DNA of 64,000 bases from the human T2T-CHM13v2.0 reference genome, Homo sapiens, in the NCBI RefSeq assembly GCF_009914755.1, contig NC_060930.1; one strand, given 5' to 3'. Under the pieces are notes generated by a model. That model had not been told where the DNA came from. It did no database searches and saw nothing but the letters and a program-made list of their open reading frames with translations. Of the stretch, positions 1-64,000 are shown in pieces (position 1 is the first letter of the stretch; the number at the start of each line of letters is the position of its first letter). The translations under genes were made by a program, and so were the position numbers.

Positions 1-6
1 TGTCTG

Positions 7-312
7 TTTGTTTTTGTTTTTGTTTTTTTGAGAAAGAGTCTCGCTTTGTCACCCAGGCCGGAGCACAATGGCATGATCTCGGCTCATTGCAACCTCCGCC
101 TCCTGGGTTCAAGTGATTCTCCTGCCTCAGCCTCCTGAGTAGCTGGGACTACAGGCACCCACCACCACGCCTGGCTAATTTTTTTTTTCCCCCAGTAGAG
201 ACGGGGTTTCACCATGTTGGTCAGGCTGGTCTCAAACTCCTGACCTCGTGATCCACCCGCCTCGGCCTCCCAAAGTGCTGGGATTACAGGCATGAGCCAC
301 CGTGCCTGGCCC
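7..312 (-). mobile_element. Alu SINE (AluS, Sg-like)
   Basis: Full reverse-complement Alu dimer; T-rich tail at the left end and ...tgcctggcc at the right end. Confidence 0.95.
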
Positions 313-964
313 GCCAGTTTTATAAAATGTGTTTAAATGTTTGCACTCAAGTGATTTTTTAAACATAAGCAAACACACATGCATCTGGAAAGGGCTTCAC
401 AAATCTCATACTTACACCATTGAAAAAGAGACTTATTTAAAACCCTTTTAACATTTTCTTCCTTCATCTATATCACTTGATATTATTTAAAAGAGCTCAA
501 TACCTATACTCATGTATTATTTTATGAGAATTTACTATTTTGCTCACTCATGGTATCTGATATCAATCTCTATAACCATTCTTAACACACCTAGAAGGAC
601 ACTTTTTTCCAGGGCTCTACCTCATTCTTCAATGTTGCTTTTTTCTCCAAAACGGAAACCTGGATAAAAAAATGAAGGGGAAAATACAACAGTAGAAAAT
701 CCTAGAAGAAATTCTAATAAAATAATCTCATCTCTGCTCTCTAGGTAAAAACAATGATTTTTTTTTCCCAAGGTGCAATTTTTTAAATTGACTATTAACC
801 AAGGGTAGGAATAAATATATAATATTTGCATGTGAATTAGGTGCTATGTTAACTCAGTAACTGAAAAGTCTAACACATTCACACTTACGCTGTTTTTGCC
901 CATATGCTTACTTTGTGAGATAAAACTATAGTAGTACAAAAATCAGACAAAGAACTCTATAAGC

Positions 965-1305
965 TGGCTGGGTGCGGTGGCTCATGCCTGTAATTCCAGC
1001 ACTTTGGGAGGGCGAGGCAGAAGAATTATTTGAGGCCAGGAGTTTGAGACCAGCCTGGCCAACGTGGTGAAGCCCCGTCTTTACTAAAAATGCAAAAAAA
1101 AAAAAAAAAATTGCCAGGCATAATGGCACACGCCTGTTATTTCAGCTATTAGGGAGGCTGAGACACCAGAATCACTTGAACCCAGGTTGGGGGCGGGGGC
1201 GGAGGTTGCAGCAAGCTGAGATCACGCCATTTCACTCCAGCCTGGGTGACAAAGCAAGACGCATCTCAACAAAAAAAAAAAAAGAAGGAAAAGAAAAGAA
1301 AAAGA
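965..1305 (+). mobile_element. Alu SINE (old AluS/J) with A/GA-rich tail
   Basis: Starts ggctgggtgcggtggctcatgcctgtaat; A-rich linker; poly-A/GAAAA tail. Confidence 0.95.
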
Positions 1306-1664
1306 ACCATATAAGCAGAGAAATGATATTAATACTTTGACAGTGGAGAAAAGTATGCCACCTGCTTAAACCATATTTGTGTCTAAGGATGTGCACACAG
1401 TTATGACAATGAGCAAGATCACTATTAAGAAATTCACTGTGAAGCATTATTGTACTCAATTTATTTGAAAATTAAAAACAAATTATCTTCTTCTCTGTAA
1501 TAGCAATTTAATTTATCCAAGCTGTTAATGAACCAATTAAACAAAACCACTTGTTCTAATGCATGGAAGAAATTCTACTCTTAGAAATATATACCAAAAT
1601 AATTTTCACATATAAGTATAATTGCTTTATCGTACACTATAACCTCCCCTGCCCCAAACCACGG

Positions 1665-3010
1665 ATACTCAAAGTGAGTGTTTCTCAGGGCCCTCCTGGG
1701 GTCTTTGAGGTCAAAACCATTTCCACGTCATATTAAGGCACTACTTACCTTTTCCACTGATGGTGCAATGAAACTCTTGGTTGGTAAAACTGTTGATTCC
1801 TTTAGCAAGAACTAAGGCAGGGGCAACAAATTTTACTGGCAGTCATTTTACTTTTCACTGACATGCAATCATAGTAAATAGAACGCAGTTTCACTTGACA
1901 ATATCTTTGATAAACATGTAAAATTAATTGTTAAAATCACAATCGTTATGTCATTTTAATATTCTGTATGATGAAGGAAAGTATACATAAAGCATTTCTG
2001 TTGCATATCAAAATAAGATGGGTTGTTTATCTCAAGGAAAGCACTTATGAGACTGAGATATGAGCTGAACTAGCCACTCTTTTCATGAAACGCCATTTTT
2101 ACTTGACTGATTCACTGAAGACAAACTCTTCCCAAGTGGTCATGACCAACGTTTAAAATGAGAAAAGGAGTAAGCCTGTCACCTCAAGAAAAATAAGTGA
2201 CAATGTCTGTTGCCAATGACAAAATTTGAGCTCTTAAGCCAAAAACGGTATACTAAAAAATTTAATCCACCATCCTGAGCTTGACAGCTTTCCAACTCTT
2301 AAAATACTTTGATATTAAAAATCTGATTGTTTGATACATAATGAAATATGCCAACGTGGGGAACATCTAAATAACTTAGCAACTTGATATTTTCCAATTG
2401 ACCAATACATGATGTTTCCAAATCATGCATAGGTAAAAGATCCACCCAAACTACAAAAAACACCAATCTATTTTAACAAAACAGAGTATAAATTGCTCAC
2501 TGATAAAGTTTTAGATTCTGATTCAAACTCTTAAGAAATTATAATCTGTAGACTTTTGGCATAGTATAAAAGAAGGATATACACAATTATTTGAAAAGTC
2601 TATAAAACACACCTCCTTTTTCCAACCACATATTTGTGTGGGGTGAGTTTTTTTAATACATTCAAACAAAACAAAATATGAGATTGAATGCAGAAGAGGT
2701 ACAAAAATTTAGTCTTCTAATAAGCTAGAAACTGAAGATTTGCAAAATATGTTAAAAAAAAAGCCTCGGTAAATTTTTTTTGTTTGTTGTTTATTTTGGA
2801 AATGTAGGGGTTTTATTTCCTGCAAAAATACGTTTTATGCTAACATGTAATGGGTTTTTAATTATTGGTTTTCTAATCTCTCAGTTTTAATTTCTTATAT
2901 GGTAAATATTGATAGACATAATCCACATAAACCTAAGTTATTTTAGACTGTCAGTAACAATTTTAGGAGCATAAATGGGTACTTGAACCAAAAAGTTTGG
3001 AAACCACCGA
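1665..3010 (+). mobile_element. Charlie1-type hAT DNA transposon fossil
   Basis: Decayed hAT transposase motif near 1985-2045 (HKAFLLHIKIRW, resembling LLLHTEVRW); Charlie1-like end aaaagtttggaaaccaccg. Confidence 0.75.
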
Positions 3011-4039
3011 ACTAAGTCTAGCTATCTACATTATAGCATGGTTTTCAATAGAATTTTTACCACAATCTTCTAATAAAATGAAAATATGCTTTTCATATAT
3101 ACACATAAAGAAAACCTACCAAATGCCAAGCACCATGTTTATTCTTCAGGATGCAAGATAAATATACTTTATTTTTGCCCTCAAGTTGCTTATAGTTTTG
3201 TAAAAAGATATGCTAGTCATTCTAGAACTATTTGAGGACCGGCCACATGGCAGCTTGAGCCCTCTCCTAAAGTCTCCAGCACTGTTCTGCCTGTTCAAAT
3301 GCTTCTTACAGTTCTAGTGCCACCTTTCATCTCTGCTTATCTTATTTCATGTGTTTTCATTTTGGTCCCCTTTCACTTTCTCTGTATTTCCCAACTTGCA
3401 TATAAAAGGTCACCCTCCCCCTTAACTAAGCATGGTCATCCGAGTCCTCTCTTCTTTTCACTTAAAATATACACAAGTGCATTTGGTACTTTTTCCCCAG
3501 TTAATAAGTTGCTGGTTGTTGACTGTGTCTTCCCTTCCAAATGGGCTTTTAGGGATGCATTACATTCTCTTTATAAGGTTTTAATTATCAAATATTTTGA
3601 TATGGTAAAATTATATACCTATACAACCTAAGCTTCAATCGCTGGGGAAAATAATCCAAGCTTACTTTTCTTAAATTCACATCCCACAAGCATAATGAGG
3701 CAAACCATGCAAGACACAGCAAGGTCTTTTACTGAGTGCTCATTTCCAAATAATGAGAAACACCTATTGAAAAATCACAGCAAAATTCTGAACTGATCAT
3801 GATTAGTCAATACCTTATTCTTTCACTGTCCAACACCAGGGAGGAACTGAAAAATGAAAACAAGCACACTATAGAGATATGACCATATTTTCATATTGAG
3901 GTAATTAATTGGGCCATATTCTATAAAACTTGTGTTGTTATTGCTATATAGGTCTCCTGTTTTGGATGGAAAACAACCTTAAATTGGCTTCCGGAGATGG
4001 CTACTCTCCAACCTCTCTTAATTCCTATTAACTCTTCCT

Positions 4040-4670
4040 CTGCCCAGTCAGCATAATGTGATTAAGAATAAAGATCTACATAGTCAGAGGAACTTTGGTT
4101 CCAACTTCACTGTGTCACATTGAGTACTAAATTTCCTTAAGCCTATTTCCTCAGAGTTAATAACAGCTGACCTGCAGATTTAGCGATTAAATGCTATCAT
4201 GAAGGTATGTAAATAACATTGTGACCATCACCTTATAACCACTTTGAAAATGCTAGCTATATTGGTCTAATCAAAATACCACTACTGTAGACAACTGTAT
4301 ATATTTCCATTTTCCCATGGCAGAATCTGAATATTACAAACAGTCATTCCATTTCTTTGTCTCAGAATGGAAATAGACAAATCTACAGGGGGAATGGGAT
4401 TAGACATGTGAAATATCCCACTCTGAGAAGAGCAGAGAATTGGGACTCACTGCATAGGCTCTGGATCTCCCAACGTCTGCACCCCTTAGCTCCAGCCCAA
4501 CCCTTTGCTGGACCCATAACTTTAGACAAGTAGATAAATTTTAGCTTCTGTTGCATTAGGAATTAGATTACCTACCTCATGAGGTGTTATGAGGGTAAAT
4601 AAGCTAACGATTGTAAAGGGCCAAGCTCAAAGCCTGGCACAAAATAAATCCTGAACAAATGTTAACATTA
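4040..4670 (+). mobile_element. Two degraded MIR fragments
   Basis: MIR core-like segments (cctatttcctc...; acctacctcatgaggtgttatgagggtaaataag...cctggcaca). Confidence 0.55.
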
Positions 4671-5264
4671 TTTTTTGGTTGCCTTTGGAGTGTTTCTTCT
4701 ACAATTCATTTACCTTAGTTTGTAAGATGAACAAATATAAGGAAGCACCTCCCAAAACTCCCCTATAGAAATGCTTCGAAAGAAATCCATATGCTCTGAT
4801 AAAGTTTGGCAAGAGGATAAATAATGTGGCAAAAACAAAATAGCCACCCTGTAAATGTGCTTTTATAATAAGTAATAAAACTTTGGAATTTGGGATGTAT
4901 CCAAGCTCTACATTGGTGCTACTCTACCCAAGCTGCATGTAAGAATCACATGGAGAAACTGAAAACTATGATGCATGCAGGGCACCAACTTAGTATGCTG
5001 AAAACTGATACATAAGGAAGAAAATTCTTCCACCTTGCCATTAAAAACTGTGGTTCCAGGTAACCAAATAGCCCTGGCAGGTAAAGCAAAGTTCTTCTAT
5101 AGAAGTTAATTCCAGACACTCTATGGATAAGAAAGAATAAGACACAATACACAATAACATATGGATATATAATAAGAAAATCCCCATTTTGCAGCCCTTA
5201 ATGGAATAAAGCAACAGCAACGGTCTTCAGCGAAGGGCAAAACCTTTAGTTTTAAGAGACCTCC

Positions 5265-5468
5265 GTCCCTTGCCCCTTCAGCCAAGTGAGGACATAGCCA
5301 GAAGACAGCTTCTATGAACCACAAAAAGGGCCCTCGCCAGACACCAAATCTACTGGCACCTTGACCTTGGATCTCCCAGCCTCCAGAACTGTGAGAAATA
5401 AATTTCTTTTGTTGATCAGCTACCCAGCCTCTGGTATTCTGTTATAGCAGCCTGAGCAGACCAAGACA
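5265..5468 (+). mobile_element. MLT1A-type MaLR LTR, 3' part
   Basis: cagcctccagaactgtgagaaataaatttc...ttatagcagcctgagcagaccaagaca is a typical MLT1 3' end. Confidence 0.85.
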
Positions 5469-5629
5469 GTTCAGATGCTGCTAAGCAAACTTTGATGATA
5501 ATTTAAAAAGAGTTATCTAAATAGCAAAGATTTGTGATGTAATAATGAAACATCTCAAATACACAGGCTTTAGGCCAGGCTAATGCTAACCAGCCATCTT
5601 TTTGCTTTATCAATACCTTATTTAAAAAT

Positions 5630-5800
5630 ATTTGTTATTTATTTGTATTGCAATATGATTTACATGCCATAAAATTCATCATTTTCAAGTGTACAACGCA
5701 GTGGATTTTAGTGGATTTACAACCATCATTATTGTCTAACTCCAAAACATTTTCATCACCCCAAAAAGAAACCCCATACCTGTCAGGAGTCACTAATTAT
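5630..5800 (-). mobile_element. L1MB 3' end fragment
   Basis: ttcaagtgtacaa...cattttcatcaccccaaaaagaaacccc. Confidence 0.75.
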
Positions 5801-8042
5801 CCTTTAAAGAGATATACCTAATAAAAAATGTTATATTTACTAATATAGGCATCTCAGCACTGTTCTTTTGTGTAGATCCATACTTCCACCTGGTATCATT
5901 TACCTTCTGTCTGAAGGAAATCCTTGAATATTTCTTGTAATGTGGGTCTGCTCATGATAAGTTTACTCAGCTATTTTGCTTTACTTTTTGAAAGCTATAT
6001 TAACTTGATATAGAATTATATAACCAGACATCTGGTCCTGAAGAAATTTTTTTAATGCTCTCCTTTTACTCCAAATTGACTAATCTGAAAAATAAGGATT
6101 CCTCTGGGGATTAAATGTAGGGCTGTATATAAAAGCCTTTTGCAAAGAGTCAATCTCTAAGTAGAAAATATTAAATATTTTAAAAGGCAATTAATAGCAT
6201 ATAAAACAAACTATTCTAAGTAACTCAGAAGCTTAGTTTTTCTAGCTCCTAAATGATGTTAATTATGTATCAGAAAAATAATAAAACTTATTGTATACAA
6301 AATTATTATGTGATTCAGACTTTCAGTTAATTCAAACAGGTGTTGCCCACAAGTCATCTAAATTAGCAAGTTTTTACTGCAATGCTATTAAGTTGCACAG
6401 AAAAAATAAATAAATAGATCCAAAATGGGTATATTTGCTGATTTGAAATCTCATTATAAATTCTTATCATTAAATACACTCATTTTCTTCTTAGTCTCAT
6501 GTCAATTCTCTGCTTTCCTGACCTTGAAAGCAGGTATATTGCAGGTAGAAAACTATCATTCCCACTTAGGGGCTACAGTGAGATATGCTCAAATTTGGAA
6601 AGACGCTCCCCTTTTAATACTGAAAACAGTTAAAATTAAAGCATAAGCAGCATATCCTACTTCAGAAATGATCTATCAATCTATATATGAGCTCAGAAGC
6701 AAGTGACCTGACTCCAGAATCAGATTCAAATCCCAACTCCTCCACTTATTTCAGAGTGCGATTTGAAGCAAGTTAGTGCCCATTTCTCTACCTCTCCTTC
6801 CCTCTTGTTTTAATAGGGATACCAAAGGTCATACATTTGTAATATTCACACTCTAATGTCTTATGTAATATTTAATGGGAGGGTGAAGATATACAGTCAT
6901 TTTAGAGGAGAGAAGAACACAATTTCTGGTGGTATTTGTCCAGCACAGTTAAGAGTTAGAAAATACTTTCCTCCTAGAGATGGCTATCAGGTACCTGGAT
7001 AGAAAAAATGTCCAGACACAATTTATACAGCAAACACAATACTTTTGAACACCTAATTTAGGAACACCTAATCCAGGGCTGGTTCATCTAAGAGCCATAT
7101 AATCTACAATGTGATCTCCCAGCGTGAAATCAGTCATCAAAAGAAGTTAATAGACAGAACCAGGGAATTATCACCAATTATTCATGATAAGTCAGTCTCT
7201 TTTCAGCTTGTTTTATCATGAATCGGGCTCCTCAAAACAGATAAATCAAAATGTTAACCCTGCAAAATTCAAGATCCAGCAGTGGAATGGGGTGACATCA
7301 TCGATACTCTGAAAATCTGCCCTGACAAACTCTTGTTATGAGATCATAACAAGATTTTTCAACAAACAGACTTAAATTACCCACTATGTGCCAGGTACTA
7401 TGAGTATAACAAAGACACAATTCCTGCCTTCACATTCCAGCCAGGGAGGCAGAAGCCCAAATGCACTTGAATATGAGGCCAGCCTTATGACAAGTTACAA
7501 ACCAAGGGTTACAGAACAAAAAAGTATCAGAAATATTTGTAGATTCAACAAAATTTGTAAGTAGGAATCAAATGTAATTGTTTACCCTGAGTAAAAAAAA
7601 TGAGTAAAACCATATCAGGAGTATCTAATAAAATACTAGATACTCTTTAATGCAGCACAAAAATGACATAAAAAAAGGAAGGCAAAGTACCAAAACACAC
7701 TGAAGTTATGCAGTCCCTCAAGTATGGAAGATAAGATAACTATAATTACCATATTCTAAACAAAAGACACAGAGATTACATAATTTAAGGTTGAAGTACC
7801 ATATACTTTATTTATATACATTACTAAACTAAAAGTATGATAGTTCTGAACTTGGACTATGGACAACTGCCTGGGTCTTTCCGGTTTTTAAGCAAACATT
7901 AGATGAGATTCAAAGTTTTACTTGCAACCATCACAGAGAAAGAAAATGTCCTTCATTGGCTTTTTACAGATAGAAAGAGAGAAGAGCATTCATTTATTCA
8001 CTTCATGTGTGGTTTTATAATTTCCTCTTTAAAGGTAAGTCT

Positions 8043-8420
8043 AAATTTGAAAAATACATTTCCCAAAATGTTTCTATTTCCCTTTCTTAAAGACTTATGT
8101 TTCAATAACAGCTCCCAACCCACCCCTGTAATCCAAATCCTATTTGGTCCTGCAGTGAAGTTAAATGTAGGATCCTGACATCAATTTGTTGCCATGGAAA
8201 TAATTGAGATGTCAATGTTTCCGCATTATGACTGTACCATAGGAGCAGATGGGCTGACAAGGGGGAAAATCTGCAAATATCTCTCTAATAATTAGCCAAA
8301 ATATGAGGTAATATTCAAAATTTACATTATTATAAAAATCTGAGTCATATCTATCTAAATAGCACAGAATACAACCAATTTCAACTTCCAAGTTTACTAT
8401 GGAAAATACTTTCAAAGTAT
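8043..8420. promoter_or_regulatory. Imperfect palindromic element centred on an RFX X-box (possibly a MER121-like ancient repeat)
   Basis: TGACATC-AATT-TGTTGCCATGGAAAT-AATT-GAGATGTCA at 8176-8214, with weaker outer inverted symmetry. Confidence 0.5.
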
Positions 8421-9694
8421 ACAAACAGGAAGGTTTACCATATTCTTTTATTCACTTGATTATGTTTTCTTGCTTGTTGCATCACTTTTTGTGCTGCATC
8501 TATAACCAAGTTCAGAATAAATCAGATTTGACAAAAGCAAACCTCATTCCACACAGAGAAGTAGGTAACAATATTGAGTAAGTTGAAGAGACAGACAGAC
8601 TTAGTCCATCAACTGCTTTCTCTGTCTTACTAAAAATATTCCCCTTGTGAAGAATACTGGACTTGGCTAAGTAATCATATAGCTAATCACTTGCAATAAA
8701 TTTTTGCCAGGTCCTATATTTGCCATTGTGCTTATGAATTTGTCCCAGAAAACTGACTACTTGAATACAAAGACCAAATTCTTTTCTGCATCCTCCACAA
8801 TACTTAGCCACATCTCCCAGACTAAGCTGAATTAATAGTCATTTATGCATTCACATACAGATAATTTTTTCCTAATAATGACAAGAGTTTGTTTACTTAG
8901 ATAAAAATAGGTCTAGAGATTATATATAGGTGCACATATGCACAGATATGTGCCTAAATCATGAAAATTGTCACTTGCCTGATCTTCATAAGGTACTGTC
9001 ATTTGGAACCTCTTATTCTACCACCTACAGTGTGCCCTTTTTATCCAAACACGAAAACATTGTTCTTCCCCATTGCGGGCTAATTACGCCATCTGTTTAA
9101 CCACAGTACTATTAATGTTAACTCCTTAACATTTCCACATGTACTGCCCTCAAACACCTTATACTGTCAAATATACAAATAGTAGAGAAGGCAAGAAAAT
9201 CAGTCTCCCAATTTGTATTCTCAACTGTCTCTACTGGGTCAACACTATGGTCTCCATAGGGACTTGAACATTCAGAAAATTTCTCTCCATCTCTTACTTT
9301 AGTGGCACAAACTGTCAAGATGAATAGCAATAAGAAAATTGATCTCCCCACCTCCATCCAAACTAAAAATCAGGAAATATGTAAATGTTTTGGGCAAAAA
9401 AAGGAAACAGGGCCAGTATACAGAGAGCAGATGAAGAGTCAATCATCTGACAGGGATTGCTTATTCTTAAGATTAAGCCAGCTGTTTTATTCACTTTATT
9501 ATAAAATAAGTTAATAAAAAGATGACACTCTCCTTACAGATATGAGTATGCAGTCATAAATACAGAATATATGGAAGATAACTCTACACTAAAAAATTTA
9601 AAATATACTCTAAGAAGAGTATAAACTACACATTTGTATAATATGACTTGAAATAAATGTCTACATTTAATTGCTTATAATAAGAAACCATGCC

Positions 9695-9915
9695 ATTTGA
9701 AGCAGATTTTAAGTGTCCTTTTTATGTGCGCATGTGCACACGCACACACTTGCACACACACACAAAATGGCAACTGTGTGGTGAACGGTGTATTAATTTG
9801 ATTGTAGAAATCACTACACAATGTATATATGAATTAAGTCATGATGTTGTACATCTTGACTATATGCAATTTGTATTGGTCAATTAAAATTCAATAAAAC
9901 TAGAGGAATAAAAAA
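9695..9915 (+). mobile_element. L1MA 3' end
   Basis: gattttaagtgtcc...ttaatttgattgt...ttcaataaaactagagg. Confidence 0.75.
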
Positions 9916-10914
9916 GAAACCATACCATTTGAGAGAATCACAGAGCATTTTTCAGTGTATTTGTTTGCTTACATATGTGAAAGAAATCCATTATGCTCTT
10001 CTCCTTACACTCATCTCTGTCACCAATGAAAAGGCACACACACAAACGACGGACATTTCTCATGGTCATTCAAATATTCCTTCTATTATTAAAGCTCACA
10101 GAATTTTGGAAATACATGCATTGACATTAAAATTATATATACACTTAAAAAGCCATCCTCATGGCTTGAAAATTGGAATGTTTAAATATGAGCAGTACAG
10201 GTTAAAAGTATCAGGAATCTATTGCAAAGGAAGAAAAAGATTAATGGTAAATGTGTTGGGAATCTTTGGCAGGCTCCTCATTTGGAAAATGAGTAGGATA
10301 AATTTCATTATCCCTATGTTCCTTCAAGTTTTAATATCCAATAAATCAAAAACATCTTCTTATAGTTATACGATCACACTAAATTAATTTACCGGGCTTC
10401 TATAATGGTCAGGGCATGGCATCAAAACTTGGCAAAGTTCATTATAGCCCATAGCTTTTATGCCCACTACTTACAATGGGACAAAAGAAAAAAGGAAGAC
10501 AGGCAAGAAACCCACAACCACCTGGAAACCTTGTTCCACCTCACCAAGTTTCACCTTGAAAGCCATTCTCCCACCACCTGGATCTCTGTGGATCACCTAT
10601 GAATTCTGAAGTGATGGCTTTGACAGCTTTATACCCAAAGCTGCTACTAAAACACAGACATCCACAGCAACTACAAATGGAGTCATTTGAACCAGTGAAA
10701 CAGCACAGGCCAGAAGTCTGGCCCTGTACTCTATAGACTGCAAGAAAATGCTCATAGTCTGTTGCTATCATTCTTTAAGTTCCTCCAAGTAAGAAACCTT
10801 CATGGGCTGCCATTTCTAATAAACAAGACAATCATGGTACTTATCTATCAGAATAATAACATTACACTGGAGATAACAGTTGTCCATAATTAATGGGAAA
10901 AGATTCAAAGAGGT

Positions 10915-11325
10915 TGTATTAGTCTGTTCTTGCATTGCTATAAAGAAATACCTGAAACTGGGTAATTTATAAAGAAAAGAGGTTTAATTGGCTCAGGATC
11001 CCACAAGTTGTACAGGCAGCATGGTAGTATCTGCTTCTGGAGAGGGCTCAGGGAGTTTTCAATCATGCAGAAGGCAAAGGGGGAGCACAGCATCTCACAT
11101 GGCAGGAGCAGGACCAAGAGAAAGAAGTGGGGAGGTACCACACAATTTTAACAATCAGATCTCATGAGAACTCTACCAGGAGAACAGCACTAGGGGGATG
11201 GTGCTAAACCATTCATGAGAAAACTCCCCCATGATCCAATCACTGCCCACCAGGCCCCACCTCCAGCACTGGGGATTACATTTGAACATGAGATTTGGGT
11301 GGGGACACCGATCAAAACCATGTCA
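10915..11325 (-). mobile_element. MSTA-type MaLR solo LTR
   Basis: tgtattagtctgttcttgcattgctataaagaaatacctg...gagatttgggtggggacac...aaaccatgtca. Confidence 0.9.
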
Positions 11326-11412
11326 ACAGTGGAGAGTAATAATACATTATTGATTATAGATTCATTGTATGTCCCAGCTGTGGTTTGAAAATCATCAAGA
11401 ATGCCCTTTTCC

Positions 11413-11707
11413 AGCTGGGCATGGGGACTCACACCTGTAATCCCAGCACTTTGGAAGGTCAAGGTGGGAGGATTGCTTGAGCTCAGGAAGTGGAGACCAG
11501 CCTAGCAACACAGTGAGATCTCGTCTCTACTAAAAATAAAAAATTAGCAGGGCATGGTGATGCATGCCTGAAGTCCCAGCTATTCAAGAGGCTGAGGTGG
11601 GAGGATCACTTGAGCCCAGGAGGTTGAGGCTGCAGTGAGCAGCTGTAATCATACCACTGTACTCCAGCCTAGGCAACAAAGTGAGACCTGTCTTTAAAAA
11701 AAAAAGA
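11413..11707 (+). mobile_element. AluJ with 16-bp TSD
   Basis: Alu dimer flanked by AAGAATGCCCTTTTCC at 11397 and 11708. Confidence 0.95.
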
Positions 11708-12378
11708 AAGAATGCCCTTTTCCTTCCAAAAGAAGTAATCATTAAAGATAAACAGAGTTGCCAATTTGGGGGTGTTCCTTCTCTATTAAGTCACTGACAC
11801 AAGTCAAGTGTCTAGAAAATTCTTTATTTTGGAGAATCAAAGCACACCTAATTTAATGGAGACACAACTGCTGTCCCAGTGTAGCTGATGGAGCAGATGA
11901 AAGCAAAATGCTTCTCTCCATTTTAAGACATTAAACTTCTGTAAGAAACTTTCATTTCTCCACTATTTGCTTAGTTAAGGTCAAGCTGATCAAAGTTGAT
12001 ATTAGTTTTACATTGGTTTATTTATATATTTATTTTGAAGGTTAAAATTAGCCATGTCAAAATGAAGGACAGATATAAAATAATGAACACTTAGAGGTGT
12101 AAATATAAAAATAATATTAACCTAAGATATTCCAGTTTACAGTCATCTTTAAGGAAGAATAGTAAAAGAAAAAAATGAAGCTGGAAAGAAATTATTTTTT
12201 AAAATACTCCTTTACATTCATCTTTTTTCATTTCTTATAATGGACCAATTTAATCGAAGTGTTTCTCTTCAGCACATCAACCTCTGTATTGTCAAGATTT
12301 GTTAGGAAAAAACATATTTATACATTTGTAGTATAGATATGTATAACCACCTTGTGAAAAATGTTTTATCTTTTGTTA

Positions 12379-12382
<4 letters not shown>

Positions 12383-12409
<27 letters not shown>
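12383..12409. repeat. (TG)n microsatellite
   Basis: Read directly from the sequence. Confidence 0.95.
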
Positions 12410-12739
12410 AAATCCAGATGTCCTAATGAAAAGCCAGAATTCATCAGATGTTGGAACATCACTGTGGTATAAAGGAATAAACTGAAGCTATAAAATGCAT
12501 TAAAAGGACACTTAAATACATTTGCCTAACAAGTCCCCTTGGGGGAAAAACTGCATTAAAATAAATTTTGCACACACACCAATTTTAAAAAGGAATTAAC
12601 TGCTTACAAAAGTTCCAGCACACATTGACCTGTTTTTTTTTCATTTTTTAAGATGAAAGCACCTGGCCACAATTGACGTTAACAAAAACACACACTTAAA
12701 TTCTAGCAAAGTTGATTTTAATAAAGGATAAGGTAAATT

Positions 12740-13060
12740 TGTTTTAACTGCTGTTAAGATATAATTCACATACCACAAAATTCACCCTTTTAAAACGTAC
12801 AATTCAGAGGCTTTTAACGTAGTCAGAGTTGTGCAACAATCACCACTCTCTGATTTTACCTTTCTCTCTCCTAAAAGAAACCTAGTGCCTACTAGCAGTC
12901 ATTCCTCACTTCCTCCTCCCTGCTCTCCTAGGCAACCACTTCCCATCTCTGCAGATTTACCTGTTCTACACATTTCATACATAACTGGAATTATATAGAA
13001 CAAGGTCTATTTTGACTTGTTTATTTTAGCATAATGTTTGTGATTGCATTTATCAGTGCA
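12740..13060 (-). mobile_element. L1MB 3' end fragment
   Basis: gatataattcacataccacaaaattcacccttt...gttgtgcaacaatcaccact. Confidence 0.75.
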
Positions 13061-13140
13061 TCATTGATGAATAATATTACATCTAACATTTTCATATTAC
13101 ATCTAACATTTTTAAAGACAAGTTTCAGAAGATTTGTTGG

Positions 13141-13280
13141 TATTTTTTTCTTTTGTTTTTTAAGAGACAGGGTCTTGCGATGTTGCCCAGGCTATACTCC
13201 AACTCCTGCGCTCAAGCAATGCTCCTGCCTCAGCCTCCCAAGTAGCCAAGGCTATAGGTGTGGGCCACTGTGCTTGGCTA
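13141..13280 (-). mobile_element. FLAM/AluJ monomer
   Basis: agagacagggtcttgcgatgttgcccaggct...ccactgtgcttggc, flanked by agatttgt repeats. Confidence 0.85.
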
Positions 13281-13390
13281 GATTTGTCAGTCTTCTAATT
13301 TCAGGCCCCCATGAAAATATTTTTTGAGCAGAAGAGATTAGGCAAAAAGGTGTCTTAAGAGAGTTAGTAGAAAAAAATCAATAAAAGACT

Positions 13391-13668
13391 CTAGAGCAGC
13401 ATTCTCCAATAAAAATATAATTAAATCTACATACATAATTTTAAATTTGCTAGTAAACTGTATTTTAGAAAGGAAAAATCACATGTTGTTTATTTTAATA
13501 CTTATGTAATCCAATATAGCCAAAATATTATCTTCAATATGTAAATAATATAAAAACTAATGAGATAGTAACACTCTTTTGTTCTTATCATACCCGTGAT
13601 GTAACTTAGCATTTATTACAGATCTCAATTCAGACTACCCACATTTTAATGGCTCAAAATAGATCTAG
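13391..13668. mobile_element. MER33-type hAT-Charlie element
   Basis: ctagagcagcattctccaataaaaatataat...; ctagag occurs at both ends. Confidence 0.65.
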
Positions 13669-13724
13669 AGAGTGGAGGGACATCAGAGAAAGACAGGAAT
13701 GGCTAGAAAGGATGAGGAACATGA

Positions 13725-14103
<379 letters not shown>

Positions 14104-14855
14104 TCAAAAATAGGTAAATTTTAATTTCTTCGTTAAATATTTTTTAGTCCCACATCTAGCTACACCTAGAACCCCTATCACACTGTGCATGACACTTGGA
14201 AAATTAATTAATTGGGTTATCAAGGGGACTATAAAAAAGGAACAATAAATGCCTGTCCTCAATAAACATATCACCACAAAAGGTAAAATATTTAAAAAAC
14301 TGTACATTAGAAAGTGATGCCCCCTATATGACAAATGCAGATAAAGTGTGGAAGAAAAGGTTCAGAATTTATTCACAACTAGAAAAGTCAAGCACTGCCC
14401 TTCCAAGTTTGTCCTATATTCTCTCTGCTTGTTTATACTATCTATTGTCTCTCTTACAACAGTTAAAATTAAGTGTTTGATGCTAGTGTTTGGATCACCT
14501 GGCAGCCTCCAATGTGCTATTCCCAGGGTTAATAACCAGTTTAGAACTGGGGGTCTCTGCTTACACATGTTGAATGCCTGTGATGTACATTCACCTCTTC
14601 AAACCACAAAGGCTTCAATTTACCTGTGAAATGCACCTTGATGCCACATCTATCCAACGTTTACCAACCATTCAAGGCCCCCATCAGCATTTAGCTCTAT
14701 AACATTGATATTTTATCTTAAGTAGTTTTATATAAAACAAGTTTATACTTTAAAGATATGCACCTTTCCAGATAACAACATAAAACTAATATAGCTATTA
14801 GGAAGTGAGAAATTGAAGTATTTTATTCAAATTTTATTTAGTTTCTGCAAAATAA

Positions 14856-15203
<348 letters not shown>

Positions 15204-15749
15204 AAACTTTACTTTTAAATAAATGATTCCTCCATGAATTACATGACAAACTTTTAGATAAACTAAATTATGCCTGGAATGCAAAGCACCTACTCACTAT
15301 TGCATAATATTTTAGGCAATGAGCCAAACTATAAAAAATACACAAAAAAAAATCTCTTCATGTAGCTAAACAGTTGCTTCAACAGAAGTCAAGTAAAAAG
15401 TCATAAATTCAACTATTAAGTCAAACAGGCGTCTAGTCTCTAGATGGAAAGAAAATATGAAGACATAAACTAGATGAAAGCTGGCACAGAAGGCAAAGTA
15501 AATTACTTAAGGTCCCTAGGACTTTTGAGTAAGAAAAGAGTGCATTAACAACCCAAAATATCCATTTGTGTGATCTGCCTTAGGAGATATAAAAGGAAGG
15601 AAAAAGTTAATTTGGAAAAAATCAACAAAGCAGATCTCTGAAATCTGCTGTGCTGATAGAACCATACATCAAAAGTAATAAATTAAGAATTTTTAACATG
15701 TTATTATATATTTCACCAGGAGCCATCTAAAGCCTTTATTTTAGTTTAA

Positions 15750-15785
15750 ATATATATATATACATATACATATATATATATATAT

Positions 15786-15834
<49 letters not shown>
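15750..15834. repeat. (TA)n microsatellite; pure (TA)22 at 15791-15834
   Basis: Read directly from the sequence. Confidence 0.95.
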
Positions 15835-15836
<2 letters not shown>

Positions 15837-17039
15837 ACAGATGGTCACACAACAGCTCCAGCACATTCCCCCGTGAGTACCTGTAACACCAGCATAACCA
15901 ACTCTTCCAACTTGTGACAAAGGACAAAATTCGAGCCATAACACCAATGTTATTTTTTTTTAATTTAGAAGAAAATAAAATAAGATCACTGAGATTTAAA
16001 AAAAAAGACAATAACAACACAAAAAAAACACTGCAGGTCTACAGGAGTTGCAATAACAGAGGTCACAAAGGCTATGGATGGAAAGATTAAAGACAATTTG
16101 TTCTCTCTCCCGGGTTTGTTTTTTGCTCTGAAAAAAGGTTTGGGATTTTGCCAAGGACAACCCTACACTATTCTGATGTATTAAAAGTCCTCATGCAAAG
16201 CAAATATGTCCTACAATAAAGCAGTCAAATAAAATTTATAATTTCCAACAAGAGCAGTTTGGTATGTTAAACCAATTGAGAGTAAAGACAAGGCTGAAAT
16301 GAACGTGGGACCCAGGGAAAGGTAGTGAAGATATAGAAAAGCTTTACGTAAAAAAAGTCTTCACACACTAAATCATGAAATAAAATGAAAATTTTAAAAG
16401 ATCATGAAGAGTTTTAATTAAACAAGTTGCTTTTTTTTCAACAATTTCAGGGTAAAAATAATTGTAAAACTTTGATATTAATTTTGCAAATCCATATTTT
16501 AAATTCAAATTCCTTTTGTTACTACTATAAGGCTATAAATAGCTCAATTTCAAACAATTTAATCTGTGGAAAGACAATTCTTATTATAAAATATTTGGGA
16601 ATTCCTTAGGGTTCTAAGTACAACCAAATCTATTCATATACCATGTTTAAAAAAAATGTAAAAATTATGGAAACGAATCAATAAGTTCCAAAGGTGAAGC
16701 TTGTTTCCAAGCACTAGTTCACTATTAACAATTGTCAGGGCTGACTTTATCACTTGTCCAGAACAAAATGAAAATGCAGGCCTTTTATTCAAACACCAGG
16801 AAAATGAATTCCTTTATCTTTCTTCCCAGGTGTCTCTCTCAACTTGTCACTTATTTTTTATTTGCTATTGAATGACAAGCTCTCTTGGGCATGGGACTAT
16901 CCATGAGGTGATTAGAGACCCTCACAGGTACCTGGGGCCCTGTATCATAACTCAGTAAATACTTACCAAACTCAACCATACCCACACCTGTGCCCAAGCT
17001 CCCACTAACCCACCCCAGGAAGGCAAGAGGCATGGGAGG

Positions 17040-17240
17040 CAGACCATATGTGAGCAGAGGGTCCAAGCCTCAAGCTCTCGGCCCATTGTCTCATGGGGCT
17101 TCATTTATAAAACCAAAATCAAAGATAAAATTAATAAAAATTTCAAGACAGTAATAACAGGATATTAAACCCCAAGTGTGGACCCTCTTCTGAATTTGGG
17201 ATCCTGTGTCACTGCACTGGTTGCCTGCCTAGGAAGCAAG
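17040..17240 (-). mobile_element. MER91-type hAT-Tip100 element
   Basis: aatttcaagacagtaataacaggatattaaacc...ctgtgtcactgcactggttgc resembles the MER91 reverse complement. Confidence 0.6.
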
Positions 17241-18167
17241 TCATACTTGTTACTATGACTTGTTACTCAGTTGTTACTCAGACTAAGGGAAAAAAATTAC
17301 TAAATGTTTTTTTCCTGAATGTTTTCTTGTAGCAACTACTGTCAGTTTACTTGGCTGAATCTGTCTTCATAGTATCTACTGCCAAGTCTTTGTCAATGCC
17401 ACAATTACAGATAAAGAAATCTAATAGAAGAAAAAACACACTGGATATACAATATTTTACCTGTTAATTCATGTGTCAGACAATCCATACTAAGTGCAAA
17501 GCAAATTAGTTCTGAAGCTTAAAGAAGACAATAGCATAGGCAAGAATTGTCAAAGACGAATATTCTAACACAGATTTTCTTAATCTAGAAAATAAAGCAA
17601 TTATATTTGAGGCACTTTCTATGCATAATGTACAAGAGCCTCCTACAGGTACAGGGTAACAACTGTAAGTAGATGCATTTCAGGTCTTTGAAATGTCAGA
17701 GTCTAGAAACACAAGACAATTAGGTTCCTAATAACTAGCAAGGGGGATAGTAGGCATGGCCAGATATTTAGACATTTAAAAATAAATTATTTTAATTTGG
17801 GATGAGAAAAACGGATTTTATGAGTACTCATTTTACAATATACAATGTTGCACACAATATACAATATGGCTCATTTTAATTGAATATACAAGGAAAATGA
17901 ATCAACAGAAAAGGCAGAGTATGCTTCAAAGAAATGCACACAATATTTTTCAGCTAAGGCATTTAATATACATAAATTTTAAATGAAATGTAAGAGAAAA
18001 ATAATATACAAATGAATAAACCCTTAAAAAATATCAGAGAGACTGAAGTTGAGAATCAACTAAAACTGAATGATACTAAAAATAACAAAAGAAGCTTTTA
18101 CTATTATATTTTGGACACGAGGATTAAAGAAAATTATGCTTATATCAAGGCAGACAGTGAACTGCAT

Positions 18168-18442
18168 TTTGTTGGTTTGTTTGAGGCAGGGTCTCACTCT
18201 GTCTTCCAGGCTCTGCAGTGGCACAGTCACAGCTCACTGCAGAGCATTGACATCCCAGGGTGATCCGCCCACCTCAGTCTCCCAAGTAGCTGTGACTACA
18301 GGTGAGCACCACCGCGCCCGGCTAATTTTTTTGTATTTTTTGTATAGACGGGGTTTTGCCACGTTGCCCAGGCTGGTCTCAAACTTCTTGCCTCAGCCTC
18401 CCAAAGTGCTAAAATTATAAGCAGGAGCCATTGGACTGGCCT
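18168..18442 (-). mobile_element. AluJ (diverged)
   Basis: gaggcagggtctcactctgtc...cagcctcccaaagtgct. Confidence 0.9.
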
Positions 18443-18863
18443 AGTGCAGTGTTAACAATGGCAAATCCTATCTTGCTAATGTTACTCAGTTTGATGTTGA
18501 GAGGGTAAGATAAATATCACATACAAAAAGAAGAAAGTAAACCCTGCACATAGATGAGAATTCTACAAAATAGCAAATGTTCACTTCCAGTGAGTTTAGA
18601 TATCCACTCCCAGAAGAACTACATCCTAACCGTAAGAAAACTTACAGATCTGTGTCATTGAAACCACTTTGTCTAAGGTCACTGATGACTTTCATATCAC
18701 CAACGCGAAGCATGTTTGCAGCCCTCACTCTTCTTCATATTTCAGCAAAATTCAATACCGGTGATCACTTACTTCTCTTCATGTTCTTGGCTTCCATTAT
18801 GTAAACGTACTAGTTTCTTCCAACCTTTCTGGCCACTCGTAGGTTTCCTTTGCAAATTCATAG

Positions 18864-19109
18864 TCCTCTCATTGGCCATTAAATGTTGGAATTTTTCCTT
18901 AGTATCAATAGCTTCAATTAGAAGCAAATGTAACTGTCCCATTAATCCTCTCATTGGCCATTAAATGTTGGAATTTTTCCTTAGTATCAATAGCTTCAAT
19001 TAGAAGCAAATGTAACTGTCCCATTAATCCTCTCATTGGCCATTAAATGTTGGAATTTTTCCTTAGTATCAATAGCTTCAATTAGAAGCAAATGTAACTG
19101 TCCCATTAA
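18864..19109. repeat. Perfect 82-bp x3 tandem repeat inside a probable L2 remnant
   Basis: Units start at 18864, 18946 and 19028 and are identical base for base. Confidence 0.97.
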
Positions 19110-19589
19110 AATTCTTAAAATTCCATAATCTAGATATAATCCTTTGCCCTCTACACCTATATATCCAACTACCTAATTGATTTCTTGACTTGAGTGTCAC
19201 TATAAACTCCATGAGGTCAAGGACCACATTTGCTTATATTCAGTATCCTGCGTCTAACATCTCGCACAACGCGTGGCAATTAGTGGACACACAAATTATT
19301 ATCAAATAAATAAATAAAGACTATTCTGATTAGAGAAATCTTAGTTGATGATGGAGAGGGCAACACTTTAACTGCTGATTGAGCCACCAGTACAAACGAA
19401 TTTGGGGCTCACAATTTGTAGGAATATTAACAGGCTGACATGCATATGTTACTAAACATGTATGCATATACACACACACAATCTTAGACCAAATTTCAGT
19501 CTGGCAGCATCACACAAATCCTGAATTTCAAGTTTTTAGTTAAATAAACTCTTCAATGGAAGTTTATTAGGGCCTTCATTTAAGAGCCT

Positions 19590-19621
19590 GACAATACAAT
19601 ACAATACAATACAATACAATA
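19590..19621. repeat. (ACAAT)n pentanucleotide repeat
   Basis: Read directly; about 6 units. Confidence 0.9.
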
Positions 19622-20771
19622 ACATTGCTTATCAGTAATGTTTATTTTCAAGGAATTTGCCTCTACTTGGACTTTTTCTGTTCTCAAGTTTGTATTACTG
19701 TTAAATATTATCTTTGATATAAATTGTCATGAGTAGAAAACTTTTTCTAAAATAGATTTGCAGAAAAGAATTTCCCACCAAAACCTCCAGCAATTCCATG
19801 ACTTCGGTGGACAACACCAAAACCTCCATGTTGGTAATTCATATTTAGACATGTCCACCCACCCAAGAAGCAAATTTCCATTGGTTCTGTTTTATTTTCT
19901 CCTAAATTTTCTCTAACCTAACTAGTATTTGGCACTTTGCTTTAGTCAGAGATTTCTCTAACCCTTTGACAAATTCCAATGTTTCTGTTTCAATCAGAAA
20001 TAATTTCCTAAAATCTCTGTACGAAATGAAAACACTGCCTCAAGCCAGGGAAATTCAATATACACATTAAACACCTTTTCAAAAAAAAAAAAAAAAAAAA
20101 ACCTTAATGTATTCAATTTCACCAACATAGGGTAAGTTTCTTTTCCACAGAAGTTCCCATTGATAAAGAAATCTCACAATTTTTTGAAACGAAGTATTTA
20201 GGTGATAGCAACGATAAATGTACTTTTCACATTTGTAGGAAAAAAAGATCACTATATCCATGGCAAGATGAGCAAAAACAAACCAGTATCTAACATTGAA
20301 GAAACAGAAATGACTACTATAAGGAAGTGCTTTCCTCCATTTATTTTATCTAGCTAGAAAGCATATATTAAGCCATCTATCAAGAAACAAAAGGTTAGCT
20401 TGTGTACTTAGCTGAAGATGTATGCCAAGGGAAGCTGCTGTTACAAATTAATAAAGAATGCACACAAAGAGAGCATGCTTGATGCACTCGGCTTCCAATA
20501 ACCTAAAAATACCTCCAAAATAATGTATATTCCAACATAGAAATCCATTTCAAATCCAATGAAACAAAATGCTGGCCATTTTTTATATTATTGTTATTTA
20601 CTAACACCCTGGAGTAGCTTTAAAGAGATATTCTAGCACAAGTGTTGAGGATAGGAGAAGAAACAGAAGAGTAAAACAATCAAGTTAACTTGATATCTAT
20701 GCCTCCAAACAAATAAGACTTTGGCTGCTTCAAGTCATATTTTTATTTTAATGTGAATATTTAGATTAGAC

Positions 20772-21240
20772 TTGTGGTAGGCTGAATAATGCGCCCCCAA
20801 CACACACAAGTGTCTATATCCTAATCGCTGGGACTGTGAATATGTTAGGTTATCCGGCAAAGAGGAATTAAGGTTGATAATCAGCTGACGTTGAGATGGG
20901 GAGAGTGTCCTGGATTACCAAGGTGTACCCAATACAATCACAAGTGTCTTTAAATGTGGAAGAGGGAGGCAGCAAAGAAAAGAGATGACAGTGTGGGCTT
21001 TAAAGAGAGAGAAAAAGGGCCATGAGCCAAGAAAGATAGGTGACTTCTAGAAACTAGAATAGGCAAGGAAATGGATCTTCCCCTACAGACTCCAGAAGGA
21101 ACCTAGCCCTGCAGACCATTTTATGGGCCCAGTGAGACTCCTGACTTCTGACCTCCAGAAATGTAAGAGAATAAATTTGTGTTGTTTTACGCCGCTAACT
21201 TTGTTGCAATTTGTTGCAGCAGCCATAGAAAACTAGTATA
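20772..21240 (+). mobile_element. MLT1D-type MaLR solo LTR
   Basis: tgtggtaggctgaataatg...gacctccagaaatgtaagagaataaatttgtgttgtttt...gaaaactagtata. Confidence 0.88.
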
Positions 21241-21767
21241 ATACATACTTCAACAACTAACAGAACAACAAACTAACAACAATGAAAACATTATACATCC
21301 TGTTATTCCTAAGCAGAATAATAAACTAACCATCTTATATAACTTGTAGTTTGGGGAACTCATGGTCTATTTCAGACCCCATTAAAACAATTAGTTATTC
21401 ATCCTTGGGTCTCAGTTTTCATATATATATATATATATATGAGTTTATTGGAATGTTCTAAGGTTTTCTAGAGTTCTCAAGTGTTTTTGTGTCCTGAATG
21501 CTAATTATGAAGTGTTGTTTGAGCTTTGACTTTTTCTATGAAATCGTTTTCTTAACCTCTAGCGTTTTTTTTTAAACAAAAGTAGTCATGTTAAAATCAA
21601 TCCAACGTAAGTTCACAAAATTATTCATAATAGCCTAGTGCTTTTCACTTTGGGCCTCTAACAAAGTCTCTGCTTTACTATAGCACTACCATCATCTTTC
21701 AAAAACACTAAGTTCAAGTAAGAGAACTTGGTGTTGAAACTTAGAAAGTGTTTCAGTTAATACTTGC

Positions 21768-21780
21768 CTGCAGCTTTTTT
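21768..21780 (-). other. Candidate 13-nt microexon with GC donor
   Basis: Minus strand: tttctttttttgtcttgcctcttctgacatag|AAAAAAGCTGCAG|gcaagt. Confidence 0.3.
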
Positions 21781-23619
21781 CTATGTCAGAAGAGGCAAGA
21801 CAAAAAAAGAAATCAATATTGTGCAGAATTTTTCTTTTAAATAATTCTTAACATACAGATTTTACAGGTTCAATGAGGCATTATCTAGAAGAAGAAACAA
21901 TATCTCTCTCTTTTTTTTTTTTTTTTTTTTAATGGCTAAGAAGCCTTTCCTGCAAACTATTACAAGTCTGGGCTATACAGCTTAACATCCACAGTTAAAA
22001 AGAAAGGAAAAAAAAGAAACTATAGTACACATTTTCACTGCATTTAACCATGTAGTGAATTTCTTTCTTCCTTTTTTTTTTTTTTTAAAGGAGAGAGTAA
22101 GTCACCAAACTGAAAATAAACAAGACAAGGAAAGTTAAAATCACATTACATTAAGAGCTAGGTTGCCTTCTATAAGTTAGAGAATCAAAATATTCTTAGA
22201 ATATATGATAATGCCTTCAATAAATATCACTGAAGGACATCATTTAAAAGCAAATTTTATGCAACACTGTTCTCTGGGCTTTAAATGAATTTAATATTCC
22301 TGGGAGAAAATGATAGTCATGGCCAATAGTTGAAAACGGTCAGAGAATACATATATTCAACATTTTCCCAGCCACTGTAAGAAATATGCCACACATCAAG
22401 GTATTTTACAGGGCATCCAGTTTTCTGATATAAGTACTGTGAGATTCTTTTTACATTTTACTCAACAAAATAAAATTTTACTTTTCAAGACATTTGGAAG
22501 TAGAAACTGAGGCAGGAAATGAATGGGGGGGAAAAGTGAATGGGCAGAAGATTCTAGCTATTAGGGAAGATGAGAAGAAAAGGCTCAGACAATCCTGTTC
22601 CAGAAAAAAATAATAATGATAGAAACTTACCAAGAACAGTTTGGGGCAATAGAGATGGACAGGGATAATATTACAGAGGAGAAAAGAGAAGCCTTAAAGG
22701 AAAGCAATTATAAATTACTGAAAAATTTAAATCAGAAAGGCATTCACTAGATACAAAACAACCTAAAAAAAAAAAAAAAAAAAAAAACTCACAACAAAAG
22801 CAGGTCAATTAATAAGGAGAATGTGGCCTGGCTGTGAAATGGACCAGGCAAATGGACTCACTGATAAAATACATTCTTTTTTATTTTTACCTATAAGCTA
22901 GTGGCCCAACAGGTGTATGTGGAGTGTGCATGAAGTTAACAATGGGTATTTTCACACTGTATTTGGGGCTGGGTTTCAAATGAGTTGAATATCGTCATGC
23001 TGATTATGGTTTCTCTTCAATTACTTTAATTGAGCTAATGTATAATAAGAACATAGCAGAAGCAAATAAGTCTGTGTGCCAGCTTATGAGCGGGCAATAA
23101 AACATAGCCAAAGAAAATAAGAAGACTGAAAAAAGGCGGTTGCAGAAACAAAAGAGAGAGAGAGAGGAAAAGAGAGGGGGGAAAGAAGAGGGTGGAGAAT
23201 GGAAAGATGAAGGAGACAGTTCAAGAGGGCAAAGTAGAAGTTGACAGCAACACAGCCACACCTTGCCATCTCTCCAAGGCTGCTTCTTCCCTCCAGAGAG
23301 GATAAAGCCAAGTGAAATCAGGTGATTCTGCTGAGCTTTTGTTTCTAATTCTGTTCTTTGTTTCTCTGAAATTTTCTCCTCATTAATTCTGTGTTTTATT
23401 TGAATAGTGCCTCAGAAGCCCGGTTGTGTTGCTTCTGTTTATTCACATGGTTCGTTATGTCACAGGTGGTGCACCCGAGCTACATGCGGCAAGTGGGTGT
23501 GTGCACATGTGTGTTGCTTGTTTGTTTTGTTTTTTGACACCCTCCCCAATTTAGTTTAGGGAACTCCCTGAATTTTTGACACCCCCCCCCCTTTAGCTTA
23601 GGGAACTCCCTGAATTTGT

Positions 23620-24760
23620 TTTTATCTTTTTATTTTGAAATAATTTCAAACTTACAGAAAAGTTGCGAGACTAACACAAAGAACTCCTGAATATCCCTTA
23701 CCCAAGTTCACCAATTTTCAACATCTTCTACTATGTATTTCCCATCTTTACATCTATTTACCATTTATTATATATAATTCTACATATTAATATTTTTAAA
23801 ACAACTTGAGAGTGGTTGCATACAACTTGCTCTTTAACCCCAATATTTCAATAATATATATTTCCAACTGTAACAATATTCTCTTATATAATCACAATAT
23901 TGATGCCAAATTAAGAAAACTTAACATTGATACACCACAGTTATATAATCCAGAGTTTGACAAACCTGTGAACCAAATCTAGTCTGCCACCTGATTTCAT
24001 CTATTCAGTTTTACTGGGACAAAATCATGCCCCTTCTTTTCTGCATTATTTGTGGCAGCAGTGTGAACAACAGCAGAATTGGATAGTTGTTGCATGAGAC
24101 AACAGTATTGCCTGCAAATTCTAAAATATGTATTTCTTCTTTTATTTTAAAATTTTTCAAACACCTGATATAATTCACAGTCCATATTCAATTGCCAAGT
24201 TTCTCCATAATGTCCTTTTTAAGTATAATTTCCAGTCTAGGATTCAACCCAGGATCCTGCATGGCATTTAGTTTCAACTCACATCTCTAAATCTCCTTTA
24301 ATGCAAAACAGTTCTTCAGCCTTTTTTCTCTTTCATGACACTGCCATGAAAGAATATAGGCCAGGTATTTTTTTAGACAATTTCTCTATTTGGATTTGTC
24401 TGATATTTCCTCATGATGAGATTCAGGTAATGCATTCTTCACCAGAATGCTACAAAAGTGGTTTTGTGTTCTTATAGTATCATACCTGAAAGCACATGAT
24501 ATCTGTCTGCCTCCCCTCAGTGATATTAATTTTGACATTCAGTTTTTCCACTATATGGTTACTATTTTTTTTTTTTTTTTTTTTTTGCCTTGCAATTAAC
24601 AAAATGTCTGTAGGGAAGTGCTTTAAGACCATGCAAATATCCTGCTCTCTGTCAAATTTCTATTAATTCCAATTTAGTATCCAATGATTATTCTTTCCCA
24701 AATCAATATTTACTATTATGGATGCAAAGTGGTAATTTTCCTAATTGATTTTTACGATCA
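23620..24760 (-). mobile_element. L1MC 3' region interrupted by MER58
   Basis: tattttgaaataatttcaaacttacagaaaagttgc... is an L1MC4-like 3' end. Confidence 0.8.
23951..24168. mobile_element. MER58A-type hAT-Charlie element
   Basis: cagagtttgacaaac...ttcaaacacctg, flanked by atataat repeats. Confidence 0.7.
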
Positions 24761-25346
24761 GAAATCAGATGTTCAGAAATATTAAATGACTCACCTCCTA
24801 GTTATTTTTCAAGGATGCTTTTGAGAACTTGAGAACTTTCAAAACTCTTAATTTCCATGATCTTAAAGTCTCTCAGAGTACAGAATGCCTGAACGAATGT
24901 TCTGAAGACTCAGATAACCAGAATCTCCTGCTGATCAGCATACAAAACCTATCTTGTAAAGCTACTACTGGGTTAAAAAGCTACATTTTTGAAACTCCAT
25001 TATTTTCATTCTAGAATGAGCATCCATTTCTATAATAAACAAAGTAGAAAACAAACATTAAAGACAAAGTAAAACAAAAACAAAACCTGACATATTTTGT
25101 ATAATCTGAATTTTTAGTCTGTTCATGAATCACTCCTTTCCATGTAACCTAACGGGCCACAGATCTTCATGCAATAACCACTGTCTTAGGCTCGAGAAAT
25201 AATAAAACAAGGTGTAGGGACTGATAACTAAATTATTTGTAAGATCACTGCCAGTGTTTTGCTAGGTAACACTAAACCATATTCAATTATACCCTTGAGT
25301 CTCCTAATTCAAAGGGAGAGCAGGATGGTAGGGGAAAACAAACAAA

Positions 25347-25371
25347 CAAACAAACAAACAAACAAACAAAC
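25347..25371. repeat. (AAAC)n microsatellite
   Basis: Read directly from the sequence. Confidence 0.9.
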
Positions 25372-25579
25372 CCTGAAAGTCATGTTGTAAGAGAAACATG
25401 AATGTTTATTTAAAGCAGAGGTGACATCACGGGACATGAGAGCTGTCATCAAATAGATGAAGGGTTCTCATATGAAAGAAACATCAGAAACTGACTTAAG
25501 ACATTCACAAAAGTTTGAACTGTGTCCTAGAAAACACTACATTCTTCAATGGAAAAAAAAAATGATCTTCCTAACTCAC

Positions 25580-25585
25580 CTGATC
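25580..25585 (-). other. Candidate 6-nt microexon
   Basis: Minus strand: ttggtttttctcctag|GATCAG|gtgagt. Confidence 0.25.
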
Positions 25586-26239
25586 CTAGGAGAAAAACCA
25601 ATGACCTCAGAAAATAAAATAAATGCTTAGAACAAGAACAAGCTGTGGACTGAATAAATGGCAAGGAGTTGGCAACATATGGCTATATAAGTATCTGTAT
25701 ACTCCTTTTCTCAAATCAAACTTAACTTCAAGAAACAAGGTTTTCAATGGCTCTGTCCATCAAAATATAAAAGTTTTCAGAACTTCTGCAACAACTGAAA
25801 ACTCACAAGTGCCTCAGGCAGAAGCAAGAAGGGAAATACCTTCATACCAATGCTCACTGTCATTATCTTTTTCTTTGCAGCAAAATGTATGCCCCAAACT
25901 GTCAACAACACAAGGGCAGGAAAAGATGCTGCTAAAAGGAAAAGATCATGTATGGGTGTTGCGAATGCATTTACAAACACCCAGTGTCTCAACTAAAACT
26001 GATGCCATACAATGTAATAAATAGCTTAAGAACCATTAGTACTTGTACCAACTCAGGCGATAAGAACTACTGCCTTTCAGCATTAAGTTTATACCATAAA
26101 ATGTGAAACAATCTCCTTTACACAGTGTGGCAAGGCAGGCCACATTCATTGGTATAGGATGATATAAAATGGGCCCATCCTCTCTTGGTTCACTTTGAAA
26201 TTCAAACCCTGCCTTTGTGGGAAGCTAAGAAATTAGAAG

Positions 26240-26470
26240 TATCATTGCATAGTGTTTACACACAGGGCATCTATCATCAGACTGCTTGGGCCGAATCCTG
26301 GCCCTGTTATTATCAGCTATGTGACCTTGGGCCAGGTATTTATTTTCTCTGTATTTGTTTCCTCATTTATAAAATGGTGATAATAAAGGTAAGTACCTCA
26401 TTTAGTTGCTGTTTGGATTATACAATATAATATTTTTAAAGAGTGACTTGTGCATAGAAAACATTTGAGA
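26240..26470 (+). mobile_element. MIR SINE
   Basis: gaatcctggccctg...tgtgaccttgggc...tttcctcatttataaaatgg. Confidence 0.8.
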
Positions 26471-27399
26471 GGTAAAGCTACTTTCTGTTGGCAATAGGGA
26501 GGCAGTGAACATTTAAGACAGACTCCCATGATTAGATTTTTATTTCAGATAGATCACTTCGCGAGAACAGCGAAAGATAGATTGGTTAGGGGATGTTATC
26601 TGTGCAACTAAAGTGGAAGACAGGAGACTACTGCCACGGTCTAGGAATGATACTCTGAAGGTCTTAACTACATCAGTACTGGAATATGCAGAAGACATAG
26701 GTATGAGAGATTTTAAGGAGACAGTGCAAGATTTGATGTAAGGAAGGTAGGAAGAACCAAGGCCAACTGGCAAGTTTCAAGTTTAGGTAACTAAAACTCT
26801 GCAAAATTCATAAGAAACAAGGTTGGGCACAAATAATACAATTGCTTTTAAGTATGCTGAGATTGAGGTACTCCTGGGCATCACTGTGGGTTATGGTCTT
26901 AGGTAAATCTGAAGCACAGGCTGGGCTGAAAAACAGAGGACTGGGCTGGGATATTTATTTGAGAGCCATCATTTCACTAATGAGAAAAATATGTTGCTAT
27001 TTTGGAGAAAAAGCAGGAAGCACTTCCTTTAAAAAGACAGTATATGGCCATATCCATTATACACGATGTTCAGTGTCAAGTATTTGTGCAGTATTTAATA
27101 CTGACACTAAAATCCTCCTATCAGTAGCATTCTACTAAGTCTTTGAACTCAGCACTTAGAATTCTTTTTCTTAAAAAAAATTTAGAAAGGATATCTTACC
27201 AAAACAAGTTTTCCATTACAGTTCAGTCATCATGTCATTTTGTAATTCTCCAAAGAGGACATTCACAGTACAGATTTACTTCTGTCACCCAAGAACTACA
27301 CTCTCACCCCATAAGGCAGTCTTTGTGTTTACAGCACTTTTCCCCTCATATCAAGAGCCTATGTCCATCATTTTTACTGGGGTCATAAAATCAGACCCT

Positions 27400-27570
27400 C
27401 AACAATATCTTGGGACACACATACACACACACACAAATGATAACTCTGGATGAAGACAGATATGTTAATTGATTTGATTGTGGAGATCATTAGACATGTA
27501 TATGTATATCAAATCATCATATTAGTACCTTGAATATATACTTTTATTTGTTGTTGGTTAAATATTTAAG
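27400..27570 (+). mobile_element. L1MA 3' end
   Basis: gatatgttaattgatttgattgtggagatcatt...tatatcaaatcatcatatt. Confidence 0.7.
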
Positions 27571-28362
27571 AAAACAAACAAAACAACTTGGGTAGCATCT
27601 TGCTCATGATATGTTCAGAATGTGTTGTGTGCTAGAAACCATCCTTGTTGTCTGAGGTCAACCAATCCAAAAATATGTAAGCAGTATGAATTATCAGCTA
27701 AACATGAATCTTTAGAAATAATATGTATAAACAATACACTGGAGAATCATAAAGTCATTTTAATAAAGCAGGCTTAGTTCAACAAGTGTATACCATATAT
27801 ATATTTAGTTTTATTTCAACACTCTTTTTACTGTGGCTGAGTAGTGTTTTAAAATTATTTAGTCTCGTTCATAGTTAAGAAAACAATTTCATTTTGGTTT
27901 GATTCAGCAAATGCATTCATAGTTTTCAGGTTTAGCACATATTTAAGTCCTGGAAATCTGCAAATAATTAGTGGGGAACTTAGGATATGTGATATTAAGG
28001 TCTAGATGATGACAAATTTCAACGAGTATGGGTACTTTCTAAACTGCTTTTCTAAAAAAAAAAAAATCAATCTTGAGAGTGAAAACGAATAAAATCTTAC
28101 TAGGATGTTACCACAGTATGTAAAATAAAAAGGCTTCCATGTGTTTTCCAAGCACTTAATAAAGAGGCAATAAAAAGTTAAAACGTGATTTCCAAATTTT
28201 ATGAAGAAGTCAGAGCAATCATGAAAGCCAAGAAGGATAAAAATGTTTACCCATTTTGGTGTGAAATTACCCTGAACTAAATTTTAGAAAAAGTAACAAA
28301 TTTGTGGCAAATAAAGCAAGCTAATTTTATTTCAGGAAGCTAACAAATTCTATTAAAGAAAA

Positions 28363-28746
28363 TATACACAGTTACACTTAGTAACTAGCAGATGTATTAT
28401 AGCTAGGCAAGAGATCTTGAAAAAAGGTAACATTATTTTCATGGTTGCATTCACCATTTACCACAAAGTTGCAATCTCTTTTCTGTACCCTATACACAGT
28501 TACACTTAGTAACTAGCAGATGTATTATAGCTAGGCAAGAGATCTTGAAAAAAGGTAACATTATTTTCATGGTTGCATTCAACATTTACCACAAAGTTGC
28601 AATCTCTTTTCTGTACCCTATACACAGTTACACTTAGTAACTAGCAGATGTATTATAGCTAGGCAAGAGATCTTGAAAAAAGGTAACATTGTTTTCATAG
28701 CTGCATTCAACATTCACCACAAAGTTGCAATCTCTTTTCTGTACAC
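28363..28746. repeat. 128-bp x3 tandem repeat
   Basis: Units start at 28363, 28491 and 28619; 1 mismatch between units 1 and 2, about 5 between units 2 and 3. Confidence 0.97.
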
Positions 28747-31029
28747 TTTAGAATAAATTAAATTCTAAAAGCTAAATTTCAAGAATAACCACCAAGTTTC
28801 AACTAATAGTATTTAAAAGCACCAAAGAAAAGACTACTTATTTCATTCAAAAAGACTAAGAAATGAAAAACTGTGTAACATGTAGCTGATATTTGTGATT
28901 AAAAAAATGTAGAGAGAAAACATTCAAATATACAATTTAAACACTGACTTTTTTTATTAGTAAAAACCCAACCTGATTTTAAAAAGATCATAATTAAAAT
29001 CCGTCTTTTTTCATAGGACAGAAATAAGAAACAATGTTCAATTCTGAGGCCTTTGAGGATAATTTAACAACTCCTTCTCCAGCCATCACTCTCCATATGC
29101 CATTGCCACTGCCACCAAAATGAAGAGGCCTAGGATAGGAACTGCACAATACGTGTAAAGATACAATTTAAGTATCACCTTACTTAGGGCAAATGTGTGG
29201 AACGTCATTTAAACTCATTGAAAGAGAGGGTTTGGTATTCCTGCCTACTTGGGAATTAATTAATTCAGACAATCTTTGGAGATAGTGTTCTGATATCTAC
29301 CATTCAGTGGGGAAAAAAAGCAGAACAAAGATCAAAGAGTTTAAAAATTGATGTGATTTTGCTTATGGCTCATGGACTCCTTCATGCCTTACTTACACTC
29401 TCCTTCCTAACTCTTGTTTTCTGATAGAATACCAGCAAATACATGAGACCTTCCTTTTTTGCCTTCTCACTGGATCCATTCTGGACCCATCACTGTGCCT
29501 AAGTATTGGTGGCTGCAAAGAGTTGCAGCTGACCACACCTCAAGTACTGCTTGGTACTTTTATTTGATGTGCTAGTTCCGGAACTGCTCTAACCTTCTTT
29601 GGTCTTCTCTCCACACTGGAGAGTGCAATACAGATATTCAGGTAGCCCTAAAGTGACCTTCATGCTGACAAATGCAAACAAAATAATGTTACAAAACAAG
29701 ACCATAGGCACAGGCCATTTTGGATTTTTATGATACTCTGCCACTCTCGGAAAGAGATGATTTCAAATACATGTGAGTTTTGGGGGTTTTCTGTTTGTTT
29801 TTTAGCAAAAGTAAAGATGACGATGCCTTGGGTGTTTGCTATTCAGCAGAACATTTTCAGTTACTTTCATTTTCACTTGCCCATATCAGAGAAAAGCAGT
29901 ATTATGGATACAAAAATAAAATTGGTAAGACAATATTAAAGTTTTGCTAATTTACAGGCAAATAAAGAAGCGTCTCCAGTTTTAGGTTAAGATATATTGC
30001 TAGGAAATAAAATTCCTAAGATACAAAATTCCTTATAGTACTTCCTCTTCCTGGACTCACAGGTGAGTTGAGCAACCAGCTCCATACCAACTTCACCTTA
30101 GCCATCCAGCTGGCTGACTCTTCCTCAGCCAGTGCTCCTGGGCTCCCACTCCTCCCTAGAGAGCTATAAAGCAAGCCAAATGTTCTCAGTGGGCAGGGGG
30201 ATAGATTTGAAGCTGGAATAAAGCCTCAGCAAACACTGACTCTACTAGAGTGTAGCTGGTATTGTTCCAGTTGAAAAAAGGGTGCTTAATGACTAGCCCA
30301 GAAAACTTGTCCTGCCACAAAGTTTATGGTGTGTTCAATGGCCCAGTTCACTAGGGCTTTACTTCCCCAGCATCAATAAAACTGTATGATTCTGGTGCAA
30401 AGTTATTGCAACTAATTCAATGTCTCAGATGGAAAAAAAAAATTCTGCATTTTATTTCTGAAATGATTATGACACTAAAAATTAGGGGGAGGGGAACCCA
30501 GTAATTTTGGCCATCCTCATGTAGATCACTGCGAGCTTGCTTTAAGCCGTATGAACTAAATGGAGTTATAAAATTCCATGTTGACTCAATCCCAGTCAAT
30601 GTCCAAATTTCACTGTAACAAAATCCATCTTAATTCACACATAGTGTTTACAGATGGTGGTCATGACACCAAGCTGGCATAGGGCCTCTTTGTAGTAAAC
30701 AGATTGGGAGGGGGTACATTTTTAATTGCAATAGGAGTATTAAGAAAGAGGTTTCACACATAGGTTTTCACTCTCTGCCTTCCTAAGAGAGAGATGCTTC
30801 ACTTGGATAGATGGTAAACCAGTATAGGTAGAATTTGAAAGAGAAATGATTAGAGGGGATAGTTAATTGCTCGTTGAAAGCAGAATTAAAAGGAGAAAAA
30901 AGCTTTTCTTTTCTCACAGCAAACAAATTAAGTGTCTTGAATTTTACTTAACACTATTTTCCTACTTGCTAGAATGTCTAACTTCTGGTTTTTGGTTAAA
31001 ATAAGCACTCTATTCTTATAATCTTCATT

Positions 31030-31700
31030 TCCTCCACAAAATTATTTCTTTCACTTCAATATTCAAGAAATAGCTCAAGGCTCAAGGCAGTTGCCCAGAA
31101 TCCACTTACTATATCTCATAACCAAACTCAGTGGTGGCTTTCTGAACCTCTCAGATTCCCTTTGCCTTTCCCATTTCTCTAAATGTTTGCCCTTGACTTC
31201 CAACTTCCAGACATGTTGGCTCTGAATTACACGAAAGTGCTGCCCCGACTCCCACTCCAATACCACACCTTAGGCCAATGTTCTTTTTTCTGATTCCTTC
31301 CTCAGTGAGCTCATTGTTCTCATTCACTTTCTGTTCTAATGACAGCCTGACTGTGGCTGAAACCCAGGAGCCATCACCAGGCTTGACCTCTCTCATTCCC
31401 CTTTCGCGCTTGTTCTTCCAGATGCCTGCAGGACATCTCACTCACATGTCAACTAAAATTGGATAGGTGAAAACCTGAGCTCTTCTTCCCCCAACAATAA
31501 GCAAGTGTTCCTAAATTCCCTGTAATCTTCAGTATTACTTTTGTCCTCCCAAACCCCTAGGCTCATAAATTTAAAGTTATTTGTGACTCTTTCTCTTCTT
31601 TATCAACATTCGTCCTGTCTAAAAAACTACCATTTCCACCTCCACCATATCTCCGTGCTCTATCCATTCCTCTTCAATTTTAAATGTGGTTCCAGCTCAT
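31030..31700. mobile_element. L2 remnant
   Basis: Pyrimidine-rich decayed L2-like sequence (ggacatctcactcacatgtcaactaaaa...). Confidence 0.5.
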
Positions 31701-34354
31701 GTCCTTATTCCTCACATATGAATTAGTTAGTCCCTAGCTCATCCACACACCTTCAGTTTCTTCTCAGTTCTGAATTGACAGAATAACCTCACACAACAGG
31801 TAAGGCATCTTACAGAGCAGTTTAACACCCTCATTTTCCTGATGAAAAGCTAAGGCTCAAAAAGGTGAATTAACTTCCACAAGTTCACATAATTGGACGT
31901 GAAGCCAAGGCTACAAAGCCCAGGGTTCATGACTTCCAGTCCAGTGTTCTGCCCACTTTATCAGAATGCTTCCAATACCACATCAGCCACCCATGGCCAA
32001 GGCCCACTCTTCATACATCACAGGGAACAAAACCTAAAATCTTACACTGTACTATTCAAGCCATTAAAAATACTTTCACTGCTTCTCCAAATTCACTTCT
32101 CTTTACCCAGTGCTATAATCCCTCTTCCTTAAGTCATTCTCTTTGTCACATTCTTACCAACATATCTCCGCTACTAGATTGGTACACATACCATACCCTG
32201 GACAGTCATTTACTTTTATACACATTACAGCCCTGAGAACAAACTGCAAGACCCATAAAGAGTCAAATAGGTTTGCATTTTCAATTCTAAATTCAGAGAG
32301 AGAGAGGAAAAAAAAAAAACTAAAAGCTCAAATTACACCTTATCTTTTGAAGTAATTTTGAAAATGTATTTTCTTCATTCATACATAGTCTTTAATTTCA
32401 TTCAGCTGTTAACATGAAATATGTGGCCAATTATTTAGGTTCAACTGTTAACTGGCCACTTCCCTTACCTCATTGCCAAGATTTAGAATATGAAATTCTA
32501 TATCTTTTTTCATATTTGCAATTTTGCATACCAAATGCTCTGCATTTTAGTTGCTTTACATTGATGGATGTTTACAACTTGCAAAACTCCCCAATAGACT
32601 AACCAATGCAGATTTCAAGATGATGAACAAAGATTAGATAAATGAATGGAAACTCACTCTTTAAGTGACCAACTAATTCATTATTTTCCTACCATAATGA
32701 TGTCTGTTTCCCCATGTGATACTGTAACATTGTATTGCAGGGATTGTGGTATCAAGACCTCCTTTATTAAGAATCCCTTCCACATCTTTTTCTCCTCTAG
32801 TTGTAAATCTACCTCCCTCTTTCTTGACCTGATTCAGTATCATTCCTCAGTTGCCTTGGAGATATTCTGATTGAAAATATTATAATTATAATTATAATAC
32901 TGTTGACTTGTTGATAGGTAGTCTTCATCCTCTACCAAGAACTTTCATGAATATACATTTTAAGAGTATCCAGCAAGACATACATACTTCAAAGAATTGG
33001 GTCTTATAGGTCTTTTATCTTTTCCAGGACTACATAGACAACATTTTGCAGAAAACAAGCACACTACAAAGGCTGGCTAACTAAATGAAGGGGGGTTCTA
33101 AAATGAACTGTTTGGCTACCGTACATTTTCTTCTCAGAACTGAATTTTGTTCTAATCAAATATGCTATCCCAAAAATAAATAAATAAGAACTAATGAACG
33201 AATCCTGCTTGCATGGATTTCAGGCAATGACACGAATTAGCAATTTACACTGTTTCTTTTTGGTTGTTTGTTTTTAGGACTTGCCCCTAGCAGTTCAAAC
33301 AAGAAAATTGACTCTGCCGGCCCTAATGAGACCTAGAACTGTGCTGAATGATGTTGGAAAACATTCCCCAGATCTTTTAAGACGTGAAGTATAAGTGAAA
33401 CAGGCAGGGCTATAATATCCACCCAAGCCTACAGTGAATTTGGAAATACATTTCGGAGTTGCATCTCTGTTTACATTTTCTCATAGTTCATATTGCACTG
33501 TAATATATTTGTTCTTAGCCACAATGTATTGCTTACGCTACTCTGAAATGGGAGCGGCCTTAAAGAAAATCCTGCCTATGAATGAGATGTGGTCATGAGA
33601 CATGGGAGGAAAAGGGGTGGAGAAAGAAAAGAAGGACTAGAAACAGAGACCTGTTTAAAATAAAATTTATACACCAGAAGAGGTGGATAGAAACATACTT
33701 TAGGAAACAGACTCAATGGAAAGGCTAAAAGTAAACTAGCAATGTGGACATCTTAGATAGTGAGAAGTTAACTCAAAGTAGTAACAGCCAAATCACAGAA
33801 AAGCGCCTCAAAAGCCACCCATGTACCACTTCAGTTCGTCGGTCAGTGAACAGTTTCTGCTACTGATGAACACACACCAACCAAACAGCAAGGTGCTAGG
33901 AAATACAGAGAATTCCCTCTTCTACTGTTTGCAATCAACAAGACAGCAATTGTTCTTGGTTGAATGGCTTATTCTGGGAATTCTTCTGACAGGAGGGATC
34001 AGATAGCATCTGTCTCTTACAAGCAAAGGCATTAAGCCAATGAAGAGTTATTATTCCAGACAACAACAAATGAAGTCAGAGCACGGAACCAGGTGGTATC
34101 CTGCTCATAAAACCACTTGATGCACCAACATTGTCCTTTTTTCTTAGCTGGGCCAACTAAGGCTAACTTCCTTAGCTGCATGATTCTTAATAAAATAAAA
34201 TTATACTAATCTGAATGTCTCTTAAATATTTAGACAGAAGCCCTCAACAGTGTAGTAATGCCAACAACACTAGGCCCAGCAATTTATCTATTTATTTTCA
34301 AAAGTTTGAGCAAAGTAGTACCTTATTACATTATCAAGGCCTACAAAAGTCGTG

Positions 34355-34637
34355 TTTTTTCTACAACTTTTTTTATCCAACAAATTCATTTACATCTTGT
34401 TTCTACCACTCGAAATGTTTAAAAGCAAAAAAGCAGCATGTCTTTCATTAAAATAATTTAATTCAATAATACAATTCTGATTTTACTTCCTATGAGAGGT
34501 ATTTTTTTCTAGCAACTTGCTTTATCCTATTAATTCATTTACATCTGCTACTTTGTGTGTTTAAAAGCAAAAAGCAGCATGTTTCTTATAAAAATAATTT
34601 AATTCAAAAATAATATTAATTTTGATTTTTCATTTCC
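34355..34637. repeat. Diverged tandem duplication, about 145 bp x2
   Basis: aattcatttacatc...tgtttaaaagcaaaaa(a)gcagcatgt...aaaataatttaattcaa occurs twice. Confidence 0.85.
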
Positions 34638-37600
34638 TTTTCATCTTCTTCTCCCTCTGATATTATAAATTTGCATAGGTAAAGTGTAGTAATATTGAAC
34701 CTGACTCTCTTTCTGGGTAACTATGTATTAATTAAGGTGAACAAGGGAAGGTCCAAAACATAGTAATGGAACTCTAATGTGACTAAAGGAACTGACACGT
34801 TCCCCTAATCTCAGGTCTCAGACATTGCACAATGCATTCAATGTCATTTTGCACCCAATCACAGCTATCCCTTGATATGACGAACCAACCTGTCCCAAAT
34901 AAAATCTCTGCACTCCCTCATCAGATAGTCAGTGCCTGCAACTAGTTTAGAATTATACTATAATTAAACTGAAACTCTAATTAAAAGTACTAGGCTAACG
35001 TGATATGAAATGTTCACAGCCCAATTATGTCTGCTTGCCATTGTCCTCTGGTGTGTATAGATGATATCTTTTTATAAAAATAATGGAACACAGATTTAGT
35101 AATGACATCCTGGGCAGGATGTCCTAATAATTTCCAGGGTCAGTCATTTCCTTTCCCATGTATTTTCCCCTCTTCGTGGTTCTGTTATGCATCCCTGGTT
35201 TCCCTTAATTCCTCAGAAACATATCCTAGCTACTGACCAAAGTGCCCTTCAAATATAATTAACTGGTAAATCCTAGATAGACACCTTATGGCTACCACGT
35301 GTATCAAATAAAACAAACAAAAATCCCCCATTTTTTTCTCATTTGGTATTAATGGACTTATTCATCACCCTTGGTCCTAAATTATGCTGAAGACAGACTA
35401 AAGTACAGTGATCTTTTAGCAAACCTATGTTTTCTCAAAAATATAGGTTTCAGTACCACCAACCCTTCTTTTTACTTCCTTCTCTAGAAGCCTTAATGAT
35501 AAATGCTTAGCAAGATTTTAAACCCCAACAGTAAAATTATAACTATTTTGAAAACATAATGCTTGCTACAGGTTAATTTCAATCCTGTTTGTAATCTTAA
35601 ATTTTAAAGTAAATTATTAACCTTCAATAAATTTCTACCTAGAGGCTTTAAACTAGCTTCAACAAATTTGAATAAGTCTGAGTTTGTGATGCTAATTTCA
35701 TTGTTGTTGAGCCAGTTATCAAGTGATAATACTTACATATATTTGTCCCCATGGTTACAAGTAAACTAGGGAAGAAACTATTTCCTGACTAATATTTTAT
35801 AAAGTAAACTTTTAAAACACAAATAAGTCACTTGTAAATTTTGTTAATGCTTTATTTTAAAAACAAAGTGTTGAGAAAATGTTGAATTATACTTCTGAAA
35901 TACAAAATGAGGCAATGGAAAATTGCACCAATTTATATTTTTTCTGCTAATAGTGTCCTTGAAAATAAATTTAATTAGCATAGTTTGTTCAAATCGAATC
36001 ACATTTTTAAACTCAATAGTTTCCTTTCCTTTCAGAAAATGCAAATCAAATCCACAACTCTAACTACTATAATTTTAATTTGCTTCAAAACACATACAAA
36101 TATCATAAAAATTAAATTTCCATTTTAAGAAGCAGACAGTCTCAACAGGAGGCACATGGGATCAAATGCATTAGACTGAGGTCTCTGAACCCACAATGAA
36201 AAGGAAGAATGAGGTCCATATACCAAATGTAAATTATACGCAGTTTTAATGCTACCCACAAATAAATACAAGCTATATAATTACAATTCAACTGTATGAT
36301 TAGGAAAATTATCAGAAATACCTAGTTGTCTACAAAAATGTTAACCTATGACTCTGTGGCAATCAACCCATAATCAGTTTTAAAAATTTAGAACAGTTGG
36401 TTATATTAGTACACATCACAAATTTATCATCAGGTTCTAAGTAAGTAACCAGCTATTGTGCTATTTAGTCTTCATGTAGTTCTGCTGCCATCAGATTTTC
36501 AACCATTTCTTTCACTGGGAAGAAAACAGAGTGAATGGAAAAATCTCCTGGCATCTCATGCCAATGTAGCCTTACATAGATCTATATCATTAAAATGTTT
36601 TACCTAGAAAGTCATTCATTGAAAATGCATGCACACACACACACACAGATAATGCCTAATATATAACAATCACTGTTATTACAAAGGCAAGTTCCCAGTC
36701 ATGAAGAGACACAGAGATAATGTGTCTCATGTGTGTTGCTATGATAAATAAAATGAAGCAAATAAAAGAAGACTATTTTGCACAGTTGCTGTCCCCATGA
36801 GGAATGCTAGCGAATGAAGGAAGAGCCCATGGAAGAGCGATGGAGTAGCTCTTCTAAGGGGACCAAGACTGAAAGTAATCACCACCAAAGAAAGGATTTC
36901 GAAGGAGAAGAGGGATGTTGACAAGTTCCAAGAATAAACAGAATGGAGCTTCTGCTGGAAATATGTTATTAAGTAATAAATTAATAATGACCAGATAAGC
37001 AATGTCTGATTCTACGAAAAATAATTGTAAAACAAAGAAAAATCAGCGTCTTTCTTGAGTGATAAACACACTTTTTAAAATCTACATACCATCTTTTCAT
37101 TTTTATAACAAAGTCAGAAGACAAGCTATCCTCATTTTGATCAAGAAGCAATTGTTTAATTAATGCCACTTAAGTAGTGACTGGCAGAGTTTACATTTGT
37201 GTTCAATTTTAGTTGAATTCTAAAATGTATGTTCATTAAATAGTTTCATATTTTCTCAATAATCCAGCTGTTAAAAATTAACCCACAGAATACTACCAAA
37301 AATGCACAAAATTCTGTTATCTTTGTTTTTTTAAAAAAAACTAATAAAAAGGGGGTGACAGTTTTTTAGTTAGTTTAGTTTAAAAAACTAATAAAAAGGG
37401 TGTGCTTGTCTGATTATTATTAATGTATTACTTAATAACATAGTTCCAGCAGAAGCACCATTCTGTTTATTCTTGGACCTTGTCAACATCCCTCTTCTGC
37501 TTTGAAATCCCAAGTATTTATTAGTAACATGGATAAAGTGGTAAACTAACTATGACACCAATTAATATATTATATGGTTTTTATGACAAACATAAAGAAA

Positions 37601-37694
37601 AAGTTTAGGGGAAAAAATCATGTTACTTCAAAAAGGCAGAAAACACAATTATATCTATACTCTGATTATAATTATTGAAATAATTTATGAATAT

Positions 37695-38045
37695 GGCCAG
37701 GCAAGGTGGTTCATGCCTGTAATCCCAGGACTTTGGGAGGCCAAGACTGAAGGATTGCTTGAACTCAGGAGTTCAAGACCAGCCTGGGCAACATGGTGAA
37801 ACCCTGTCTACAAAAAAATACAAAAATTAGCCAGGCATGGAGGCATGTGCCTGCAGCATCCACCTACTGGGGAGGCTGAGGTGGAGGTGGCAGTGAGCTG
37901 AGATCGTGCCACTGCACTCCAGCCTGGGTGATAGAGGCAGATCCTGTAGAAAGAAAGAAAGACAGAAAGACAGAAAGGAAGGAAGGAAGGAAAGAAGGAA
38001 GGAAGGAAGGAAGAAAGGAAAAAAATAAAAAGGGAGGGAGGGAGG
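37695..38045 (+). mobile_element. AluJ with internal deletion and (GAAA/GGAA)n tail
   Basis: ggccaggcaaggtggttcatgcctgtaatccc...; purine-rich microsatellite tail. Confidence 0.92.
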
Positions 38046-38474
38046 ATTTATGAATATGAACACAGAAAAAATATTTAATTGACATAGATATCACTTTGGT
38101 TGTGACAGAAATTCAACTGAAACTAGCTCAGAAAAAAAGAAAAAATGTATTGACTTGTGGAATCAAAGGAAATGTTGAATAGTTAAACCACAGGATACAC
38201 AAGAAAGAAGCTAGCTCTCAACAACAACTGAACCAGGGAATGTTAACATGGCAGAGTACCTCCAGTTCCTCTCCCTAATTCTCTTCTACTGTTTGTTTCA
38301 CATGGCAGGAAAGCTGCATGTTGTGAGCGCTGACATTTTAAATTTTACAATGTTCACTACCTGTGAGAGGATGGCTTTCTGAAGTAGGACTCATATTTTC
38401 CTGGTGTAGCTCAGGAACCCACCTCCTGGATAAAAGAAGGCAGGACACCTTGACCGAAAGTCCCTCCAGGACTG

Positions 38475-39058
38475 TGTTGGGCTTCAGAAAATGACACAGA
38501 AGTATGGCACTGTGGCACACTGGGAAACTGGGAAGGCCTCAAAAACAGCCTCAGAAGCAAAGCCTTATTCTGACTTTCTCCTGCCCTTCTGTCTCCTATC
38601 CCTCTATCTCCCCTGAAGCAAGTCATAGAAAACAAAATTTGTTTTCCCCAAGGCAACTCCTCTCCTCCAAAACAGGCCATAAAACCCAGAAAGGTCACCC
38701 TCTCCCTTCTCCATCCTTCCCTAAAGAGCCTCATTCCAGGGCGGGTCCAGCAGCATACCCAAGAGGAAGCAATACTACAGAAAGGCCAAGAAGAATGAAC
38801 AGACAGGTGTTCACAAAAGGGAATGATCTAATAGTAACAGAGTGATGGGGGAGTGTCCATTCTTCATCAATCCTAAGAATAAAAATAGAGTTTTCCCTGC
38901 GTCTTTGGGCCTTCATTTCAGAAGACTCCCAGGTCACATAAAACTTGATTAAATACATTTGCTATGCTTTTCTCTTGTTAACCTGTCTTTTGTAATAGGA
39001 GCGGTCAGATGAGAGCCTTATCACCAGTAAGAAAAGGTATCAAACTTTTCTGCCCCCA
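38475..39058 (+). mobile_element. MER31-type ERV1 solo LTR
   Basis: tgttgggcttcagaaaatgac...gaaggcctc...cagcctcagaagcaaag...cccctgaagcaagtcatagaaa. Confidence 0.75.
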
Positions 39059-39086
39059 AAACCGCATTCAATGAGGTGTAGATTCC

Positions 39087-39631
39087 TGTATTAGTCAGGG
39101 TTCTCTAGAGGGACAGAACTAATAGGATAGTTGTATATGTGAAGGGGAATTTACTAAGGAGTACTGACTCACACAGTCACAAGGTGAAGTTCCACAATAG
39201 GCCGTCTACAAGCTGAGAAGCAAGGAAGCCAGTCCAAGTCCCAAAACCTCAAGAGTAGGGAAGCTGACAGTGCAGCCTTCAGTCTGTGGCCACAGATCTG
39301 AGAGCCCCTGGCAAATCACTGGTGCAGGTCCAAGAGTCCAAAAGCTGAAGAACTTGGAGTCTGATGTTCAAGGGCAGGAAGCATCCAGCACAGGAGAAAG
39401 ATGAAGGCCAGAAAATTCAGCAACTCTGTTAATTCCACTTTCTTCTGCCTGCTTTATTCTAGCTGCGCTGGCAGCTGATTAGGTGGTGTCCACCCAGACA
39501 TAGGGTCTGCCTCTCCCAAACCACTGACTCAAACGTTCATATGCTTTGGCAACACCCTCAAAGACACACCTAGGAACAATACTTCGTATCCTTCAATCCG
39601 ATCAAGTTGCCACTAGATATTAACCATCACA
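39087..39631 (-). mobile_element. MLT2A (HERVL) solo LTR with 5-bp TSD ATTCC
   Basis: tgtattagtcagggttctctagagggacagaactaatagg...ttaaccatcaca, with attcc on both sides. Confidence 0.92.
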
Positions 39632-39787
39632 ATTCCCAAAGCAAAATCTGGATGCTGTTATCAGAATGGAGAATAGATACTGGGCATCCACAAGCCAGAT
39701 GCCTACTCTCTAGGAGCCAATAGAATACGCGATTTCTAACATAAACAAAAGCAGATAATTTTCTTTGAAATAAGGGTTCCACCTCAC

Positions 39788-39866
39788 CTTTCTTGTTGAA
39801 TATGCTGGATAATTACATTCCAAAATTGCTTACTGGAGTGCTCAGAGCAAAACCTCCATAGGATTT
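39788..39866 (-). other. Candidate 79-nt exon
   Basis: Minus strand: cctttactgcctactgccag|AAATCC...CAAGAAAG|gtgagg. Confidence 0.25.
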
Positions 39867-41076
39867 CTGGCAGTAGGCAGTAAAGGCATATGGTTCAAGA
39901 AGAAAAGCATCATACATAAGTTGGCATAATGGTACTGAAGTTTTGCAATAAATAAATTTAAATGTCATTTAATTCTTTGAAATCTAAAGGGAATTCTTAA
40001 AAGTAAATTTCAACTATGAAGAAAATGCAATAAATACTTTTTCAGCTTGTACCAACAAATAGAGTGTTTTAAAAGTAGGATAAGTTTACTCACACACAAA
40101 AAAAAAATAAGAAAAACTACTCTAAGCTATAAAGCCACTGATCTCTAATGAGAAAGAAAAAAACTCTACCATATATTAAAATAATCTTTTTCTCATAATT
40201 TACATTTCTTTATTTTTACCATGAATAGGAGAAAAAAGCATACTTTAAAAAATAATTAATTAATAATTCATGTGATTCTCTAGTACACTTTCCACAAATC
40301 ATAAACTTGAGTTCTGAAAATATTTCCACAGCAACGAATATTAGTGCCATAAGTTGAGGAGTGCACCTTCAGGTATTAAATAAAGTAACATATAAAGAGA
40401 AATATTTTATTTTGAATAAGGAACATGTTTTTACTGATATGCAGAAATAGATAACAAATTGGCTTCATGATGGAAAAAAACTGCATAAATTGTTCCAAAG
40501 GCAGTTTATGTTTATTTTCACAGTTTAGAGTAAAGCTCAATGCATTCTCCTGTTTCTTCTTATCCTGGTAAGAGTCCTGCACACAGAGCAGATAATGGCT
40601 TGATCCATGAGCTGGAACAAACTTCACCTGGAAATGATGCATATGCTCCGGCCTGAATCATGATAACTAAAGTGATAGTAACATGGTTTCAGAAATTAAA
40701 CAATACTTGTCATATAACTCTCTTAGTCATATAAAATTAAGGAAAATATAAAATCAATAAAATCTAATTTTATTCTTTTCATATGTGGCCATGTATCTGT
40801 ATTAAATTACACTATATGAAAGGCACATGGCCATGTACACATTGTCTGTTCTTCATTTAATTACCTCATTAAAAGGAGGATCAGGAAAAGAGTCCATGTA
40901 TTCATTATAAGTTTTGTTTTCCTATACAACCAACTCAATTTTAAATTTGCAGGAAATGTTTAATGAGCTCAGAAATAAACTTTTTATAATTTCCCAGATC
41001 AACCCTAATGTAGATATGTATGCAGTATAATCCATTCTGCATCTGCATTTTCAGGAAGCTTCCCACACTTACTCAC

Positions 41077-41144
41077 CCTCGATGGTCATTGTATTGCATT
41101 TTTACAACTGTATCATTTCTTCAGGTATGCTGAAGCTTAAGTGT
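41077..41144 (-). other. Probable 68-nt exon (UTR, or carrying a start or stop codon) of the unidentified host gene
   Basis: Minus strand: gcgttttttcgtag|ACACTTAAG...CCATCGAGG|gtgagt; strong splice sites, retained CpGs, stops in all three frames, ATGs near the 3' end. Confidence 0.65.
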
Positions 41145-41865
41145 CTACGAAAAAACGCTACTACATTTTAAGAACTATTTTAAAACATGTAACATACTAA
41201 ACATATTTAAGTAATTAAAAAGTACTCAATTCATCAGACCAGTCATAGGTGTTAACATGGTCACTTTAATTCAAACAACTGCTTTTCTCTCCTCTTTTCT
41301 TCTTCCTGTCCTTTCACAAAAAAAAATCTTTTCCAAAAGATGACAGTCAAGAATAGACTACAAAAGCATTCTTTTACTGAATCAATGAGACTAAAACTGG
41401 GGAAAAAAATGAAGCTGAGTTTTGCTGTTATTTGAAAAGTTAATTCGTGACAAGAAAAATGTTAACATGTTTGCTGACCCTACTTATTCTGAGCCATGAA
41501 ATTGCTCAAACCAGAGCAAACTGCCAACCATGACGAGAGTAAAGGATTCTGCAGATGCATCATTCCTACATAGTATAGCCCAAGGTGAACAGTCCATGAG
41601 TATTATACACTAGAACGCAGAGGGCTGGGTACAGAAAATAAGGGGAGGAAAGATGCCAGAGGCAGAATATGGTCATACCGCCCAGGCCCCAATACTGGGA
41701 AGTTCTGTCTTCATGAGAAGCAGTACAGCATGGTGATTAACAGCATTGATTCCACAATCACACTCCCCATGTGTAAATCCTAATTCTGTCATTTTCTAGC
41801 CATGTGACCTTGGGGCAGTCGCTCAACCTCTCTGTGCCTTCATTTTCCCACACAGCAAAATGTGT

Positions 41866-42237
41866 ATGTATTAGTATACTAGGGCCAACATAGCAAAATA
41901 CCACAGACTTGAAGGCTTAAATAATTAATTAATTTTCTCATAGTTCCAGAGGCTGAAAGTCCAAGATCAAGATACCAATAAGGCTGGTTTCTCCTGAGGA
42001 CTCTCCTTGATTTCTGGATAGCCACCTTCTGGTCTTCTGTCTTCATTTCTGTGAACACACATTCTTGGAGTCTCTTCCTCTTTTTATAAGGACATCAGTC
42101 ATAGTAGATTAGGGCCCACTCTTATGACATCATTTAACCTTAATGACCTCTTTAAAGTCCCTACCTCCAAATACAATCACATTGGGGGTTAGGGCTTCAA
42201 CATATGAATTTTGGGGAATACAATTCAGTGCATAACA
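41866..42237 (-). mobile_element. MLT1A/B-type LTR inserted into a MIR (MIR halves about 41720-41865 and 42245-42345)
   Basis: tgtattagt...aaataccacagact...gggttagggcttcaacatatgaatttt...ataaca. Confidence 0.85.
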
Positions 42238-42902
42238 AACAGTATAAAACAATAATAGCTACCTCACATGACTGTGGTGATGATTAGATGTATTACTATA
42301 CAAGTGCCTGGCTCATGGGAAGTTCTATATAAATGCTTACTATTAGGCTAAGCCCCATTAAATTCACATGTCTAACAAGTATCCACAAATCACAGCATCA
42401 AGTGGATGAAAACAGACATTTGCAGTCTGTCTTTAAGATTTCTTGTATTGGGACAGTGATATCTTTGGGGATAAATGGAGGACACATCTTGCTGATAACA
42501 TCTATCTCAATTCAAAACATGGGTGGTTAATATAGAAATGTTAGTGGTTCCTAACAGGAGCAAAACCAATAGATAGCTTTGATTTTCTCACATTCCCAGT
42601 GGGACACAAAGGCTTTTTGTGTCTCAGGATTATGTGCTGATAAAGAATGCGGAAAGAATGTTTATGAGGAAGCAGACAAAAGCAGCCTGGCTCCGGTGTA
42701 TCCACACTTGGCAGCTGTAATGCAGTTTCGGCTACACCAATAATTTCCAATTATTTTTACCTGCAGTCAATTCTCAAGCTAGAAGACTGTGGTGAGAATA
42801 TGAGATTAATTTAGACAGGCTCAGGCACTCATGTGAACACCAAAATCTGCCACTAAAACAAACATCAGGCTTACATTAATCTATCATTTTTTTTCTCGTT
42901 AC

Positions 42903-43020
42903 CTTTTCAATCGCCCTTCATGATCCTGGCCAGGGTTCTGTGTGCGTGATAGATGGCGAATGGAATGGCAGACAGCAGCAGAACAACAGCAGCAAAAGTT
43001 ACCGACCACAAGCACAGACA
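42903..43020 (-). other. Probable 118-nt exon of the unidentified host gene (frame 1 encodes a TM-like peptide and a stop)
   Basis: Minus strand: ccgctttcgttttcag|TGTCTG...TTGAAAAG|gtaacg; GC- and CpG-enriched relative to the flanks; non-repetitive. Confidence 0.65.
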
Positions 43021-44451
43021 CTGAAAACGAAAGCGGCTTGGTAACTAACAGGCTAATCTTCACGGCAGGAAGAATACTTGGCAATGAAACTTCCCCTGGG
43101 AATTGATTCATTACTGTTCACATTTGTTTAAATGAATTTAACATAATCTTCTAATTGTGGAAGTCTGATCCTATCACTCCCCTGCCTATCTGCCTAAAAC
43201 TCTTCCATATCATCAGGTTGCCTCCAAGATAAAGTCATCATTCCCTTGCATAACACCCAAGGGTTTCATGATCTAGTCCCAACAAATTGCCACATTCATC
43301 TCTATTACAGAATCTTCAAAGATACCAGTAGCAGTTCCTAGTACCGTACTTCTGGGCCCTTCACATGCTGCCTTCTCTATCAAGAAAACCCTCCTCATTG
43401 GCTCTGATAACTGCTCTATGTCTTTGGTCTCAATGCTGATATCCCCTCCTAGGCAAATTCCATCCATCCACCCCCAACTGAGTAGTTTGCCTCTTCAGCA
43501 TGTTCCCAGAATACCCCAAATCTAACACTATTATGGGATATATCATACTGTTACATTGTACATATTTAAGCAACTGCCTACTCAAAATTTTCAAGAGAAC
43601 CTTGTAGCCTAACTATCCAAAAATGAAAATTCCAATATATTATGGTGGTTGAGATCAAGTATTTCTATATCAGACAGACCTGAGCTTGAAACTTATTTGT
43701 CTTTTATTACTCATATGGCCCCAAGAGAAGCTGTAACATGGAGACACAATAATATTTATTTTACGGGATTTTGAAGTATTTAATAAGTAAATACACTTGC
43801 CGCAGCACCTGGCATGAGGACAAGTTCATAGCTGTTATTTTCATGCTCAGTATCTAATTCATCTCCTACTACTCTATTGAATATAACCCACTCTTCAAGT
43901 TGGACTGTTTGGCCTGAAAATAGTCTTAAGTTTTCTCTTCAGCTGAAATACTCCATCTCCCAATCTTTGCATATGGAAACCCTTGCCTTCCAAAAACCCC
44001 TTGCTAGTGCCACACTTTCCACCTATCCTTTCCAAGCCTAGACCTGCTTTCTCCCTTCTCTTGGATAGCCCCCTTGTGCTTTTTGGAAAGGGCAGGAGAC
44101 ACTGATGTTTGCTCATTTTTGTGGCAACCCATACCCCAAATTTTCCCCCAATCCAGAGTGTGGTGTCCCATGTGCCACCAAAATGTAAGTATTTTAGAAG
44201 CCGGAATATGTGTTTTTATTGCTCTCTAACAATATCTGGCACATGGTAGGCACTCAACAATATATGTTAAATGAATGAGTGAGTTGGCTGTTTCTATTGC
44301 AAAAGAAAGCCAGCATTCACCTCCTTTACTTTTTCCTAAGAGCAAATTCTATTGACCAAAATTCACTAAAAACTGGAAATTAAAACTGCAATTTTTAAAA
44401 ATTTATTACATACGAACATCTCAAGCCCAGTCAATGTACCCCCCGCTAACT

Positions 44452-44800
<349 letters not shown>

Positions 44801-45204
44801 CTATACTTATACTGTGGTCAATTCATAGAACTAGAAGAGAGTTTAGAAATCACCAAATGCAAATGCTTTATTTTAACCACATGGTAAACAAGCACAATGG
44901 GTGACTTGGTGTCATCAAGGCACTTTTCCTCCATCTCTTCATCTGGAAACTCCAAAGGTAACTGTCCCCTCATCTATGATGCTTTATCCAACTTCTCCAG
45001 ATACAGCCAGTAACTCTGTCATCTGCCTTCTCTAAGCACTTCATTTCTACGTGAGTTATAACATTTATCTACATGTCCATTTCTCCAAACAGACTGAAGC
45101 TCCTAGAGGGCAAAACCTAAACAAAGCCTAACATAGTGCTGGTACACACTAGTGGTTTACCACATTGGTTAACGTTAAATATAGACAAACAGTAGTTACT
45201 AGAA

Positions 45205-45369
45205 CAGGTGTCTGTGGTCCAACTACCTGGGCAGCTGAGGCAGGAGGATGGCTTGAGCCCAGGAGTTTGAGGCTGCAATGAGCCATGACCTCAACTGTGA
45301 ACAGCCACCGCACTCCAGCCTGGGTAATGTAGCAAGACCCTGTATCTTAAAAAAAAAAAAAAAAAAAAA
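45205..45369 (+). mobile_element. FRAM/AluJ right monomer
   Basis: gctgaggcaggaggatggcttgagcccaggagtttgaggctgca...poly-A; gtagttact repeats flank it. Confidence 0.85.
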
Positions 45370-46639
45370 GTGTAGTTACTTGAACCTGCTAATTGATAAA
45401 TTTTAATTGTTTCGATAAGATTACGTGTTATGCTGACATTCACCATCACCATTTTTTAAAGATATAATGATTTAGTAGATTTTAAATTTAAAAGATAAAA
45501 TAAGCTACATTATAGTAAATTTTGACAACAATTTTCCTTCTAAATATATCCCTGAAATTAGTATATTGTGTTTCAGATAAGATGTAGGAAGCTTTGTGAT
45601 CCGCCAGACTTGCAGTGTGTAAATAGGGAACAACTTTGAAACTGCTGCCCAACAGCTGGAGTACTCAGCGGGAGCACTGCAGTTAAAAAAAAACACTTTT
45701 GTTTCCCTGGGGGCAAAAGGCTAGAGCCAAACACAATAGTACAACCAAAACAACAAAAGGAGAAAAAATGTTTACAGGATTTATCTTGACGCTTTGGGAA
45801 GGAAAATAAAATATTACAACACTTCAATGGAAGTGGCACCACGCCGTCATGCAATCCAAAAGCATTTTAAAATCTGCCCATGATGTTTTTTCTAGTAAAC
45901 ATTTCCAAAAGAGCCTGAAACTTGATTTATGTGTGTGAAAGAGAATTAGAGTATACCTCCCTACATTTTACAACTCACATTAAAACTGTCATAACGCCCT
46001 GAAAGTATAGGGGAGAAAGTAAGAGCTGAATTGCTATTTTTCTGACATTAGTAAGCAGTCACATTGTAAAGCCTTTGCTATTCTCACAAAAAATAAATAA
46101 ATAAAATAAACAAAAATCTCAGTTCTCAACTCTCCGGTATGTGTTCATTTTCTAAGACAAACCACTAAAGAAAATATAAGAATTTTAAAAATATTTCTTC
46201 CTTTCTTCATATTTTATTATACATCAACTCTGTGCAATTTAAAACAAACTGTGTGGGTGAGTGTGTGTATCTATCCATTCATACACAGTCTAAAGAAGAG
46301 AAAGTGAATAGGCAAAGAACTTCAAAAATAGCAAAGCTTATCACTCAAGGAAGTTAAAGGAGAATCAATATAGAAAGGTGCCTGGGGTAAGGACCCAGTT
46401 GTTTAGAACTGAATTTTAAATGACTACATTTTAAACAAATGCATATGTACATAGATATATACTTTAAATCTTAATAAGAGACGCAATTTCAGGGAAAAGA
46501 TAAAAGAATATATAGCCATGTTGCCTAAAAAAGGAATTATGTGAACTGTAAGGAAAAGGTAATATGCAAATTTGTTTTTAAATCCTCGTGGAGGCAAGAG
46601 CCTAAAAAAAAAAATCCTCCTTAAATGTTACAGTTCAAA

Positions 46640-47330
46640 CCAAATACTCAGGCAGCATCTCTCATCCTTCCCTCTCTCTAAGTCCCCACAAATCTACTAG
46701 CATGCTCCATCACTCCCACCTTCAAAATACCTTTACCTGTACACTTCTCTCACCCTACAGTCACTTAGACTGCAACAATGTCCTCCTAACTGGTCTCACC
46801 AAAATCCACGTGGCCCCTCCAAACCCTTTTTCACACTATACTGAGGGCGATACTTATGAAAATTTGATCATGTCTTTTCCTTTAAGTCGTCATCGTTAGT
46901 TATAAGGTCCTGCATGCTCTGGCTTTTACCTGAAGCTTTGGCCACTCTCACCAGACTCTCCTTCACGCCTCTTCCCCAGCCATAGTGAGTGGGCTTCTCT
47001 CAGTTGCTGCAATGCACTGCATTCTCTCCAATGCACCGCATTCTCTCCAGTCTCCATGTCTTCACACAGGTGGGACTCTTTGCTTGTATCTCCTGCCTAG
47101 CTTTCCTAATGTCAAAATTCCTGTGCACTCCTTGGGTAAGACACATTCTTCTAAACCCCCTATATTTTTTTCTGGACTTTCCAAACTTAGGATTACATAT
47201 TGACAAGTATATGTTTCACATCCATCTACCCCAGACTGTAAAAGTCCAGGATGAAAAGTCCACAATGAAAAGGACTATGACCTCAGTCCCTAAAGCATGC
47301 CACAGTGAAGGTGCTCAATATACAGCTGAA
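46640..47330. mobile_element. L2 remnant
   Basis: tagactgcaacaatgtcctcctaactggtctc...aaggtgctcaata. Confidence 0.6.
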
Positions 47331-48473
47331 GACTGAGAGTGTCTTTCAAAATCTCAAGAAAAAAAGCAAACTTGATGAGGAAGCCCATCTTAGATTCCAG
47401 CAATGTGATTATCAGAAAAAACATTTCCCTAAATCTTAAGGCAGAAAAGTAGAGCAGGGATGGGGGCTAGTCCTAAAACCCAGTCCAGTAGTAAAGTAGA
47501 GAATAGAGAATAATAATTGTAAAATTCCACCTCTGATTATTATATATTATATCTAAGGAATTTGTCATATACTTTGTAACCCTATGGTTCCTCGCAGAAT
47601 GTTGTAAATATGGTTAGCATTTAATGAATATTTGATGAATAACCATTTTTAAGATAAAATATTAAACCTAAGTGAAGTGACAACTTTAAGACCTTGAGAT
47701 GTGAGATCAGGTCCAGATGTTATCCTTACATGGTCCTGTCCTGAACGATCAGAAAGACAGTCATGTTTGAAATCATATAATTTCTTTCAGTTTGATCATT
47801 AGTAACAACATATGCAGCTTTTTAAATTATTAGCATCCTGTAAGATTTATTATCTTCTAAACAAATATTGTATAATCTAACTCTAATTGCTTCTTGGTTT
47901 ATGAAAAGCAAAAGTGTTACACAAGGTATAATAAACTAATGATGTTGTAATGTGACATTTTCAGGTGTGGCTTTTAGAATTACTCTCATAACACAATTAT
48001 TTATAAACCAAGAAGACTATAATTTTTCTCACAAAATCTTACTCAAAATATAATTGTGCTTGGCATTACAATAAACCAAAGAAGGCCAAGTTGTTCTGGA
48101 ATCAGTAAAACATTACAGGTAACAAACATGAGTTTACTTATAAAATAAAAATCGTAACATCCAAAAAGTACACCAAAATAACTCTAAGCCAAAACCCTCC
48201 TACATGCACAATAGTATGTGATTAATCACTTATAAAATTGCCTTATGTCAACTGTCGGAATTGAAGATGACTATATTCTATACTACCAGCAAGTGTTCAC
48301 ATTAGAGGGAAATAATAAACATGTATGTTCCAGTCAGTAGCAGAACACTAATTTTAACATTAATCATTTTATGATCCCAGGAAGAGGAGGAAAAAAATAA
48401 CATTAAACTCACTTTTAAACTATATTTAATTTAATTATGCCTGGCTATATATACTTAAAAAATAACCATTTTA

Positions 48474-48605
48474 TGCTGAGCTCAGTGGTTCACACCTGTA
48501 ATACCAGCTACTCTGGAGGCTGAGGCAGGGCGATCCCTTGAGCCCAGGAGTTTGAGACCATCCTGGGCAACATAGGGAGACCCTGTCTTTAATAATAATA
48601 ATAAT
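48474..48605 (+). mobile_element. FLAM_C monomer with (AAT)n tail
   Basis: cagtggttcacacctgtaata...gagcccaggagtttgagacc. Confidence 0.85.
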
Positions 48606-50799
48606 TTGAACACAAACTAGACAGAAAATAGGTTGCTTTAAATACTTGAGATTTTTATCTTGGTTTGAAATGAGTAAATAGAAAATGTCAAATTTCAATC
48701 AGATAAACATCAAAGTGAGAGGGTCACCCATTTAAACACCTTGGCTTCCTTGTTTTGATTGAATTCATCCTATTTCCCCTCTTTTAAAATTTCTCACTCT
48801 GTCATTCTTATACCTTCTTTCCCATTATTATACATTCCAGTGTTAATACATCCATATTTTGATGAGCTCTGTTCTCTTAATTTGGATCCAAATTTTTAAG
48901 TAATTATCACCTATCAAAAAGGTTTTTTTTTTTTTCCTTTCTATTAGATGTAGCTAACAAATAAACAGTAAAATCTCATTAACTGGAGGTGGGGTGAGAT
49001 GACTACGAATCACTTTAAAATCTGAACTGTAGAACATTTTAAAAGAATATGTTGTGTATATTACGAAGTATTTTTAACAATAAGTAGTTTTAAGAACAGG
49101 TTGACTAATATGCATCCTTAAAGAATTTTTCTCATGAGTAGATTTAGATACTTTTCTATTAGCATAATGTTTGTCTGAGTTGTAAAAAAAAACAAAAACA
49201 AAAGCAAAAAAACAATTAATTTTCTTAGGAGCTGTAAATAAATCCCCTGAAACTGTAGTCATCCTGCTTCCTTAACACCCTTTTTCTGTCAAGAATGTTA
49301 AAAAGACAAATCACAGCCTAGCTTCCATTCCAAGCATTCTCCCATCCAAACTACGGACAGTTTCCAGTTTCAAAACAGAACCCTTCTCAACCTGGGCTCC
49401 TGGATACTGAGGGGACTTTTCAGGCTTGCCCCTTGTTGATGCAGCCCAGAGAATCTACATTTGGAATATTTATTTAAGAAACCTCATTACTTGGAAGAAT
49501 ACTGGCTTTTCTTGCCCACTTAAACGAACCAGCTCCCTCCAACCCATGGGGGAGACGTTTACTCAGTTCAATAAACAGCACTTGGCAAAGAGCCCTTCCT
49601 CTACTTTATTTGCATCCCAATATCCTCTTCTGCTTTTAGCAAGATGAGGCTAAGGGAATGCTGGAGAACAGTGGCATCAATGCTCCTCTGTCCAGATAAC
49701 TGTCTGATCCTCTAAAGGTTGAGAACTATGTCTAAGTATGACAATGTGCATAACTCAAAGTCTTCAGGATATATACTGAATTATAAGGTTATGCCACACT
49801 GATACATAAAATGTAAAATATATATTTTTATGATTATATTTTGGATTAGGCCACAGAATAAATATGGAATAAAAACATATATCTTGACAAAAAATTCAGC
49901 TGGATACCCACATAGATAGATAAATAGAATGAATGGCAGAGAGAGAGAAGACAGGCAGCGGACAGCTACTCTGCTAGCTATTTTCAATTACTGAAATATC
50001 TCTACTCACAAGTTTTACAGTTGATTGGAGGTTTTGTGTATCTTTTTTATTCCTTTGTTGTTGTTAAGTCTTGGATATATTTTTATTGGTCAAAATTATT
50101 TCAATGTTCCATTGAGTATCACAATAGGTATTTCAACGTAAATTTTAAATCGAGTTTTATTTACATAGTGTTATTTTGTTTTAAAATCAAAATGCAGCTT
50201 TATTTGAAGACAAATGTGAATAATGAGTTCATACAGGTATGTCCAAAGTACATTTGCCTTCCATTGCTTTTGTCAAGAGTAATACCAAAATAGGAAAAGT
50301 AAATAAAAAAAAAACCTTAGCTTTATTCACAACATCCTGTCATAAAGAAGAAACAAAAGACTGTGTAAAAAGTACTCAACAGGACTGATCTCTACAAGTG
50401 AAAACACTGAACTGTAAATCTTCAGGTTCGAAAAATATTTTAAAAGACAATCCAGTCTTCCTAAGTCAAACCCAGTAGTCAATTAGTATTTGAAGGGCCA
50501 AAGGGCAAGGCATTACAATCATAGTAACTTACATATGTGTAGCTCAATTTGGAAAAGAATATCCAACATAAATTACCCAGTTTGATTCTCACAACCCTGT
50601 AAATATCCAGAAATTATACACGAATTGAGGATAAGGAAACAGGCTATATAAGTTAAATTACTCATTTACCAAATTACGCAAACTCTATGCTCTTTGCACT
50701 GTACCAGGAAGTGCCACGACATAATAGTTAAGCGAAAAAACTTGGAGCTTATAAAGTTGTGTGAATAGGATTTATAGCAAACATTGTATGAGAGAAGTA

Positions 50800-51085
50800 T
50801 AGTAACTTTCCCATATTTTTGGCCAGACCCACAGTTAGAAATTCTTTTTGCATTGTGACTCAGTACACAGACATATAAGGATACATAAATCTATTCCATT
50901 AAAACCAAAGTTTCATGAAACAATACTTCTCTCTTCCTCTACGAAATGTATGATTACCTTTGTTATTGTTTTTGTTATATTCTATTTCATGGTTGGTCTG
51001 GTTTTTTTCCTTAAGCTGGTTGCTACCTACTGAATTGAATTCGGTACCCACCAAATGGGTGGTTACATACAATTTGAAAATAATG
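50800..51085 (-). mobile_element. MER113-like hAT-Charlie remnant
   Basis: ctactgaattgaattcggtacccaccaaatgggtggttac...aatttgaaaa. Confidence 0.45.
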
Positions 51086-51958
51086 AGCTGATACTTAGCT
51101 CAATGCTAGGACCAGTAAACACTAAAATGTTAGTTATTGAAAATAATTTTTAAAGTTATGTCCCTATAGGTTGGTGGACTCAAAACACTCAAAAGGGATA
51201 CAATGTTTACCTCTGAAATACTCAGGCAAGACATGTAAATGGCCCAGAGAAACATACACCAATGGCTTCAGTTTCTGATGCAGAGGCAGGTAAAATCCTG
51301 ATGCTCATGTATTGTTGTCATTATGTCATCAGGCTGCAGTGAAGGAGTGGCTAAATATAGTGAGACATGAACTAAAAATCTTTATCAGGCCCTGCTGAAT
51401 AAACAGAATGTTGAAATAGAGAGTAATACAAATTAGAAGTTGTCAGAAACAGATGCTCTAAAAATGGGTCATCCTAGTTAATACAATCATGTGATTAACT
51501 GAAAATTTGGGGGGGGGAGTCTCATTTCAATCACTGTGGCCACTACTGGTAAGCTTTCCAGCCTTATGAATTACAATTTACCCAGCATAATTACATTTTT
51601 GATTATGCTTAGCTAATTCAGCCATCACTCTGAATATCAATTAATTGTTAAAGTATTATAGGCATAAAGGTAAGAGATTGAGTTTAACGTCTACTGATCA
51701 CAGGTCACACAGAAGAGATTGCTCTTTAAAAATAAATCCCTGAGAGTTTATATGAACATATGTCTTTTTCCTATTATATAACCATTTAAGTACAGGAAAC
51801 AATCGACTTAGTGCTACACCTTTATTAATTCTGAATATTATTTGTCTCTATGTCTTCTCCCACTTGGTTTCCTCAAGGAGAAAGAGTACTAACTGAGAAG
51901 AGTTAAAAATCTACATTTTGTTTTGCACAGTCTGAGGAATCTTTATTATGAAATCTAT

Positions 51959-52321
51959 ACTCTGTTGCCCAGGCTAAGTGCAGTGGCATAATCTCAGCTC
52001 ACTACAACCTCCGCCTCCTGGGCTCAAGCAATCCTCCTGCCTCCCAGGTAGGCTGGGACTAGCCCGGGCTAAGTGCAGTGGCATAATCTCGACTTATTGC
52101 AACCTCCACCTCCTGGGCTCAAGCAATCCTCCTGCCTCAGCCTCCCAGGTAGGCTGGGACTACAGGTGTGTGCAACCACACCCAGCTAATTTTTGTATTT
52201 TTAATAGAGACAGGGTTTCACCACGTTGACCAGGCTGGTCTCAAACTCCTGACCTCAAATGATCCATCTGCCTCAGCCTGCCAAAGTGCTGGATTACAGG
52301 CATGAGCCACTGTGCCCAGCC
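51959..52321 (-). mobile_element. Tailless Alu with an internal 95-bp duplication; TSD TGAAATCTAT
   Basis: Right-arm segment repeated at 51967 and 52062; no poly-T; direct repeats at 51949 and 52322. Confidence 0.9.
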
Positions 52322-52536
52322 TGAAATCTATGTTTAAACTGTAAAGTTTGGAATGCTTCCAAATTCTTGAAATTGTTCATATATAAGGGAAAGTAAATTT
52401 TTTTCCTGCTACAAGATAAAAGATTTTATATAAGATATACAAAGAGAAATCATATGGAGAAAATCCATTTTCCCAAAATAAGTCATAAGTCACTTGGGGA
52501 CTGTCAGCACTTTGTCATATATTACTAAACTCAAAT

Positions 52537-52537
<1 letters not shown>

Positions 52538-52565
<28 letters not shown>
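52538..52565. repeat. (CA)n microsatellite
   Basis: Read directly from the sequence. Confidence 0.95.
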
Positions 52566-52569
<4 letters not shown>

Positions 52570-53717
52570 CCCATTAAAAGGGAAAAAATACATATACAAC
52601 ATATTCACAATCTGCCAATTTCAAGAACTTTCTTACAATATGCCTTAAAATGTGAATATCTTAGTTTTAGACACTAGGTTTTTTGTGGGCGGAGCCTAAC
52701 AAAGGCATGTGGAGCACAGGAATTTCCATTTAGCGCTACATTAATCTTACATGACATTTTTTGGAACATGAAATATTTTTGTCCTATATAAACAAATATT
52801 ATAAGAGCATATGTTAAAACAACATTCCACTTTTCTAACACTGATAGAGATTAAATAATGAAAGAATTTTAAAACTCAAGTGAAATAATCAAAAGTAACT
52901 TTAGCTAACAAATAGTAATAACTGCTTAAAAGTAACTGATAATTCAGTAGAAAATAATGATAAAAGACCATTAAATCAAAGCCCAAATGCAGTATTAAGA
53001 TGAAAAAACATGCTTTATATTTAATAATGTATATTTTGTAGATGTTAACAATTTCACATACATACACCCAAAATTAAAATCCATCAAAGTGGCAATGTAT
53101 AGCAGAATTGGATGAAAATCTACCTACTTTTACAGACATGTTGATTCTTCCAATATTTCTGAATAACTTAAATATTGGGTGCTCTTGTGAGCCACGGGAG
53201 GTTTGTTAGTGCAAAGATGATGTAGTAATTTACAAGCTACATTTACTGAAAACCCACTACCTACTGTGTAGTATTTGGGAAAGATGGTGTTTAGCATGAA
53301 AAATGTCCATAGTTCAAAGACATTGAAAAGTTTACCTTTTATATAGTCCTAGCAGTGCTCTAAGTTAACAGGACTTAAAGAGAGCTTGAATAGTCATATC
53401 AGCACCTGAGACCAAAGAGAGTCAATCCTGTATAGTGGGGAAACTTGAGTTAAACAGAAAAACAGTCTTCTTCTTGGGGATTTATTCCTGAGATTAAGCT
53501 CCACAGTGGATGCACCAAAGCCTTCTGACATCAACATTTTGTGTCAACGAACCTAAAGTTTCTTGATAACTAAACCCCTGCCAGGGAGTTTCAAAATGGA
53601 CCAGGTTTTCTTACACTAAACTGTTCAATTAGGAAAGTGTTATAGAAAGATCCCATAATTAAAGAGGATTATCTCACTGGATTCCTCACACCCATATGCC
53701 AAATTATAAGGCATGGA

Positions 53718-54440
<723 letters not shown>

Positions 54441-54824
54441 ATTACTTCCTCATTTTCCCAAGTACATTTTGTGCCCATTCATAAGGATTTTGCCAATTGA
54501 TGGCCTGATCCGAGAAACTTAACTAATCACCCAGGAGTGAGTGACTGTACTTTCTCCACGTCCTGATGGCACTTTTTGTACCTCCCACTCTTAATTATAT
54601 CTTACTTATTTCTAGATCTTCTAAATAGTCTGTAAGGTCATTAAGTGCAGGGACTTAGTCAACTAAATCATTTTGCCCTCTGTGCTATATACACTGCCTG
54701 GCACAGAATGAACATGCATTTACTATTTGATTAACTTAACCAAACTAACATGAAAGAAATCAGATAAACTCTGTCATACATATTTTGTTAAATGAAGAGA
54801 CCCTAGCTCACCAGCCTAACTTTA

Positions 54825-54987
54825 TGTATTTTGTTTTAGAGACAAGGTCTTGCTCTGTTGCCCAAGCTAGAGTGCAGTGCCCAATCACCACTCACTGCAG
54901 CCTTTAACTACTGAGCTCAAGCAATCCTCCAGCCTCAGCCTCCAAAATAGCTGGGACTAAAAGCATGCACCACTATGCCTGGTTATT

Positions 54988-55028
<41 letters not shown>

Positions 55029-55050
55029 ATAAGGTCTTGCTATTTTGCCT
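54825..55050 (-). mobile_element. AluJ fragment with (TG)n expanded in the middle linker
   Basis: agagacaaggtcttgctctgttgccc...(tg)n tagagataaggtcttgct. Confidence 0.85.
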
Positions 55051-55834
55051 ACCAGACTAACTTTATTAGGGATAGTAATCAATCCTGGAAATGCACAAAT
55101 CAATGGTTCCCGCCCCAATAAGGTGTTGCCAACAAGACCATATTAAGAACACAGACTGATATCACCTGTTTTAACAAGCTTTGAAGGATATCATATTTGA
55201 TAAAAATGTACAGAATAGATATATCCTTTTTGTCATTGCTCACATAAAAGACAACACGTGATGTAACTGCAATGCCAACAAATCAGGTGACAAGAACAAT
55301 AAGAGTCTTGACCTAAAAGGACCCCTCTTATTCTTTCAAAGCATTAGCCTCTGGAAAGGTAAATGCTGACATGACATCCTGCCCCTTCTCTGTCCCCTGC
55401 CCTTTACTTGACTACATGTGAAAGCAACAGGAAAAACTCTTAATAAAATTATATGCTTTTCTAAAATGTGTTGGCAACTGGAAGCAGCCTGTAGTATAAC
55501 TGTCAATGAGCAAGGAGCAAGGATAGAGTACTTTCAGCCAATGGTGTGCCAAATTGTGAACAAACTGTGGAGAGAGTCCAGGAAAGATCTCAAGTGGATA
55601 CTTCAGTGAACAGTAAGTAACTAAGAACTTCAAAGGATTGCCCTACAGACTCCTGAACCTAAATTAAAGGTAAAAACAACAGCCCTCAGAGCAATTAGCA
55701 GGCTTCAACTGGGATGTGCATTCCTGATAAGAATTAGCCGGGAAAGGGCACAATGTACCTTGCAAAATCTGAAACGTTGCCTAAGGAGTAAGCAATCAGA
55801 GCACCTGGGTTCTTCTGGCAATATCTGCGCTCAC

Positions 55835-55863
55835 CTTTCCTGGTTGTGGGTTTGTCCGATACC
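55835..55863 (-). other. Candidate 29-nt exon
   Basis: Minus strand: ctttcaatctatttgcactag|GGTATCGGACAAACCCACAACCAGGAAAG|gtgagc. Confidence 0.3.
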
Positions 55864-56234
55864 CTAGTGCAAATAGATTGAAAGCCAGAGCCTGAATCAC
55901 ACTGGTTAAAATTTATGGTTTCTCATGTACACTATCATATTTAAGTATACTACTATCTAGTGTTTTCATTATAGAGATCTCCCATTTTCAGTTACTCATT
56001 TTCTGATTCAGTATCCTTTAGGTATTATTGTGACCAAAATATGTAGCAGTCTGCTTTCCAAATAATAAGTGAGTCACGATTCTGGGGTCCAGGACAAGCA
56101 AGTATACATCCCTGCTTTTAGAACTGTTTCATATTTAAATTTAGATGTGCCATAGAAGTTTTGAAGTTTTGTTAATGCTCCTTTTATTGAGACTGAATCT
56201 GGTCAAACAGTATACCAAAATGATAACAACTTAA

Positions 56235-56667
<433 letters not shown>

Positions 56668-57607
56668 CTAGGTTAGTAGGAGCATCCAGTCAGAACACAA
56701 AGTTGCAAATATTGTAAGGACATTATCTCAGTGACATTCAAGCCTGCAGTGCAAAGAGCTTCTCCGGTAAGAAAGTTAACAGGGATTTCTAACATCTGGA
56801 GTGCACAAGTGTTACACAAGGAAAAGAGAAGTTTGTGTCAATTAAAGCTAGAAAAGATAGTGTTAAAAAGTTGGAAAAATAAAAGAAATCTAAAGCTCGA
56901 GTCTAACATAAAATCCTTCTCACAGCTTAGAAAAGCTTTCCTCTGTGTTGACAGGTCAAAGAGCAACTCTGCAAATGAGCTAATAATTGTCAAAACTTTA
57001 GCCAGACCTTTCCACCATGTGCCAGGACTAAGTGGCTTTACCCAGAGAACAGCAGCTTGAAAAAGTCTTGGGGTTCAAATAGATTTGAAACTACCTCATT
57101 GTTTTGTGAACTAAGGAAAATTAAATAGCTAGGCAACCTCCAAAAAGAAAAAGAAAAATGTTATATAGAATTCATAAACACGTTCTAAAAGCCAGTGCAT
57201 TTGTTTAGCATATGTGTCAAATGCAAACAGAAGCAATAGTGATATTCCTTTCTCATTCTATAACCATTGGGGAAACAATATACCAACATTCTTAGGCATT
57301 AAAGAGATCCCTCTTATCTTGTTGATTAATTCTAATTCTCTCATTCTAAATCTGAGTGCTACTCCCAGATAGGACATAATACTTACTGGGATGGGCACTG
57401 CTTGGAGTGGCAGAGATTTCATTCCTCCACTTTCTGGTCAATTCTTATTTTAACCTTATTCCCAATTTAGAATTTTCATATTTTATCATCTGAGATTAAA
57501 TCGTTCTAGAAGGTAAGCAATTCTTTGTAGGCCAAAAACTTCCCACCTCCCTCAACCTACCTAGAGAATTTTAAATGCATTTTCCAAAGATGTTGGGTAG
57601 GTTTTTA

Positions 57608-57831
<224 letters not shown>

Positions 57832-59020
57832 TCACTGTAACCTCTAACATAAAAAAAGAATAAGTTTGCTTCTTGTTTTCATAAACACTGGATTATATTC
57901 TATAAAGTGATGCTTGTGGTCTTTGTTAATCAGCATATTGAGCTGATTTACTTCAGGCATCCTATTATTTATTCTCTGGTGGTTTTATTTTAAAGTAAAA
58001 GATAATGTAGTTAGAGATTTTAAGAGATAACAGCATGAGATTAGATATTCTGCAAACACTGGCAATTTCATTAACAATAATAACTAAAATGGACAAATTT
58101 TATTAGTGTGCCAGGCACTCATTTAAGCACTGTAACTCAATATTTCTCAAAACCTACATCTGGAATGGGTACTTTCCCATTTTGAATATGTGGAAACTGA
58201 AGGAAAGTGGTCAGATCATGTAGTAAAAACATGTTGGAATGTATATTCCCACTCAAGCAGTCAAGTTCCAATGTCCGCACTCTTAAACACTATGCTCTAT
58301 ACTATGTGTGGAGATCAGCATTTGATAAGTATTCTTTTGCTTAAACACAAAATGGGCATAAAATATCAGTGACTCAACTAACAAAAAACAGTTTTTTAAA
58401 TTTCTATTTTTGAACCTTGGGTATATGTAATCTAGTAACTTTAATTTGGCTTAGGAAAAATTTACACTTCTCCAAAATTGCTTTTCTCTCCTTAATTCAC
58501 ACTAGAGGCCCACTCTAGAGGCCATGTGGGCCTCTTTTAAGACAGAAGTTCAAAATCCCCATTTCCTGGTAAGACCGTGAGTGTACTTAAATAACTACTG
58601 TTGTCCCCTTCATAATGAATGACCAAACAGTGCCTTATGGGATGCAGGTGCCAGGGCAATTAGGTGATGGTCACAGCCCACCCTCATTCCTGGCTGATAG
58701 GACTCTGCCAGCCACTGGTCTCCCTCTCTTGTGGCTGCCCACTAGACAGGGCAATGGGCTACAGAAGCAATAGCAGAGAGAGGGCTGATCAAAGTCCAGG
58801 CAAGAGAGGCAGTTCATAAGCAGCTGCAGGTCAGAGCAAACAGGATTCTGCAGCCAAACAACCAGGGATTATGCATGTGAATATTCAGGTTGTAAATGCA
58901 CATTGACATACACTGTAGTCTAAGAGGCTGTCCACCAATCTTCTTGATCCTGCTTCCAGAGGGAGAGTTAGTGACAGCAAACCTCCAGAAAACAAATGTG
59001 CTCTCTCCTCTGCCTGACTT

Positions 59021-59070
59021 TGTTTACATTTCGGATTACTCAAGTTTTGGGAAATTCCACTTGGCGGAAT
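59021..59070. promoter_or_regulatory. Forkhead and NF-kB motif cluster (putative enhancer)
   Basis: TGTTTAC at 59021-59027, GGGAAATTCC at 59049-59058, TTGGCGG at 59061. Confidence 0.35.
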
Positions 59071-59708
59071 TTTACTATCATTGTGGCAATGTGTTTGTAA
59101 TTCTTTTTCGGTAGGCTTTTACTTGTTTGGGTAGTTTTGAGACTATGGAAAGACTACTGATAGACTGGAATTATCCTAGGCAAGTTCTGAAGTGAATCAG
59201 CAAACTGTAAGACAGACAGAGCTTTGACATTTGCCACATCTCAGGAGTATGGTCAGTTATAAAATATATGGTCAGTTACCAACAAAGCCCCAAGCTTCAC
59301 TTGTGAATCACTAGATGTGGGCAGCGATGCAAATATTACCATGCCTTAATAGTCATTAACATTATAAATGCTGCACAGGCACTGGGACAAGTTACTGCTG
59401 GCTTACTTGCCAGCATACCCAAAACCTGGCACAGCATGGGCACATAGTAAGGTGCTCAAAGATTCATGGAGTGAAAGAATAAATGAAAGGATATAAACCT
59501 CATCAGGATCATGCTCTTAAAAACCAGGCAGAACAGCTTAGATGGCAAGAGCATGTTCTAGCTTATCACGAAAATTTTTAAAAGGAAAAAAGTATACACA
59601 CAACTTTCTATATATGATATATATAAGTACTTAAAACACATTTACATTTCTTTAATAACTTATTTTATAATCACATAATCTATATTGAATATCTGGAGGA
59701 AATACAAA

Positions 59709-60401
<693 letters not shown>

Positions 60402-62399
60402 AACTACCTGGTAGCATTAAAGTTTATTTATACATACATAGGAAATACACATATGTGAAAAAAGTTGGGGGGACTGCTCTTTATGATACATGATTGCAGA
60501 ATCACCCATTATTCACAAGAACCATGCTCATTCTTCTTTATTATACCACTTTCCCCAACATTGAGAGGCAATGTATCACTTAAACATGCAAATATATGAA
60601 GGATTTATTTATTGTTTTCATTTCCCTTCTTCAGCATATACACTTTTTGTGCCTTCAGCAATACTTTCCTTATTGTCAAAGTTTCTATTCCTAACAAAAT
60701 TTACATTTTTATGGTAGTTTACAAATATAAAACTACTTTCACATATATTATTCATTTCACCTTAAAAGTGTGTGGTTCAGTAGACTAGACAAGACATTAA
60801 AGTCATTCTTCATTGTAATATTCTCATTTTGGTGATAAAGAAATGAAAGATCAAGCAGAAAGGACTGCTCCCAAATTTCAGAAAGTGACAGAGCTTAAGA
60901 CTGGAACATAAGTCCTCCTGTAGCAAGGCCAGTGCTCTGTGCATTAAACAGCCTCCTGCATAGATCTCCAAAGGCATTGGTTCTGAGGTAGGTTGCTGCC
61001 AGCCCCTTCACCTCATTCATATATTTCCTGAGCATTTAAGTGCTGGTTTAGATAAAGGGGCATAATGAGTCAACACCAGATAGCAATCTGCTCCAACCGA
61101 CCAGGTGGTTAGGGCAAATTATTACAAACTTCATCATTTAGGACTGACAGTCATCACATAAGGACATAAATAAGACAGAAAAAGAGTCATAAGTTATTAT
61201 CATAAGTTATTTATGATAATAGACAAAAGTGTATGAAAACAAGCCTCCAGTGACAAAGGGAAGCATGATGAAGTCAGTAAACCTTCCTCCTCAACCACTG
61301 TCTACACCCCTATGTGCCAGGCCAGCTGCCCTGGCCATTGAAGGTCCATTACGGACCATTAAAGTGCCTGGAGACTATCCCCTGGCCTCAACTGGCACAG
61401 CCATGGTCCTCAGTCAAATCCACTAGCACTAACATGTGATTAAGACAGCCTGGGTAAATCTCTCATTAGGAGAGGAGGTAGCTAGGCAAACAGCTGCTAC
61501 TTCTCTACATTTTATTCATTATTCAGTACCCCAAGATATTTCTTATAGCAACTCTTCCTAATATCCCATGTTGCTCAGATATACATAATAAATTTAGGCA
61601 GCAGAGGTTAGAGGATCAAAATTAAAAATAAAATCACCATCATCTCTTGAGGTTTTCAAAAATAGTAGAGTTAGTAGGTTTTGTCTGTGTCAATATCATT
61701 TACCATAGCTTACTTTACCCTTTGCTTTCTATTAAAAATAAATAAATGCATACATGCAAACACCTATACATGCATACATGTATAAATTCTGTCATGATAT
61801 CTGAAAACCAAGCAGTTATCTAAGATAGTCTCTTGCATTCACAGACATATTATCACCTTATATGCAGATTACTATTCTAATCAAATCCAATCACTAAGTC
61901 AGGTTTATATTTGGAAATATTGTTTCAGAAATTTGGAATACAAGCCAAAAATTTTTTAATCTTAAATAATAATTATATAGATTACTGTTAAGGAAAATGA
62001 TATATACATAGTATACATTAATATATGATACATATATAGTAAGAACACTAACCTATACATTAAAATCTTTAATTTGAGCTCAAGTTCTTCCTACCTGTAT
62101 GACTTTGGGCAACTTACGTCAAATGAAGGGGTCATTAATTTCTAAGATCTTTTTTAATACCAAATTCTACAAATTTTTAATGTTAGACTAATTCAATACT
62201 GAGACAAGGAAAATAAAATAATGGAAATAATATAAATTCATGCTTTAAAGTAGTCCTTAAAGGGAAAGCCAATAAATAAACACTCTCAGATTAAAAACAG
62301 GTGATCTGTAAATGTATACAAGCCTGCCAGACACAAATTGCCTCTTTCCTCTCTTTCTCTTCCACGCTTTCCCACTTAGAGATCACCTAGTGGTCCACA

Positions 62400-62880
62400 A
62401 CAGAGAACAATCTGATCCCACTGTCTCTTCCCCATCATCTCCCATCTTCTTTCTTCCCCATCAGAAAGATTACAAACCCTGGGCCAAGCCAATCAGCACA
62501 CTAACTTCCCCTCAGTCAGAGCCTTAGATTCAATGGTTGGAAACAAGATCAGTGGATTCAAGCACTGTAAACCTTAGAGCCTTATCAGGTGCAACCAGCA
62601 GATAATTCACATTTCCTTAAGGGACTTGAACCTGGGATCTTGTTCGGTGGGAGCTGCCACAGCCATCGTGCCTCTATATGGAGCCTAAGAAGCTCCTGGA
62701 ATACCCTAGAACTAAACTAAGCAGGCAGAGAAACATCATGTCTCAGTGGAATTACGTCAACTTCTAAATCAAGCTCCACCTGAACTGTAGTTAGGAGAGA
62801 CAAATAAATTCACCTTTTGTTGCAACCAGTCTGGGTTACATTTTCTGCCAAGATGCAACCAAAGAAATGTCTAATCTTTA
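62400..62880 (+). mobile_element. Old MLT1 (J/K/L-like) LTR remnant
   Basis: aataaattcaccttttgttgcaaccagtctgggtt...tgcaaccaaag. Confidence 0.5.
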
Positions 62881-62899
62881 AACATTTGTGTACATTCAT

Positions 62900-63095
62900 T
62901 AACGAATCTTGACTCTACCAGTGACTCATATAGCCACTTGGGACAAGTTATTACTTAACCCCTCGAGGCCTTAGTTTGTAAAATGGAGATGATCCTCATC
63001 TTAAAGGATATTGTGAGGATTTAAAATTATGTAAAACACTGATCACAGGCCCTAGCAGGTCATGGGCTCTCAGTAAATTACAGCTCATATTGTTA
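62900..63095 (+). mobile_element. MIR SINE
   Basis: ttgggacaagttattacttaacccctc...gtaaaatggagatgat...gtgaggatt. Confidence 0.75.
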
Positions 63096-64000
63096 TTTTT
63101 GCAATTGCTTTAGGAAAAGCTCTCTTCTCCAACATATAAGAAAATAAATGAACCTAATTATTGCTCATAAGAATAAAAGCAGTACTAGTAAAAAAGACAA
63201 GTTCCAGAATTTGGAGTCAAACTAGAAAAAGTAACTGTGAAGTTCTTGAAGATATACGAAAGTGCCCTCTCAGAGTCTCTCCATCACTACTTCTCCTCTA
63301 ACAGTGATCAGTCTCCTATTAAATCTTTCTTTAAACATTAGTGTCTAAATTAAGTACATATGGAAATATACTGATTTACAGTTCATTAATTCAATAAATT
63401 ATATATTTTATATTTAAGACAATATAGGTTATGCAGACTTTTATTTACAGTATCAAAAATATAGAGAACGTTGCTATTATCCCAAACTCCAGCTTCTGAT
63501 CTCATGATACAGCCAACTGTAATGGGTGAACATTAATTTTTACTTCTTGTTTTTTATTAGTCTCTGCCATAACCACGTCATTATGCCAATATTTTCTGAA
63601 TCACTAGTGAATGGCAAAAACAAATATAGCAGTTGTGATTTAATCAGAGACAACACTGTTGAAACAGCTAGCACAAGTAGACACATTTAGAATAGTAAAT
63701 GGATAACAAAAAACACTTACAGGCTCATTAATAAGAAGGCAATTAGGTCTTCTGGGAAAATTCATTTTCTAAAAGAATGCTAAAGCAAGCTATAAAATGC
63801 AAGTAAAATTGTGTTTTGACATGAATAGTGTACACTGTCTATTACATCATAATTTTTCTCTTGAGAAAACTGACAAGAATCTCTGTTCTTAAATATGAGC
63901 ACAAAAGATAATAAAAAGAACACCAGTTATATTTAATGCATTCTACCTACCAACTCCCATTCATTAAATTTGACTGTCCTATAAATGAGCTCCTTACTAC

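What the first reader, a model, noticed from the sequence alone, without database searches (positions are those of the whole stretch)
42903..43020. Exon encoding a transmembrane helix, basic tail and stop: candidate tail-anchored microprotein or alternative membrane-anchoring C-terminus
Seen: a minus-strand exon with canonical acceptor and donor. Its frame 1 reads CLCLWSVTFAAVVLLLSAIPFAIY-HAHRTLARIMKGD*, about 22 uninterrupted apolar residues followed by a short His/Arg/Lys-rich tail and TGA 4 nt before the donor. Codons look coding-like (CTG CTG CTG, TTC GCC ATC) and CpGs are retained in CpG-poor surroundings. Established: a C-terminal TM helix with basic flank is the targeting signal of tail-anchored proteins (mitochondrial outer membrane, peroxisome, ER). 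Inference: this frame has no upstream ATG (the ORF track misses it), so it needs a phase-0 upstream exon. It could be the end of a spliced uORF microprotein in a long 5' UTR, or an alternative C-terminus that anchors the host protein to a membrane.
Basis: partly seen in the sequence, partly recalled or inferred. Interest (0 to 1): 0.8.

Follow-up and report, generated by a model that had tools for sequence, protein, structure and literature searches.

The report
Known frameshifting PTPRK intron-1 cassette exon
The flagged stretch is a real, already catalogued minor exon in the first intron of the human PTPRK gene that shifts the reading frame and ends the protein early; the membrane-helix reading lies in a frame that no known transcript translates.

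Summary
Window 43020..42903 (minus strand) is a 118-nt segment bounded by AG and GT. Its frame 1 reads CLCLWSV...IMKGD, then TGA 4 nt before the donor. It lies in the densest CpG cluster of the unmasked window.

It is a real exon, but it is not read in that frame. It lies 28.4 kb into the 122.6-kb intron 1 of PTPRK. PTPRK exon 1 ends in phase 1, so the canonical ATG reads the exon in frame 3 (VSVLVVGNFCCCC...GRLK).

118 is not a multiple of 3, so exon 2 is shifted and a TGA starts at its 14th base, 107 nt before the next junction. A public 77-aa record, 'PTPRK isoform 9 [Pan troglodytes]', matches my in-silico human splice product at 75 of 77 residues, with both junction codons exact. This is the layout of an NMD-type ('poison') cassette exon.

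- Frame 1 has no ATG in the exon before the helix.
- The matching frame of exon 1 has no ATG after the uORF's stop.
- Frame 1 has no relative in a 5.8-billion-protein library.
- It is absent from the one Ribo-seq ORF table I could search.
- Its hydrophobic run sits on a CTG/GCT-rich stretch.
- One other place in the window holds a chance pseudo-exon with an equally helix-like frame.

Verdict: already known, ordinary, low interest.

The parts
42903..43020 (-). 118-nt cassette exon of PTPRK, lying between canonical exons 1 and 2. From the canonical ATG it is read in frame 3: (G)TG TCT GTG ... AAA AG.
   Evidence: Sequence. Splicing human exon 1 + this segment + exon 2 in silico gives a 77-aa ORF that is 75 of 77 identical to the public record 'PTPRK isoform 9 [Pan troglodytes]', with both junction codons exact.
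43021..43036 (-). Acceptor: pyrimidine tract CCGCTTTCGTTTTCAG ending in AG. It holds two CpGs.
   Evidence: The rough matrix score is 3.56 bits, against 8.5 for the PTPRK exon-2 acceptor.
42897..42902 (-). Donor GTAACG, preceded by AAG. Position +5 is C rather than the consensus G.
   Evidence: The rough matrix score is 3.19 bits, against 9.25 and 6.72 for the PTPRK exon-1 and exon-2 donors.
42907..42909 (-). TGA that closes frame 1, the helix-like frame. It is out of frame for the annotated reading.
42949..43020 (-). Frame-1 hydrophobic run CLCLWSVTFAAVVLLLSAIPFAIY. It sits on a CTG/GCT-rich stretch that contains a short imperfect tandem at 42968-42992.
   Evidence: the frame means are 2.43, 1.60 and 1.86, so two of the three frames reach 1.8 or more; tandem of period 11, 2.4 copies.
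42897..43064 (.). Cluster of 8 CpGs centred on the exon and its splice sites.
   Evidence: 8 observed against 1.61 expected. It is the densest unmasked 170-bp stretch of the window.

Best explanation
The segment is a minor cassette exon of PTPRK, 28.4 kb into the 122.6-kb first intron.

When it is spliced between exon 1 (the signal-peptide exon, ending in phase 1) and exon 2, ribosomes starting at the canonical ATG read it in frame 3. Because it is 118 nt long (3n+1), it shifts exon 2. A TGA then starts at the 14th base of exon 2, 107 nt before the exon 2/3 junction and far upstream of the remaining exons.

By the established 50-55-nt rule, such an mRNA is a substrate for nonsense-mediated decay. 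Inclusion is therefore unproductive: a 'poison' exon that lowers output of full-length PTPRK. At most it yields a 77-aa signal-peptide-bearing stub.

The frame-1 'transmembrane helix + basic tail + stop' is an untranslated off-frame reading of a T- and CTG-rich stretch.

Shown here: the boundaries, the phases, the frameshift, the position of the stop, and the existence of a public isoform model with exactly this structure.

Inferred: NMD itself, low inclusion (from the moderate splice-site scores), and whether inclusion is regulated or is splicing noise. I lean towards low-level, largely unregulated inclusion.
For: - Exon 1 reads ATG...TCC GCA G|gtgagt: 100 nt from the ATG, so phase 1.
- Exon 2 was located with Pfam MAM (PF00629) at G000:C6:129590723-129590833, a weak match of E 1.77, and read. 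The normal exon 1 + exon 2 splice gives the expected MAM-domain start (control).
- Exon 1 + the 118-nt exon + exon 2 gives MDTT...QFSA VSVLVVGNFCCCCSAAVCHSIRHLSRTQNPGQDHEGRLK RWLYF*. That is 77 aa, and the stop ends 107 nt before the next junction.
- The library search with the frame-3 ORF returned one protein: P0001, 77 aa, 'PTPRK isoform 9 [Pan troglodytes]', from ncbi/uniref/nr, E 4.5e-17.
- P0001 is 75 of 77 identical to the human in-silico product. Both junction codons are exact: A|V needs G+TG, and K|R needs AG+G.
- The two human/chimpanzee differences, R55C and G69R, are both amino-acid changes in frame 3 within 39 exon codons. The 38 residues from exons 1 and 2 show none. This fits a product under no protein-level constraint.
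- The splice-site scores are moderate, which fits a minor exon.
- RefSeq's selected transcript has no exon in the window (hub table).
Against: - I saw no RNA evidence. There were no junction reads, no PSI values and no NMD-inhibition data.
- The only support for splicing is one public protein model from another species. Its provenance I could not check, so it may be a computed projection or prediction.
- The CpG cluster hints at constraint or germline hypomethylation. A mere noise exon does not explain it.
- Cross-species conservation beyond chimpanzee could not be tested.
- None of the other 16 library representatives with E up to 0.001 carries the exon. I read 14 of them; all 16 were run by tblastn against the window and the two fetched PTPRK loci.
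- No paper found mentions this exon.
Confidence: 0.75

Rival explanations
1. Frame 1 is translated, from an unseen phase-0 upstream exon or from a non-AUG start in exon 1. This would give a small protein that ends in a transmembrane helix with a basic tail, in tail-anchored geometry.
For: - The frame-1 run has a Kyte-Doolittle mean of 2.43 over 19 residues, followed by a 13-residue His/Arg/Lys-rich tail and a stop.
- The phase-0 frame of exon 1 is open for 85 codons and contains CTG and TTG codons.
- Both human/chimpanzee differences fall on third positions of frame 1. One (TTC to TTT) is synonymous there. The other is synonymous if the change was G to A.
- That pattern is biased: only changes that alter frame 3 can be seen in a protein record, so chance alone gives about 1 in 4.
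Against: - Frame 1 of the exon has no ATG before the helix, and the phase-0 frame of exon 1 has none either.
- The exon-1 uORF is in that frame but stops 255 nt before the donor.
- The main ATG has G at -3 and G at +4, which is not a leaky context.
- No relative among proteins of 24-79 or 80-2000 residues in the 5.8-billion library, none in the genome itself, and no Pfam family.
- The motifs are absent from the 5 held supplementary files of PMC10032668.
- The hydrophobicity comes from a CTG/GCT-rich stretch.
- An equally helix-like chance pseudo-exon exists at 17224..17014.
- Three of the 4 exonic CpGs straddle codon positions 3|1 of frame 1, where C-to-T decay would be silent. Protein-level selection in frame 1 would therefore not explain their retention.
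Confidence: 0.03
2. The annotated 77-aa frame-3 product is itself functional. It would be a signal peptide followed by a Cys-rich hydrophobic stretch (VSVLVVGNFCCCCSAAVC) and a basic tail, that is, a small secreted or single-pass membrane peptide that escapes NMD.
For: - The ORF starts at the strong canonical ATG and carries PTPRK's own signal peptide.
- The frame-3 stretch has a Kyte-Doolittle mean of 1.86.
- Three of the 4 exonic CpGs are positions 1-2 of Arg codons (CGC, CGC, CGA) in this frame, where decay would change the residue.
Against: - There are two amino-acid differences from chimpanzee in 39 codons. One is the loss of one of those Arg CpGs. This is not the pattern of a constrained protein.
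- The stop position predicts NMD.
- No Pfam family.
- No relative other than the chimpanzee record.
- Not among the PTPRK ORFs in the Ribo-seq table searched.
Confidence: 0.05
3. The exon model is a computational artefact or a one-off splicing event. What matters at this place is then a non-coding regulatory element, or nothing at all, and that would account for the CpG cluster.
For: - The splice-site scores are only moderate, and 70 comparable pseudo-exons exist in the window.
- CpG enrichment spans the exon plus about 45 nt of upstream flank, as a hypomethylated or constrained element would.
- No RefSeq exon is listed here (hub table).
- No paper mentions it.
Against: - A public record uses exactly these two boundaries out of thousands of AG and GT sites. 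That is hard to get without transcript evidence somewhere in the annotation chain.
- The CpG cluster is centred on the exon and includes both splice sites.
Confidence: 0.12

Closest known systems
NMD-coupled ('poison') cassette exons in long introns. The class is known from SR-protein genes and SCN1A exon 20N; those examples are recalled, not from a call.
   Same: - It is a cassette between constitutive exons.
- Its length is not a multiple of 3.
- Its premature stop lies well over 55 nt before a downstream junction.
- It sits deep in a very long first intron.
   Different: - No evidence here of regulation or deep conservation.
- Two differences from chimpanzee in 118 nt.
- Its splice sites are only moderate.
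- It sits directly after the signal-peptide exon, so any surviving product is a 77-aa stub.
Tail-anchored membrane proteins, such as SEC61B, cytochrome b5 and the BCL2 family (examples recalled).
   Same: In frame 1 there is one hydrophobic stretch of about 22-24 residues, then a 13-residue basic tail and a stop.
   Different: - No start codon, no N-terminal domain and no homologues.
- The frame is not the one reached from the host gene's ATG.
- The known upstream exon encodes a signal peptide, which tail-anchored proteins lack.
Intronic pseudo-exons: AG...GT pairs that look like exons but are normally not spliced (a concept recalled from the splicing literature).
   Same: It has moderate sites, and 70 comparable pairs lie in the same 64 kb. 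One other place also has a helix-like frame.
   Different: This one appears in a public isoform model with exact junctions. It also lies in the window's densest unmasked CpG cluster.

Membership tests
NMD-type (poison) cassette exon | Spliced between two constitutive exons at AG/GT boundaries | tested here: met
   The 77-aa public PTPRK isoform record has junction codons that require 43020 as acceptor and 42903 as donor. This is indirect: it is a protein model from chimpanzee, and I saw no RNA reads.
NMD-type (poison) cassette exon | Inclusion introduces a premature stop, by frameshift or an in-frame stop | tested here: met
   118 nt = 3n+1. A TGA starts at the 14th base of exon 2.
NMD-type (poison) cassette exon | The stop lies more than 50-55 nt upstream of a downstream exon junction | tested here: met
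   The stop ends 107 nt before the exon 2/3 junction. The selected transcript has 30 exons (hub table).
NMD-type (poison) cassette exon | The inclusion isoform rises when NMD is blocked | not testable with these tools
   No expression data were available. The supplement of the NMD transcript database paper (PMC11404449) could not be opened.
NMD-type (poison) cassette exon | Sequence conservation of the exon and its flanks, as expected for regulated poison exons | tested here: inconclusive
   The CpG cluster is suggestive. However, there are at least 2 nucleotide differences from chimpanzee in 118 nt, one of them at a CpG. No other vertebrate DNA was available.
Tail-anchored membrane protein | A translated ORF with a start codon and an N-terminal cytosolic part | tested here: not met
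   Frame 1 has no ATG before the helix. The phase-0 frame of exon 1 has no ATG in its 85 open codons, and the uORF in that frame stops early.
Tail-anchored membrane protein | A single hydrophobic helix within about 30 residues of the C-terminus, with a short, often basic tail | tested here: met
   The Kyte-Doolittle mean is 2.43 over 19 residues, followed by a 13-residue tail with 2 Arg, 1 Lys and 2 His. It is met in silico only, and such runs occur at 20 places in the window by chance.
Tail-anchored membrane protein | No N-terminal signal peptide; post-translational insertion | tested here: not met
   The only known upstream exon is PTPRK exon 1, which encodes the signal peptide. The insertion route is not testable here.
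Spliced uORF microprotein | An upstream ATG whose frame runs across the exon junction into this exon | tested here: not met
   The PTPRK uORF (c6riboseqorf123 in the supplement of PMC10032668) is in the right frame. It ends at a TAG inside exon 1, 255 nt before the donor.

The most novel reading that the evidence does not exclude
The exon is dual-use. Besides acting as a frameshifting cassette of PTPRK, its frame 1 would be translated in some transcript, through an unannotated phase-0 first exon in intron 1 or a CTG start in exon 1. That would yield a small membrane-anchored peptide of about 40-70 residues. The CpG retention would then reflect constraint on this reading.
Probability: 0.03. Interest if true: 0.5.

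Novelty: already known. Interest (0 to 1): 0.12.

Why it matters
It matters little as a discovery. An exon with exactly these boundaries already sits in a public PTPRK isoform record, and its expected effect is ordinary unproductive splicing.

It is useful as a caution. A T- and CTG-rich exon gives helix-like peptides in off-frames, and the phase of the upstream exon settles which frame counts.

If inclusion proved to be regulated, it would be one way to tune the dose of PTPRK. PTPRK is a receptor phosphatase whose exon 1 is also the 5' partner in PTPRK-RSPO3 fusions (recalled, not from a call).

The CpG cluster remains the one feature not fully explained.

Tried and rejected
**Paralogue or repeat origin.** DNA and both peptides match only their own locus in the genome at meaningful E-values. 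The four other frame-3 matches have E 1.4-9.9. Rejected.

**Known RNA family or structured RNA.** There is no Rfam match on the exon; the three sub-threshold matches lie elsewhere. The fold is weaker than that of shuffled sequence, z +1.98. Rejected.

**Mitochondrial insert.** Considered because of the hydrophobic peptide. Set aside on base composition: T 36, G 30, C 30, A 22 on the coding strand, so G is not depleted. This rests on recalled mtDNA composition and was not tested by search.

**Protein family.** Pfam gave nothing for either exon peptide. For P0001 it gave only a sub-threshold DUF4131 match, E 0.16.

**Orthologous exon in other mammals through protein records.**
- 17 representatives had E up to 0.001, and I read 14 of the 16 besides P0001.
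- All were run by tblastn against the window and the exon-1 and exon-2 loci.
- Most of the 14 read on from exon 1 into intron 1; two (P0005, P0008) run through exon 2; the tails of P0002 and P0012 could not be placed. None but P0001 maps to the exon.
- A resemblance I thought I saw between P0012 and the exon did not hold up.
- P0003 and P0007 (554 and 591 aa, repetitive, 27-32% identity) were not read.

**Literature.**
- 'PTPRK' + 'poison exon': 0 papers.
- 'PTPRK' + 'cryptic exon': 2 papers. One concerns a different PTPRK exon with 90% inclusion; I saw passages only. For the other I saw the listing only.
- 'PTPRK' + 'microprotein': 2 papers held, 1 listed, unrelated by its abstract.
- 'PTPRK' + 'nonsense-mediated decay' + 'exon inclusion': 2 papers, listing only. 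One is the same paper as.
- 'PTPRK' + 'intron 1' + 'novel exon': 0 papers.

They may list this isoform or a peptide from it.

Full report
**1. The observation**

Read on the minus strand, window 43020..42903 is a 118-nt segment. It is preceded by ccgctttcgttttcag and followed by gtaacg.

Frame 1 is CLCLWSVTFAAVVLLLSAIPFAIYHAHRTLARIMKGD, then TGA, then AAAG, then the GT. The best 19-residue Kyte-Doolittle mean is 2.43.

CpG retention is also real.
- The exon has CpG observed/expected 0.52, against 0.18 for the window.
- Eight CpGs lie between 42897 and 43064, with none in the 160-280 nt on either side.
- The five sliding 170-bp windows with 7 CpGs, out of 5,534 unmasked ones, are all here. Outside this cluster the highest count is 5.
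- After correction for G+C, 8 are seen where 1.61 are expected. The Poisson P is 2.7e-4, or 0.086 expected per 322 windows.

**2. Is it more than chance?**

The CpG cluster is, mildly. The splice-like ends and the helix-like frame are not.

- A rough position-weight matrix, with frequencies recalled rather than taken from a tool, scores the acceptor 3.56 and the donor 3.19 bits.
- The real PTPRK sites score 9.25 (exon-1 donor), 8.5 (exon-2 acceptor) and 6.72 (exon-2 donor).
- 134 of 4,188 minus-strand AG sites and 87 of 3,633 GT sites do at least as well.
- 42 minus-strand and 30 plus-strand pseudo-exons of 50-250 nt have both sites at least as good, the candidate included.
- Twenty places in the six frames of the window carry a 19-mer at least as hydrophobic.
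- Of 70 such pseudo-exons of 60-250 nt, 3 have a frame with a mean of at least 2.42. These are two places: this one and 17224..17014/16988. 12 have a mean of at least 1.6.
- The hydrophobic core sits on a CTG/GCT-rich stretch with a short imperfect tandem at 42968-42992. The other two frames are also apolar, with means of 1.60 and 1.86.

**3. Where it lies**

The hub table places the window inside PTPRK on the minus strand, with no exon of the selected RefSeq transcript.

I fetched the DNA above the window and read exon 1.
- The ATG is at window 71497.
- The last exon base is at 71398, and the donor is gtgagt.
- From ATG to exon end is 100 nt, so the exon ends in phase 1.

A Pfam MAM search of the window's own genome placed the start of the MAM domain at G000:C6:129590723-129590833, a weak match of E 1.77, and the next MAM exon at 129515149-129515433. 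I fetched and read exon 2. It is 123 nt, ttttctcctag|GTGGCTGTAC...CCCCAAG|gtgaga.

Intron 1 is therefore about 122.6 kb. The flagged exon lies 28.4 kb below the exon-1 donor.

**4. What it is**

Spliced behind exon 1, the exon is read as G|TG TCT GTG ... AAA AG|. This is frame 3, VSVLVVGNFCCCCSAAVCHSIRHLSRTQNPGQDHEGRLK, which is open throughout.

Because 118 = 3n+1, exon 2 is then read as AG|G TGG CTG TAC TTT TGA. The result is a 77-aa ORF whose stop ends 107 nt before the exon 2/3 junction. The control splice of exon 1 + exon 2 gives the normal ...QFSAGGCTFDDGPGACDYH....

The last of my three library searches used the 72-aa frame-3 stop-to-stop ORF. It returned exactly one protein: P0001, 77 aa, named by its sources 'PTPRK isoform 9 [Pan troglodytes]', E 4.5e-17.

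Its sequence equals the human in-silico product at 75 of 77 positions. That includes both junction codons and the five shifted residues RWLYF from exon 2.

I recall that chimpanzee records named 'GENE isoform N' come from an annotation that projects human GENCODE transcripts and adds long-read models. If so, a human transcript with this exon probably exists in GENCODE. I could not check that.

**5. How it most likely works**

By the established rule, a stop more than 50-55 nt upstream of an exon junction marks an mRNA for nonsense-mediated decay. Inclusion of this exon is therefore unproductive: a 'poison' cassette exon.

- Shown: the boundaries, the phases, the frameshift, the stop position and the public model.
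- Inferred: decay itself, and low inclusion (from the moderate sites and its absence from the selected RefSeq transcript).
- Open: whether inclusion is regulated.

The two human/chimpanzee differences, R55C (CGC to TGC, at one of the exon's CpGs) and G69R, both change the frame-3 protein within 39 codons. The 38 residues from exons 1 and 2 are identical. That argues against a constrained 77-aa product. It also shows that the CpGs here are not immune to decay.

**6. The helix-like frame**

Frame 1 needs a phase-0 upstream exon.
- In exon 1, the phase-0 frame is open for 85 codons but has no ATG, only CTG and TTG.
- The exon-1 uORF lies in that very frame. It ends at a TAG 255 nt before the donor.
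- The same uORF, MESCRRGRPATLATLSPLR*, is the only occurrence of 'PTPRK' in the five held supplementary files of PMC10032668, where it is listed as c6riboseqorf123. According to that paper's abstract as listed, the study covers 7,264 catalogued human sORFs. Two motifs of the frame-1 peptide are absent from those files.
- The main ATG has G at -3 and +4.

Searches with the 45-aa frame-1 stop-to-stop ORF found nothing among proteins of 24-79 or 80-2000 residues. The hit shows that the library does hold vertebrate NCBI/UniRef records. Nothing was found in the genome itself, and nothing in Pfam.

Both human/chimpanzee differences fall on third positions of frame 1. However, only changes that alter frame 3 are visible in a protein record, so chance alone gives about 1 in 4. 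I give this no weight.

As an 'alternative C-terminus of the host protein' the exon also fails. It follows only the signal-peptide exon, and it is read in another frame.

**7. What remains unexplained**

The CpG cluster is unexplained. It may be constraint on a regulated exon, local germline hypomethylation from an overlapping regulatory element, or an outlier (0.086 expected per window).

I had no DNA of other vertebrates. The 16 other library representatives that matched P0001 do so through the signal peptide. The 14 I read are mostly read-throughs into intron 1, with two exon-2 forms and two whose tails could not be placed, and none maps to this exon.

**8. Comparison and novelty**

It works like an NMD-coupled cassette exon. 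It meets the three structural criteria tested here; the response to blocking NMD and the conservation could not be tested.

It is not a tail-anchored protein. The defining requirement of a translated ORF with an N-terminal part was tested and not met.

No paper I could find mentions the exon. The supplements of two papers that might list it could not be opened.

Since a public record already contains the exon in its spliced context, I rate it as already known, and of low interest.

Noticed in passing
window 17224..17014 (also 17224..16988), minus strand: A second pseudo-exon whose AG and GT sites score at least as well as the finding's. It has an equally helix-like frame (Kyte-Doolittle 2.48) but only 1 CpG, so it is a chance look-alike.
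   Followed up: no
L003 about 7712..7653 (window about 71712..71653), minus strand, outside the window: PTPRK exon-1 uORF MESCRRGRPATLATLSPLR*. It is listed as c6riboseqorf123 ('primatomorpha - young', de novo) in the supplement of PMC10032668. It lies in the frame that would feed frame 1 of the exon, but it stops inside exon 1.
   Followed up: partly
window 44400-44802: A masked, CpG-rich repeat with sub-threshold Rfam matches to Metazoa_SRP (25 bits against a 70-bit cut-off) and mir-619. This is as expected of an Alu element.
   Followed up: no
L003 about 6000-8250 (window about 70000-72250), outside the window: A CpG island over PTPRK exon 1 and its promoter, with up to 38 CpGs per 250 bp.
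   Followed up: no
L003 7398 downwards (intron 1 next to exon 1): Ten public short 'PTPRK' proteins from other mammals (P0004, P0006, P0009, P0010, P0011, P0013-P0017) continue from exon 1 into sequence that aligns with the start of human intron 1. They look like read-through or partial models.
   Followed up: partly
window 18671-18870 and 19231-19420: Two further unmasked stretches with 5 CpGs per 170 bp, the next densest after the exon. I did not examine them.
   Followed up: no
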